Shown here: piece by piece, positions 1-64,000 of the stretch
Numbering within the stretch: position 1 is the stretch's first letter
Layout: every line of letters starts with the position of its first letter
Assembly: GCF_011745625.1 (NCBI RefSeq)
Contig: NW_027191464.1
Location: forward strand, 372,001-436,000
Direction of reading: 5' to 3'
Origin: Cladosporium halotolerans
Lineage: Eukaryota
DNA length: 64,000 nt
The notes under the pieces: generated by a model
The model's database searches: none
What the model saw: the letters and a program-made list of their open reading frames with translations, nothing else
Told to the model about the DNA's origin: nothing
Made by a program: the position numbers and the translations under genes

Positions 1-1909
1 CAGGACGTGCGTGTAGGGAAGGTGGTGGAACCAAAGTATTAGGTCGTCCGGAGTGGTCGAGACGTCCTCAAACATCATAGCAATCTCTTTCGGGTACTGA
101 CCCGCGTTTGCGGTGCCGTTTTTCACGGTGCGGTCCATACCAATTGTGTCAGCATCAGCGCGTGTCCATTGGCCCCAAGGGTTGTCGTCTTGAGAGGCGG
201 GATTCGGTCCGTAGTGACCCAAGAGAATGTCAGTCAGGGTTTGTACGCCGAGATTGCCAGAGTATCCTTCGTATGCCGGCCAAGAAGCCATGGACATGTT
301 GGCAATGGTATTAACGACGAGCTCTTCGTGGCTGAATGTGAGTTTGGTCCAAGCGTTCAAGATATCGACCGAATCAGAAGACGGGTTCCAAGCCAGCCTA
401 CCGTAAGCGTAGAGGTTGCTCATTGCAAGGTGACTACCAAGCCAAGTATCGTTCATACCTGCACCTGCAACACCGGCATAACCACCTAGTGTCTTGTTGA
501 AGCGCTGGCCATTGACTATGGATTTCACAGGGGAAGCCTGCTCGTCAACACGAAGATCGAAATCCAATATCTCTTTCCATAGAGGCGACAAGTACACCAG
601 GTGCACGTTCTGGCCAAGGTACTCGGGGCTGATCTGAAGTTCCATGGCTGTAGCAGTGTTTGGTAGGTGCGCAAACAGTGGGGAGACTGGTTCTCTCACT
701 TGGAAGTCGATTGGCTATGCGGGAGTTAGCAAATAGGTCTCAAAAGGTTTCCCAACGAGCCACTTGACTTACGCCATACTTGATCTGCACCACCACGTTT
801 TCCATGAACTGTGTATCGAGGCCATCGAAAAAGTCGACTGCTGCATTCGCTCTGTCGTCCTTCCACCTCGTCTCGTTCAAGTTCTGATGGTCGTAGACGA
901 AAGCTCTGAACATACAGATACCACCATGCGGGTCCAACGCCTTGGCGAACATGTTCGCGCCATCCGCAAGTGTCCTGTTATACGTTAAGGGTCCGGGCTG
1001 GCCCTCGGAGTTAGCCTTGACAAGATAACCGGCAAAGTCAGGAATCCTCTCGTAAAGAGAATCGGTAACATTATGCCAGAACTCGATGACTTGCTCATCA
1101 AACGGATCGCTAGTGTTGGTGAATCCCAGTGCCTGAGGCGAAGCGAAGTACAGTGAAATACCCAGCTGTACACCGTAGGGTCTGAAGACATCAGCAATTC
1201 GGGCTAATCCGTCCATGTTGGTCGAGTTCAAGATCGTTTCATTCGCGTTGACGTTGTTGACGATGACTGCGTTGACACCGATAGATGCGAGCAGGCGAGC
1301 ATACTGTGCAGCGCGTGTCAAATCCTCTCTAACCACACCATCCCAGAAAAAGATCGAGTCGCCGCCGTAACCACGCTCGACACTACCGTGTGTGCCACCA
1401 TCTCGAAGGTTGTCCCACTGGTTGATCCAACGAATGGGTACATCGGGGCTCGACGCGTAGGAGATTGAAGAAACATTCCCTTGGGCGAGTAAAGAGAGAT
1501 ATTCGAATGCTCCGTACAAAGCTCCGCGCTCGTTTTTTCCAATGATCAAGGTCTGCTTGCCGGTAGTGTCCAAGTAGAAGCCGTCCTCGATGAGCTCTGG
1601 GATCTCAATGGACTCCTCAGCGTGGCTCATATAGGCTTCGAGGCTTCCAATGACGATGCTGGATGCATCGTCGGACCTTTCATGGCTCACATCGCAGCCT
1701 ACGCCGAAAATGCTGGCAATACCATGCTCCAGCTCCTTGGCTCCAGTGAGCACCGGACTAACTTCAGAAGTGTTAAGAGCTACAATTGTTCTCGGAATCT
1801 GGTCGGTATAGTCCTCAGCTCCAGGGAATGAGGCATAGCGAAGCCAGCCGTCCAGGCCGGTCTCCGCAGCCGCGAGGCCGATGGGAAGTAATGACAATAG
1901 AGCCCGCAT
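1..1909 (-). CDS. aguA: Secreted alpha-glucuronidase, glycoside hydrolase family 67 (3' part runs off the window). Exons 1909-773 and 714-<1
   Basis: Signal peptide MRALLSLLPIGLAAAE, then GH67 motifs WLRY, RWINQWDN, SVERGYGG, NNVNA and VKANSEGQPGP. The intron at 772-715 (GTAAG..GCTAAC..TAG) joins QIKYG to PIDFQVREP. Confidence 0.95.
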
Positions 1910-1974
1910 TGTGAAGATGCCGACCGCTGGCGATAATCACCGTATGGCACCCAGGTATTGTCATTCTGCCCGGT

Positions 1975-2245
1975 CTTATACGAAAACATGTAGACGATGC
2001 CCTAATTTGCCGGTGCGGTGTAGGCTAAACGTGCAGTCGCCGATGTCACGGTCAATGCCAGGCATGGAACCATAATTTACATGATTGCCCGAGGCATAAC
2101 CTGCCACTTGCTTTGGTAACAGTGCCGGGTAAATGCATCGCGGAACCCTTCGGTGCGTCACTTCTTGAAGTCAAAGGCCCAAGGCATCGAACCGAGAGCT
2201 TGGCTCTCGTGAATTCAAAGGCCGAACTCCTTTGGAGAAGCGGGG
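1975..2245. promoter_or_regulatory. aguA promoter with XlnR-type sites GGCTAAA (2023-2029) and CGGGTAAA (2126-2133), a CreA-type GCGGGG (2240-2245) and a TATA-like element near 1977
   Basis: Motifs read directly upstream of the aguA start. They match known XlnR (GGCTAA, CGGNTAAW) and CreA (SYGGRG) consensi, but are short and could be chance. Confidence 0.5.
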
Positions 2246-4411
2246 AAATGCAGATCACCTGCGGAAGGTTTCAATCCACGTGACATGCATGCCGAGTGGC
2301 AGTCAGTCCGCCTCAATTTGTTGTCATGGAAAGTCGAAGTTTTCGCCTCTTACTCACTCGTCCACTCAAGACACAATATCGGTTGCCAGCATGCTGACTT
2401 GAGCTTGACCATATGGACTTAACGTGAGCCTTTGCGATCAATAGAGAACAAGCCCGCTAAGACGAGAGGCTCACGACTTTAAGCAAGCCGACACGCTTGT
2501 GTCCGCTCACTTCCTACTCTGTCAGTCTCGTAGAGGGCCTTCTGAGACCTTCCTCTCATCTCCGGCTCCGATGTGGCTTTTTCCGAAGCGCCGATGGACT
2601 CGAGTGTTGGAAAAAGTGGCGCCTACCAGCTGATCAAAAAGCTCCTGTGCTCTTCGAGCAGGACGTAGTTGCGGCTTCGATATAGGAGTTCGCATGTCGC
2701 GGCAAATTCTTCTGTCTAGGACGCGGCGCTGATCCCGTCTGTTAAGGTGGTATCGATGAGCTAGGCTGAATGTGCAACCGACACGGCCTTGGCTACCATC
2801 AATTCTCCGCCATCACCTGTCGCACAATCCTTTTGAGGGGCCAGGAGCACTCTTGTGTCAAACCACATTGCTGCAGGTGAGCGACGTCTTAAGATCGGCA
2901 TCATTCGATCCATGCATCTACTTTTTCTCATTGAGTTTGTGCTGCGTGATGGCGAGCCATGCAGTGGCCAGTGGGCTCAAAGACCTGTTGTCTGGTCTGA
3001 ACATGGCAGTCACAGAGAGTCGGCCTTCCGTCCAGGCCCCTTCATCGTGGAGCTCAAGACTTGGAGGGAGGTGGAGTCGACTCCGTAGCAGAGAGACATC
3101 GCTCCTCCAAGCAGCTTGTGAATGCTCACTGCTCCTGTGTCACCTTGGGTCGTAGGGCTCTCAATGCCTTCTCATCTCGCCTCCATTGTAGGTGCAATAT
3201 CTGATTGTGCAGGCTATTCCAGTGAGTATTCACGATGGACAGCACAAAGGAGAGTATGTCTGCTCGTGGTCCGTACCGAACCCTCACAGTGTTGTCGACA
3301 TCGATCGGACCACGAGCACATGTGGCAATGTGTGGTTGTGTTCTTCGATTCCACACGTCAGCTCACCGTCAGCCTGGAGAGGACCCTTTCTCCATACTAG
3401 GCGAAGTCTTGTGTCGACAAATTGCACGACATCTCTGACCGCTTGAATCTCGAGAGGCTTTGTGCAGCACCTAGCCTCTATTGCGTTCAACCGCGTTTGA
3501 TCGCATGGTTCCAAGCAAGTTTCAGCGAACGGTACTTCAACATACGGCAAAGACAACAAGATACAACCGACTCGTCCATCCGCGCAGACCTCCGATCAGC
3601 TTCTAAGTCACGAAGCTGGTAGGACAGCGAAGCAGCCCAAAGCAGCATCCGCAAAGCGCCACCGTCTCTGTTGGTTTCACAAGAGCTGAGAATGACTGGT
3701 TCCAGGCCTTTCCCCTGTGTCCACGCGCCTTGCTGCTCGATGCAACGTCAAACGTTATCGAGTTGCACGGCCATGGTCGAGCATTTTGCCAGTATTTCAT
3801 CTCCGATGCCAAGTAGCCCTACATGCAATCCCCCGAGGACTACGGCATTTTACTACGCTGTGTGGCTGGACGGCAGATTCGAGGTCCATGTCTTCAGCAG
3901 TTACAACGAGGAAAACATCCTGTTGCGAAATGCAAACATGTATGGGGTGTTGATCATAAATTCGACTGTCCACGATTGTAAACATTTCAAAATCATTCAC
4001 CCCCGCTGCATTTCGTCCGCCTTGCTAAACTTATCAGCAAGGGAATTGTTACACCTCGAAAACAACTCCTCCTTCAAGTTCCAGGCCTCGATCAGCGCAG
4101 TGCCTGGGCTCCTGCAGCTCATGACGATCTGTTTACTCACCTGATGGAGCGACTGTCAGTCTCGCCACAATTTGACACTTTCTTCTCACCCTACATTGCC
4201 AAGCAGGCTGTAACAGTCTCGTAGCGGTATCAGACGACTTATCACACTATCATTGCAGGCAGTGTGACCATTCGTAGCACAATGCTCTTTTCTGGAAGAT
4301 CATAAATACACCCCAAAACCACCCATTTTGAGTTCTTAAGTGTAGGATCTCCATCAGCCATCGATAAGAATCGTTTAACCTCACCTGTGGTCAAAACGCT
4401 CCCAAAATACA

Positions 4412-4961
4412 ATGCGCCCAAACGTTAGTCGAGATCCTGGTTGAATTGTAACTCAAGGACTAAAGGTTTCATCAGGTCATCCTCTACTCGTCTCTGGCGC
4501 TCCTCGCCTCCCTTGTGGCCGCCAACCCTCTCGCATACGCAGAGGCTGATGCCGAAGCCATCGCCGCCCCCTCTCCCGACGACGGCGACCCTGTCTCGTT
4601 GGTAGCCGGAGTCGGCTGCAGGGGTCCCATCGTCAACGTGTTCGAATATGACCGTGACCGCTGCGTCAACCAGAGGGGCGGGCCTTTCGCCTACAAGCTC
4701 AAATTTGCGCCAGCCCCAGGGACCATTGGCCAACCGTACGAGAGCTCCTGCCGGAACGAGAACACGCCGGCCGACCGTGTCAGGTCGACGGTGTTCATCA
4801 GCGACGGATCAGACCGTTCCATTTGCGTTCTGCGTCTTTACAATGATCGCGATTGCCGCGGCGGCTTTCAGGATTACTCCTTGTCTCGTGGAGGCACTAA
4901 TGGAGTTACCGATTGTATCAACGACGTTTGGAGGTCTGCCAGAGTCCGCTGTGGCTTCTGA
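4412..4961 (+). CDS. Small secreted cysteine-rich protein (~165 aa), effector-like. Exons 4412-4423 and 4476-4961
   Basis: ATG at 4412. The 52-nt intron 4424-4475 (GTTAGT..ACTAA..CAG) gives the in-frame signal peptide MRPNVILYSSLALLASLVAA/NP. The remainder has 7 Cys. Confidence 0.8.
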
Positions 4962-5515
4962 TCGATCTGTTGGGTCGTTGAGAAGGGGGTTTATGCGACG
5001 CTCGATTGCAACTGTCAGCTTGCTGCGATGGTGGTGATGATGATGACGATGATGATGACAATTTTTGCGCCGTTTGCCGATTTCGATTTTCGAATTGATC
5101 GATCCATGGGCGTGGACGATGTCCTGTCTCTACATAGGTAGATATCGCATACCAATCGCGCTTTCTCCAATCCAAGTCGTGAATTTTCATGAGCCTAAGA
5201 GTAGGCCCACCAAAGGCGGATGAAATTACAGCAACACTTGTGTACATTCTCTGACCCCAGAGACCACAGTGTAGCACTGATACTACACTCGGCTCTAGGC
5301 TCTACACCTGAAGGCCTAGGTCACTAGTCAGAGAGTCTGTATATATCCTGCAAATCTTCGGTCAAGTGGTGGTGGCATTTGCACTAGGTCGACATCATCT
5401 CAAGAAAGCTTTGCCCCGAAATTCAGCGCGTCAGAGGCACCTGCAGTCCATCGACGAGAAGAACATCAAATGGAATCGATAGAAGAAAAATTCAAAAATA
5501 AAAAATAAAATATCA

Positions 5516-5810
5516 GGACGATGCTGGTGAGCCAGCACCGGAAGACTTGAGATCTGTAAGAGATGTTATTTCTAAAATCTCCCTAATAGGGAATCAAATT
5601 GCAAAAGAATTATGGACGATGCTAGTAAGCTAGCACCGGAAGACTTGAGATCTGAAAGAGACGTCATTTCTGAAATCTCCCTAATAGGGAATCGAACCTT
5701 AAAAATGGAAAAAAGACGGTAGAACGGTACTGGTTAGCCAGTACCGGAAGACTTGAAATCTGTAAGAGATGTTCATTTCTGAAATCTCCCCAACAGGGAA
5801 TCGAACCCTG
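5516..5810 (-). repeat. Three tandem ~100-nt units, each made of the tRNA-Asp 3' end + trailer + hairpin + T-tract
   Basis: Core GGAAGACTTGARATCTGWAAGAGAYGT..ATTTCTRAAATCTCCCYAAYAGGGAATC starts at ~5540, ~5638 and ~5746 (periods 98 and 108 nt). Confidence 0.92.
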
Positions 5811-5877
5811 GTCTCCCGCGGCTTATCATCGGGTAATGAATGACAAGCGGAAATCATAGCCACTAGACCATTGAGGA
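5786..5877 (-). tRNA. tRNA-Asp(GUC) with a 20-nt intron (5821-5840)
   Basis: Minus strand: acceptor TCCTCAA/TTGGGGA, discriminator G, A-box TGGTCTAGTGG, anticodon arm TCCGC-TT-GTC-AC-GCGGG with intron after position 37, T-arm CAGGG-TTCGATT-CCCTG. Mature length 72 nt. Confidence 0.95.
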
Positions 5878-6122
5878 TTCGGATGCTTCAGCATCCAATG
5901 GATGAGACGAGGGTGAACTCCGCTGATTCTATTGTCTTGCACTGCGTTTGCACTACATCTTTAACGCACGCTTCCCATGTCCGCGCAACGGAGGCAAGCA
6001 TCAATCATCAGAGTGTAACCATGCGTGGCACCGGTTCCCATGCAGCTTCGATTTTAGCCCTTGTCAAGCACTTTGGATCTTTTCGAGCACGTCGAATGCA
6101 TTGCGGGGTTCTTGAGACTTCC

Positions 6123-8858
6123 TCACCGATTGAGACTCAGCAACCCCTCAACATATCTCCTAGCATCAACACCAAACCCACCCAGCCCTCCTACTGCACC
6201 ACTTGCCTCTCCATTACCACCTGCAGCATTGCTACTGCTGGCACCTCTCATGCCAAGTGAGCTCCACATCCCACTGCCCATTCTGGAGCCAACGCTTGCC
6301 TTCGTTTGCGTCGGCCCTGAAGCGGAATCGTCTGCCTTCCGAACAAGGATTGCGACCCGGTGCGTTTGGTCCACCCTCGGCGCGGGTATGATGGAATCCA
6401 CGAGTCCAAGCGTGCTCCTCGGCCCGCCCTGCGAGTCTACCTGATTGCTGCCCGCGTTCTCTTCAGACTGCTGCACGGTTGACCCGTCGTCTGGCTTTGC
6501 GTCATCCTGGGCGACGGAAGGTGGCAACCGTAGCCAAACGACCCACCAGCTGCGAGACGTCTTGCTTGTACGCTCGAGAGCTGTGTCGCCCTTTGGGCCG
6601 GATGTTGCGGCTAAGGAAGCGAGGATGCTCGCGTGCACGTTGAGGGCTTCCAGGCGTGTCCATGGGTCATATGCGCCAGGGTTGGGGATGTTGGGAAGAC
6701 TTGAGTGGGTTGAAAGCCGTACAGGGTCATGAATGATGGAGAAGATTGGTGAGTCGCTGTGCGGGTGATGCGTAAGGAGACGCTGTGCGACGGTCTCCGG
6801 GCTCGTAGAGGCCAGGAGGCGCTTATGAATTGGTTTTAAGGTGTTATGCAGGGATTTGTAAAGGCCAGAATAGCTGAGAGACGGGGTCCGCTGTTCGAAG
6901 AGGAAGGCAAACATGAATGGCCTGCGGACGTAGATGAGCACGCGCAAACGGCGGAAGTTCTTGGTGACAGGGTTTTCTGGCATAAGATGGCCTGTGTCTC
7001 CATCTCCGTCCTCGCGGGCGAGATCTTCATCAACCTTCTCTGCGTAAGTCTGCTTCTTGGGCGCGATCTCGATTTGCACTGTGCGGACAAGTGTCCGCCT
7101 GCCACCGAATGTTTGTTGTGAACTGCCCTCGGTAATGCTGGCATCATCGTCTTCCTCATTTTCATCGGCAGACAGGTCACCTGTGAGACCGACAACAAAG
7201 CCGCCTTGGTTCTCACCACGGACTTGCAGCGCGAGCTTATTGCGCATCTCTTCACCTTCGGGCACGGGATCAATGTGAGACAAGGCAGCTTTGTCGTCTG
7301 TGGTACCACCGCTGGAAGTCGGAGCTTTGGATTTGCGTATGCTGTCCTCCGATGGCTTGGATGCCTTCGAATTGTCGGCTGATGGTTTTGGTGTGTCCGA
7401 CTGCTTCTTCGTGTATGATTTGGCAAGCGAACTAAGACCAAATGTCATGTACTTCATGTACTGATCTGGTATGCCCATGGTCGTTCCATCCTCGCTCTCC
7501 TCAGGTGCGTCACGTGTTGACTTCTGATCTGCATTTTTGGTCGCTTTGTTCAGTGCTTGTTCAGCAGCTGACACTATGGGAGGCGGGATATTGGGGTGAC
7601 TGGCCGATTGTGGCGTAGATGTACCAGTAGCGTGGTCATGCGAAGCAACCCGGTCGTACATTTGAGGCCTCGGATCCTTGGGAAGGAGGGCAGGGTCGAT
7701 GGTAGGCGACTCTGACCTTGCTGCCTCTTGTGCTTGGATCCTCTGCCGCAAATCCCGCGCATCAACCTGTCTCGAAGTTTTCGAGGAAGTCGACGAAGCG
7801 TTCTCTTGCGGAGGAGGGTTGCGTCTTCGCCGTTTTCGTCGCTCACGGTGAGGATTGTCCCGGACGCCATAAGCTTGTTCTCCATACGTGTATATTTGCC
7901 GCATCCAGAGAGAAATGCTTCGTAGGGAGTTCCGGTTGAGTTCGTCGAGTCCACTAAAGACAATGCCATCCGACGTAGAAGGGAGATTGCCGCTCCCTAG
8001 CCACGGCATTTCGTCCATTTCGGAGACTGAATTCTCGTCTCTTTCCGTTGTAGGCTCTCCAAACCTCGCTACAACCATATCCACCAAGCCTTCTGTCCTC
8101 CTCGTCATGCCCTCCAGCACCTCCCTCTCTCCACTTCCCCATTCCTCCTCGCCGACTCCGACTCCGAGCTCGCCGCCAGCAGCGAGCTTTACACCGCCAA
8201 GAACATCGACAGCCGGGTTTCCATGAAGCAAGACATCCCAGCTCCGCGCAAATCGCGTCCAGTATCTTTCCAGCGTGCTGCAAAACTTCTCCCGTGATAG
8301 CCTGACAAAAAGCTCATCCAGCGTCGGCCCATGATGCAGCAAAAACACCCAATGCGCCTGCAGCAACTGCTGTATCAGCAGTGCCGGCGAGCTAACCTCC
8401 CGCGACGAGTACTCCAGCGCAGGTTTCGCATTCGCCTCGCTCTTGCCCGCTGCTCCGGTCGCCGGCGCCGGTAGCCGCGTGAGATCAATCGAGGCCAGAA
8501 TCCACCAGCCCCTCTCCAGCTCGCGCAGCACGACGCGCGACTTCTCCGTCTCGACGGAGTCGACGGGCTGCTCGCCCTCAGAGAACGTCTTCGCGAAGCC
8601 GACCATGCCCTGCGCAAGCCCGATCTGCCTCAGCCGCTCGTTCTCGTCCTCGCGCTCTGCGGCCTTCCTCTTAGCTTCTGAGCCCGCATCTCCGCTCTTT
8701 TCTGCGCGTCGCGCTTCGGTGGTTTTGCGCGAGTACCAGAAGACCAGCTGGTCGGCGAATGTCTCGTCGGTTGGGCCGAGGGTGGGATTGTAGATGGCGA
8801 GGAAGGACAGCTGTGCTGGGGTCACGGAGGAGGCGTGGTATTTGTGGGTCGTGGTCAT
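6123..8858 (-). CDS. CCZ1: Vacuolar fusion protein Ccz1 homolog (longin-domain Mon1-Ccz1 GEF subunit), intronless, ~911 aa
   Basis: N-terminal PAQLSFLAIYNPTLG...ENERLRQIGLAQGMV.F...ETEKSRVV..ELE.GWWILASIDLT is typical of Pezizomycotina Ccz1, as is the C-terminal RRYVEGLLSLNR. ATG chosen at 8858. Confidence 0.85.
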   Translation of the reverse strand: MTTTHKYHASSVTPAQLSFLAIYNPTLGPTDETFADQLVFWYSRKTTEARRAEKSGDAGSEAKRKAAEREDENERLRQIGLAQGMVGFAKTFSEGEQPVDSVETEKSRVVLRELERGWWILASIDLTRLPAPATGAAGKSEANAKPALEYSSREVSSPALLIQQLLQAHWVFLLHHGPTLDELFVRLSREKFCSTLERYWTRFARSWDVLLHGNPAVDVLGGVKLAAGGELGVGVGEEEWGSGEREVLEGMTRRTEGLVDMVVARFGEPTTERDENSVSEMDEMPWLGSGNLPSTSDGIVFSGLDELNRNSLRSISLWMRQIYTYGEQAYGVRDNPHRERRKRRRRNPPPQENASSTSSKTSRQVDARDLRQRIQAQEAARSESPTIDPALLPKDPRPQMYDRVASHDHATGTSTPQSASHPNIPPPIVSAAEQALNKATKNADQKSTRDAPEESEDGTTMGIPDQYMKYMTFGLSSLAKSYTKKQSDTPKPSADNSKASKPSEDSIRKSKAPTSSGGTTDDKAALSHIDPVPEGEEMRNKLALQVRGENQGGFVVGLTGDLSADENEEDDDASITEGSSQQTFGGRRTLVRTVQIEIAPKKQTYAEKVDEDLAREDGDGDTGHLMPENPVTKNFRRLRVLIYVRRPFMFAFLFEQRTPSLSYSGLYKSLHNTLKPIHKRLLASTSPETVAQRLLTHHPHSDSPIFSIIHDPVRLSTHSSLPNIPNPGAYDPWTRLEALNVHASILASLAATSGPKGDTALERTSKTSRSWWVVWLRLPPSVAQDDAKPDDGSTVQQSEENAGSNQVDSQGGPRSTLGLVDSIIPAPRVDQTHRVAILVRKADDSASGPTQTKASVGSRMGSGMWSSLGMRGASSSNAAGGNGEASGAVGGLGGFGVDARRYVEGLLSLNR

Positions 8859-9621
8859 GCTAGAGAGCGTGGGAGGGGTTGATGCACGTGTAGAACGAGA
8901 GGGCAGCTGACCATTGGTGGTCGAGTGTTTTCGTTGGAAGGTCGAGGTATGACGTTGCACGGGCTGTCAAGCTTGACTTCCATGGCTTTCATGGAGAGCT
9001 GTAGAGGTACCAACCTCATGCACGTCTTGACAAGCTATCGGTTAACAATTGATAGGTGAATAGATAGTGGGCCGAAAGTTTCTGGCAAGACAGAATCTGA
9101 GTTGGACAAGTAACTTTTCTTTATCGCGTTGATTGTTTGGGACCGTACTCGATTCATGCAGCTGTTAATTGAATGAAGCAAGCAGATGAGATGAATCCCC
9201 AAACGAGCGAAAATAACAGTGTGTGTTACCTCAACCGACCCAAAAAGCATTCCGGAAATTACTAAAACTCTCACGGAAGCTATAGGCACGTTTGTGTTCA
9301 TTGTTCGATAGGCACTCGGGCATGTTAACGCCTCCATATAAATCGAGGTCTACCCCAACCCTAACCCTAAAGCAGAGCGCAAAACCTCACGAACACGACC
9401 AACCGTAGGTGCTGTGGGAGCACAATGCTGCAAATGGGTTGTGCACTGAAAAACGTCGCGCAGCTGAACAGTCTCTTGGAATGATAGGCGTGACAAAGCC
9501 AGCATCGAGAGGCTCATATATATCATTTCATATAGCCTTTACTCATCAAATTCATTTCTAACAGGGAGCAGCGTCTGCCCATGATATCGTCCTCCATATC
9601 CAGCTACAGTCTCCCGAAAAA

Positions 9622-11778
9622 TCACTCCTCATCCCCAGCATCCTCCACATGCGCCCTCCTCAACCTCTCCGCCTCCGCCACCCTCGCCGCCTGCGCCGCC
9701 CCGTCCGGCGTCTGCGCATGCGGCGGCGGTCCTCCTCCACCAGCACCACCATTATCAATCTCCTGTTCCTCGCCCATCAAGCTCGCCTGCAGCTCCATCA
9801 TGCGCTGCGTGCGCTGCACGATCGTCTCCTCGTTGACGCCCGACGCCTGGATGCGGCGCTCGATCTCCTCCTCGGACGGCTGCGCCTCCGCCGCGCCGTC
9901 CGTGCCGGCACCATTCTGCCCGAACCAGGGGAAGAGGTTTGAGAAGAAGCCGTAGAGGCCTTGCAGCTCGCGCAGGTTCTCGGCGGCCGAGGAGGCTGCT
10001 GCTGCGCGGGGTGCGGCGCTGGCGTGCGGCTGAGAGGAGGTTTGATAGGAGGCGAGGTTGGTTGGGGGTGGGAGCGGGTCGGAGGTCGAGGTGAGTTGTG
10101 CGGTGTACTCGCGTGGGATGAGGGCAATGAGGGGTGGTGTGTCGGAGAGGAGAATCTGGCGGGCTTCGTTGAGCTGGATCTCTTCTGTGTCGGGTGCGGC
10201 GGGCTGGACTTCGGGTGGGAGGGCGGAGGCGATTTCGAGTAGGAAGTCGCAGATCTCGGGGGTGTTCCAAAGATCTTTCGCGCGGGTTGCGTAGAGCTCG
10301 GCATGGAGTTTCTCTCTGTCTGTACGCGGTGATTTGCCCCAGACGGCTGGTGGAGGGTCGATGCTGAGCTCTTGCATGAGGCGAGCGACAACCCAAGGGA
10401 AGCGGCCAATGGCTGTGAAGAGGGCCTGCTGGCCTTTGCTCTTGTTGCCGGCTCGGTATTCGGCAAGGGCCTGGCTCAATTGTACATTTGGCAGGCTGTT
10501 GTGAACAACCTTGAAGGTGGCATTGCGGCTAATGTTGAGGTAGTCCAGCGACTGCTGCGAACGGATGGCGTACTGGTCGAGTACGAGCCAGATGGCGTAA
10601 GGGTCGTCTTCAGGGGCCAGAGACAGGAGTAACTTCGCCCATTCGTAGACGGTTCGCCAGGTGGCACGCATGCTCAAGTTCTGCATGTACCTCCAGCTGG
10701 CAAGCCAGAACTCTCTGTTCTCAGGTCTGTTGAAGTCTAGGCGCGCTTTGCCCTCCGCGAGGTTTTTGGCGAACGTGCTATGTACCGCTCTACCAAGCGA
10801 GAAGAGAGCGCGCTCCAGAAGATCGCCCGAGGTAGCATGGTCGCGGTCTTGCTTTGCAATTTCGGACACCTGCAAGAGCGTGCTGATGTGGTAGGGGTTG
10901 TGCTGAAGCAGCACAACCAGCCGGTTCGGGTCCATTGATGCCACACAGCTCTCAAACTGCGATTGGACGTCTTGATAAGCGCGATTGTGCACATAGCGGT
11001 ATTCCACTGTTCCGTCGGCCTTCTTCTCGACCACCTCCATTCCAAGGCCACCTCCTGTAGCTACCGGCCACTCTTCCTTTCCTTGAACGAAGATGTTGCG
11101 ACGCAGTCCGAGAGATGCCAGACCGCCCGCTCGGCCACCCTGACCTCGCTGGCCTCTCAGCGCTTGCGCAAGGCCTACCTGCTGCACTCTTCTTTGCTGC
11201 CTCCTGTTGCCTCCAACATTGCCCGGCGCCCCTTGTCCGTCGTCGTCGTTTCCTTGCTCGAGAGCCGCGCGACCGAATAGACGTCGCATTTCATTTTGGG
11301 CATGAAGATGATATGTGTCAACGGCGAGGAGTTTCGAGGCCTCGTTGGTCGCCTCATTCACGCCGCCAGCCGTGTTGCCAGCTCCATTGCCAGAAGTAGA
11401 AAGTTGCTTGAGCGCAGCATCGATCTCGTCCATAGGCTCCTCTTTCTGCCCAGAAGTCTGCTGCGCAGGAGTACCAGGTGTAGCTCCACCGCTCTTGCCC
11501 TTTGCCTTCTTCTTCTTTTTCTTCTTAGAGGGCGCCTTTGCGGGGGTTGCTTGTACAGGCTGTTCTTCGATAGCAACGCCGCCCTCATCCTCGAGCTCTT
11601 CGGCTTCGTCATCGTCGTCCTCATTCTCTTCGCCCAGCATGGCAAACGCGCTCTTCTTTGTGGACGCGGCAACATATTCCTCCTCATCGTCGTCTTCTTC
11701 CTCCTGCTGCTGCAGCTTCTCTAGCTGTTCTTGCTCCTCGCGCTCGCGCTGCGCTTTGCGAAGAGCGCGCGACGACAT
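9622..11778 (-). CDS. RQC1: Ribosome quality control subunit Rqc1/TCF25 (Nulp1) family, 718 aa
   Basis: Starts MSSRALRK followed by an acidic/Lys-rich region. Core has PYHISTLLQVSE, DLLERALF, ENREFWLA and TVYEWAKLLLSLAPEDDP. Confidence 0.88.
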   Translation of the reverse strand: MSSRALRKAQREREEQEQLEKLQQQEEEDDDEEEYVAASTKKSAFAMLGEENEDDDDEAEELEDEGGVAIEEQPVQATPAKAPSKKKKKKKAKGKSGGATPGTPAQQTSGQKEEPMDEIDAALKQLSTSGNGAGNTAGGVNEATNEASKLLAVDTYHLHAQNEMRRLFGRAALEQGNDDDGQGAPGNVGGNRRQQRRVQQVGLAQALRGQRGQGGRAGGLASLGLRRNIFVQGKEEWPVATGGGLGMEVVEKKADGTVEYRYVHNRAYQDVQSQFESCVASMDPNRLVVLLQHNPYHISTLLQVSEIAKQDRDHATSGDLLERALFSLGRAVHSTFAKNLAEGKARLDFNRPENREFWLASWRYMQNLSMRATWRTVYEWAKLLLSLAPEDDPYAIWLVLDQYAIRSQQSLDYLNISRNATFKVVHNSLPNVQLSQALAEYRAGNKSKGQQALFTAIGRFPWVVARLMQELSIDPPPAVWGKSPRTDREKLHAELYATRAKDLWNTPEICDFLLEIASALPPEVQPAAPDTEEIQLNEARQILLSDTPPLIALIPREYTAQLTSTSDPLPPPTNLASYQTSSQPHASAAPRAAAASSAAENLRELQGLYGFFSNLFPWFGQNGAGTDGAAEAQPSEEEIERRIQASGVNEETIVQRTQRMMELQASLMGEEQEIDNGGAGGGGPPPHAQTPDGAAQAARVAEAERLRRAHVEDAGDEE

Positions 11779-13249
11779 TTTGATAACTGATTACGTGGAA
11801 AATAGTTGCCGGATTAGAGCAGTCCAAGTCAAGATGTGTTACATGCAACAAAGAAAAGTCGTAGCCGTTTGGTCGCAAGCAGCTGTGTGTCACGGCGCTG
11901 TGAGCGACCAAAAAGTCCAGCAATGACGGCATCCAAAACGGTCTGCGGTGACGAAACCTGAGGCCTGGACTGGCTTGCGCACACCAACGGTTTCCGACAA
12001 CGCGGGCACCGTTTTGCTGACACCGTTTCGCCGTTTTGGCCACTGCACGTGGGATTTGCAGTCCAATACCTCTGCCATTGCAAGCAGACTGGCATCGTTG
12101 AAGATGCTGTAGCTTTAAGAGCTCAGCGGCTGCAATCGCAACCCATCCTTACGCGCTTCGCGAAGGTTGCCAGGCCGCTCGAATCAGGGATAACGGAATA
12201 CTCGAGTCAGGCAGATCTCCTACTGTATCTTCGCAAGGTACCCCATGTGTACAGGGCCTTCGAGTCGACACTACAATAATCCCCAACTATATCCGTAGAC
12301 AAACGAGCTGCATACGGCCATCTCGCAGCGTTGATGATCCGAGGAACAGGATCTACGGCGCCATTTCCCAGCCGACTCCGTGAAACATGCATTACACCGG
12401 GACAGGCAGATGTCCCAAACCGTGTGCAGTGCCCAGCCGGACCATGCGCACATGCATACGCTCGCGTATTGATAACGATGACCATGGAGCCTGGGTGCGA
12501 TTGCGTCTTACGATTCTGACTGGAGACATGATACCAAGCAGCTAGCTGAGAATGCGAACGCGAGCCAAACGACCCAGCCGAGAAGCTATCAGCCCTGAGC
12601 AATAAGGTAGACGCGACTCAGCATACTTTTCCAGCATGGCGCCATTCTGCACAGTAGTGCGTGAGAATGTTTATTGCCTGGATTGACTTTCGGGCTCGGC
12701 CTGGCATGTAAGAATCATGGCTAGACGTCATCATACAACAACAGGCAGGTGAGACATCAGAGCCTCATGATGATTCTCAGCGGTGCACGCCTCACGAATC
12801 TTACAAGACAGTCGCTTGGATGGTAGGTCTAGATCGTGAGCTATTATACAGCCGCACACTATCACATAAGCTTGTTCCACTTATGGGGAGCGGGAGTGTT
12901 TGCAACCCCTGACTGTGGAGCGAATTGTCCGGAGGATTGAACGCGTCCAGCAATTGATACAATCACCCGCCTCCAAGCTCGGGCAGCACAGGGCGTGGGA
13001 ATAGTGCACAAACGGAGCTACGTGTGGCATTATCGACACTGTCTCCGTCTGCTTAGCAACGAGGTCGCGAAACCCAGGGCTGCTGAACTCCAGGCGACAG
13101 CAAAACCGTATGATTGACACGACGACTGCGGGGCGGAAGATAGAAGTAGCCATAGCCGCGAAATGAGCAGCATAACCTCGCTTGCATAAATGGCGAAGGG
13201 CGGCCAATCAGAGAAGGCCAACAACGAGGGCGACACGTGGGTGGCTGCT

Positions 13250-13267
13250 CGGATCAGGTCAGATCCG
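13250..13267. promoter_or_regulatory. Palindromic CGG-N12-CCG element (AtrR-response-element-like) upstream of the PDR transporter
   Basis: CGGATCAGGTCAGATCCG, ~460 nt upstream of ATG 13728. Confidence 0.45.
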
Positions 13268-13727
13268 CTGACGCCAAGCAATGCGCGCGACACGAGATAA
13301 ACGAGCCCGGATGCGGTCGAGCCGGGACAGGGCTGGCCTCGCAAAAGTGCACGCTGTCTGCACAGCATTCGCCGCTAGAGCACCACTACCCACGCTTGGT
13401 GCTCGGTCTTCCCGCCAGCACGCCTCTCGCCCGCCGAGGAGCGCCTTCCGGGGTGGTGGCTCATGGGCCATCATCCCGCTCGGCCGCTTGCACATGGCAT
13501 CCCGTGTGAATAAAAGTTTCCGCCTCCGTGTCCTGCTGTCGTCGATACATACAAAGGGTCTCCCGCCGTTGTCAGAACCAACGGCCGAGCCTGCCTTACG
13601 CCACTTCTCCATCTACAACTAATTTGTACATCCTTCTGCGAGAGGTTTCGCCAATACTCAGCTTTAATATCCCTTTCAATTTCTTCCAACACATCATTGG
13701 AGTGGCGAGCTAACAACAACCGCCACC

Positions 13728-16700
13728 ATGTCCCTCGTGGGCAACTTTGCCTTTGGCAACTACGACCGCACCGCTGAGACGAGCGGTGCTCAAGACGGCG
13801 GCACAGGGTTTCTTCGTCGCTCAAGTCTCACAGATCAGGATCCGGTGCGCGAAGCACACCGGGAAGAGCGCCGCAACAGTCTGGCACGCACAATTTCTAG
13901 GAACCGACAAGCTTCGAATGCATCGGCAACGGAGCGACCGGCGGTTAACCGTGAGGCAACTTACGCTACCGCACAAACACACCTCAGCCGAGGCAACACA
14001 CAGCAGGATGGCCTCTACACGGTTGGGGCCACGCCGATCAACGAGAAGATCGATGAGGTCGACCGTTCCAAGGCCGGCCTCGAACGAACGGAAAGCGACT
14101 CCGAGGCGAGCGCTGAGGCCGATCGCCAGATGAAGACCGACAAGACGATCAACGAACTCGCAAGGTCTCTCACCAGGCAAAGCACGTGGTCTCATGTTCC
14201 CGGTAACCCCTTTCAGGCCGCCCCAGACTCGGAACTCGACCCCAACTCACCAAACTTCAAGGCGCGATCATGGGTGAAGAGCATGATCAAGCTCAACCAC
14301 GAGGAGAACAAGACCCCTGGCCGCACCTCCGGTGTCTCTTTCCGCAACCTCAATGTCCACGGTTTCGGTGCTGCCACCGATTACCAAGCTGATGTGGCCA
14401 ACATCTGGTTGAAGGCGGTTGACCCGATTAAGAATGCTCTTGGTCTTGCCAAACCTCGCAGAATCGACATCCTCAGAGACTTCGAAGGTCTGGTGAAGAG
14501 CGGTGAGATGCTAGTCGTCCTTGGCCCTCCCGGTTCTGGCTGCTCGACATTCCTCAAGACCCTCACTGGCGAGACTCACGGTTTCAATGTCGAGCAGGGT
14601 TCAGAATTGAACTACCAGGGCATTCCGGCCGAGGAGATGCATACCTGGCACCGTGGTGAAGCCATTTACACCGCCGAAGTTGACGTCCACTTCCCCATGT
14701 TGACAGTAGGAGACACCCTGGACTTTGCGGCTAGGGCCAGAGCTCCTAGGAACATTCCAGGAGGCGTCAGCAGGAAGGTCTACGCGCAGCACATGCGTGA
14801 CATGATGATGGCGACATTCGGTATCAGTCACACTGTGAACACCAGAGTCGGAAACGACTTTGTTCGTGGTGTCTCCGGTGGTGAGCGCAAGCGTGTGTCC
14901 ATTGCCGAAGCTGCCCTTAGCGGTGCTCCTCTCCAGGCGTGGGATAACAGTACTCGTGGTCTGGATTCTGCCAACGCCATCGAGTTCTGTAAGACGCTGC
15001 GCATCTCTACCGAGCTCGGTGGATCTGCAGCCCTGGTCGCTATTTACCAGGCGCCTCAGGCTGCTTACGATATTTTCGACAAGGTCATCGTACTCTACGA
15101 AGGGTACCAGATCTTCTTTGGCATCACTACAGAGGCTCGCGCATACTTTGAGAGAATGGGTTTCGTCTGCCCTGATCGCCAGACAGATTCCGATTTCCTC
15201 ACTTCCATGACCTCGCCGCAAGAGCGTATTGTGCGTGAGGGCTTTGAGAACCAGGTCCCCAGAACACCCGAAGAATTCGCTGTCAGATGGAAGAACAGCC
15301 CTGAGCGCGCCCAGCTGCTCAAGGATATCGAGATCTACAATCAAGAGAACCCTCTTCACGGCGAACAAGCACAGAAGTTCCTCGATTCTCGTCGCGCTCA
15401 GCAAGCCAAGAATACTCGCCGCAAGTCGCCCTACACTCTCTCCTACACCCAGCAGATTGAACTGTGTCTCTGGCGTGGATTCCAGCGCCTCAAAGGTGAT
15501 CCCAGCTTGACATTCACTCAGCTCTTCGGCAACATCATTATGGCTCTTATTATCGGTTCCGTCTTCTACAACATGCCGCAGAACACTGGCTCGTTTTTCC
15601 AACGTGGTGCGGTGCTTTTCTTTGCAGTGTTGATGAACGCCTTTGGATCCGCGCTCGAGATTTTGACGCTCTACGCCCAACGATCGATCGTCGAAAAGCA
15701 CAGCAGATACGCGCTCTACCATCCTTCTGCGGAAGCGTTCGCGTCGATGCTGACGGATATGCCCTACAAAATCCTCAACGCCATCCTGTTCAACTTGACT
15801 CTCTACTTCATCGCTAACCTCCGCCGTGAGCCTGGCGCCTTCTTCTTCTTCGTCTTCGTCAGCTTTATCGCCACGTTGGTGATGTCAATGCTGTTCAGAA
15901 CAATCGCCTCGGTTTCCCGGACACTGTCGCAGGCCATGGCTCCCGCTGCTATTATTATTCTCGGCATCGTTACTTTCACCGGTTTCGCCATCCCGACGCC
16001 ATACATGCTTGGATGGTGTAGATGGATCAACTACATCGACCCTATCGCCTATGCCTTTGAGTCGCTGATGGTCAATGAATTCCACAACCGCCAATTCATA
16101 TGCTCAGATGGCTCCTCGATTCCCCCTACAGGATCGTGGGAAGGTGGCCAGAGAGTGTGCTCGGCTATCGGCTCTGTTGCGGGCCAAGAGCAGGTCGATG
16201 GCGACGCTTACATCAACTCGGCATTCCTGTACTACAACAGCCACAAGTGGAGGAACGTTGGAATCCTCTTTGTATTCATGGTAGGCCTTTGCGTGTTCTA
16301 CATCGCCGCCACCGAGTTCATCTCTGCGAAGAAGTCGAAGGGTGAGGTTCTCGTTTTCCGCAGAGGCCACACCCCGACTTCCTTGAAGGAGAAGGTGTCC
16401 GACGAAGAGACTGCCGACAATGGCGCGGCGCTCGCGAAGAAGGAGAGCTACACTTCTGCCACCGACATCATCCAGAGACAGACTGCCATCTTCAGCTGGA
16501 GGAACGTCTGCTACGACATCAAGATCAAGAAGGAAGACAGGCGCATTCTCGACCATGTTGATGGATGGGTCAAGCCAGGTACCCTTACTGCCCTTATGGG
16601 TGTTTCTGGTGCCGGTAAGACTACTCTGCTCGACGTTCTTGCTACCCGTGTCACTATGGGCGTGATTAGTGGTGACATGCTTGTCGATGGTCGCCAGCGC

Positions 16701-18449
16701 GACGACTCCTTCCAGCGTAAAACCGGTTACGTTCAGCAGCAGGACTTGCATCTCCAGACGACCACTGTTCGTGAGGCTCTGAACTTCAGCGCTGTCCTAC
16801 GCCAGCCGGCCAGCGTCTCCCGCGAGGACAAGCTCGCTTACGTCGACGAGGTTATCAAGCTCTTGGATATGGAGGAGTACGCTGACGCTGTCGTCGGTGT
16901 GCCCGGTGAAGGTCTCAACGTCGAACAGCGTAAGCGTCTCACCATTGGTGTTGAACTCGCTGCTAAGCCTGAGCTTCTTCTCTTCCTCGACGAGCCGTCT
17001 TCCGGTCTGGATTCTCAAACATCCTGGGCTATTCTCGATCTGCTCGAGAAGCTTGCCAACTCTGGCCAGGCTATTCTATGTACCATCCACCAGCCTTCTG
17101 CCATGCTTTTCCAGCGCTTCGATCGTCTGCTTTTCTTGGCCAAGGGCGGCCGTACCGTTTACTTCGGCGAGGTCGGCGAGAACTCTCACACCCTTACGAA
17201 CTACTTCGAGCAGAACGGTGCCCACAAGTGCCCGCCTGACGCCAACCCTGCCGAATGGATGCTTGAAGTCATCGGTGCTGCACCTGGCTCTCATACCGAC
17301 ATCGACTGGCACCAGACCTGGCGCGACAGCAAAGAGTACCAAGAGGTTCACCGCGAACTCGACTTCCTCAGAGATGAACGCCCGAAGCAAGTCCCTCAAC
17401 CCGACAAGTCTAACGACAAGGAGTCTTACCGCGAATTTGCAGCTCCTTTCGGCTTGCAGCTTTGGGAGGTTACGAAGCGTGTCTTCGAGCAATACTGGCG
17501 CACCCCGTCTTACATCTACTCGAAGTTCGCTCTCTGTCTCATGTCCTCGCTCTTCATCGGCTTCATCTTCTTCCGCGCACCGCTCACCCAGCAAGGTCTC
17601 CAGAACCAGATGTTTGCCATCTTCTTGCTCTTCACTATCTTTGGCCAGCTGGTGCAGCAAATCATGCCGCATTTTGTCACTCAGCGCGCGCTGTACGAGG
17701 TCCGTGAGCGCCCGAGTAGAGCCTACTCTTGGAAGGCATTCATGATCTCCAACATTGCCGTCGAGATTCCGTGGAACGCTTTCATGGCCGTCGTCATCTT
17801 CTTCTGCTTCTACTACCCGATCGGCCTACAGAACAACGCCGCGGCAGCTGGTGCGACTCACGAGCGCGGCGCACTGTTCTTCCTCTTCACCCTTCAATTC
17901 CTTCTTTTCGCCTCCACCTTCACCAACATGATCATCGCCGGTATCGCCGACGCCGAAACCGGCGGCAACATCGCCAACCTGATGTTCTCCCTCTGCCTCA
18001 TCTTCTGCGGCGTCATCGCCTCTCCGCAAACCTTCCCCCGCTTCTGGATCTTCATGTACCGCGTCTCGCCCTTCACCTACCTCGTCTCCGGCATGCTCAG
18101 CGTCGGCCTTGCCGGCCAGACCATCAACTGCGCCGAGAACGAGTTCGTCCAGCTCTCGCCGCCCGCCGGCAGCACCTGCCTGCAGTACCTGGGCCCGCTC
18201 ATCAACGCCCCGGGCTCCTCCGCCAGCCTGCAGGCCGGCACGGAGAACAACACGGACGTCTGCAGCTTCTGCTCCTACACCAGCTCCGACTTCTTCCTCG
18301 AGCAGATCAGCAGCAGCTACGCCAACCGCTGGCGCGACTACGGCATCCTGTGGGCTTTCATCATCTTCAACATCTTCGCCGCCGTCTTCCTGTACTGGCT
18401 TGCACGTGTGCCGAAGAACAAGGGCAAGAAGAAGGAGAAGACCAACTGA
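13728..18449 (+). CDS. Full-size PDR/ABCG multidrug ABC transporter (Pdr5/Cdr1/AbcG1-like), 1573 aa, intronless
   Basis: (NBD-TMD)2 order. Degenerate Walker [10 protein letters not shown], signature [13 protein letters not shown] and WDNSTRGLD in NBD1; [23 protein letters not shown] and LFLDEP in NBD2. Confidence 0.96.
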
Positions 18450-18993
18450 GTGGTTTGGTTATGGCTTTAGTGTTTTCCGGTTAGCGTGGGCGTTAATTGT
18501 CTTTCCGGGAGAGGGATATAGACTGCGCTCGATTTTTCCTCACATATACAGACACATACTGCCGTGTGGCTCCTGTTTGGGCACCGGCTAATAAATAGAT
18601 TTCCGCGCGATGCGAGTTCTTTGCTAGACATGCACCAAATCATAAAGGCTTCTTATTACACAAGTACTACTTTCAGACCAACACCTGCTCCTGTTGAAAA
18701 TGGCAAGTCAAGGTTCATGTATCATGTGTCACAGCGACGACCGAGCATTCTGAATTGCTCCGCTCGCTGGTTTGACGAACAGTTTAGTGAGTATAAATGT
18801 ATCATTCGAATCTACAAATCGCTACTAATGGCGAGAAGAGGGTTGTAATATAGTGCTACAAGCCCGTGCGGATGCTGACTGAGACCCGCATATATCCAGG
18901 CCTCTGGGAAAGGAACTCCTCCTGAACTCCGACGCTGTTTCGAAAGACACGAGCCCCAAAACCAAACCACTCACAGACGAAAGAAACCCCCTC

Positions 18994-20853
18994 TCAAAGC
19001 TTAGCCTTGACGCCCTCCACGCCGTTCGACGCCGTCGCAGACGCCTCCTTGTTCAACTCCACGTTTCCCGTGCTCTCGCCGTTGCCGAAGAAGATCACCT
19101 GCACCGTCAGGTCGTCCCTGTACCGGCGGCTGTAGGGCGAGGGCAGCGTGAGCAGCGCGGAGATCATGTCCTTGTCCTTGCCACCAAGGGCGTTGCGGAC
19201 GAGGTGCGTGGCGGCGTTCTTGTCTTCGACGACGAAGCGCTCGTCCTTGCCGGACTCGACGCCCCACTGTTGCTGCCTGATGGGCGCGCGCTGGCCGCCT
19301 TCGGCGCCGTCGTCGTGGTGGTCGACGGGGAGGGAGGCCTTCTGCGTGGAGAACCAGGACTGCAGCCAGCTGGCGGTGGAGGTGCTGGTCTTGCTCGCGG
19401 AGGCTTGCTTCTCGAGCCATTGGCCGACGAGCCCAACGACTTCCTCGTTCGAGAGCATTTCCCAGAGGCCGTCGGTCGCAAGGACCACGAAGTCGCCTTG
19501 GGCGGGGTCGACTTTGGTTGTTGTTACGACGGGCTCTGCGGTCACGTAAGGCGGTGTTTTGAGGTGCTTGGAGGCTGTGCGACCGAAGAAGGACTTCTTC
19601 ATCTTATCCTGAGTTTCCTTGGTCCACTTGTACACGGCATCACCGAAAGCACGGCTGGGCTCAAGACCGCCGAGGATACGACCGTTCATGGTAACGTAGG
19701 GCTCGTTCGGGTGTTCAGCACGAAGACGGGCATCTTCGGAAGGAGTGCCACCAGTTTGGTCCTGAGAAAGCGCAGTCGCAGTCCATTTACCGCTTGAGCC
19801 CCTACGGCCAAGTACGGCACGGCTGTCACCAGTGCAAGCCACACGAAGCTCCTTGGAGCGGCTGTCGTAGAAACTCAGGAGCGCGCATGAGCCGGAAAGA
19901 GCAGGTGCCAGAAGTTCGGCAGCAACGCGCTTAGACTGGGCCTTCAGGACTTTCTGTACCGAGTCGTGGACGATGTCGTGATCGAGCTTGACGAAACCGC
20001 TCTTGATGGCAGCATCCACAGAGTCCGCAGTAGGGTAGGTAAGCTTAGGGTCTTGAAGGGCGGCTTTGTAGGTCGTGTTCAGCTCGCGTGCCACGTATGA
20101 CACCAGAGTCTCGCGAAGCTTCGCAGATGTCGTCCACCCAGCGTGGCCGTCAAAGACGCCCCAGAACATCCAGTCAGAACTGGTCTTGCCAGGCTCAGCG
20201 GCAGCAGTGGATCCGGGAACCTCAACGATCTTCTCGACATGGTCGTCCTCGATCGGATCGTTGCTGGGAATCTGCACCACGTCGTACCTGACCACTCCCT
20301 CGCCTCTGTTCACAAGATAGCTTTCCTCATTCTTCCTCAGTTTGGCAGCCGCTTGATCCGGCGTCAACATCTCCAGTACCTTCCTCCCTGAGCTGTCGGT
20401 CTCCTTGCTGATGGGAACGTCGGCGGGAATCTGAGCGGTGAAGAGTTGGCCTTGCTCGACGATGAGCGCTTTGCGAACAGCCTCTGGGACCTGGTCTGGT
20501 TCGAGTCCGCTGACAGGCGACGAAGACGACGTTGCGTATGCTGCAGATGGTGTACTCGTGTATCCCCTGGCCTGGCTTCCGGATAAGCTTGCGGCGGTCG
20601 TCGCTGCGTTTGCGCTAGTTCCTGCAGCGTTGTTTTGATATGCGTAGTAGATGGCACCGGCTCCCACGCCCAGCGCGAGAGGTGCGGAGAGGCGGCGGAA
20701 CTGCATGGACGAGTGTAGCGGGCGAAGGTTACGGGATGCTATCGAGCGCTGGAAGACGACATTGTTCGGTCCGCTGATGCGGAGACTTTTGATTGCTTTG
20801 CGCGGAGTCGGCCGGCGAAAGGTGCGCAAGTTCTGCACTATTGCACGGCGCAT
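18994..20853 (-). CDS. PTC5: Mitochondrial PP2C pyruvate dehydrogenase phosphatase
   Basis: Arg-rich mitochondrial presequence from ATG 20853. PP2C motifs SNDPIEDD, GVFDGHAG, ACTGDSRAVLG, SRAFGD, ATDGLWE and RRYRDDLTVQV. Confidence 0.9.
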   Translation of the reverse strand: MRRAIVQNLRTFRRPTPRKAIKSLRISGPNNVVFQRSIASRNLRPLHSSMQFRRLSAPLALGVGAGAIYYAYQNNAAGTSANAATTAASLSGSQARGYTSTPSAAYATSSSSPVSGLEPDQVPEAVRKALIVEQGQLFTAQIPADVPISKETDSSGRKVLEMLTPDQAAAKLRKNEESYLVNRGEGVVRYDVVQIPSNDPIEDDHVEKIVEVPGSTAAAEPGKTSSDWMFWGVFDGHAGWTTSAKLRETLVSYVARELNTTYKAALQDPKLTYPTADSVDAAIKSGFVKLDHDIVHDSVQKVLKAQSKRVAAELLAPALSGSCALLSFYDSRSKELRVACTGDSRAVLGRRGSSGKWTATALSQDQTGGTPSEDARLRAEHPNEPYVTMNGRILGGLEPSRAFGDAVYKWTKETQDKMKKSFFGRTASKHLKTPPYVTAEPVVTTTKVDPAQGDFVVLATDGLWEMLSNEEVVGLVGQWLEKQASASKTSTSTASWLQSWFSTQKASLPVDHHDDGAEGGQRAPIRQQQWGVESGKDERFVVEDKNAATHLVRNALGGKDKDMISALLTLPSPYSRRYRDDLTVQVIFFGNGESTGNVELNKEASATASNGVEGVKAKL

Positions 20854-21160
20854 GGTAAGAGCAGGGCCACGCAGCGAGGGAGCATGGATGAGAGGAAAAG
20901 AAAGCGATGTGGTGCGGCGATCAACAACCACCGGCCGTTGCCCTCCTTCAACCAACGCGTGCCGATGTGATCACCGGGGCGCTGAAAGCCCGCTGCTTCT
21001 GACTCTGGCCTAGCGCTGAGCTTGGCGGCGGCTGCAGCCGCAGCCCTCGCACACGCTCCCCAAATTTGACTGGGCAGGTCGAACTTTCGCAGCTTCAGTT
21101 TTGGAGACTCGCCAGCGACCACCGACATCGACTTTCGATACACCCTCCAACACCGTCGCC

Positions 21161-21766
21161 ATGCCTCAAGCCAGCAAGTCCAACAAGCCCACCGCCGGCA
21201 AGACCCAGCAGGGCCGCAGCGCCATCGAGGATGTCGTCGCCCGCGAGTACACCATCCACATGCACAAGAGGGTACGTTCAGTTTGATGAAGTCCACGGAT
21301 GGCTGCGACAAGCAAGCACACTCGCTGTGCGCGCTGTCCGGCATCGGGCGGAAGACTGAAAACAAGAGTTGAGTCTAATAAGTATACGCGATAACAGGTG
21401 CACGGTGTCTCCTTCAAGAAGCGTGCCCCCCGCGCCATCAAGGAGATCCGCGCTTTCGCTGAGAAGGCCATGGTACGTTAACATTCCTCATAGGTTTGGT
21501 CGCTGTATGCGACCAGATACCTCCCCTCAACCATCCTCCCGACTAACCATCTTTTCCAGGGTACCTCCGACGTCCGTCTCGACCCCCAGCTGAACAAGAA
21601 GGTCTGGGAGTGCGGTGTCAAGGGCGTTCCCTTCCGCCTCCGCGTCCGCATCTCCCGTAAGCGTAACGACGAGGAGGACGCCAAGGAGAAGCTGTACTCC
21701 TACGTCCAGGCCGTCAATGTCTCCAACCCCAAGGGTCTCCAGACCGCCGTTGTTGAGGACGCTTAA
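21161..21766 (+). CDS. RPL31: 60S ribosomal protein eL31, 130 aa. Exons 21161-21271, 21398-21472, 21560-21766
   Basis: Spliced product reads DVVAREYTIHMHKR|VHGVSFKKRAPRAIKEIR..AM|GTSDVRLDPQLNKKVW. Both introns are GTACGT..CAG. Confidence 0.97.
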
Positions 21767-22433
21767 ATGGATAGATGATGGCATGACGGCGTTACAGGCG
21801 CTTGTCAAGGTGGAACATGGTTTGCCATGACGGAGGACTTGCCACGCCCCAGTGCAGCACGCGCAGAAATCCGCGGCGTACATGGGACGGAGGTGCGGCG
21901 TTTAGCGGAGCAACACTGCTCAAATGGTCATATACCCGAATGCAATCGTCGACCACCATTTCGACGAGCTCAATTCCTTTCAAGTCTGTGCTGTTTGTTG
22001 TCCGTGTGATATTCTGCTGTCCAAGTTCTTCCAATCATGTGCCTTGCATACAGCCACCTCGCAAATCGACCAGCAAAATGAGAGCAAATAATTCATTTCG
22101 AGGCTCGATCGCCGCGCATCACCGTAGGAGGCGCCAGCCTTCAAGCATTATTGTCACAAATCTGATCGTAAACACCTATTGCATTGTGATCGATCTTTTC
22201 CTTGGATGCTTAGTTTTATTTGAAGGTAGTTGCCAAAATTGTCGAGGTGGTCGTTCATTTCGACTCTGTTTCCATTGAGCACGTGACTTCGCGCTTGCTT
22301 CTGATGCGACCTCTCAAAGCTGCACGTCTCCCCGACATATATTAGGGTACCACACATGAGGCGCATCATCGGACTAGGAGCATCGCCAAACCACAGCATA
22401 CGTCGCAATCCTGTTCTTTACCATTTCTTCAGG

Positions 22434-23938
22434 ATGTCGACAAACCCTTTGAAGCGTGGCAATACAGCAGATCGCGACATCTCACCACCCGCCAAGCGCA
22501 AAGCAACCGCGACAACCACCAGTAAAGCTGCGGCGAACTTCTTCAAACCTGCGTCCCAGAAAGTCAAAGAACCCAAAGCCGTCACCTTTCAAATTCTCCA
22601 CGAAACCGTCCTCAAAGCTCAGCATGGCGACCCGGTGTCAGCAGTCGCAACGTTGCCACGCCCAGTCAAGATCGCCGCCTTCGACTTGGATGACACCATT
22701 ATAACTACCGCATCTGGCAACCGATTCGCCAAAAACGAGAGCGACTGGAAATGGTGGCATACTTCCGTACCCGCAAAGCTCAAGCAGCTACACGGCGAGG
22801 GTTTCGCGATCGCATTCATCAGCAACCAAGCGGCCGTGAGCCTGCGCTCTGATGCTAAGACGCCCAACGGCATGCGCAGCTTGAACAACTGGAAAGCGAA
22901 AGTCACTAATGTGCTTACGACGCTCGACCTGCCGATCACAGTCTTTGCTGCGACGGCGCACGACCTGTTCCGGAAGCCTAGGACGAGCATGTGGGAGGAG
23001 CTGGTCGCGGGCTACGGTCTTACAGGGGACGGAGAATTGGATCGCAGGGGTTGCGTGTTCGTCGGTGATGCGGCTGGACGAGCTGGAGATAAGGCGAAGA
23101 AAGTGAAGAAGGACCACTCATGCTCAGACCGAGACTTCGCTGCGAATGTCGGGATTGGATTTCAGACGCCGGAGGAGTTCTTCCTCAACGAAGAAACCAA
23201 GCCTTTCGAGCGGAAATTCAATCCCGGCGATTACCTTGACATTCCCCTCACTACGGACACCGAGGCCTCGCCCGTGGTTTTCACGAAAAAGAACGATGTG
23301 GAGCTCGTGCTGTTCTGTGGCAGCCCCGGCGCAGGGAAAAGCACGTTTTACTGGTCATACATGCAGCCGTTGGGGTACGAGCGCGTGAACCAGGACCTAC
23401 TTAAATCAAGAGACAAATGCATCAAGGTCGCAACCCAGCTGGTTGAGGACAAGCAATCCGTGGTAGTCGACAACACGAATGCTGATAAAGAAACGCGGGC
23501 TCTGTGGGTGAAACTGGGTGCGAAGCTCAACGTCCCGGTTCGTCTAGTGCACTTCACTGCGCCAGCTAAGCTCTGCGAGCACAACGACACAGTGCGGGCG
23601 TTGACGGGCAATTTGGTACGTGGCGGTAGCTTGTGCAGACTCCATCGCCCTGCGTTTCGTAGGCGCTTGCTGACACGCGGCCACAGATGAACCCCGAGTC
23701 CAGAGTCATGCTTCCAAAAATGGCATTCACAGGTTTTGCCTCGCGTTATCGTGAGCCCACAGCGGACGAAGGATTCCAGGACACCACAAAGGTCAACTTC
23801 CAGGTGAGTTGGCGCTCGTTGAGCTGGCGCACATGCACCGCCTCCACTGGTTTGCAGTGAGGGTCGCTGACACACGCATGGCAGTTCAACGGCACAGAGG
23901 CGCAAAGGGCCCAGTGGAGCAGGTACTGGATCGCATGA
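22434..23938 (+). CDS. PNK1: Polynucleotide kinase 3'-phosphatase. Exons 22434-23615, 23687-23803, 23885-23938
   Basis: HAD motif FDLDDT, RKP, FVGDAAGR and DHSCSDRDFA.N; kinase P-loop GSPGAGKST; RVNQD and VDNTN. The start is slightly uncertain. Confidence 0.92.
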
Positions 23939-26900
23939 AGTGGTGGCCTACACCACTCGACGCCTCGACTGCGAGGGCGCTCAGCCTCGGCTTCGCTTCT
24001 GCTTGCGGTCGGCAGCCAATATTGATGTGCCGCCTCGCTTAATTATTATTGATGAGCTGCCACCCCAAAGGAGTAGTGTTGATGCCCGCCAAGGCATCCT
24101 GCCACATGGGGGCGGCCCAACACGTGGAGCCCCATGGCGGCGACCTCGGCTCGGACTTCAGCCTGAGGCATGCTACGATAGGAGGATAGTCATTAATCAT
24201 CGAGTCTGTGTCCTCGGTGGGCGGTGGAAAGTGCAAGCGCAGAGGCCGAAGCCCTCGCTGTTCGTGCGTTGTCAAAGCGCCCGGCGGGGCAGCGCCGGGA
24301 CTGCAACCACAGCAGGACGCAGGTGTCGTCGGACATGCAGCCGGTTTCGCTGCAGTGACTCTAGAAGGGCCAGAAAAAGTTTTCGACGGGGCCAACCTGC
24401 CGTGACTTTGTGGCTTGAAGTGACTCTGGGGGACAGATGTCACTGTGCTCTGCACACGACAGGCCGGCGCGATACCCACAGTGCGCGCCCCAGGGCGAAA
24501 TTCAGCACTCGCTTTTTTCTCGGTGCGTTCACTCAGCCTAAGCGGTCAATGCAATTGTTCTAGACACAACGTCGAAGCCCGAGTCTTTCGAAATGTGACG
24601 TCGATGCACAGACTGATTGATTTGGTTTCTTCTGTGCGGTCACATCTGAGATCGATCGTACCCAGGAGCCTTGCTACGTGTGCGCAGTCCTACCGGCATT
24701 CCCAGCCACCGGTCCTTCGCCGCCCACCAGTAGCAGCAAAGCTTTCATCGAAGTATTTCAGTACCTGTTCATGCAGGTCAGACGTTTCTCGTTCCTGCAG
24801 CCCGACCAGCGGTTGAAACGCCGTGGCTCCTTCCTACCCACAGAACCGCGAGCGCGCTATCACAAATGACATAAGACCAGGCCACCCTGGACATGTTCTT
24901 CATATGGCATCGATCCGGCCGAGGGGAGGGAGGGCGCGGAGACTTTGCATGGAGAGTCCGACGATTTCGACGTCAATACCCAGGACGTTTCCCGCTCTCC
25001 GCAAGGCCCTTTTGACGCGCGTCTGGGTCTGGACCGCAAGAGGAGCGCGAATTCCCACACTATTCCATCATGCCAAACTTTTCGGTCTTAGGCCCGCGTG
25101 ACGGCTGTGCAGCCCCGCTCGGACTTCAAAAACTTATTCTGTCCCCGTCTCTCGTTGGGCAAGCGGCGTCGGCCGCCCGAGCCTGGGCAAACGTTCCGTC
25201 TTTGTGGAAGAGTGCCAAAAGTATGTGTCCCACTGTGACGGCATCACCTTCAGCACAACGGGTTCTGGCACACCCCGTAGGTCAGCCACGTGTGGGAGTA
25301 GGCGAATGTCTCATAGCTAAAAAGGGTGTGGACGAGTAGAATGCAAGGACGTCCTGTATAAACATGTAGATCGCAGCCTTTGCCTTTAGCGGCGAGAACA
25401 AGAACTGCAAGCATGTCGGCTTTGAGATGGAGGGTGGCCGGGAGTTGAAAGTACGTGTGGCACCTCTGGTGTGGCAGCCCGACGCCCTCTGCAAGCCCTG
25501 GAATCTGCAGCCGGCTTGGATCTGTACGCGAAAGGGTTGCCGCTCAAGACCGCTCGTACCAAGGTCGATGCCACGAGCAAGGGACTGTTGCAGTCAGATG
25601 ACAAGCGATTGTCCATGGTCGCACACGGCGCCTGTACAAACGGTTGTCTGCGCAGAAGGCGCTGTCAAATCACAACGGCTTGTTTGACGGCGAAGCTCGC
25701 TGCAAGAACGTTTGGCGGGCGCCCGCGTGGTTGCAACGATGCTGCCGACGGCGGGCGCCACCGAAAAGGAAGGCAGCTGCAGACGAACACTTTTGCCGGA
25801 GAGTCTGGCGCATGGCGTTCTGTCGTTCTGCATGCTTTGGAACCTCCACCACTCCTGCGAGTCCTGCCACAGCCCGGACGGCGTTTGTGGGCCCTCGGAC
25901 ACGTCGTGATTGGCTCAATGCGTCCGCAACAATGGGGTCCCTCGCCTGTCGAGGGTCGAAGACAAGAAACCTGTCGTCGGGCCTTTGACCGCGGCTACTG
26001 TGCCGCATGGCAGGCATTGCACTGCGAGGGCCGCAGGAACAGGGCAAAATTCGCTGGCGCAATGGGGGGCGTCGGTACTGTACTGTCCCAAGGAGCGTCA
26101 CACGTACCAGTCAGGCTCCAGGCGCAAACCGAGTTCCTGGGAGCGCCTTGTGTTTCGAGCTGCCGATCAGATGGGCCGCTTGCTGGCAGACAGGCTGTGC
26201 TGGCGTCTGCGCCAGAGCCCAGACGCCCGGCATGTGATGGCAACGGGCGGCAGAGCGGAGCACGCTGCTGCAGGCAATCTATCCTCGCGACGCGGCATGC
26301 TTTTCCCGCCGCGATATGCGTGCGCTGCCCTGTCCGGCGGTCCAGCAGAGCAGGTGAGGCACATCCCGATGACAGGCACTCAGGCCTTTAGGCTTCGGCT
26401 CGTTGGCTGGGATTTAGCCCCGGCGCGGCGTCCGCTCTAGTGCCAGGCACCGTTCCAAGCGTCAACCGTTGCCTTTCCGCAGACGCTAGACCTGCACGAT
26501 TGTACACAAAGCTTTGCGCCTGCCCACCGACTCGCGCGGATTAGACCGTCATTCCCGTCGCTAAAGGCCGCCGTTGGCAACCCGCACTATTGCCCATCAG
26601 CGATCCCTCTCTCGACCTGGACGCCCAGTTTCGCGCCTAATACTTGCCCTCACCACTACCACTGCCACGCGCCGTTGTTCTTCCCGAACCAGACACTTGC
26701 AGGTCCAGATCCTTCGTTTCACCTGGACACTTTTGCTGCGCTTCTGCTACCCGCTGCACGAATCGAGCCGACCGACGTGTGTCTCGCGCACAACTTATGC
26801 CAGCTCAGTGATTGCACCTCGGCTTGAAGTCCTCGTGTGACCTTGAAACACTCGCCAGAGCCACGGAGCTACAAGCGAACGCGCGTGCATGTTCCGCAAT

Positions 26901-26974
26901 TGTCCTTTGTTCTCGACGATGCCTGGTTTGTCTCGCTGATCTGGACTTGAACCGAGGAGTCGTCGGCCTACAAC

Positions 26975-28602
26975 ATGAGCAGGATACGCTCGTTCTCCCT
27001 GCCGAAAATCGGTTCGTCGAGGAAGCAGGACGACGCGATGTCTGCAGTTGTATCCCCCTACCAATCTGGAACATCACATTCGCGCGAATCTTCTGGAGCG
27101 TCCACCTCGTCTACCCCGGTTACACCAACTTTTTCAAACCGCAGTCATGGCCTTTGGCACAACTCGAATTCTTCGTTTGGAACGACACCGGAGTCACCAG
27201 TGAATCTCACCAAATCACCGCTGCACGATTTGCCCGAGGATCCAGAGGAGAGAGACGATGATTCGTTCGATTTCCTCAGAGACAGCCAAGACGGTTCTGA
27301 GATCCAAGACGACGATGGCCCACTTTGCATATGTACGTTCTTTCGCCCATCAATTGATCGCTCACGCTGACAAATTAACCAGGTGACACGCCATTCTGTG
27401 TGCATCAGAACAGCCAAGAACAGCTTTCATCTACAGTGTCGCCAGTGCCAGAGTGGACCCCTGGCGATGACTATGACCTTTCAGCGCAACACTCTTTCAA
27501 GCGGCAAAGGTCTAAGGAGCGGAGCACCGAATCATTGGCATCGCGAATGAGTCGAAGATTCCCGTCCATGTCGAAACGCTGGAAAGACCAGCCTTCAACT
27601 CAGGTCACAAAAGCCTCGGTCAGAAGCGCACCCGCGTCGCGTACGCCCTCGTTGCGCCTTGGAAACCGCAAGCACACTTTTGGCAGCCAGAGCGAGTCTC
27701 GTACGCCCCCTTTCAGTCCAGTAGACGCCATCCAGCAACCATCGGACTCGGCTCGCACGTCGAAAGTGATTCCAGCGCCGATTGAAATTCCTGGAACTGA
27801 GGTTGAAGACCCAGTCGACTACCGCGAGCTTGCTTCGACGCCTCTTCTTCCCCCAACGATGGACTCAAACCACAACTCCCAGCGCGATAAGATCCAGTCG
27901 CCTCTCCAGTCGCCTAAGATCGCCGAACCGGCTGACGGAACCTTCGCCAACCACCCAAGGTCCACGCCCAACTTACCTTACATTCCTACTCCTCCTTTGT
28001 CAACTAAGGCATCGATCGCATCGTTCCACAGAGCTGGTTCCGATATGAGTGGTTTTGCGTCCGATGTACCGCCCATGCCCCTGAGTGACGACAACGACCC
28101 GTGGGCCGCTAAGCTCGGTCATGCCAACTTCCAGATCATGCCAGAGCCCTACTTCCCAGACCAATGCAACATCAAGTCTTGTCAGCATTTGCGTGACGAC
28201 TGGGAGACTGCGCGCAAAGACTACATGCGTCAAGCGGCTCCCATCAGCGAGCACTATGGACCTACGTCCCGCACCTTCAAGCTCACCGAGCGAAAGTGGG
28301 CAGAGATTGATGCTGTGTGGCGGGCAAACTATGAGCTTGCCAAAGCTCAGGCGGGCAGTCCTCGAGAGAGCCCAGAATGTCAACCGCTTCCCGAAACAAC
28401 TCCGTTGCCCAAGATGACAGCTCTTCCCAATGATCCAGAGCAGCCATCCAAGTTCCCCAAGATCGACGAATCAGACATCGTCGGTCCAATGGTCCAGTAC
28501 GCCCGGGTCCAGCGGCAACCAACCAGACGGCCGAGCTTCCTTCGGCTCTTCACCGACCCAGCGTCGCTGCTCGGCCGTTCGACATTCAGCATGCGTCGTT
28601 GA
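26975..28602 (+). CDS. Ser/Pro-rich hypothetical protein of a type conserved in Pezizomycotina. Exons 26975-27332 and 27383-28602
   Basis: The intron 27333-27382 (GTACGT..GCTGAC..CAG) joins two ORFs into LCIC|DTPFCVH. The C-terminal block reads STPLLPP, DPWAAKLGHANF.I.PEPY.P, EHYGPTS, DIVGPM. Confidence 0.8.
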
Positions 28603-29947
28603 GCCCTTTCGGGCCTTGTGCATTCTCTTTTGTGTTTTTTTCTTCAGCATACACCATGTTACCACGATAATGACTTATGATCTCACGGCAAAAGCGCGTA
28701 GAGTCGCCAGCGTGAGCGCTCCGCCAGCTGCATTTCTGTCTTTGTATCGGAATGCTTCTTCAATGTCAGCGAGGCGCTCTCTGGAGCGGCGGAAACGGAT
28801 TCGGAAAAAGGAAAAAATGTTTGGGTTAAGGGGAAAAAAGGAGTCCGACAAAAAGTGAAGGCACTGAATCCAAGGACAGGGGACAGGATCTTGTAGGAAA
28901 CCGGCGCTTGAAGGGTTCGGTTGGGAAAAGGCGCAGTGATGCCATCCCGCTTCCAGGTGGTTCGACGGAGAGCCCGGCACCCTGTATCTCTTTTCTTTTG
29001 TTGTGGATGGGGTTTAGGCTCGTCAGATACCCTTCTGAGCGCTGCGCAAGACAGCTCTTGCGTGGAACAACTGTACAGTTAGCGGTACCTTGACACTGTG
29101 AACAAGTACCATTACCGCAAATTTGCGTCATCGTCTTATGAGGTCTGTGGCTACAATCGCGTCGTGACTTCTATGAGAATGGCGGTTTGCTTGCAATCAG
29201 AAGTGCCGACCTCGTCTGTGTGTTGCGAGGCTCTTGCAACCTTAGACGGTATGTGAATGGCTTGGTATAGTGTTCTGAGGGGTATCTAGGAGATTACATT
29301 CGGCCTTTGGCTGTTATTGCTAGATACACGTTACACTAAGTATTGGCCTCCCTGCACTTCGCAATGGCTTGCAAGTGGTGGTGTCGGCGGTGAAACGTAT
29401 ATTCGCGCATGTCCATGCACGCGTAGGTGGGTGTATGCCACAAGCAAGTCTGGGTGAGGTAATGTGCTGAGTCTACATCAACACACAGTGATAGATCAGG
29501 TGAGGGCAGGATTGCCAGCAGGCATCGGATAGAAGGAGCGTGCCAGAATCGCTCCTTCCTCTCGCATGTCCCAAGCACCAGCCCAGTTGGCCTGCGTGCA
29601 TCAACATATGCATAGCCTCGGGCAGAAGTATCAATGGTGATGCTCAGAAATCGTGCGTCGTTCGAGAGAAGTGGTTACATTATTTTCATTTGCTTGCTTC
29701 TTCTACTGCCACAAAGCGCCCTATGCGGAATGCACAGCATCTGGATGTTGGCGGCGGCTTTACTGCAAGGTCGCACGATTATCCACGGAGATAGATTGAT
29801 GGAAGGTCTGACAATTCTTCGAAGAAGATCGCTTGTTCACATTTCAGCATCGTACGCGGCGCCCGCTAGGCCCCTAGGCCTTGCCGCTCGGAGCAATGTA
29901 TCAAGAGCCCATGACAGAAACGCCTTCGTCCATGCACTCTTGTTCCT

Positions 29948-30569
<622 letters not shown>

Positions 30570-31250
30570 GGTTGCTGCACAGTATCGTCAGTATTGTGGT
30601 CCTTGGTATTTCGGTCTGTTGGTGGCGCGGAGTGGTGCGAAATCTCGGATTGCGGCGTGCGGGAGACGGCGTGCGTGGTTCGGTCTCGGCCAAGAGAAAT
30701 CGTAGGGTTCCAAAGTGCGCTGGTGCTGGTGGTATGGGGAGACCTACCGGTATTGCGATGTGTCGATGGGTCGTCGTGAGGGTCGCTTCGTCCAGTCGCC
30801 TAGAGAGATTTGCTCGAAGTCCTGGAGGCGCTTTGCGGCGGTGGGCGAATTTGGTCGTTCTTGGCACTGGGTGTCTTGCCTAAGGCTGCCACGCGGGCCA
30901 CTTTCGCGCTAGGCCCGAAGAGGGTCCGACGCTCTCCTCTCGCTTAAGGACGTCTCGCGCGATATACATACCTAGGTAACATTCTTCGTCTTGACGTTTT
31001 ATGATGGGTAATGTTCGAACCACAGCTATTGCAATGACAGCTCACTGCCCTCGCTCACCGCAAGTCACTGCAATGATCCCTTCTCTGTGGCGACAGACGG
31101 GATGCACGGTTTGCTGACTCGTTATAAATTTCAACTCAATATTAATATCATGTCTGTACATACATGAGATGTGTTACTGATGATCATGCAAATCTGATAT
31201 ATACAGCTATGCAAGTCTCCGCGAGCAACTCGCCTTGCTCCTCCGCTACT

Positions 31251-33089
31251 CTACAGCAGATACCTGTATTCCGGATTCAGATCACCCATATCCGCTTTTT
31301 GCGCCTCCGAGAGATTCAAGTCGGTAGGAGATCTGTTCCGATTCCGGTTCTCCTTGATGCACGACAAGCCGTACAGGATGGATGCGATCATGGCCAGGAT
31401 CGTGAAAGCGATGCAGATACTGTATCCCGTCTTGTATCCCGGCGCATCCGAAGGGAAGAACGCAAAAACCGCGATGATGCCGCCGATGTTGCCGAACGAG
31501 ACCTGCCACGCCGAACAAACAGATCGCCTCACATGTCCTCCTATGTTCATATTAAACCAGCAAACCATGAACGGCATTGTGCTGTAACATCCCATTGCCA
31601 CCAGGAACAGTGCGGCGTACTGTACGTCGGTGTTGTTTTGGACCGTAATAAGGATTGCAAATGCTGAGATCGCGATGCAAATGCCGCCAATGATAAAGGC
31701 AAAACGGTGTCTGCTCATGTCTGAGAAAGTAGCCGTGATCATGGACCAAGCGAATGCCGCAGCCCAAGGTGGAACGGAGTGCAGCTGAGTTTGGATGGGC
31801 GTGTATCCAAAACCGCGGATAATCGTGGGCGAGAAGTAGGCGTAGCTGTATGCGGGCACGATCAAGCCGAAATACATAACGCCTGCCACGAGGACGCGGA
31901 ACTCGCTCAGGATCTTGGCGATGCCCTTCAAAGAGACCTTGGAGTGGCGCGCCGAATCGCCCACATCAACGCGGAGACGCGCGGCAACGAACGCTTTTTC
32001 GGATGGTTTCAGCCACTTAGCTTCCTCAGGAAAGTCGGAGAGGCAGAAGAAGACGAGCGAGGCCATAGCGACTGTGAATCCTCCTTCGATGATGAACAGC
32101 TGGGGAGCGGTCAGTACAATGGCAACTGGATGGCGCACGCTCGACACTTACCCATCGCCATCCCTCATAACCACGCATACCGTCCATCTTTCCGATACCA
32201 GCAGCGATGAGTCCACCGAAACCACCTGCAAGCGTTGTCGAGGAGAAAAAGAAAGAGAATCTCTTCTGCGCTTCTTGTCGCTTGTACCACATTCCAATGA
32301 GGTAGAAGCACCCAGGGAACATGCCAGCCTCTACATCATCAATGTCAGTACTAGTCCTCTGCTTCGCAGAAAAGATGTCGTGCAAGATTGTGAGGGAGAC
32401 GTGGCGACGTCCCCAACAGGAACTTACCAAACACGCCCAAGAAGAAGCGGGTTGCCAACAGACCCGCATAGCTCTTGACTAGACCCTGCATGATCGTAAC
32501 AAAACCGAACATGACCATATTCCCGGCGAGCCACACGTGCGGTGTAAACTTCTTCATGAGCACATTTGCTGGAATTTCAAACAGGATCTAAACATGTCAG
32601 TCGCAAAATCACGCGCTTGCTCAGTCGGATGTAATGCGGACGTACGTACTATTAACACGTTAGCAGGTATTACTTGAGCTTTCCAATGGGTCTGATCACA
32701 CGCACAGGAACGAAGAAAATCACGAGAGCAGTGTTGTACTGGAGCTTGACAAGCCCGAGATCCTCGGACATGCCGAAGACATTGGCGTTCGAGATATTGA
32801 CTCTGTAAGGACGTGAGCTTTGAACAAAAATCTCTCAGGATCATAGACCATACCTGTCCAGGAAAGCTAGCCAATATAATAAGACCAAGAACGGAATCAC
32901 ATGAAGGTCAATGCGTGCCAGCAGCTTTCTCTCCGTCGTGTGGGGCGGACATTGGGCGACGTCTTGTTCGTACGCAGGTTCTCCAACGACAGCCTCGCTT
33001 GCTCCTGGGTAGTTTTGAGGATAGTGAATCTCATTCTTCTCAGCAGAAGAGGTCGACCCCTTCTCGTTCCTGCTGAATCCCCAAGCCAT
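31251..33089 (-). CDS. MFS transporter, Dal5/Tna1 (allantoate/nicotinate permease) type. Exons 33089-32854, 32802-32706, 32648-32646, 32587-32428, 32330-32152, 32099-31251
   Basis: ERKLLARIDL, FLDRVNISNA, FEIPAN, RFFLGVFEAG, WYKRQE, GWRWLFIIEG. Splice sites were checked for frame. Confidence 0.9.
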
Positions 33090-34292
33090 TTTGCCTGCCT
33101 CCAATCGGTACTCGTAACGATCAGCCGGAGCTCCACCAGCGATATTGACAACTCGAAGTTTCTTGGGGTTGAAGATGGATGGTAGGACACAGCGATGGAC
33201 GCAGAAACTATATCTGAGATAACGCGCTGACTCGACGTGGCTTATTGCGAATGACACACCCCGGTGTAACGGCGGTATGGTCCAGTGAGAGGCCCTCCAC
33301 GGTGGGCCTCCCCGCATTCTGGAGGCGGAGGGTTCGCTTGCTGGCTTGCCAGTGGCTTGCCAAGGCGCGCGAACACCTCGGTGAGCAATCTTCCGTACCG
33401 ATCTCGGTGATCCTCGACCTCAGCGACCGCGGCTCAGAGTTCCGCAGTTGAGGGCGGAGTTCGGCGACGGCAATTTTCTCTCGAGGCCTCGCAGGTGACG
33501 ACTGCTCACCAGTGTGCACCTCAGCCCAGACCGCGTCGAGAATGGATCCAGCAAGCCTGCTTGTCCAACCAACATTTACTGGCGCTGAGAACAATGTTCA
33601 CGGACCCTCACTGGCATGTTCAATCGCTTGCTCTTACGCTTTTCGAAGACGTTAGCGAACGAGGTGGCAATTAGAGTTTATGGAACCACAAGTGAGGTAT
33701 CATTTCCACGAATTTAAGCCGTGATAAACACGCCCGGTCGGGAACAAGAAGTGTTACGACAAAGGATCTAGGTAGTTATGAGCTAATGAAATATCTTGGA
33801 TTACGATTGTGACGCGTCGGATCACGCGCATTCCACTTTTGTGCGGCAGCTTGTCAGAAGCTATTCGAGCGATTCTGGGACGCAATGTATTTGATGATAC
33901 TTCATACTGGTCAGTCGATACTTGATCTCCGCTACGCGTATTGTCCAATTTCTTGCAGCGTTTGAAAGAAGATGCGTGCATTTCTGCCAACCGACCGGCC
34001 CCAACGGAGTGCTAGAAGTCGTACAGAAGAAAGCGAGGCGCGAAAAAGCAATATCCCGGAGCAGACTTCTATTCAGTGCGAGATGAACGAACGGCACCAA
34101 TTTGTGACTGAAGCACACCTTGCTTGCTCCTCAAAAACGATAGCACTAGAAAGAGGTAGAAGCACATCACTCCGAAGGCCAACGGTGCAAATAGAATGCG
34201 GTTTTGCAGTGCAGGATAGCAATGGTCTTAAACGAGACTTGCTCAATCTCATTGCGTCAGCCGACCAAAGGTTCAGCCATTTCTTCGTAGGC

Positions 34293-35159
34293 TCAAGCAG
34301 GAGTGCCATCCAGCCCCTTGGCGACATCCGCCACCTCAGCCGCGGTCTGCGCAACCTTTTCGCTCTCGACTTCCTTCTCCTCGCCCTCCACAGCCCTCTC
34401 CTCGGCTTTCTCCAGTCCCTGGTCGACCTCACCGCCACCCTCTGCCTTCACAACACCCTTTACGACTTCGACGGTCGCGGCAGGTCCGCCAGCCTCAACA
34501 GCTAGGATTTTGCCATCCTTGTTGACGACAAACACGCCTCTCTGGGTTCCTTTCGGCGCCTTCTTGAAACCAATGGCTTTGATCAAGCTAGCGCTCGGAT
34601 CGCACAGCAGAGGATAAGGCAGGTTCTGCTTGGTTTTGAAAGTCGTATTCGCCTTCGGGCTGTCATTGCTGAGGCCGTAGATGGCGAGGCCGGTTGCTGT
34701 GAGTGGCGCATAGGAGTCCCTGAAGAGGCAGGCTTGGGTGGTGCAGCCACTGTGAAGGTCGCGTGTTAGTCCAATGATTGAGACGACTATCATTGATGGG
34801 GAGTCTTACGGAGTGCTCGCTTTTGGGTATGTGAAAAGCACTACGCCCTTCTTACTGCTCTGCACGAGCTGCGCGAGCGTGACTTTTTCCCCGTCGTTCG
34901 TCTCGATTTCGCCACCGAACCCCTCGAGCTCGATCGTCTCGCCTTGCTTGGGCGGTGTTGAAGCGCCAGAAGAGGTCTTCGCCGCTGTCTCTGCGACGGT
35001 CTCTTTGGCAGCAGCCTCAACTTCGGCAGCGGCTGATTCCTCAATGGCTGGCTCCTCGGCCGCTGGAGCATCTTTCTTCGCTTTGCCCTTGGGCGCAGCC
35101 TTCTTCTTCGCAGGAGGCGGGGCAGGCGGTGGTGCGGGACGTTTGCGAAGCTCCACCAT
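34293..35159 (-). CDS. DOT5: BCP/PrxQ-type peroxiredoxin with a basic N-terminal extension. Exons 35159-34810 and 34749-34293
   Basis: Spliced active site YPKASTP|GCTTQAC.FRD, plus GLSND and LPYPLLCDP. Confidence 0.92.
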
Positions 35160-36007
35160 ATCGTTGATGCGCGTGACGAAGTGCTTGGTCGCTGATACGC
35201 TCAAAGTCGGTGACAGGAAACACGCGAAGAAACAGATGGCAAGATAAAGCGCTTTTGGACAGCCGTTCCGTGTACGTTGGCTGGTTGAATGTACAGGAAA
35301 GAGGAAGGGAAGGACTTATGGCGCGATTGGAAATAAGAAGCAGGTGCGGTCGCATGGGTGCGCCACGCCGCGACGGCAAGCTCGCTCGCTCGCGATCATC
35401 GCAACAATGCACGTGTGGAGCTGGAGCTGGAGCTATGGGGCGCTTAACCGGCGGGGTCGATTTAGGCCGATGCCATTGCGGGCCGCCGGAAGGGACGGAG
35501 CGGTCCGTGTGGACCTGAAAGCACGCGATGTCGAGGGCTCATCATCACTTTGGAAGGAGGAGGCTTCTGGCTATTTTGACGCAGCACGTCAATACTTCCA
35601 AACCGACGAGTCTGAAGCAACTACTATCTGTAGCTGCTTTCCAACTCAAGCCCGCTTGCGTTCAAGCAAACTGGCAGGAAAACTGTGGGAATCATAATGG
35701 CATTGTGATGGATCGAAACAAAGCATTGGACTACAGGCAGGTCCAGCTCCTTTCTAGTTGATACGTCGAACAGATAACGCAACGCGTACGTCTGCTTCAA
35801 AAGCTTGATCATATATGGCTGGCGGGAATATTTACAACCAACGCAGGTAATTTCATATCTGTCTCTGAACTCAAGCTAATCACATCTCTGATGAACAAAG
35901 GAAATTCTCTCACAGCATCCCTCACACTTCCCAATTTAGGTTTGCGATGCGCATTTTGAAGCTTTTCGTCGACACCAATTTCCATCCAGATCAACTCTCC
36001 ATAAGGC

Positions 36008-36631
36008 CTACAAGACCTCGTCGGAAGCCCAGTCTGAATCGTAAGCAATCAAGCCGTAGCGCAGATGCTCAAGAGTGGGCTCAATCTCAGCCCATGGCTT
36101 AGAATCCATAAGCGCCACAGTATTGAACAAGCCAAAGATGACTCTCCACTCATCGGGCACAGTCTCAACTGGATCGAGCGTCCCAAGCATCCCCCTAACC
36201 TTGCTGGCATGCGTCATCTTCAGCCAATTCTTCAGATTATGCCAGTTCCTCTGCCCGGTCTGCGAGAAATAGTACTGCGGGACGTGAACATTGTCCCTAT
36301 CCATCAGGTCGCGCAACTTGCGCGCAAGGAACAAGGCGGCGTCCACGTTGAAGTCCTTAATGATCAGCACGACTTCGTTGATGTTGAAGTACATGCCGAG
36401 AGACTCCTCGCGTATGATTTTGCAGGTTCTCGTGAGAGCTGGCTCGGGGACGCCGTTCGCAGTGGAAACGATGCACTCCCCGGGACCGACGTGCTCCTCG
36501 TAGGTCGCGTATTCCCAAATCATGTTGCGAAGCTCAGGTGGGAGCTTGAAGAGTGGAGACTTGGCCACCGAGTTGGGGAGGGGGGCCGATGGGGCCTTGT
36601 TGAAGCCCAGCCATTTGTTCAAGAAAGACAT
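36008..36631 (-). CDS. Hypothetical protein (~207 aa) with an N-terminal F-box-like motif
   Basis: SPLFKLPPELRNMIWEYA...EPALTRTCKIIREE.L.MYF. ATG chosen at 36631. Confidence 0.7.
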   Translation of the reverse strand: MSFLNKWLGFNKAPSAPLPNSVAKSPLFKLPPELRNMIWEYATYEEHVGPGECIVSTANGVPEPALTRTCKIIREESLGMYFNINEVVLIIKDFNVDAALFLARKLRDLMDRDNVHVPQYYFSQTGQRNWHNLKNWLKMTHASKVRGMLGTLDPVETVPDEWRVIFGLFNTVALMDSKPWAEIEPTLEHLRYGLIAYDSDWASDEVL

Positions 36632-37669
36632 TTTGGTAAGCGTAATGGTTGTCCTGAGGGTGTTTAGTGTTGCAGAAGGAGGGGTACGGTTGTTGGAAGT
36701 CAAGATATAGCCTCCGGAGCGTGCTCGCCGATTTGTGAATGGTATTGCTGGTGTTAGATCCGTTGTGACTGATTTTTTGGACAAAGAGCGCAGACCTTCG
36801 CCTCGACGCTGCAGAGGTGCAAAGTGAATGGCTGACAGCCGAATAGTGTCAGAATGACTTCCGTTCGATGAGCTTGGCGATGGACAGGGCATCTTCGCTG
36901 GTCAAGTCAGCCGCCGTAAATGTCTTCTTCCCTAGTGAGAGAGAGCCAAGCCCCACGGGAGTCGCTGTTGAAATGATCGGTCTTGTGTTCTCTTGCATAG
37001 AGCCTGCACTATTGGCATGTTGGAGACGTTTCTGAAGTGAATTTTGGTTACAATTCTGATGCATGGGCTTCGGCCACATGTGCTAAGTGGAAAGAAGTTG
37101 GGCAGGTAATACGTGAAATTGCAAGGTAACCTGGAACAACACTTAATATCGATATTGAACGTCTTGAGAACAATGCCAGCCGTGCGAATAAACAAGTTGT
37201 GTTCTAATCGACTGACACTGAGGCTTCGGGGGTTTGAGCCAAAGTCTTTACTTTTGAGCCGCATTCTTGAAGAGCACAAGGGCAGTCTACCCGCAGTCGC
37301 AATCGGATATGACGAAACCCCAAGCATAGAGAGCACCGACCTACAGTACCGAGAGTCAGATCTTGAAACCAAGATAAACAGTTCTCACTATTTACTCACC
37401 TCGTAGAAAGACTGCTATGCCCACGCCCCCACTGACTTCTTGATATGGCTAACTCTGTATTCCAATCGATCTTCTCGGTGTTGGACAGAGATTGTCTCTG
37501 GGACGAGCCCCGTGATCTCAACGATTTTCTTGTTCTTCCGAGGCCGCGCGTGGCTTGAAAGTCCCGATCATGGGAGGTTTTCCCGCCCTGTATTATCTCA
37601 CATGGGAAATAGACACACGACCTTGAGGCGGAAAAGTAGTCGAGCTGCTCGGAAAGAGCAATGCTTTTC

Positions 37670-38280
37670 TCAGCCGCCCTCCTGCATACTGGCATAAGCC
37701 TTCTGTTGGCCTTCGAGAAGACCAGTGTAATACCCGGCGTAATACCAGCTCATGACGAGATTCTTCATGCCTTCATCTTGCACTGTAGCCAGAAAAGTTA
37801 GTATCGTCTTAAAAGTCTAGATCGAACGATCAACACTTACTGGTACTAAGCAATGCTTGCGGCATCGCCGCGCCAGCAAGGGGGCCGTTTGTTGACGGAG
37901 GAACGGAAGGGCCGGTCGCTGTAGACGGTACCGCTGTCGCCGGCATTGAACTTTCGCTAACATGTTCTGCAGCTGCTGTTGCTTGTGCTGATGCGCCGGT
38001 GGCGGAATGCGTGCTGTTGGGCAATGGCTGTTGATGTGCTTGTGTTGCTGCGGGTTTGAGAAGTGCCTGGGATTCTTCCTCGTTTTCAAGCTTATCCAGA
38101 TCGATCTGCTCGCCCTTCGCGGCTAAGCTGTGATATTTCTTTCATGATAAGTTAGCAAGAGTCTCTGAGAAACACTCGTGGAGAATCACATACCTTGTAC
38201 TCGGCCAAAGCATCATCCCATGATGCTTGGAGATCCGAGTCGTCCCAAATCTCCTCATGTGTAAGATTGCCGCCTTGCAT
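37670..38280 (-). CDS. SMN1: Survival motor neuron (SMN/Yab8) homolog, ~165 aa. Exons 38280-38194, 38138-37841, 37782-37670
   Basis: Absent from the ORF track as a unit. Spliced N-terminal Gemin2-binding motif EEIWDDSDLQASWDDALAEYK|KYHS and C-terminal YG-box MKNLVMSWYYAGYYTGLLEG. Confidence 0.92.
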
Positions 38281-38508
38281 TTTGCCTGCGAGTCTACAAA
38301 GTCCAAGATTGGTGGGTCCCAAAGTCAAGTCGTCGGCCAGTCTGGGTGAAGTTCAGCCTCCGAGTCTCGAGCCGCGACCCTGCTCGGCCCACCTTCCTCG
38401 CGCTTTCGCGCTTCAGAGAAAAGTTCCAGCGGCCGATCCTCGTCCAAAAGTGCTGGAGGTTGCGAAAGAATTTCACATCCAAACCCATTCAAATTTCGCA
38501 CAATCACA

Positions 38509-39624
38509 ATGGCTGCTGAGAAGAAACGCAAGAGTGTCGACAGCGCCGCGACCGTTGCCAAAAAGGCCAAGACCGCGCCGTCCGCCGAGAAGCCCGCGCC
38601 TGTGAAATCCGCGCTGAAGAAGTCCGGCTCCAAGGTCGAGGCCGCCGCTGTCACGGAGAAAAAGAGCAAGGACAATGGCAAGAAGGAGAAGGTCGCCGCG
38701 AAAGCGAAGAAGTCCGCCGACAAGCCCGCCGTCGCCGCCGCGGTGAAAGAAGTCGAGCCCGCTTCCGAGGATGACGACGAAGAGAGCAACGAGCTCACCG
38801 CCGACCAGACCGCCGAGCTGCTCGCCGGCTTCTCTAGCAGCGAAGACGAGGGCTCGGACGCCGAGGAGGACGAGGGCGTCGCACTGTCTAAGATCCCCAA
38901 TGCGCCCAATGTCGGCGCTGTGCAGAAGCACATCGCGAAGAAGACTGGCACCAAGGAAAGGGACCCTGAGACGACGCCTGGCACCGTGCACCTCTCCCGC
39001 CTGCCTCACGGTTTCTTCGAGCCCCAGCTCCGTGCCTACCTGTCGCAGTTCGGCACTGTTACACACCTGCGCCTTGCGCGCAACCGCAAGACCGGCAAGA
39101 GCAAGCACTTTGCTTTCGTCGAGTTTGCTTCTTCTGCTGTCTCGGACATTGTGGCGAAGACGATGGACAAGTACTTGCTGTTCGGACACATTATGCAAGC
39201 GCGACGAGTGCCGGATGAGCAGATTACCGAGGACTTCTGGAAAGGTGAGGGAAAGAAGCGCGTCGCGCCGAGGAATAAGCTGGAGGGCGTGAGGCTGAGG
39301 AAGGGTGTGAGCAGGGAGGGCTGGGAAAAGAGGGTTGAGAGGGAGGAGCAGAAGCGTCTGGAGAAGGCGGAGAAGATGAAGGAGCTTGGCTACAAATTCG
39401 ACATGCCTGCCGTCAGAGGTGTCGACGATGTGCCTGTCCAGAAGGTGCTCAAGCAGGCGGACGAGGAGCCCAAGGCGATCGAGTCTGGCACAAAGGAGCC
39501 CGAGGTGGCTGTGAAGACTGTCGTGGAGGAGCCGAGCAAGGTCACCGTTACTGAGGAGAAGACAAAGAAACGCGCTGCGCCCAAAGAAGGCAAGGCCAAG
39601 ACTAAGAAAGCAAAGAAGAACTAA
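38509..39624 (+). CDS. NOP15: Nucleolar RRM protein for 60S biogenesis (Nop15/NIFK)
   Basis: RRM reads TVHLSRLPHGFFEPQLRAYLSQFG..RLARNRKTGKSKHFAFVEF..VAKTMDKYLLFGH, with Lys/Glu-rich flanks. Confidence 0.9.
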   Translation: MAAEKKRKSVDSAATVAKKAKTAPSAEKPAPVKSALKKSGSKVEAAAVTEKKSKDNGKKEKVAAKAKKSADKPAVAAAVKEVEPASEDDDEESNELTADQTAELLAGFSSSEDEGSDAEEDEGVALSKIPNAPNVGAVQKHIAKKTGTKERDPETTPGTVHLSRLPHGFFEPQLRAYLSQFGTVTHLRLARNRKTGKSKHFAFVEFASSAVSDIVAKTMDKYLLFGHIMQARRVPDEQITEDFWKGEGKKRVAPRNKLEGVRLRKGVSREGWEKRVEREEQKRLEKAEKMKELGYKFDMPAVRGVDDVPVQKVLKQADEEPKAIESGTKEPEVAVKTVVEEPSKVTVTEEKTKKRAAPKEGKAKTKKAKKN

Positions 39625-39847
39625 GGCCGTTGGCGATCAAGATGGGACGGCTTCATGTAATGCTACTGTTGAGCGGTGTCAAATTTTTGTGATTCATGGC
39701 ATTCATAGAATCTATTGGCCGGGGATGGTGCCCGGCGTTTGACGGCAATGCAATCATTTTCTCATCGAGCTCTTCAACCCCAACTCCGCGCTTATCCCAC
39801 AATCCTCTTCTCGTGATTCAATCACGAAAGCTTAGCAACGTGTTGGC

Positions 39848-40789
39848 TCACTTCACAATCAGGGCAGCACTTGGCACGAGCCCGGCCTCCTTCAGCGTCA
39901 TGCCAAAGTCACCCTGATCCCAGACCTTCTTGGGGAAGTTCTGAGTGAAACTGCTGACCTGCACGCCACTCTCCTCCGCCAGAGCATGTGCGACCTCGAA
40001 CAAAGTGGTTTCCGCAGGAAGGGTCTTCATGACATTCCCACCGCTCGTTTGCAGTCTCAGCCTCGCTTCCGAGTGATTCGCCGCAGCCTTCGCAGGCGCG
40101 GCAGTAGCAGCAGCAAGCTCACCAGCTCCTCCAGCCGGCGCACCAGGGTTGTATGCATCTGGATTCGCACGCATAGCCTTCTCCTCCTCTGCCTTCTGCT
40201 TCCTCGCCCGCTTATCAGCCTCAATCTGCTCCTTGATCCTCTTTTTCGCAGCCGCGTCATCCAGCTTCTCCTGCCTCTTCGCGGCTGCCTCCTTGACCTG
40301 CTCCTTGCGCCTCAGCTCCTCCTTCGCATCCTCGTTCTCCTTCGTGTGCTTGCGCCGAATCTCGTCGTTCCGGCGCTGCTGCTCTTTGTCCTCCTTCTGT
40401 TGCCCCGCGCGCTTCGCCGCCAATTTCTCGCGCAGCTCCTGCAGGCGCGCCGCTTTCTCTTCTTCAGTCAAGGGCGCCAGCTCCTCGGCTGACTCGGCGA
40501 AGTCGTCGTGCCCGCTCTTCTCCGCGTGGAATTGCGCCTGCGACATGCCGCGGAACTTCTTGCCGCAGTCGTTGCACACCATGCTGCGCGCTTGCTCGCC
40601 GGCTTGCAGGGCGGGGTTGTCGTCGTCGGCATCGTCGGCAGTTTCGGCTTGGAGCTCTTCGAGCGATTTGGAGCTGTTTTTGTCCAGCCAGTCGATGGCG
40701 CCGGTCAGGTTGCCACCTTTTTTGAGCGCGATGGTGGCTTTTTCTTTGTCGAAGCCCATGTCGACGAGATTCTCGAGGTCTGATGACAT
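39848..40789 (-). CDS. UBA / C2H2 zinc finger / coiled-coil / UBX protein (UBXN1/SAKS1-like Cdc48 cofactor)
   Basis: LVDMGF..A..AL (UBA), CNDC..HAEKSGH (C2H2), RLRLQ..NFPKKVW..TLKEAGLVPSAALIV (UBX). Confidence 0.88.
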   Translation of the reverse strand: MSSDLENLVDMGFDKEKATIALKKGGNLTGAIDWLDKNSSKSLEELQAETADDADDDNPALQAGEQARSMVCNDCGKKFRGMSQAQFHAEKSGHDDFAESAEELAPLTEEEKAARLQELREKLAAKRAGQQKEDKEQQRRNDEIRRKHTKENEDAKEELRRKEQVKEAAAKRQEKLDDAAAKKRIKEQIEADKRARKQKAEEEKAMRANPDAYNPGAPAGGAGELAAATAAPAKAAANHSEARLRLQTSGGNVMKTLPAETTLFEVAHALAEESGVQVSSFTQNFPKKVWDQGDFGMTLKEAGLVPSAALIVK

Positions 40790-41457
40790 GATGGGCGAGT
40801 TTGCACTTTGTTGTCAGTTGTTATTGGTGGAGATGGGAAGGTGTAATGCAGATGTGGTTGTTCTAAGCGGGATGTTTCTCCTGCGGGCTGCTGGTGGGTG
40901 GAGGCTTCTAGAAGCCGAGTTGCTCTAGCTAGCAGCAATTCAATTCAGTAGTCAAGCTCGAAAGCGTAACATTCACAAGGCTCGCTTCACGTGTTTAGTG
41001 GCGAGAGTAGTGGAGTGCACGAGCAATCGTAGCGTGTGTGAACGCTGGCAAAGACGGCCTGGCCAGGCGCTCGAGATGCGTGGTGACGTAGCAAGCTGCG
41101 GCAGAGCCAGGCGTGTCCCGGCCACCGAGGGGCAGGCGGACTGGCGAGGGTGATGAGACATGCAGTGCGCCAATATCCTGACCTCCGCCCTGCCCTGATC
41201 TGCTTCAACTCTCCCAAAACACTCCCCTGCTGCATCGTGTCTGCAACCCCTCCACCGCACCAATTTATCTCGTATTGCCGTGTCTGCTCCAGCCCTGTTT
41301 GCCCGATCAGCACGCCCTCCGCGCCTCGCCCAAACACCTGCCCCAGCAGCTGCTCGCACGCTCCAACGCCCCGGGCTGGACCAGCGATCACCACCTGTTG
41401 ATAACACCATCCACCTCCACCTGAGACCCTGCCAGAACCACCAAATCAGTCCTAGCC

Positions 41458-42481
41458 ATGTCTGTCGAACTGGAACCCTCGGAGCTGGGCTTCAAGCGTA
41501 TGCGCACCCTCCGCCTTTCACTTCTTGGCCACGTTGCCGGGTGTGCGACAAGCCTGCTGACAGATCGCGATATGCAGGCCCCTTCACCCACGAGGTCTCC
41601 CAGGTCCTGCGCCTAACCAACCCCAGCAATGAGCCCGTCGCCTTCAAGGTCAAGACCACCGCGCCCAAGCAGTATGCCTCTCCCTGCGCCAGTCATGGCC
41701 TCCACGCGACCACACGCACCACCTAACACCACCTCTCAGGTACTGCGTGCGACCCAACTCCGGCCGCATTGAGCCCCTGCGCACCGTCGAGATCCAGGTC
41801 CTCCTGCAGACCATGAAAGAAGACCCCCCGCTCGACGTCCGCTGCAAAGACAAGTTCCTCGTCCAGTCCGTCACCATCCCCTCCGACGCCGCCGAGGGCG
41901 CGAACGTCTCCCAGATCTGGGCCGGCATCGAGAGCACCTCCAAGTCTTCCATTCAGGAGAAGAAGATTCGAGTCGTCTTCCTGCCCGCCGACGGCCAGCA
42001 GCACCAGTCCAACGGCATCGGCGGCGCCTCCAGCCTCGACAACTCCCACTACAGCGAGGACCACCCGCCCGCCTACTCCAGCCCCAGCCCGCAGGCCGTC
42101 ACACCCCAGCGCTCCGTAGGCCCGACGAGCAGCATCGACGACAAGCCCGAGGGCGCAAAGAGCCGGGGCGACGCGGTCAGCAGCGCACACAACCCCGCGC
42201 AGTCGTCCGGTTTTGCCGGCGCTGCGGCCGCCGTCTCCTCCGCCGTCCCGACCTCGCAGGACGACCTCCGCCGCCAACTGGACGACGCCAAGGCTACCAT
42301 CTCGCGGTTACAAGAGCAGGCGAGCTCGGGCCTGCGGCAGCGGAACGTGGGCGGCAGCGGTGAGAAGAACGGCCAGCAGAGTCCGCTGGCCGCGAAGGCG
42401 ACCAGCACCGGCGGCGTGTCGGTCCAGGTTGTCGCCCTGCTGTGCCTGCTCTGCTTCCTGATCGCCTACTTCTTTTTCTAG
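41458..42481 (+). CDS. SCS2: VAMP-associated ER protein (MSP domain). Exons 41458-41497, 41578-41671, 41740-42481
   Basis: VAFKVKTTAPKQ|YCVRPNSG and CKDKFLVQ motifs, a coiled coil and a C-terminal TM anchor. Confidence 0.93.
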
Positions 42482-43236
42482 ACGACTCAGAGTGCCGCGT
42501 GGGGAGAGCGCAAGACTCTCCTCCTGGTGAACGGCGGCGACGTGCAGGTCTGCGGGAGGCTGGCCTTGTCAAGGCCCAATGGATTGCTGCGGGACAGGGA
42601 CGAGGCCCAGTGCCTGTGGACGCCAGACGCCGATTTATGAGGATGCTGGTGGGATGAGGCGCCGAGGCCGTTCAAAGCTTGGTCTTGGTCGTCTCTGGCG
42701 GGGAAAAGCAGTATTTTTGTAGCTGTGGCGAGGCTCATTTTCATTTGGCATGCGGGTTCCGGAGCAACTGCATACGCCTGTTTGCGAGCGAACATCTCGC
42801 GAAGTCTTGGAACCTTTCTGTTTTTCTTTGTCCCCTTGTGTGTATGGTTTTCTCTTTCATAGCCTTTAGATACCGTCCTAAGACATTTCATTGCAAATTG
42901 CAGCTTCCACGCGATCGCATGAGAAGCCAAAGCAGCTGAAAAGCCATTGTTGGTACATTGAGCAACATGGGTACCAGGAAACACCGCACATTCGTACGAG
43001 CTATCGTTAGAGTCCAAAGCACAAGATCTCCTCGGAGAGCACGGTAACAACCAAAGCCACACTGTTCCATGCCGCTAAAATGCTATGCCAATCAATATAT
43101 GCCAAAAGCGACTCTACACAAGCTTTTCATCCACATAATCACAATCATCATTGGGACTAGAAAACATAAAGCCTCGAGAGTAGAGAAAGAAAAAAAGAAC
43201 CCTAGGAAATCTCCGCCCTTCACTCCCCAGCCCTCT

Positions 43237-43724
43237 CTACACACCGATCCACATCACACTAACAACAACATCCATCCCCTTCCCCTCCCCGCCCTCGAAC
43301 TTGTAGCTCCACATCCCATCCTGCTCGTTGTTCCAGTACGCCCCGCTGGCGCTGTGCATGCCGCGCCGCCCGACCTTCTTCGGCGCACCGTCGCTCTCCT
43401 TCTCGCCTTCCTCCCGCGGGTCCGACAGGTGCTGGATGATCGTGCTGTTGACGGCGAACTTGTACCTGCTGTCGTCGTTGTAGGGCGAGGAGGACTCGGA
43501 GATGAGAGACTGCAGGATCTTGTTGATGATGCTGTTGTTCCACGAGGCTGTGCTGTCGTGCGCGTAAGCGGTTGCGCTCGAGAGGGTGCTGGTGCAGGCG
43601 TCGGAGGCGATTTGCGAGAGGCGGGTCGAGGTGATGGGCTGGGAGGGTGTTAGAGCTTTGGTTCTGTTGGTTGGGTGCCAGTGAGGTGTGGTTTCGGGTG
43701 GCTGCTTACGAAGTTGGAGGACAT
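43237..43724 (-). CDS. Dynein light chain, Tctex-1 family. Exons 43724-43710 and 43638-43237
   Basis: WNNSIINKILQSL..YKFAVNSTIIQH..RRGMHSASGAYWNNEQDGMWSYK..VVVSVMWI. Confidence 0.9.
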
Positions 43725-44360
43725 CTTGGCGGGAGTGGTTTGGGTATTCGGGGTCGTTGGGGCTGTGTGTCTAGGAGTGATCGGTTCTGATTGATTTGTT
43801 GTTTTTGCTGCAGGTATTGGTGCCCTTGTGATCGAGTGGTGTAAGTGAGGTGGTTTGTTTATCGGCGCAGCAGCGACCGCCAGTTCGCGCCGGACCTGCA
43901 TCAGCGCCAAAGCGGCGGCCAAACTGTCGATGCGGGGCCGCGGTTGCCTGTGCGGCCACGCTAGCCAGATAGTGTCACGAATGCAACAAGGGTGGCCGTC
44001 TAGATCATGGATTTCCCATGAAACCTGAACACGCACGTCTTGGTAATTATCTTGTGGCATAAAGCTACAGTCGCATGCCCTCGAACGACTGCAATGTGGT
44101 GATACGAACATGTCACGGCGCATCGTGAAGTATCACAAATTGACGCAGCTTACGCACGCGACAGTTAGGTGACTGAACAACATACCAGAATCTCAGGGTC
44201 AAAATTCGGTCTCGACAGCCTATACGAGAAGGTAGTAGCACGCCTTTTTCTAGAGAATGGAGATATCTAAAGGTGATAACTTGATTATGGAACCTCATCG
44301 ACGTCAAATTTTCGGATGAGCGATAGAGCAGGCTTTTGTAGCGTCTAACGACACGGCTAT

Positions 44361-45964
44361 CTAGTAGGCATAGATGAACCTCGGGTTGTGCTCGCCAAGT
44401 TCCTGGGCCTCATCATCGGACATGCCCTCGATCTTATAGTCTTCCTTGCCAGAAGCCTTCTTCCTGTTCTGGTTGCGGAACCATGCCCAAAGGAGCAGGT
44501 AGATAATCGCTGACATTGCCACCATGCCCATGGAGACGGCGTGGCCCATGATGAAGCGAGGCGAGTCGGGGCTTGGGTACAACTGTAGAACGAGACGTGT
44601 CAGTATTGGTTGAAAGCCATTGACAGCAGCGCTTCGAGAGCCGACTTACGAATGGAGCCGCGATGCCAGCGGAGTTGCCGATTGTGAGCTGCAATCCAGT
44701 CGCGACGGTCCTCTTTCCGTAGCGAGGATTGTTACTCGGTAGCCACGCGAGAGGTAGTCCGACGATCACGTAAAGACCCGCTGCGACCAGGAAACAGCCG
44801 AAGTATCTCGCGCCGTTGGGTGCAGGGCTAACGAGGATGGCGTATCCAGCCGCACAGATAAGCCCGAAGATGACAGTGAAGATGGCGCGACGCTGTGTGC
44901 GATCCGAACACCACGCGACGATAATGTAGCTGATCGCGCCCAGCCCATAGCAAGGAATTGTAAGTGCTTGCACTTCTGCCGTACTCCACGAGCCCAACGT
45001 TTTGATAATCGTCGGGAGGAAAGTAGAGTAGCCGTACAAGATAGTGTCGCCGCCGAATTGGCCGACGCAGAACAGCCATATCTTCCAGTCGCGGAAGCCC
45101 TCGTACACGTCCGCCTTGTGCATCTGATCAGACGATTTGGTGTGTCCCACCTGCATGCGACGGCGCAGATCGATCAGCTCCCGCTCGCGGGGCGTCAGGT
45201 AGTGCGCTGTCTCAACAGAGTCCGCGAACCACCACCAAATCGCGACGCCCAGGATGACGGTGGGTAGACCCTCGATGATCATGATCCAGCGCCAGCCGCG
45301 CAAGCCTGCGATGCCGTCCATGTGCCCAATGCCGTAGGCGAAGATGCCACCCAACGAGCCTGCGATGGCGGCGGAAACGAAGAGGTATCCGATGCGCAGG
45401 GCGTATTCTTTCTTCGTGTAAAACAGTGTCAAGTAGACTGTGAGGCCGGGGAACAGGCCTCCCTCAAGAGCGCCAAGGATGATGCGGCATGCGACCAGCC
45501 CTTTGAAGCCTTGCACGATGCCAGTCAGAGTGGCAACGATGCCCCAGCCGGTGGTGATGAAAGAGAGCCATCGAGAGGGAGTGAACTTCTTGATGACCAG
45601 GTTGCTGGGCAGTTCGCTGGCGATATAGGTAACGAACAAGAGGGATACTGCGATCTGGTATTGGTTGCCCACAAGTCCCAAGTCTTCCTCCATGTAATAG
45701 AGGCGCGCTTGCGTCAGTGTCAGCTGATTGTAGCCCAACAAGGTTTTACACAAGGAAGAAATTACCATTGCCAATATTCACGCGATCTAAGAAGCTGAAA
45801 AGGTACAGTAGCATGACTGGCGGCACAATCCATCTGTCAAGTTTGCGAAGCAAGGCGCGCTCTTCCTTAGGATCGATGTAGAACTCATCTTGGACCATGT
45901 GCTGCTGCTTGTCGAGGTCCATATCAGGAGCATTGGCAATGTCGTTGCCTTCTTTGAAGTCCAT
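44361..45964 (-). CDS. MFS transporter, Dal5/Tna1 type. Exons 45964-45766, 45707-44650, 44582-44361
   Basis: ERALLRKLD, FLDRVNIGNA|RL, ELPSN, LEGGLFPG, GWRWIMIIEG, C-terminal GEHNPRFIY. Confidence 0.92.
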
Positions 45965-46932
45965 GGTGATAAAGGCAATAGCAGGCAGAGTCGCCCTACG
46001 AGATGGTATGGCAACAAGGAAAGATGGCAGGGACTTCAAGCACACATATATGAGCTGCGCTACACACGCGCTACAGACGCAACCCTTGCCGCGTCGGCAT
46101 GATCTTATCTGGGGCCGGCAAAGCGCCCTGCGAGTATATTATTGCGGGGGATAGACGATCCTGGGGGAAAGGGAAAGGGACATCTTCGGAGCATAGATAG
46201 GTCGATGGCAAGACGTAACCGGACGGGTGCTGCTCGCGTACCAGAAACGTCGGCGCAAGGCTCCGGCCTCGGCAAGGAGGACGGCGCAAGTTGAGTTGCC
46301 GGTTGGCCTGTTCACTGAGCAGGGGTGTTGATCGGCTTCGAGCGATTAGACGTGTACTCTTGATAAGTGTCGGAAGTTGTCGAGTGTGCCGATATTCTGT
46401 GCAAAATAAGGCCGAAGAGAATCAATCTTCGATTTGCAATGAAAGAGGCAATTGCAGACGTTTTCAAACTCACAAATTGATGTTTGAATGACGTTGCGAG
46501 AAACGGTTACGGCAGACGCAAGCCGACGTTGAATCCACTCAATCTGCAGATCATGTGTTTGCTGGGACGATGATGAACTTGCACCCTCCACAGGCATATC
46601 GAGGCACGTGAGGCTCGATAATGTGCTACCGTCGCCTTCACGCCGTTTCCAAGTGAGATTTTCACAAGAGACACTCACAAGCCGCATGTCACCGACTTTC
46701 GGTCAAGCACGACAGGACGAAACGGTAGTCAGCAAGTCAGCGGTAGGCATGAGCTTTTGCCGGTATTGTTGTCTATAAGTGAGGGTAGTAGACACCTGAA
46801 GGAGCTTGTAAGGTGTTTTCTCTGATGCTTGTATTCCTTCAATATGACGAAGTGCAGTAGCGAACTACCCTCCGCTCTAAACCCTCAAGATTGATTGCTT
46901 ACTCGGAGATTTCCATTGCAATACACGTCATT

Positions 46933-49267
46933 TCACCAAGACCCAAACAGAAGCTGCTCATCCAGATCCGCCCCGAAATCGCTAGGTATGCCGCCCTCGG
47001 GCAAGAATGAGTCAAGTAACTGCATCTGCTTGCCATCTAGGAAATTGCCGATGACAGGATCGCCGAGGATGTCGATATCATTAACATTGGACATCCTCGA
47101 GTCATGTCCCAGAGCTTCGCTCTGTACCGAAATAGGTGTTTGGAGGGGTTGCTCTTGACCAGTCGGTGTTGCTCTGCCGGATAATGCAGCAGTTGGCCTA
47201 GAGCGTCCGAAGGGTGTATTATTGGCTGTGTGGTCTAAGCGACCGGCGGCTCGCAAGCTTGACACTCGCGTTTGGATCTGCGAGAGCCGTTCGCAGAAGT
47301 CGACTGCTGGTATGTTGCCGTTGCTTTTCAGAGATCGCAGTATGCTCAGCAAGGTCTCGAGGTGGTCGGAATTGGTGGCGGTCGGCTTCATGATGGCTGA
47401 CATGATCAGAATCATGGCTGCGGAAAATATGTGGTGGGCGTCCCAGAAACCGAACGTCGCTATTGATCCATCGAGGAACAGGCTCTCCACGATTCGGCTC
47501 GAGGCTTGTGCTGCGTTGATGCAGCTCTCGGCTAGCGCGAGAGTTATCGATGACACGTTATACCGTGGTGATGTTGTTCCTCGCGGCCTTGGTCCCAAAT
47601 GAAACTGCATTTTGAAGAGGTGGAGTAGAACCGGACGTGTCGTTTGTATGATGCACTGATTGTAGGCGAGGTGAAGGCTTGCTACTGGTCGCGGAGTGTT
47701 GCTTTCGACAACACGCATGTCGGCCGGTAGTTCATCCTGCCATGCTCGGAGCTGGTTGAGGATGCTGTGGACTTGGTGAATGTAGAGACCTTTTGTAGCT
47801 TTCGGGATTCCGTAAATCTGCGTCACTAAAAGTATCTTGTCATTAGCCCCAACATCTCTGCAGAGGGATGGATGAATCCAGTATGGCACGTACGAATATT
47901 TCCAATGATTCGCGCCAGCTTGACATTGATGACCAGATTGCGAGGATCCAGGAATTCTGCCATCTCCTCTGCCGTCAAACCATCCATGCTAGGCAGCTCG
48001 ACGTCGATATCTTCATCTCTGACAGTGATAGGCTGCCCGATCTTCGATGCGGAGAATCGATCGAAGAAGTACAGGACCCACCATGTTCGGCGCCGGCTCT
48101 CCCGTTCCACTGCACTCAGTGTTGTGTGCCTCGCCGCAGACCGATGCATACCTAGACTGAGAGCAATACGTGTCGCAATCCCACTGTAACAGTATGCGGT
48201 CCGAACGCGACCAAGAACGTTGGATGCCCACGCCTACGCGTCTTTGTCAACAATGATCTCCGCGAATCTAGCCTGTCAACATACCAATAACGTCAACACT
48301 TCCACTTGCATCAAGGAAGGTTCCTCGTAGGCATCTTGGTTCTCTTGCAGCAGGTTGACCGCCTTAACGTAATACTGCGTGCCAGGGACCCTATTGTTGT
48401 CACCGACCCCTCTCCGGTGGGTGTAGATTTCCCCAAGAGCCATTAACGCGTAGAACTTGCAAAGCCACAAACTCGAAGGCGTGGTCTCGCCACGATAGAC
48501 CGCGTCGATCTCTTTCATGAAGCTGACCTCGAGGAAAAGCGGATGGTAATTCCCAATGAAACGGCGGGCGACGTTCAGCAGCAGCTTCACGTGCATCCGT
48601 TCGGGGAAGTCTGGACTTTGACGCGACTGTGCATCTCCCTGCGACTGCGCCTCTCCCTGGAAATTGAGGCTATGATAGTTGGACAAGCCCGCTGACAGGG
48701 GCGTATACGTGCTCTCGAGACAGGAGAGCAATCGATTGCTGAAAGCTGCACAAGACGCTTCGCCGATGAATCCTGGCTCGGAAGATCGTTCATGAATTGG
48801 TTTTTCTTGCTGCCTGTCGAAGAGTGGATTAAATAGATTGCTCTCTTCTGTTGGCAATGCAGGCACATTGTAGCAACTGGTGTTGCTGTCAGCGGGGCTG
48901 TCCACAGAGTGCCCGCTCGTAGGCGCTGGAGCTTGAGAGGACAATGTCCGCAACCGTTTGCTGTCTGCTTCAAGTCGCTTCAAGTAGCTGGATGCAATCA
49001 GTCTACGGATGTTATAACGCGGACATAGTCTGGCATGTTACCTTTCAGTGATAGGTATCTTCCGCTCCTTTGGCGGCACACGACATTCTTCGGCCCGGCC
49101 GGCGTTCGAGCATGAACGGCAAGGCTGCTCCCCCGAGCATTTGATTTTCTGTGCATGGCATCTCTGGCATCTGGATACAACACTGTCAGAGAACGCTGTC
49201 AGCCTGTCATCAGAGCTTCTTACGCTGCAAGCAGGCGTTTTGGACGCCGCGTCGCGGAGGCACTCAT
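46933..49267 (-). CDS. Zn(II)2Cys6 transcription factor with fungal-specific TF domain. Exons 49267-49224, 49170-49042, 48987-48285, 48233-47894, 47825-46933
   Basis: Spliced binuclear cluster ACQRCHAQKIKCSGEQPCRSCSNAGRAEEC; middle homology region LGMHR..ERESRRRTWWVLYFFDR..GQP. Confidence 0.93.
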
Positions 49268-50269
49268 GCTAGATGATTCTGGGTAGGCATGGATTCAATC
49301 GTGCCGTACTAGAGAGCGTACAAGCAGCTAGTATGGCCCACTTTACCCATGCCTACACATGCAGTAGTACAGACAAAGAGGTGTTGCTGTTCCGATATCG
49401 TTATCTCTCCATCTCGGCAAAAGAAAGGTGGAGATCAGGAACGTCGATCCGGCATCGCAAAAGCTGCCGACCAGCCGTGCCAGCTTCAACGGAAACGCTC
49501 CGATTCGTCGCCTCTCTCCGCCGTTCGCTTTGAGGCGGAATGCAAAGTTTGTGGCGCGTTTGCCAGGACTAACCGACCTGGGCTTCTCGACTGTTTTGGA
49601 TGGTTCAGAACTGATTGTGGCAATGTGTTTGCACGGATTTGGCCACGGCGATAAAAGCATCGTAATGATGCCGTCCACAATCCGAGCCTGAGTCGAGGTG
49701 GTGCTACGGTTGTCAAGTGTTCCAGCGCGATGCTGAGAGGCTCTGGCTACGGCGACTGCAGGGCCATGGAAGGTGCAAGAATCAATGCCACAAACTTTTC
49801 AAGACCGCTGTGAGGCACCCTGGCCGAGTCACACAGCAGCTTGCAGCCACTTCTCTCATGCTCGGCGCATGAAGCCGATGTTGCATGCTACACTGCCGAG
49901 GACTATAATTTGATCGATGTGATGCATCAGATGCAGTCGCAGGTAGTATTCCGAGGCCACGCCGCTAACCCCTGCCACCCACCGCCGATAAGCGGGCTGT
50001 ACAGTACCAACCGGCCTCTTTGTCTCTTACCGGACACGTTCTGAACAGCTGCTGTGATGTTGCCGACCGATAGACTGCACGCTTGTCGGACATGGTAGGC
50101 CGCTCGAGCTGATGTATAGATATAACGCGACGGTAATGTACCTCTTCCACCTCTTTGAAACGCCTTCCAAGTCCAGCACTCTCGTCTTATTAGCAATTGG
50201 TTTCATTTATTGTCCCCCAATCCCATTTCACTAAACTCGTTGACAATATAAACCTGCACCTTGCACACC

Positions 50270-53200
50270 ATGGCATCACAAGGAATTCGCATAGCCATTG
50301 ATCGTGGCGGAACATTCACAGACGCCTGGGCCGAAGTGCCCGGCCGTAAAGACCACATCGTCTTCAAAATCCTCTCAGTATGTCCGGAAGAATACGACGA
50401 TGCACCAACAGAATGCATCCGGCAAATACTCGAAATCGCCCTGGAGACTTCCATTCCGAAAGGCTCATTACTAGACCTGGCTCCCATCGAATCCATTCGC
50501 ATGGGAACGACGGTGGCGACAAACGCCCTTCTAGAACGCAAAGGCGATCGCGTAGCTTTCTTGACGACAAAAGGCTTCCGCGACATCCTGTACATTGGCA
50601 ACCAGACTAGGCCAGATCTGTTCGACCTCTCCGTCCGACGCCTGGCTCAATTGTATGAGACTGTAGTGGAAGTCGACGAGCGTATCACCATCGAAAGCGC
50701 CAGTGAGATGCCATCAGACCAGCCAATCGATGTCTCGTCCGATCCAGCACTCGTTACTGGCCATACCGGAGAGATTGTTCGCATCATACAGAAGCCGGAC
50801 CTTACCGCTGTCCGAGCAGATCTGGAAGACCTCAAGGCACAAGGTTTTGAGAACGTTGCGATTGGTTTCATGCATTCTTACACATACCCAGAGCACGAAC
50901 TGCAAGTCGCAAACCTTGCGACCGAGATGGGATTCAAAGTCTCGGCGTCTTCGATCCTTCAGTCTATGGCCAGATATGTGCCTCGAAGTCAATCAGCAGT
51001 TGCGGATGCTTACCTCACACCGATGACCCTCGCGTACCTTGACGGCTTCCGCAAGAACTTCAAGGGCCAGTTAGAGGATGAAAATGTGAACAAGCTCCTT
51101 GTCTGTCAGTCCGACGGTGGCCTGACCAGTTGGTCCAAGTTCACAGGATTGAGAGGTGTCTTGAGCGGGCCCGCTGGAGGTGTCGTAGGCTTGTCAAGAA
51201 CGTGTTACGATGATGCTGATGGCACGCCTGTACTTGGATTCGATATGGTGAGTGCACCTACCGCAGTTGCTCTGAGATGATGCTGACCTCGTTCGCGCAG
51301 GGAGGCACCAGTACTGACGTTGCTCGATACTCTGGCAATCTCGAGCATATCTTCGAAAGTACTTTAGCTGAGGTCACCATTCAAACGCCACAGCTGGATA
51401 TCAACACCGTAGCTGCCGGTGGCGGTTCCATCCTCACATGGGAGAACGGCCTTCTCAAAGTTGGCCCAAGCAGCGCGGGCGCCAACCCTGGACCTGCGTG
51501 CTACGGCAAAGGAGGTCCCCTCACAGTCACAGATGCCAATTTCCTCCTCGGTCGCATCATACCCGATTTCTTCCCTCGCAAACTCGACATGCAAGTCGTG
51601 AAGGACAAGTTCGAAGCGCTGGCTGAGACCGTCAACCTCGAAATGAATCGCGATGAGCCCTTCACACCAGAAACGCTGGCCCTGGGGTTCCTCGCCATCG
51701 CCAACGCCACTATGACCAGGCCCATCCGAACTCTCAGTGAAGGCCGCGGTTATGAGGCTTCGAGTCACAGTCTCGGCTCGTTTGGAGGTGCTGGTGGACA
51801 ACACGCTGTTTTCATTGCGCGCGACCTGGGCATCAAGCGGGCCATTATTCCATGCTACTCTAGCATCTTGTCTGCGTACGGAATGGCTCTCGCAGATGTT
51901 GTCGTCGAGAACCAAGAGCCTGCAGCCATCACTTTCTCCGAGAAGGCTGTGGACGAGATTAAGGCGCGCCTTGAGAGTCTCTCTAGCCGAGGAACGACGG
52001 GTCTCCAGAGCCAGGGCTTCGACGACGTCTCCATCGAGCACGAGCGATTCCTTAACATGAGGTATAAGGGAAGCGATACTTCGCTCATGATCTCAGTCTC
52101 CGAAGCTGTCGGAGACGCTGGTGCTGCGTTTGCAACGAGGCACACCCAGGAGTTCGGCTTCTCACAGGCCAGGGATATCTTGATCGACGACGTTCGAGTT
52201 CGCAGCGTTGGCAAATCACGGGTAATAAACATCTCGAGCCCCTTTGAAGAGTTCAAGAAGCACAGTACTTCCGGCTTGACTCCGACCCCGACTCCGACGT
52301 TCTCACGGAAAATCTTCTTCGAGAAGCATGGCTGGACGCAGACGCCGGTCTACGAGCTGAAGTCAATTAGCACCGGAGCACACATCACTGGCCCCGCTAT
52401 GATCATTGACAAGACTCAGACTATCGTCGTCGATCACTTGAGCAAAGCCATCATACTCCCAGAACATGTCATCTTGGAGGTGGAAAAGGACGAGCATCAG
52501 GATGTATCCACGGAGACCGTCGATCCAGTCCAGCTTAGCGTCTTCGGTCACCGTTTCATGACGGTCGCTGAGCAGATGGGCCACACGATGGAGAAAACAT
52601 CCATTTCCGTCAACATCAAAGAGAGACTCGACTACTCATGCGCTGTCTTCGCAGCAGACGGAGGCCTCGTTGCAAACGCGCCACACGTGCCCAGTCACCT
52701 TGGGTCAATGAGCACCGCCATCGCCTACCAAGCTCAAAGGTACAAGCCTGGCGAGCTGAAGCCTGGAGATGTGATCATCGCCAATCACCCAAAGGCCGGA
52801 GGCACGCATCTTCCCGACATCACCACGATTACCCCAGTCTTTGACAGTGAAGAGGATCCCAAGGAGATCATCTTCTTCGTTGCCAACCGCGGACATCACG
52901 CAGATATTGGTGGCATCGTCCCAGGCTCTATGCCGCCCAACTCGACGGAGCTCTGGCAGGAAGGCGCCGCGATCGAGTCTTTCAAGATGATTTCGGAGGG
53001 TGTCTTTGATGAAGCTGGCCTTATCAAGCATCTGTATGACGACCCCGCTTCGTTTCCTGGCTGCAGTGGATCGAGGACGTTGACAGAGAACATTGCTGAT
53101 CTGAAGGCCGCCGTTGCCTCCAACCAGAAGGGCATCTCGCTGATTCGGGCGCTGATCAAGGAGTTTACGTGGCCGGTCGTGCAACTGTACATGCAAGCTA

Positions 53201-54328
53201 TCCAGGACAACGCCGCTCAATCAGTACGCGACCTTCTCAAGCAGTTCGCCTCGAAATTCGAAGGCGGCGTTCTCGAAGCGACCGAGTTCAATGACGACGG
53301 TATTCCCTTCAAGCTCAAGGTGACCATCGACAAAGAATCCGGAGAGGCAGTCTTCGATTTCACAGGAACTGGCGCAGAGCACTCTGGCAACCTCAACGCT
53401 CCTCCGACCTGCTCATATTCGGTCATCATGGTAAGTGGTCTGCACCCTACCACCGCCAAGCCCCAATGCTAACTCGCTCAAATAGTACTGCCTCCGCTCC
53501 ATGATGTCAACGGACATCCCGCTGAACCAAGGCTGTCTACAGCCCATCAAAGTCCTCTGTCCAGACAACACGATCCTCTCGCCCTCCCCCGGCGCCGCCA
53601 CAGTAGGCTGCACGACCGAGACCTCACAGAAAGTCGCCGACCTGGTCTTGCGCGCTTTCAATGCCGCCGCAGCTTCCCAGGGCACGATGAATAACTTGAG
53701 CTTCGGCTGCGGCGGCACGGATCCGGCGACTGGCGAGGTCGTCCCGGGTTTCGGCTATTACGAGACCATCTGCGGCGGCGCGGGCGCGGGCAAGGGGTGG
53801 CATGGCGCGAGCGCGGTGCACACGCATATGACAAACACGCGGATTACGGATCCGGAGATCCTCGAGAAGCGGTATCCCGTGCTCCTGCACCAATTCGCAA
53901 TCCGCAAAGGCAGTGGTGGCGATGGCCGCTGGCGGGGCGGCGACGGGTGTGTTCGCGAGATCGAGTTTCGCGTGCCGTTGCAGGTGTCGGTTCTGACGGA
54001 CCGAAGAGTCACGGCGCCGTACGGGCTCGAGGGCGGAGAAGATGGACAGCGTGGGCAGAACATCTGGATACGAAAGGATCCAGTTACGGGCGAGACGAGG
54101 AAGGTTTCGCTGGGTCCAAGGAAGACTTCGCACTTTGCAGCGGGGGATCGGATTGTCATTGAGACGCCTGGTGGTGGTGGGTATGGCAGGGCCCTGACGA
54201 TTGGTGATGATGGGCAAAATGGCGGACAGTCTTTTGCCAATGGGCTTGACGTGCCTTTGAGGGAGACAAGGACGATGTTGACGAATGGCAGTCTTGGAGT
54301 GAGGCATAGTACTGCCACAGGAAACTAG
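50270..54328 (+). CDS. ATP-dependent 5-oxoprolinase / hydantoinase A-B fusion. Exons 50270-51247, 51301-53430, 53486-54328
   Basis: [97 protein letters not shown]. Confidence 0.95.
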
Positions 54329-54945
54329 GCTGTAAGTTGTGTAATGATTGCCAACGAGCGTCCCATGTATCTATGACACAAGCCACCTGTGTTTTTGTTC
54401 CGGTATCGTACTTCGACAAGAGAGGTGCAAGTGCAATGTAAAATAAATGGCCAGAAGCACCGATGCTTGAGTTCCCGTGCTTGGAAGCCTTGGAAGACTA
54501 GTGCCACTGTGGGAAACCCTGTGGCTATGTGTTTGTGACCGAGTCTTTCGCGGCCTCGTTTGTGGTCCCACAAACTTGTATGAAAGACAGCACAAGATGT
54601 GGATACCAAGCGAAGCCCGAAGATCCCCATGGGCAGAGAAGAAACAGCAGAATTTGAACATGCATCTTTGTCCAGCAATGATGAGTTTGGGTTGTTGATA
54701 GAGATTGTCAATTTGTTTTGATTGAACTCAAAGACTTAATCCATGGTCAATGATCTAGATTTGCAATGCAGTCAAAACCACCACGCTTGTGAGGAGTAAG
54801 AGCCTTTTGTACACAGATGTTTGCCTGGCCCCCACTGACAGACGGATACGAAGATGAATAGATTGACGGTGTAGTGTTTAAGCAGCCTAAAGATGCCACG
54901 GAGAAGAGCAAAATCCACAGCGGAGACCAACCACACGTATTTGAT

Positions 54946-55338
54946 ATGCAGTTCAAAGTCTACACCATCGAATATCTCGGCTGGCGCGGCAACCACGTCG
55001 CCATATTCGTCGTGCAAAGTTCGGAAAGAAACGTCACCGGTAGCGGCAGGCTGTACCATGTTATAGGAAGCATTCAAGAAGGGATGAAATATGAAGCCAG
55101 AGACTCCAAGCCATTCGGGGAATCGACGTCGTTCGTCCAGGGAAGCCAGATTCTTATCGGAACTGTCGAGGATAACAGAATGCCAGACTTCGAGGCGATC
55201 TGTGAGGCAACTCCTGTTCCAAGAAAGCAGATGAATCTCCGAGGCAGGGTGCTTGATCCGTCGAAACCGGTGCGTCGCTGCCGAAAGTGGGTCGAAGAGA
55301 CCGTGGAGAAGCTGCTAGCAGATGGTATCGTGAAGTGA
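54946..55338 (+). CDS. Small hypothetical protein (130 aa) resembling fungal DUF6540-type proteins
   Basis: HVAIFV...G.LYHVIG...RC.KWVEE..EKL..DG pattern; family assignment is from memory. Confidence 0.65.
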   Translation: MQFKVYTIEYLGWRGNHVAIFVVQSSERNVTGSGRLYHVIGSIQEGMKYEARDSKPFGESTSFVQGSQILIGTVEDNRMPDFEAICEATPVPRKQMNLRGRVLDPSKPVRRCRKWVEETVEKLLADGIVK

Positions 55339-56403
55339 ATGAGCCCGGGACTTGTTCGTGAACTCGTAAAAGCGGTGACACTCTGACTGCAAAATCATCA
55401 ATGTCCACACAGAGCATCTCTCGAATCAAGACGCAAGAGCCCTGGCCATCTCGATGTGCAGCTGCACATACCGATCATGAGATAACACGGGTCCACCAGA
55501 GGAGAGATGGCCTGATTAACGATGATAAACTCTGGCTAGGCGGCCTCCAACTTCACGCAAAGGTCGTTGCATAACAGCTTCCTGAATGGCAACCGCTACG
55601 AGATGATGGCGTTGGGCTTAGCAAAGATGACAGCTCGTGATTGGCAAAACGAGAACAGGCGGAATGCATGACCAGATACACTTGTGGATACACCTGTGTC
55701 ATGTATAGTCTCTAGCCAGCCCAGATGGAATCGGCCGTAGTGCGTCGCAGCAAAGAACTCCATACTCATGATATCAACCTGGCGTTTCGCAGTCTCTGTT
55801 ATTTCATATTGCACGGCGCGTAGGCGAATTAAGAATGGCCTGTACTGATAAGTGATAGCTTCACGTGCTCCTACCTGGGAGTTGAAGTGGACAGATGTTG
55901 GTCCATAGCTCAGATGTCGCCATTTCGTGGACTTAACTGGTAATGCTGGAGTTTGGTGGTCTCGCGCTCAGAAAATGAGTGCTGACTTGACTGAACAAGA
56001 CTCGGCAGCTGGTCTTTCCCGTCCTCGCCTTCGAGACAGGATATATCTTTGTATGGTGGAGTCGCGTGCGGACGCGGACTTGAAATAAAGAATTAAAGTA
56101 AGTCAATAGCTGCGGCTAGCTCCCGTAGAGCCGACCAATTGCAGGCTTTGGCCGACGGCACGTGTGAGGGCCCAGCCGCCAGCCGACGCTGATACCAGTG
56201 GGGCTGGCATTGGGAAGCTGCAGGTGCATTTCTTCCTTGTCGCTTGAAGACTCCCGCCATTCCCTGCTGAAGAAGCTTGTCTAAAAAGAAATACCTGCCA
56301 TTGGATGACGCTCGATTCACGAGGTGGTCTTTGAAAGCAGAAAATCCGCACAGAAACGAGACGAGAGCCGCAGCGAAGCTACAACAGCTCCATAACAAAC
56401 ACC

Positions 56404-56858
56404 ATGTCTAGCCAACCTCTGCTTCAAACCGCCCCGGGTAAGCCCTTCAACGTCACGAAGACCCTTCAACGCGAGCCCTTCTCTAACCCAAATACCTCCT
56501 CCCAGGCAAGCGCATCGCCCTACCCACCCGCGTCGAGCCCAAGGTCTTCTTCGCCAATGAGCGCACCTTCCTCTCATGGCTCAACTTCACCGTCATCCTG
56601 GGCGGCCTGGCCGTCGGCCTTCTCAACTTCGGTGACCGCGTCGGCCAGATCAGCGCCGGTCTCTTCACCCTCGTCGCCTTGGCCGCCATGGTCTACGCGC
56701 TCGTCACTTTCCACTGGCGCGCGAAGAGCATTCGCATGAGAGGGCAGGGCGGCTTCGACGACCGTTTCGGTCCTACCGTGCTGGCCGTTGCGCTGCTGTT
56801 GGCGGTTGTGGTCAACTTCGTGCTGAGGATAACTGGAGCTGGTGGTGACAAGAAGTGA
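56404..56858 (+). CDS. VTC1: Vacuolar transporter chaperone subunit 1. Exons 56404-56437 and 56506-56858
   Basis: [39 protein letters not shown]...FDDRFGP. Confidence 0.96.
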
Positions 56859-57310
56859 GGTGGATGATTGAAAGGAGCGGGAGAAGTGGTTCGGATAGAC
56901 TGGAGGACACTGGACAGGCGGCTTTGTACATGGTGGGTATGCTCTCGCGAGAAAAAGAAGAACTGCACATGTTACGAAACCAGAGAAAGACAAGAAACAG
57001 CGTCCGGGCGACGGCGCGACTTTGGCGTCAACGGAGCAAGAGGAGTGGATTATGTGGAATGCTATGGACAGCGAACATTTTGTAAATACCTCTTTGCGAT
57101 ATATCACTTATTACGACTTTTTGGTCATAACGAAACAGGAGCACGGAGCCTCATTACTGCCGCCGGAGTGCATTGGCGATGCGCGAGGCACCGCGAATTG
57201 ACTTCTAGGTAAGGTCAAGAGATCACTCAACAAGCTCTTGATCGTTTCCGATCACCGCGAGAGTCACCGCACGCACAAACGTAAGACTTTGCATCTGAGC
57301 TTCTTGTTTT

Positions 57311-58615
57311 CTAATCCGAGTCTAGTGACGAATCTGACGAATCTGACAATTGCAAGGCATCTGGATACATCAACGGCCCCATGGTGCGCTCGATCTCTCG
57401 CATCAACGACTGATACCTATCGTCGGCGGCATGGTCGAATCTTACAAGACCTCGATGGTCGGTGGGGCAAGGATGGTGATCGAGCTCGCGATACTCGTGG
57501 GTGACCCGTTCTGCGGACTCCTTGTCGACCATAAGAACCTTCGGCCCCGTCATTCGAAAATTTGTTTCCCCTGCCCATTGCTTCGAACGTAAATTAGTAA
57601 AGCAAAGCTGATCGCGCGAAGCATTATGTACCTGATTGGTATCCTCTAAAGTTGGACTTTTCTCCGTCTCGTAGAAGGTTATCACTTTCCATGGCCAGGC
57701 CCTGCACAGCCGCGCGAAGTCTTGTGTCAAGCGGTTGAGGAACGACGATGGCTTTCCGTTTGTTTGCAGGAGATCACTGATGAACTGCGCGTTTGGTCGA
57801 CCGGCGACTACTGTCCGAAGGCACTCGTGGTTCAGCCCCAAATTGGGAACGCCCATGAGAATAAGACCGCGAGTCGAAAGGAGAAGGTTGTGGAGATCAG
57901 AATGGTCAGTCCCTGCCGTTCAGTCTGATTGCACCAAGGCCTCTTTCACTATGATACCGCCCAGGCTGTGAGCGAGGATCACCAATGGACGATCCGATGT
58001 CTTTGTCCTTTGCCGGAAGCTCGCGAGCGTTCTCAACAGGGTCTGGGCGAGAGCCTCGACGCCCTGCGTACTCTCGCTTCCAATCACCCGCGTCTCGTAG
58101 CCGTAGGTCATGATGCGCGCTCTTGGTATGTCCTGCGGAGCAAAATCGCGCAGCCACACAGTCGTGCCCTTGTCCTGGTCTCGGAAGGATCCCAGAGCAT
58201 GCCCGCCCAAGCCGGTGACTGCGAGCAAGTCCACGGTGGCATCGGGCGGATCGTGCAAGGGTGTAATGCCAATGAACGTTTTGTCCACGTGCCAGCTCGG
58301 GCGAGGGGGAATTGGTTGCTTGCAGTCTTTGGCCGTGGTGAACGTTCCGCAAAGGCTCCGCCGGAAGCTGTCGTAACCGGCGAGAGTATACGTCGCTCGT
58401 CCTTGTGATTGCTGGTGCAGCCATTTGAGAGCTTCTCCTCGGTTGTCGACATGGATGTCCCTGATGCGCCAGAACTCTGGTTTGGGACATGGCTGCGGTT
58501 TCGAGGTTGCGGTATCGCTACAGCTGCTGCTGCTAGAGCTCGGAAGACGCGGCGGCCCATGTTTCATCCCATAGGACACACTTGGTGCCTGATCAGTCCA
58601 AGCCCCGAAGAACAT
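57311..58615 (-). pseudogene. SesB/DUF676/PGAP1-like alpha/beta hydrolase interrupted by one in-frame TGA (57922-57920)
   Basis: DLLAVTGLGGHALGSF, WLRDF, RIMTYGY, AHSLGG, then *TAG..RGLILMGVPNLG, FYETEKS and DHRGLVRF, all in one frame. Possible 51-nt intron at 57631-57581. Confidence 0.8.
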
Positions 58616-60692
58616 CTGTGAGAAGAATATCGAACCAGCTGTCTGATACAGCGATAAAGTGATTCTTAGGCGCGGAGATCGAGCAATCCAAGCTCACAAC
58701 GCAGACGTGACACTATCTACAGCCACTGGCCACGAACACGGGGTGTTTTTGCGCTCAGCCCTGTGGCGGAGTGCATGAGATCTCAGCTGCAGCTGCGGCT
58801 GCCACTTCGCGAGGACGAACGAGGTTCGTCTGCGCAACATTACCTTCGGAGATTGATGGGATGAATCATCAGCAAGACATGCGCAACATGACCGCTCTGG
58901 CGCTTGCTGTTCATAAGGACCGAATTACTGTGGCGCTACGGGGCTGGCCACTCCAAAGGTGCTGGTGTAAGCATGACCGCGGTCGTGCAGGTATGCTGCA
59001 AATCCATACTGTCATGACCTTGCACTTAGATAGTGGTAATCGAACATATTGATACTTGGAAGCGCTTCGAATAGCCAATAGGAATTCCTAAGCACAGGTA
59101 GACCATGGAGTACAGAGAGAGCTAGCCGACTTGGTGGAGAAATCCGGCTGTCAATCGATGTCAGTAGTGAGCACCTGCGATTGCGAGAGAGCGCTGATAC
59201 TATCTAGGTGATGATCTGACCATGGAAGACACAGATAACTCGGAGATTTCAGTCTTCGGGCTTTCTTCACTTGCACATGCGTGACAAGGGAAAGTTGCGC
59301 GCAGATCCTCGGCCTCTTCAGGGGTGTTATTCAGACCTCCATAGCGATCTGATCCGACAACGTTTGGGACTGGACTTGATCGACTTTCCTACGCTGAACG
59401 CTCGCAGGCTCTGCGTTATGCGTTCTCACATTTCAGGGAATTTCGCTGATGAAAGCGTATTCGTCCCACGGTATGGTGCAGACTGCACCTTGCAGTCAAA
59501 GCAGGGAGCCCCCTTTTAGACGACATCCGGGTCTCCACACCCTTGCACCGCGGTATTGAAAACACGAAGTTCCTATCGGTCCGATAGCATAGCGCAGACG
59601 CGAACTTGTGACCATGGGGTTCTCCGCAGGTCTCCCTCCACGTACGCGACATCCAACCCGTCCGCCGAGTTGACACCGTGAGACGTTGGAGCACCCATGC
59701 GGCCGCCCATGGGGAGTCCGCGGGGATGATTCGCAATGCGTAGAGGGCACCAACGTCTTGCGCTTTTGATTTAAACATCCAGACTCTTTCAGAGCTGAAG
59801 GTTCAGCTTTTGTCGACAGTGATGTTAACAGCACTAACCGCGAGAGGTGCTCCGACCGCACGACACAAAGTCGGGCATGTGGAGGGTCGGGTACTCGCCC
59901 AAGAGCAAGCAATCGATCGACACCATCTTGGGTAGGAAGTTCGACCGCGACAGCAATCATCCTTCGTGGAGCCTGCCAACGGGCACATGATGTTGCCACG
60001 GCTCTCACGGCTCACAGGCTTTGTGCAAGCGAGTCTTTGCACCTGGCGGGAGACCATTTTCCCAGAGCCGGGCGCAGAGTCCGGATAACGTGGTGATAGA
60101 GATTTCCAGCCCTATCCCTTCCATGCGGCTCAACATGCCGGCACGTTCCAGAGACGCGCGAGATGACGTTGTGGCTCGCCTTGGCGCACGATCTTCGCTC
60201 TTCATCATCCTTCCGCAATGCTTACAATTCGCGAATCGCTTCCGCCACTCCACAAGCCGACCGCGATGCCGCGGATTTCGCGCGCCAGGCGAGGCCGTTA
60301 GAGCTAGGGCGCAACAAGTCATCGCCCAAGCTTTCTCGCTTGACTCGCCCTTTGTGGATCTGTCTAAGACCGGCTCCGGCCAGTCCGCGTGCGTTCTGGA
60401 CGACTGCCGCTCCGGTTTTCCTTCCAAACATGCCATCATCGCCCGAAGTTTTCGCCGCTCGGTGCTCCCCGGATCGCGAAGCACGCCTCGTGGACAGGCA
60501 CGAGGGTGCCAGAGCGGGATGACGGTGGGTTAGCAAAGTGGAACTGTGGACGGTGGCCATGGGGAATGAAAGAGGGTCTCTGCTGTTCTGTTATAAGTGC
60601 AGGTTCCCGCCTGGTATGTGTCAATTTTGCTCTTACCCTTTCAAGCCTTCACATATCCTCTCTCCAGCACACCTCTACTCATCCCTGACAAG

Positions 60693-62480
60693 ATGGGGTT
60701 GCTCAATCAGCTCAGGCGCAATGAGCCTCCTGCACCTCATCATGGCGACAATGCGCACGACGCCAGTGGCACCCACTCGTCGGCTGAGCTTGAGAAGAAC
60801 GGCATTGACACTCACAGTCCCGTCAAGCTGCTGACGCCCCGAATTTTCGCCATGGTCATGATCGTGTCCATTGGTGGACTTATCTTCGGCTACGACACTG
60901 GTCAGATCTCCGGTTTCCTGGAGATGGAAGACTTCTTGATGCGATTCGGTGACCAAACCAATGCTGATGGTAGCCCTGCATTCTCAAAAGTCCGCTCTGG
61001 TACTATTGTCGGTTTGCTGTCTATCGGTACTCTCATTGGAGCTATCATCGGCGCCCCCATTGCAGATGCATTCGGCAGAAGGCTGGCCATTGTCTGGTGG
61101 AACATCATCTTTTGCGTCGGTGTGATCATTCAGATGACCACTCTGACCACATGGTACCAAGTCGCTCTGGGTCGTTGGGTTGCCGGATTGGGCGTTGGTG
61201 CTCTTTCCGTCCTCACGCCTATGTACCAGTCCGAGACTGCCCCTCGCCAGATCCGTGGTAGCATGGTCTCTTGCTACCAACTCTTCATCACTCTCGGCAT
61301 TTTCATCGCCTACTGCATCAATTACGGCACCAAGACTGACAACACGCCGGCTTCGTGGCGCATCCCTATGGGTGTTGGCTTCATTTGGTCGGTCATTATG
61401 GCTGTCGGCATTATGTTCCTTCGCGAGTCGCCCCGTTGGGAATACCGCAAGGGTCGTGTCCAGTCTGCGCGTACTACTATCGCCAAGTCTTACGGTGTAC
61501 CGGAGAACCACTGGGAAGTCGACCGCGAGGTTCGTGAAATCCAAGCCAAGCTTGATGCCGAGAACGCTGGTGGCGGAAAGCACCCCTGGTATGAAGTATT
61601 CACCGGTCCTCGCATGATGTACCGCACCCTTCTCGGTATCTCCATGCAAGCGCTGCAGCAGCTCACCGGCGCCAACTTCTTTTTCTATTACGGCACGACA
61701 ATTTTCACTGCAACCGGTCTCGACGACTCGTTCCAGACCTCGATGATTCTTGGAGCTGTGAACTTCGTCATGACTATCCCCGGTACTTTCGTCGTCGAGC
61801 GTTTTGGCCGCAGACGTGCCCTGATTACCGGCGGCCTCTGGATGTTCTGCTGCTTCCTGGTCTTCGCCTCAGTCGGCCACTTTGCACTTGACCAAGTCGA
61901 CCCAACCAACACTCCCACGCCCGGCAAAGTCATGATCGCCTTCGCGTGCCTTTTCATCGCCGGCTACGCCATGACCTGGGCCCCCATCGTCTGGGCTATC
62001 GTTGGTGAACTTTACCCAACCCGCTACAGAGCCACTGCCATGGGTCTCGCTACGGCCTCGAACTGGACATGGAACTTCCTTATCTCCTTCTTTACGCCCT
62101 TCATCACCGGTGCGATTGACTATCGCTATGGCTACGTTTTCGCGGCCTGCAACTTTCTTGGCGCAGTGGTTGTCTACTTCTTCCTATGCGAAACCCGCGG
62201 CCGCAGTCTGGAGGAGATCGACACCATGTACATCCTCCACGTGTCGCCGCGAAAGAGCACCAACTGGGTTCCGCCCCAGGGCGAGGACCTCGTCACCGCC
62301 GACGCATTACACTTGGCTCCTGGCGCGAGGAACATTCGCAAAGCCGACGCCGCAGGTATGGAGGGTGAACAGCGCATTGACTCTATTCCGGCGCCGACTG
62401 CGCAGCACGGCATCCATGATGTCTCCGGTACCGACTACGCGGCGGAGTCGGGTGGTGTGCGCGGACAGTCTGTTTATTAG
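60693..62480 (+). CDS. MFS sugar porter (hexose transporter), intronless
   Basis: GGLIFGYDTG, DAFGRR, PMYQSETAP..RG, RESPRW, QQLTGANFFFYYG, ETRGRSLEEID. ATG at 60693. Confidence 0.95.
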   Translation: MGLLNQLRRNEPPAPHHGDNAHDASGTHSSAELEKNGIDTHSPVKLLTPRIFAMVMIVSIGGLIFGYDTGQISGFLEMEDFLMRFGDQTNADGSPAFSKVRSGTIVGLLSIGTLIGAIIGAPIADAFGRRLAIVWWNIIFCVGVIIQMTTLTTWYQVALGRWVAGLGVGALSVLTPMYQSETAPRQIRGSMVSCYQLFITLGIFIAYCINYGTKTDNTPASWRIPMGVGFIWSVIMAVGIMFLRESPRWEYRKGRVQSARTTIAKSYGVPENHWEVDREVREIQAKLDAENAGGGKHPWYEVFTGPRMMYRTLLGISMQALQQLTGANFFFYYGTTIFTATGLDDSFQTSMILGAVNFVMTIPGTFVVERFGRRRALITGGLWMFCCFLVFASVGHFALDQVDPTNTPTPGKVMIAFACLFIAGYAMTWAPIVWAIVGELYPTRYRATAMGLATASNWTWNFLISFFTPFITGAIDYRYGYVFAACNFLGAVVVYFFLCETRGRSLEEIDTMYILHVSPRKSTNWVPPQGEDLVTADALHLAPGARNIRKADAAGMEGEQRIDSIPAPTAQHGIHDVSGTDYAAESGGVRGQSVY

Positions 62481-63273
62481 TGATGCGATTTAGAAGACGA
62501 TGATACCATGGTTTGTGAGGCATAGATAATCTTTCGTTTTCTATTAGTTCTTACGGAGTGAATTCAGCATTTCATACCGCCTCTTAAACCTTCTTCGATG
62601 TGTTGTATTAGTAATCGTCTGCAAACTAAGATTGCTGAGCATCAAATTCCAGACTTCAATTTGCGTGAAGCATTGCTCCCATGAATCCAAAGACATTGGA
62701 TATTGGCACACGTGGTTGGCCGATGATCCGACGCCACGGCTTGCAGATCGGTCGTCATCAACGTCTGACGTCCGATCTTCAAGACAGCGATCGTCTTTGC
62801 GCATCAAGAGCCGCAAAACGATTGCTTCGCTTCTTCCATCAAACGTTCTTCATGTTTTCAATCTCGCGTCTGAGTCAAGAGTCATATGATATGGCATCCC
62901 ACTCCATACCGCATCCGCCTGGGCCAAGACACGCAGCGCGCCAATACAATGTCATTTCTTATTGGTGCGGCCGATGAAATACCAGCCGCCCGCTCTCGGC
63001 TCTGCACGCCCTTCGCCTAGCGCGGGGCCATCCACCAGACAGATCTCGTCGATCAAAAGGGAAGAGTGGTTCGTGACTCTTCTTCTTTCGGGTTTGCTCG
63101 ACTTTCACTGACTGAAGAGCCTTCTCTCTCTGGCAATTTTGTGCATTTTGCTCATGTATCTGTATACCCTGTGCACTTCCACCACCATCGCATCTTCATA
63201 GCTTCTATATTCTCCTGTATTCATGACGCCACACCTGCTTCTCAAGTTGCACGCCAGAACCTGAGAACGTAGA

Positions 63274-64000
63274 ATGACCACGCCACCGCCGAAGTCGGAG
63301 CTCACGGCTGACAAAGCTCTATTGGCCAACTATTCAGAAGACCAGGCATCACCTACGGAATATCACATCGTATCAGGATCCAGAGGCAGATCGCAGAGCA
63401 CGAAGAAAGATGCCGCGGATCAATCGCAGAAACACCTTCGCGCCCCGTCGAGCCGGCCGGCGAGGCCGATGTCTCCGGATGCTTCATCAATCCTCTCAAC
63501 GGACGAGTACGAGCAATTAGCACCGCAACGATCGAGAAGCCAGCCTTCGCAAATCCACTCTTCAGCGGAGCGATCCGAGGAGCAGAGTGAAAGTTGGAGA
63601 TCACGCCTTCGAACGCTATGGACCCGCAACAAAGGCATCGCGTATATGCTGATGGCCCAGGTGTTCGGCGTTTTGATGAACGTCACGACTCGCCTTCTGG
63701 AAGTTGAAGGCAACAAAGGCAAGGGCCTGCATCCTTTTCAGATTCTCTTCGCGCGCATGGCTATCACCGTCGTCCTGGCTTCTGCTTGGATGTGGTACAA
63801 GAAGACGCCGGATTTTCGTTTAGGCAAGCCAGAGGTCCGTTGGCTCCTGGTTGCTCGTGGACTTTCGGGCTTCTTTGGCGTATGGGGAATGTATACGTCT
63901 TTACAGTATCTTCCTCTAGCTGACTGCACTGTCCTGACCTTTCTGGCGCCAGGTCTGGTGTGCTGGCTCTGTGCGGTTTTGCTGAAGGAGCCCTTTACCC
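63274..64000 (+). CDS. EamA/DMT-family membrane transporter (runs off the window)
   Basis: Open frame from ATG 63274 to the window end: NKGIAYMLMAQVFG..MN, HPFQILFARM, LLVARGLSGFFG, SLQYLPLAD.TVLTFLAP, LLKEPFT. Confidence 0.88.
   Translation, partial: MTTPPPKSELTADKALLANYSEDQASPTEYHIVSGSRGRSQSTKKDAADQSQKHLRAPSSRPARPMSPDASSILSTDEYEQLAPQRSRSQPSQIHSSAERSEEQSESWRSRLRTLWTRNKGIAYMLMAQVFGVLMNVTTRLLEVEGNKGKGLHPFQILFARMAITVVLASAWMWYKKTPDFRLGKPEVRWLLVARGLSGFFGVWGMYTSLQYLPLADCTVLTFLAPGLVCWLCAVLLKEPFT

What the first reader, a model, noticed from the sequence alone, without database searches (positions are those of the whole stretch)
5516..5877. tRNA-Asp 3' end and trailer triplicated in tandem, each unit ending in a co-varying hairpin and T-tract: candidate tRNA-linked small-RNA array
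Seen: on the minus strand the intact tRNA-Asp is followed by a ~70-nt trailer, a 9-bp hairpin (5725-5746) and TTTTTTCCATTTTT. Two further units carry only the T-arm/acceptor remnant plus the same trailer; their hairpins are at 5617-5638 and 5519-5540, and each is followed by T-runs. The middle unit keeps a perfect B-box GGTTCGATTCC (5688-5698). The hairpins differ but all pair: CGGUACUGG-CUAA-CCAGUACCG, CGGUGCUAG-CUUA-CUAGCAUCG, CGGUGCUGG-CUCA-CCAGCAUCG. That is two double-sided substitutions, a variable tetraloop, and one change that is a G-U pair only on the tRNA-sense strand. Known: tRNA 3' trailers are normally short and unconserved, although tRNA precursors can release functional RNAs via RNase Z (plant tRNA-snoRNA units, a Neurospora milRNA). 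Inference: the trailer is a functional Pol III RNA amplified into an array. Caveat: the co-varying changes are all CpA/TpG<->TpA, which RIP could produce symmetrically in a palindrome.
Basis: partly seen in the sequence, partly recalled or inferred. Interest (0 to 1): 0.8.

Follow-up and report, generated by a model that had tools for sequence, protein, structure and literature searches.

The report
tRNA-Asp gene with triplicated structured trailer
A fungal tRNA-Asp gene is followed by a long, hairpin-bearing tail that also occurs at other places in related genomes, and here the tail has been copied twice more in tandem, most likely as decaying by-products and not as a working array of small-RNA genes.

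Summary
An intron-bearing tRNA-Asp(GTC) gene lies at 5786-5877 (minus). The first T-run of 4 or more is 71 nt past its 3' end. Its T-arm, acceptor 3' strand and trailer recur twice with a 98-nt period, and each unit has a 9-bp hairpin.

New here: contigs of other public runs carry the same trailer joined to different flanks. In 5 of 5 listed cases the likeness stops within 17 nt of a T5+ run, against a 1.3% background. The trailer therefore looks like the transcribed tail of a small tRNA-Asp gene family. The closest precedent is Yarrowia tRNA-Trp-RUF70.

The local "array" looks like decay:
- Units 2 and 3 lack the tRNA 5' half and have no A box above chance, and they lie behind T6 and T5 terminators.
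- Unit 3 has lost its B box, gained an internal T4 and lost a pair in hairpin 1.
- C>T/G>A changes hit 8 of 10 CpA/TpG columns against 10 of 37 others (p=0.004), which is RIP-like.
- Hairpin covariation is not significant (47 of 500 shuffles).

No transcription evidence could be obtained. I read it as a new variant of a known kind, of moderate interest.

The parts
5786..5877 (-). tRNA-Asp(GTC) gene: exon 1 5841-5877, 20-nt intron 5821-5840, exon 2 5786-5820. A box 5860-5870 (1 mismatch to the recalled consensus), B box 5797-5807 (0 mismatches).
5715..5785 (-). Unit 1 trailer: 71 nt with no T4+ run. Predicted hairpin 1 at 5749-5780 and the 9-bp hairpin 2 at 5725-5746 (all Watson-Crick).
5701..5714 (-). 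First usable Pol III terminator: T6 (5709-5714), then T5 (5701-5705).
5611..5700 (-). Unit 2: T-arm remnant with a perfect B box (5688-5698), acceptor 3'-strand remnant (5677-5689), trailer with hairpin 1 (5641-5671) and hairpin 2 (5617-5638; one G-U pair, one private A-U pair). No tRNA 5' half.
5603..5606 (-). Only T-run after unit 2: T4, a weak terminator at best.
5513..5602 (-). Unit 3: decayed B box (5590-5600, 3 mismatches), acceptor remnant (5579-5591), internal T4 (5574-5577), hairpin 1 region (5543-5573, one G-C pair lost), hairpin 2 (5519-5540). Hairpin 2 here has the letters that the other genomic copies carry.
5486..5510 (-). T-rich block after unit 3: T4, T6, T5, T5.
5881..5896 (-). 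Perfect 6-bp hairpin with a 4-nt loop in the 5' leader, 3 nt upstream of the tRNA. It overlaps a CCATTGG motif at 5895-5901.
   Evidence: motif recurrence loose ends

Best explanation
This is one member of a small family of tRNA-Asp(GUC) genes in an ascomycete. Their Pol III transcription unit runs about 71 nt past the tRNA before the first usable T-run.

Inferred mechanism:
- TFIIIC binds the A and B boxes of the tRNA.
- Pol III starts a few nt upstream, reads the tRNA with its intron and then the trailer, and stops at T6 (5709-5714).
- RNase Z cuts after the discriminator (5786) and frees a 72-78-nt RNA with a 5' phosphate.
- This RNA has two hairpins and a 3' oligo-U next to the 9-bp stem, a layout that should bind La and resist 3' exonucleases.

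This is the architecture of the Yarrowia tRNA-Trp-RUF70 genes.

At this locus alone, the segment from the T-arm to the terminator was duplicated twice in tandem, by unequal crossover or slippage. The second duplication included the first junction. The two extra units cannot make a tRNA and have no promoter of their own. They are reached only by terminator read-through, and they are decaying under CpA>TpA-biased (RIP-like) transitions.

Shown: the anatomy, the position of the terminators, trailer copies with other flanks elsewhere, and the mutation bias. Inferred: transcription, RNase Z release, stability of the trailer RNA, and inactivity of units 2 and 3. I put about 0.35 on the trailer RNA being a stable, selected product.
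For: (1) An intact tRNA-Asp with a canonical intron.

(2) No T4+ run between 5785 and 5715; T6+T5 follow.

(3), contigs of 4 runs laid at 80% or more:
- X3 holds the array with 0 differences (record 14).
- X3 also holds other contigs at similar depth (18-27) that match only trailer parts and then run into unlike DNA: records 15 and 16, and the loose end at 5514.
- X17 record 9 carries tRNA plus trailer (5730-5885, 6 differences) with a different upstream flank.
- All 5 listed loose ends on the downstream side (X3 5514 and 5584, X8 5512, X14 5515 and 5519) show a run of 5 or more A on the + strand (T on the tRNA strand) ending 2-17 nt from the break.
- Only 1.3% of window positions have a T5+ run starting within 25 nt.

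(4) The trailer folds well below shuffles. Hairpin 2 has 27 of 27 cells paired.

(5) Decay of the extra units:
- No A box above chance.
- B box lost in unit 3.
- Internal T4 in unit 3.
- Hairpin 1 loses a G-C pair in unit 3.
- CpA/TpG columns hit 8 of 10 against 10 of 37 other C/G columns, Fisher p=0.004.
- Transitions to transversions 14:3, 14:2 and 10:3.

(6) Precedent: PMC2566860 (abstract, section 14 and passages read). All 13 tRNA-Trp genes have their terminator about 70 nt downstream, the trailer is structured, and a ~70-nt RNA is seen on Northern blots.
Against: - No transcript evidence. All four runs laid are contigs, which cannot show RNA ends, and their RNA labels are guesses.
- The window's own genome is not held. 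'Other loci' therefore rests on contigs of coded runs. X8 and X14 look like mixtures, so some 'other copies' may be the same locus in other organisms.
- One copy in X8 (loose end before 5753) has three changed letters in one arm of hairpin 2 with no matching change, so 3 of 9 pairs are lost. The stem is therefore not kept everywhere.
- Pol III may stop at non-canonical signals before the T6, as shown for human tDNAs (PMC3141230, abstract).
- All three hairpins here stay fully paired despite 14-19% divergence between units. Under independent hits at the observed rate, no half-hit pair among 6 has P of about 0.02 (my arithmetic). This leans somewhat towards selection or templated correction in the extra units too.
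- RIP indices of the array are not extreme: TpA/ApT is 0.81 against a window median of 0.58 and a 95th percentile of 1.07.
Confidence: 0.55

Rival explanations
1. One reading: each of the three units yields a functional small Pol III RNA. Unit 1 would work by RNase Z release. Units 2 and 3 would work from their own B-box-driven transcription or by processing of a read-through precursor. On this view the array is an amplification under selection.
For: All three 9-bp stems are intact, with 2 double-sided changes and one G-U that pairs only on the tRNA-sense strand. Unit 2 keeps an 11 of 11 B box. Each unit keeps a T-run.
Against: - There is no A box above chance level: matches with 3 or fewer mismatches occur once per 61 nt.
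- The units lack the 5' strands of the acceptor stem, so they are not RNase Z substrates (direct reading; substrate requirement from own knowledge).
- They sit behind T6+T5.
- In unit 3 the B box is lost, an internal T4 has arisen, and hairpin 1 is broken.
- Covariation is reached by 47 of 500 shuffles.
- All stem changes are of the over-hit CpA/TpG class.
Confidence: 0.12
2. Everything past the tRNA is neutral. The trailer is only a long spacer that Pol III happens to read. It is shared between loci because the tRNA-Asp genes spread recently by DNA duplication or are homogenised by gene conversion. The hairpin is an accidental palindrome, kept perfect by intrastrand templated repair.
For: - Only a handful of copies are seen.
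- One copy has a broken stem (X8 loose end before 5753).
- Structure statistics on three units are not significant.
- Both strands fold about equally well.
Against: - Likeness ends next to a T5+ run in 5 of 5 listed downstream breaks, against a 1.3% background. Random duplication breakpoints would not do this.
- The unit-1 trailer differs from the common form at 7 places. By my reading, 5 of these keep or add pairs.
Confidence: 0.2
3. The unit is a tRNA-Asp-derived SINE-like retroposon, and the extra units are truncated insertions.
For: There are multiple copies with different flanks, and the likeness is roughly limited to the presumed Pol III transcript. tRNA-related SINEs exist in filamentous fungi (PMC5063351, listing and start of abstract only).
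Against: - Copies end in T-runs on the sense strand, not in A-rich or simple-repeat tails.
- The head is an intact tRNA gene with its intron.
- Units 2 and 3 are in phase, and the unit1/unit2 junction is homologous to the unit2/unit3 junction. That is the signature of tandem duplication, not of separate insertions.
- Target-site duplications could not be examined.
Confidence: 0.05
4. Unit 2 matters as DNA, not RNA. Its orphan perfect B box would be an extra TFIIIC site, like yeast ETC sites or the external B box downstream of Dictyostelium tRNA genes (both recalled, not read here). Such a site would strengthen TFIIIC loading or act as a boundary between the flanking genes.
For: An 11 of 11 B box at 5688-5698 lies 109 nt downstream of the gene's own B box, with no A box.
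Against: The B box is explained by descent from the duplicated T-arm. The homologous box in unit 3 has already decayed (3 mismatches), which argues against selection on it. No occupancy data exist.
Confidence: 0.08

Closest known systems
tRNA-Trp(CCA)-RUF70 dicistronic Pol III genes of Yarrowia lipolytica (Acker et al. 2008, PMC2566860; abstract, section 14, passages and supplement list read)
   Same: A fungal tRNA gene with no terminator near its 3' end and a T-track about 70 nt downstream. The trailer has no internal promoter, is shared by several gene copies and is predicted to be structured, with compensatory changes. An alternative pairing uses the tRNA acceptor 3' strand: the legend of their Fig. 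2B, and here.
   Different: A different tRNA (Asp against Trp) and a different lineage. No sequence comparison was possible, because the RUF70 sequences are in a figure and the supplement gives coordinates only. There, all 13 copies were shown and a ~70-nt RNA was seen on a Northern blot. Here only a few copies are glimpsed in contigs and no RNA is shown. RUF70 has no reported tandem partial units.
tRNA-precursor-derived milR-4 of Neurospora crassa and MHV68 tRNA-miRNA units (Yang et al. 2013, PMC3547838; passages read)
   Same: Pol III transcript with a tRNA at the 5' end, a downstream hairpin and a T cluster at the end. RNase Z makes the 5' end of the downstream RNA.
   Different: milR-4 comes from a long stem that Dicer partly processes into a ~20-nt RNA. 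Here the stem is 9 bp with a 4-nt loop, too short for a Dicer substrate (own knowledge).
Long 3' trailers from distanced or non-canonical Pol III terminators of human tRNA genes (Orioli et al. 2011, PMC3141230; abstract read)
   Same: tRNA genes without a nearby T-run give pre-tRNAs with unusually long trailers that could become ncRNAs.
   Different: The human trailers are locus-specific, not a shared structured sequence. That work also warns that termination can occur at degenerate signals upstream of the first canonical T-run.
RIP-mutated short duplications in filamentous ascomycetes (RIPCAL paper, PMC2621366; start of abstract in the search listing only)
   Same: C:G>T:A transitions with a CpA preference dominate the differences between the units.
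   Different: The units are only 98 nt (about 300 nt in all), near or below the length I recall as needed for RIP. Composition indices are not extreme. Whether this organism performs RIP is unknown.

Membership tests
Dicistronic tRNA-ncRNA Pol III gene (RUF70 type) | No T-track within 50 nt of the tRNA 3' end; first terminator about 70 nt downstream | tested here: met
   First T4+ run is the T6 at 5714-5709, 71 nt after 5786.
Dicistronic tRNA-ncRNA Pol III gene (RUF70 type) | The same trailer follows all or most genes of that tRNA family | tested here: inconclusive
   Several contigs with other flanks carry the trailer. X17 record 9 and one X8 contig carry tRNA plus trailer. No whole genome is held, so the share of tRNA-Asp genes with the trailer is unknown.
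Dicistronic tRNA-ncRNA Pol III gene (RUF70 type) | Conserved secondary structure supported by compensatory changes | tested here: inconclusive
   Hairpin 2 is 100% paired with 2 double-sided changes, but 47 of 500 shuffles reach that. One X8 copy has a broken arm.
Dicistronic tRNA-ncRNA Pol III gene (RUF70 type) | Trailer lacks its own internal promoter | tested here: met
   No B box within the trailer proper. A-box-like matches only at the chance rate.
Dicistronic tRNA-ncRNA Pol III gene (RUF70 type) | Stable processed RNA of about 70 nt in vivo | not testable with these tools
   Only contigs could be laid. They show no RNA ends.
Dicistronic tRNA-ncRNA Pol III gene (RUF70 type) | Sequence homology to RUF70 itself | not tested
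   RUF70 sequences are not in the held text or supplement. No Rfam family matched the trailer.
tRNA-derived SINE | A-rich, simple-repeat or LINE-derived 3' tail | tested here: not met
   Copies end in T-runs on the sense strand.
tRNA-derived SINE | Dispersed copies flanked by target-site duplications | not testable with these tools
   Flanks of the other copies are seen only as 30-letter loose ends.
tRNA-linked pre-miRNA/milRNA unit | Hairpin stem long enough (about 20 bp) to give a ~20-nt duplex | tested here: not met
   Stem of 9 bp with a 4-nt loop.
tRNA-snoRNA dicistronic gene (plants) | C/D or H/ACA box snoRNA downstream of the tRNA | tested here: not met
   No snoRNA family matched the trailer even at E up to 10. 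The one snoRNA row, ceN70, lies outside it at 5400-5431 with 13.5 bits against a gathering score of 65.
Extra-TFIIIC (B-box-only) site | Consensus B box without an A box | tested here: met
   Unit 2 has 11 of 11 matches at 5688-5698 and no A box above chance. The consensus is recalled.
Extra-TFIIIC (B-box-only) site | TFIIIC occupancy without Pol III | not testable with these tools
   Needs ChIP.
RIP-affected repeat | C:G>T:A transitions enriched at CpA/TpG | tested here: met
   8 of 10 CpA/TpG columns against 10 of 37 others, p=0.004. The ancestor was assumed to be the C/G state.
RIP-affected repeat | Raised TpA/ApT and lowered (CpA+TpG)/(ApC+GpT) indices | tested here: inconclusive
   0.81 and 1.12, against window medians of 0.575 and 1.26. 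Both lie inside the window's 5th-95th percentile range.

The most novel reading that the evidence does not exclude
The tRNA-Asp genes of this ascomycete lineage all carry a conserved ~72-nt two-hairpin trailer. RNase Z would release it as a stable, La-bound Pol III RNA. That would be a second, independent RUF70-like tRNA-linked ncRNA family, this time in a filamentous-type ascomycete. Its 5' part can alternatively pair with the tRNA acceptor 3' strand, which could couple tRNA-Asp maturation to the trailer. The tandem extra units would then be read-through-fed extra doses or TFIIIC landing sites.
Probability: 0.3. Interest if true: 0.65.

Novelty: new variant of a known kind. Interest (0 to 1): 0.45.

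Why it matters
Dicistronic Pol III genes in which a tRNA drives a promoter-less downstream RNA are rare. The fungal example of unknown function, RUF70, appears in only 2 papers of the searched library. A second family, unrelated in tRNA identity, would show that tRNA trailers have become stable structured RNAs more than once in fungi. It would also give a second system in which to ask what such RNAs do. The local triplication is a natural experiment. It has three diverged copies of one hairpin, one behind a promoter and two not, so selection on RNA can be told apart from RIP-type mutation and palindrome repair. If the trailer proves to be a mere spacer, the locus is an ordinary decaying tandem duplication.

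Tried and rejected
- **Own genome:** not held, so no genome-wide count of trailers was possible.
- **Earlier notes of this scan:** nothing by sequence or place. Word searches gave nothing, or an unrelated bacterial tRNA-Val array.
- **Metagenome scan** with a 20-letter trailer pattern: 2 loci, L001 and L002. Both are GC-rich uninterrupted DNA with no tRNA or other Rfam match. I take them for chance hits.
- **Genome contigs and viral contigs** with two trailer patterns: 0 hits each. These collections are prokaryotic or viral, so this says nothing about fungi.
- **Rfam** at E up to 10 over 5400-6000: only the tRNA and weak chance rows.
- **A-box search:** matches in each hairpin 2 have 2-3 mismatches, but such matches occur once per 61 nt (3 or fewer mismatches) or once per 401 nt (2 or fewer) in the window. 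Rejected as promoters.
- **RNA evidence:** X14 and X17 are only guessed to be RNA. X17 has no cover over 4800-5670 and 5939-6072, and its contig over the upstream gene stops near 6080. Contigs cannot show transcription of the trailer, so I draw nothing from this. Depths are sums over contigs and organisms and are not used as copy numbers. The tool may drop tRNA-like contigs as human-like, so dips over the tRNA mean nothing.
- **Terminal inverted repeats** around the unit: none listed.
- **Literature:** no paper on conserved tRNA-Asp trailers in filamentous fungi was found.
- **Neighbouring ORFs** at 3623-5301 have no Pfam match.

Full report
**1. What is there**

On the minus strand, 5786-5877 is a tRNA gene (Rfam tRNA, 44.7 bits). 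Exon 1 is 5841-5877, the intron 5821-5840 and exon 2 5786-5820. The tool's bacterial ARAGORN mode missed it. The upstream neighbour is a 911-aa CCZ1-like protein whose nearest Atlas clusters are from Ascomycota, so this is a fungal nuclear locus.

Downstream of the tRNA, its T-arm, acceptor 3' strand and trailer recur twice:
- TRF gives a period of 98 with 91% matches.
- The repeat finder gives three copies in register.
- The alignment is A1, and pairwise identity is 81-86% over 90 shared columns.
- No further copy lies in the 64 kb.

A contig of an independent DNA run (X3, record 14) matches 5530-5765 without a difference, so the array is not an assembly artefact.

**2. Terminator logic**

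On the tRNA-sense strand, the first run of four or more T after the tRNA 3' end is T6 at 5714-5709, followed by T5 at 5705-5701. The 71 nt between hold only T3 runs. By what is known of Pol III, which terminates in T-runs (own knowledge; PMC3141230 abstract), the primary transcript should carry the whole trailer.

The trailer alone folds into two hairpins. The z-scores are -4.90 for unit 1, -3.85 for unit 2 and -2.98 for unit 3. The opposite strand folds about as well, so folding does not tell the strands apart.

In the whole precursor, the tRNA acceptor 3' strand plus the first trailer letters can instead pair with the 5' strand of hairpin 1.

**3. The trailer is not private to this locus**

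This is the main new result. I laid the contigs of four public runs on 4800-6800 at 80% likeness or more. Besides contigs that match the locus, they include contigs that match only the trailer, or the tRNA plus trailer, and then run on into unlike DNA.
- **X3.** Records 15 (1019 nt) and 16 (3599 nt), and the loose end at 5514, have depths of 18-27, like the flanking single-copy contigs.
- **X17.** Record 9 (1584 nt) covers 5730-5885 with 6 differences and then has a different upstream flank. X14 shows the same flank.
- **Upstream of the tRNA.** Eight listed loose ends break at 5877, 5882, 5885, 5901 and 5910 and give at least five different contexts.
- **Downstream.** All 5 listed loose ends (X3 5514 and 5584; X8 5512; X14 5515 and 5519) show a run of five or more A on the + strand, which is T on the tRNA strand. 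These runs end 2-17 nt from where the likeness stops. In the window, only 1.3% of positions have a T5+ run starting within 25 nt.

So where the trailer recurs, likeness ends at a Pol III terminator. That fits a conserved transcription unit better than random duplication breakpoints.

The other copies carry the unit-3 letters in hairpin 2 (5624 G, 5627 G and 5631 C in 2 contigs each of X3, X8 and X14). They lack the extra A of unit 1 (5772 left out in 2 X8 contigs).

Caveats:
- Seven further loose ends and 80 further pieces were not shown.
- X8 and X14 look like mixtures of organisms.
- The window's own genome is not held.

**4. Is the local array a set of working genes?**

The evidence says no.
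- Units 2 and 3 start inside the T-arm and lack the whole 5' half of the tRNA.
- A-box-like matches occur in each hairpin 2 (2-3 mismatches), but such matches occur once per 61 nt in the window.
- The units lie behind T6+T5.
- Unit 2 keeps a perfect B box. Unit 3 has 3 mismatches, an internal T4 made by a C>T and an A-C mismatch in hairpin 1 from a G>A.
- The unit1/unit2 junction is homologous to the unit2/unit3 junction. The array therefore grew by tandem duplication of a unit that already held a junction.

**5. The covariation argument**

Hairpin 2 has 9 pairs. Six never vary, one is G-U in units 2 and 3 and G-C in unit 1, and two changed on both sides. Formally, 47 of 500 shuffles reach the observed values.

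All four double-sided letters are TpG>TpA or CpA>TpA. Across the units, C>T/G>A changes hit 8 of 10 CpA/TpG columns against 10 of 37 other C/G columns (Fisher p=0.004). Transitions outnumber transversions 14:3, 14:2 and 10:3. This is the RIP signature, C:G>T:A with a CpA preference (PMC2621366, start of abstract only).

My arithmetic on chance:
- Given two hits among the four RIP-prone stem sites in each of units 1 and 2, the chance that both form complete pairs is 1 in 9.
- With independent hits at the observed 11 of 30 rate, no half-hit pair among six has P of about 0.02.

That is a hint at most. Palindrome-templated repair (own knowledge) would give the same picture. One X8 copy has three unmatched changes in one arm.

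On the other side, unit 1, the transcribed one, differs from the common form at seven trailer places. By my reading, five of these keep or add pairs: the A-U swap, G-U to G-C, and an inserted A opposite a C>U.

**6. Comparison with what is known**

The closest match is Yarrowia lipolytica (PMC2566860). All 13 tRNA-Trp(CCA) genes lack a terminator within 50 nt and carry a ~70-nt structured, promoter-less trailer, RUF70. It is co-transcribed by Pol III and seen as a ~70-nt RNA on Northern blots, and its function is unknown. The legend of their Figure 2B also describes an alternative structure at the expense of the acceptor stem.

RUF70 sequences are not in the held text or supplement, so homology could not be tested. 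'RUF70' occurs in only 2 papers of the library.

Other comparisons:
- Neurospora milR-4 is cut from a tRNA-Ala precursor by RNase Z (PMC3547838), but it needs a long Dicer-type stem. The 9-bp stem here does not qualify.
- No snoRNA or other Rfam family fits the trailer.
- A SINE reading fails on the T-rich sense-strand ends.

**7. Verdict**

The locus is best read in two parts:
- (a) A tRNA-Asp gene of a small family with a RUF70-like, co-transcribed structured trailer. The anatomy is shown; expression and function are inferred.
- (b) Two tandem partial copies that are decaying under RIP-like mutation.

The 'amplified array' and the covariation evidence do not hold up. Searches that found nothing are listed under Tried and rejected.

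Noticed in passing
window 5881-5901 (minus): A perfect 6-bp hairpin with a 4-nt loop lies 3 nt upstream of the tRNA 5' end and overlaps a CCATTGG motif. Several loose ends of other tRNA-Asp contigs show a CCAATGG-like motif (+ strand) 10-25 nt upstream of the tRNA. This may be a family-specific upstream element.
   Followed up: partly
window 5183-5512: One X14 contig joins 5182 directly to 5513, skipping 330 nt. The ends of the skipped part are not intron-like. The right-hand break is exactly the end of unit 3, so a relative has an indel that abuts the trailer end (table 5).
   Followed up: no
window 5709-5887 (minus): In the fold of the whole precursor, the tRNA acceptor 3' strand plus the first trailer letters pair with the 5' strand of trailer hairpin 1. 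This recalls the alternative RUF70 structure described in PMC2566860.
   Followed up: partly
window 6619-6662: A 44-nt piece inside the CCZ1-like gene is matched by an X3 contig at depth 363 against about 20 for its surroundings. It is a short high-copy or low-complexity element.
   Followed up: no
window 6123-8966 (minus): An uninterrupted 947-codon frame encodes a CCZ1/INTU/HPS4 first-longin-domain protein (Pfam PF19031, E 7.6e-11). The Atlas holds it from residue 37 on. A contig of run X17 over this gene stops near 6080.
   Followed up: partly
window 5027-5059: GAT/GATGAT trinucleotide repeat (period 3, 10.7 copies) in the region downstream of the array. The ORFs at 3623-5301 have no Pfam match.
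   Followed up: no
window 5838: Intron position 5838 reads T instead of G in most tRNA-Asp contig depth of X8 (316.8 of 345) and in X17. The intron is thus shared, with one variant, among the other tRNA-Asp copies.
   Followed up: no
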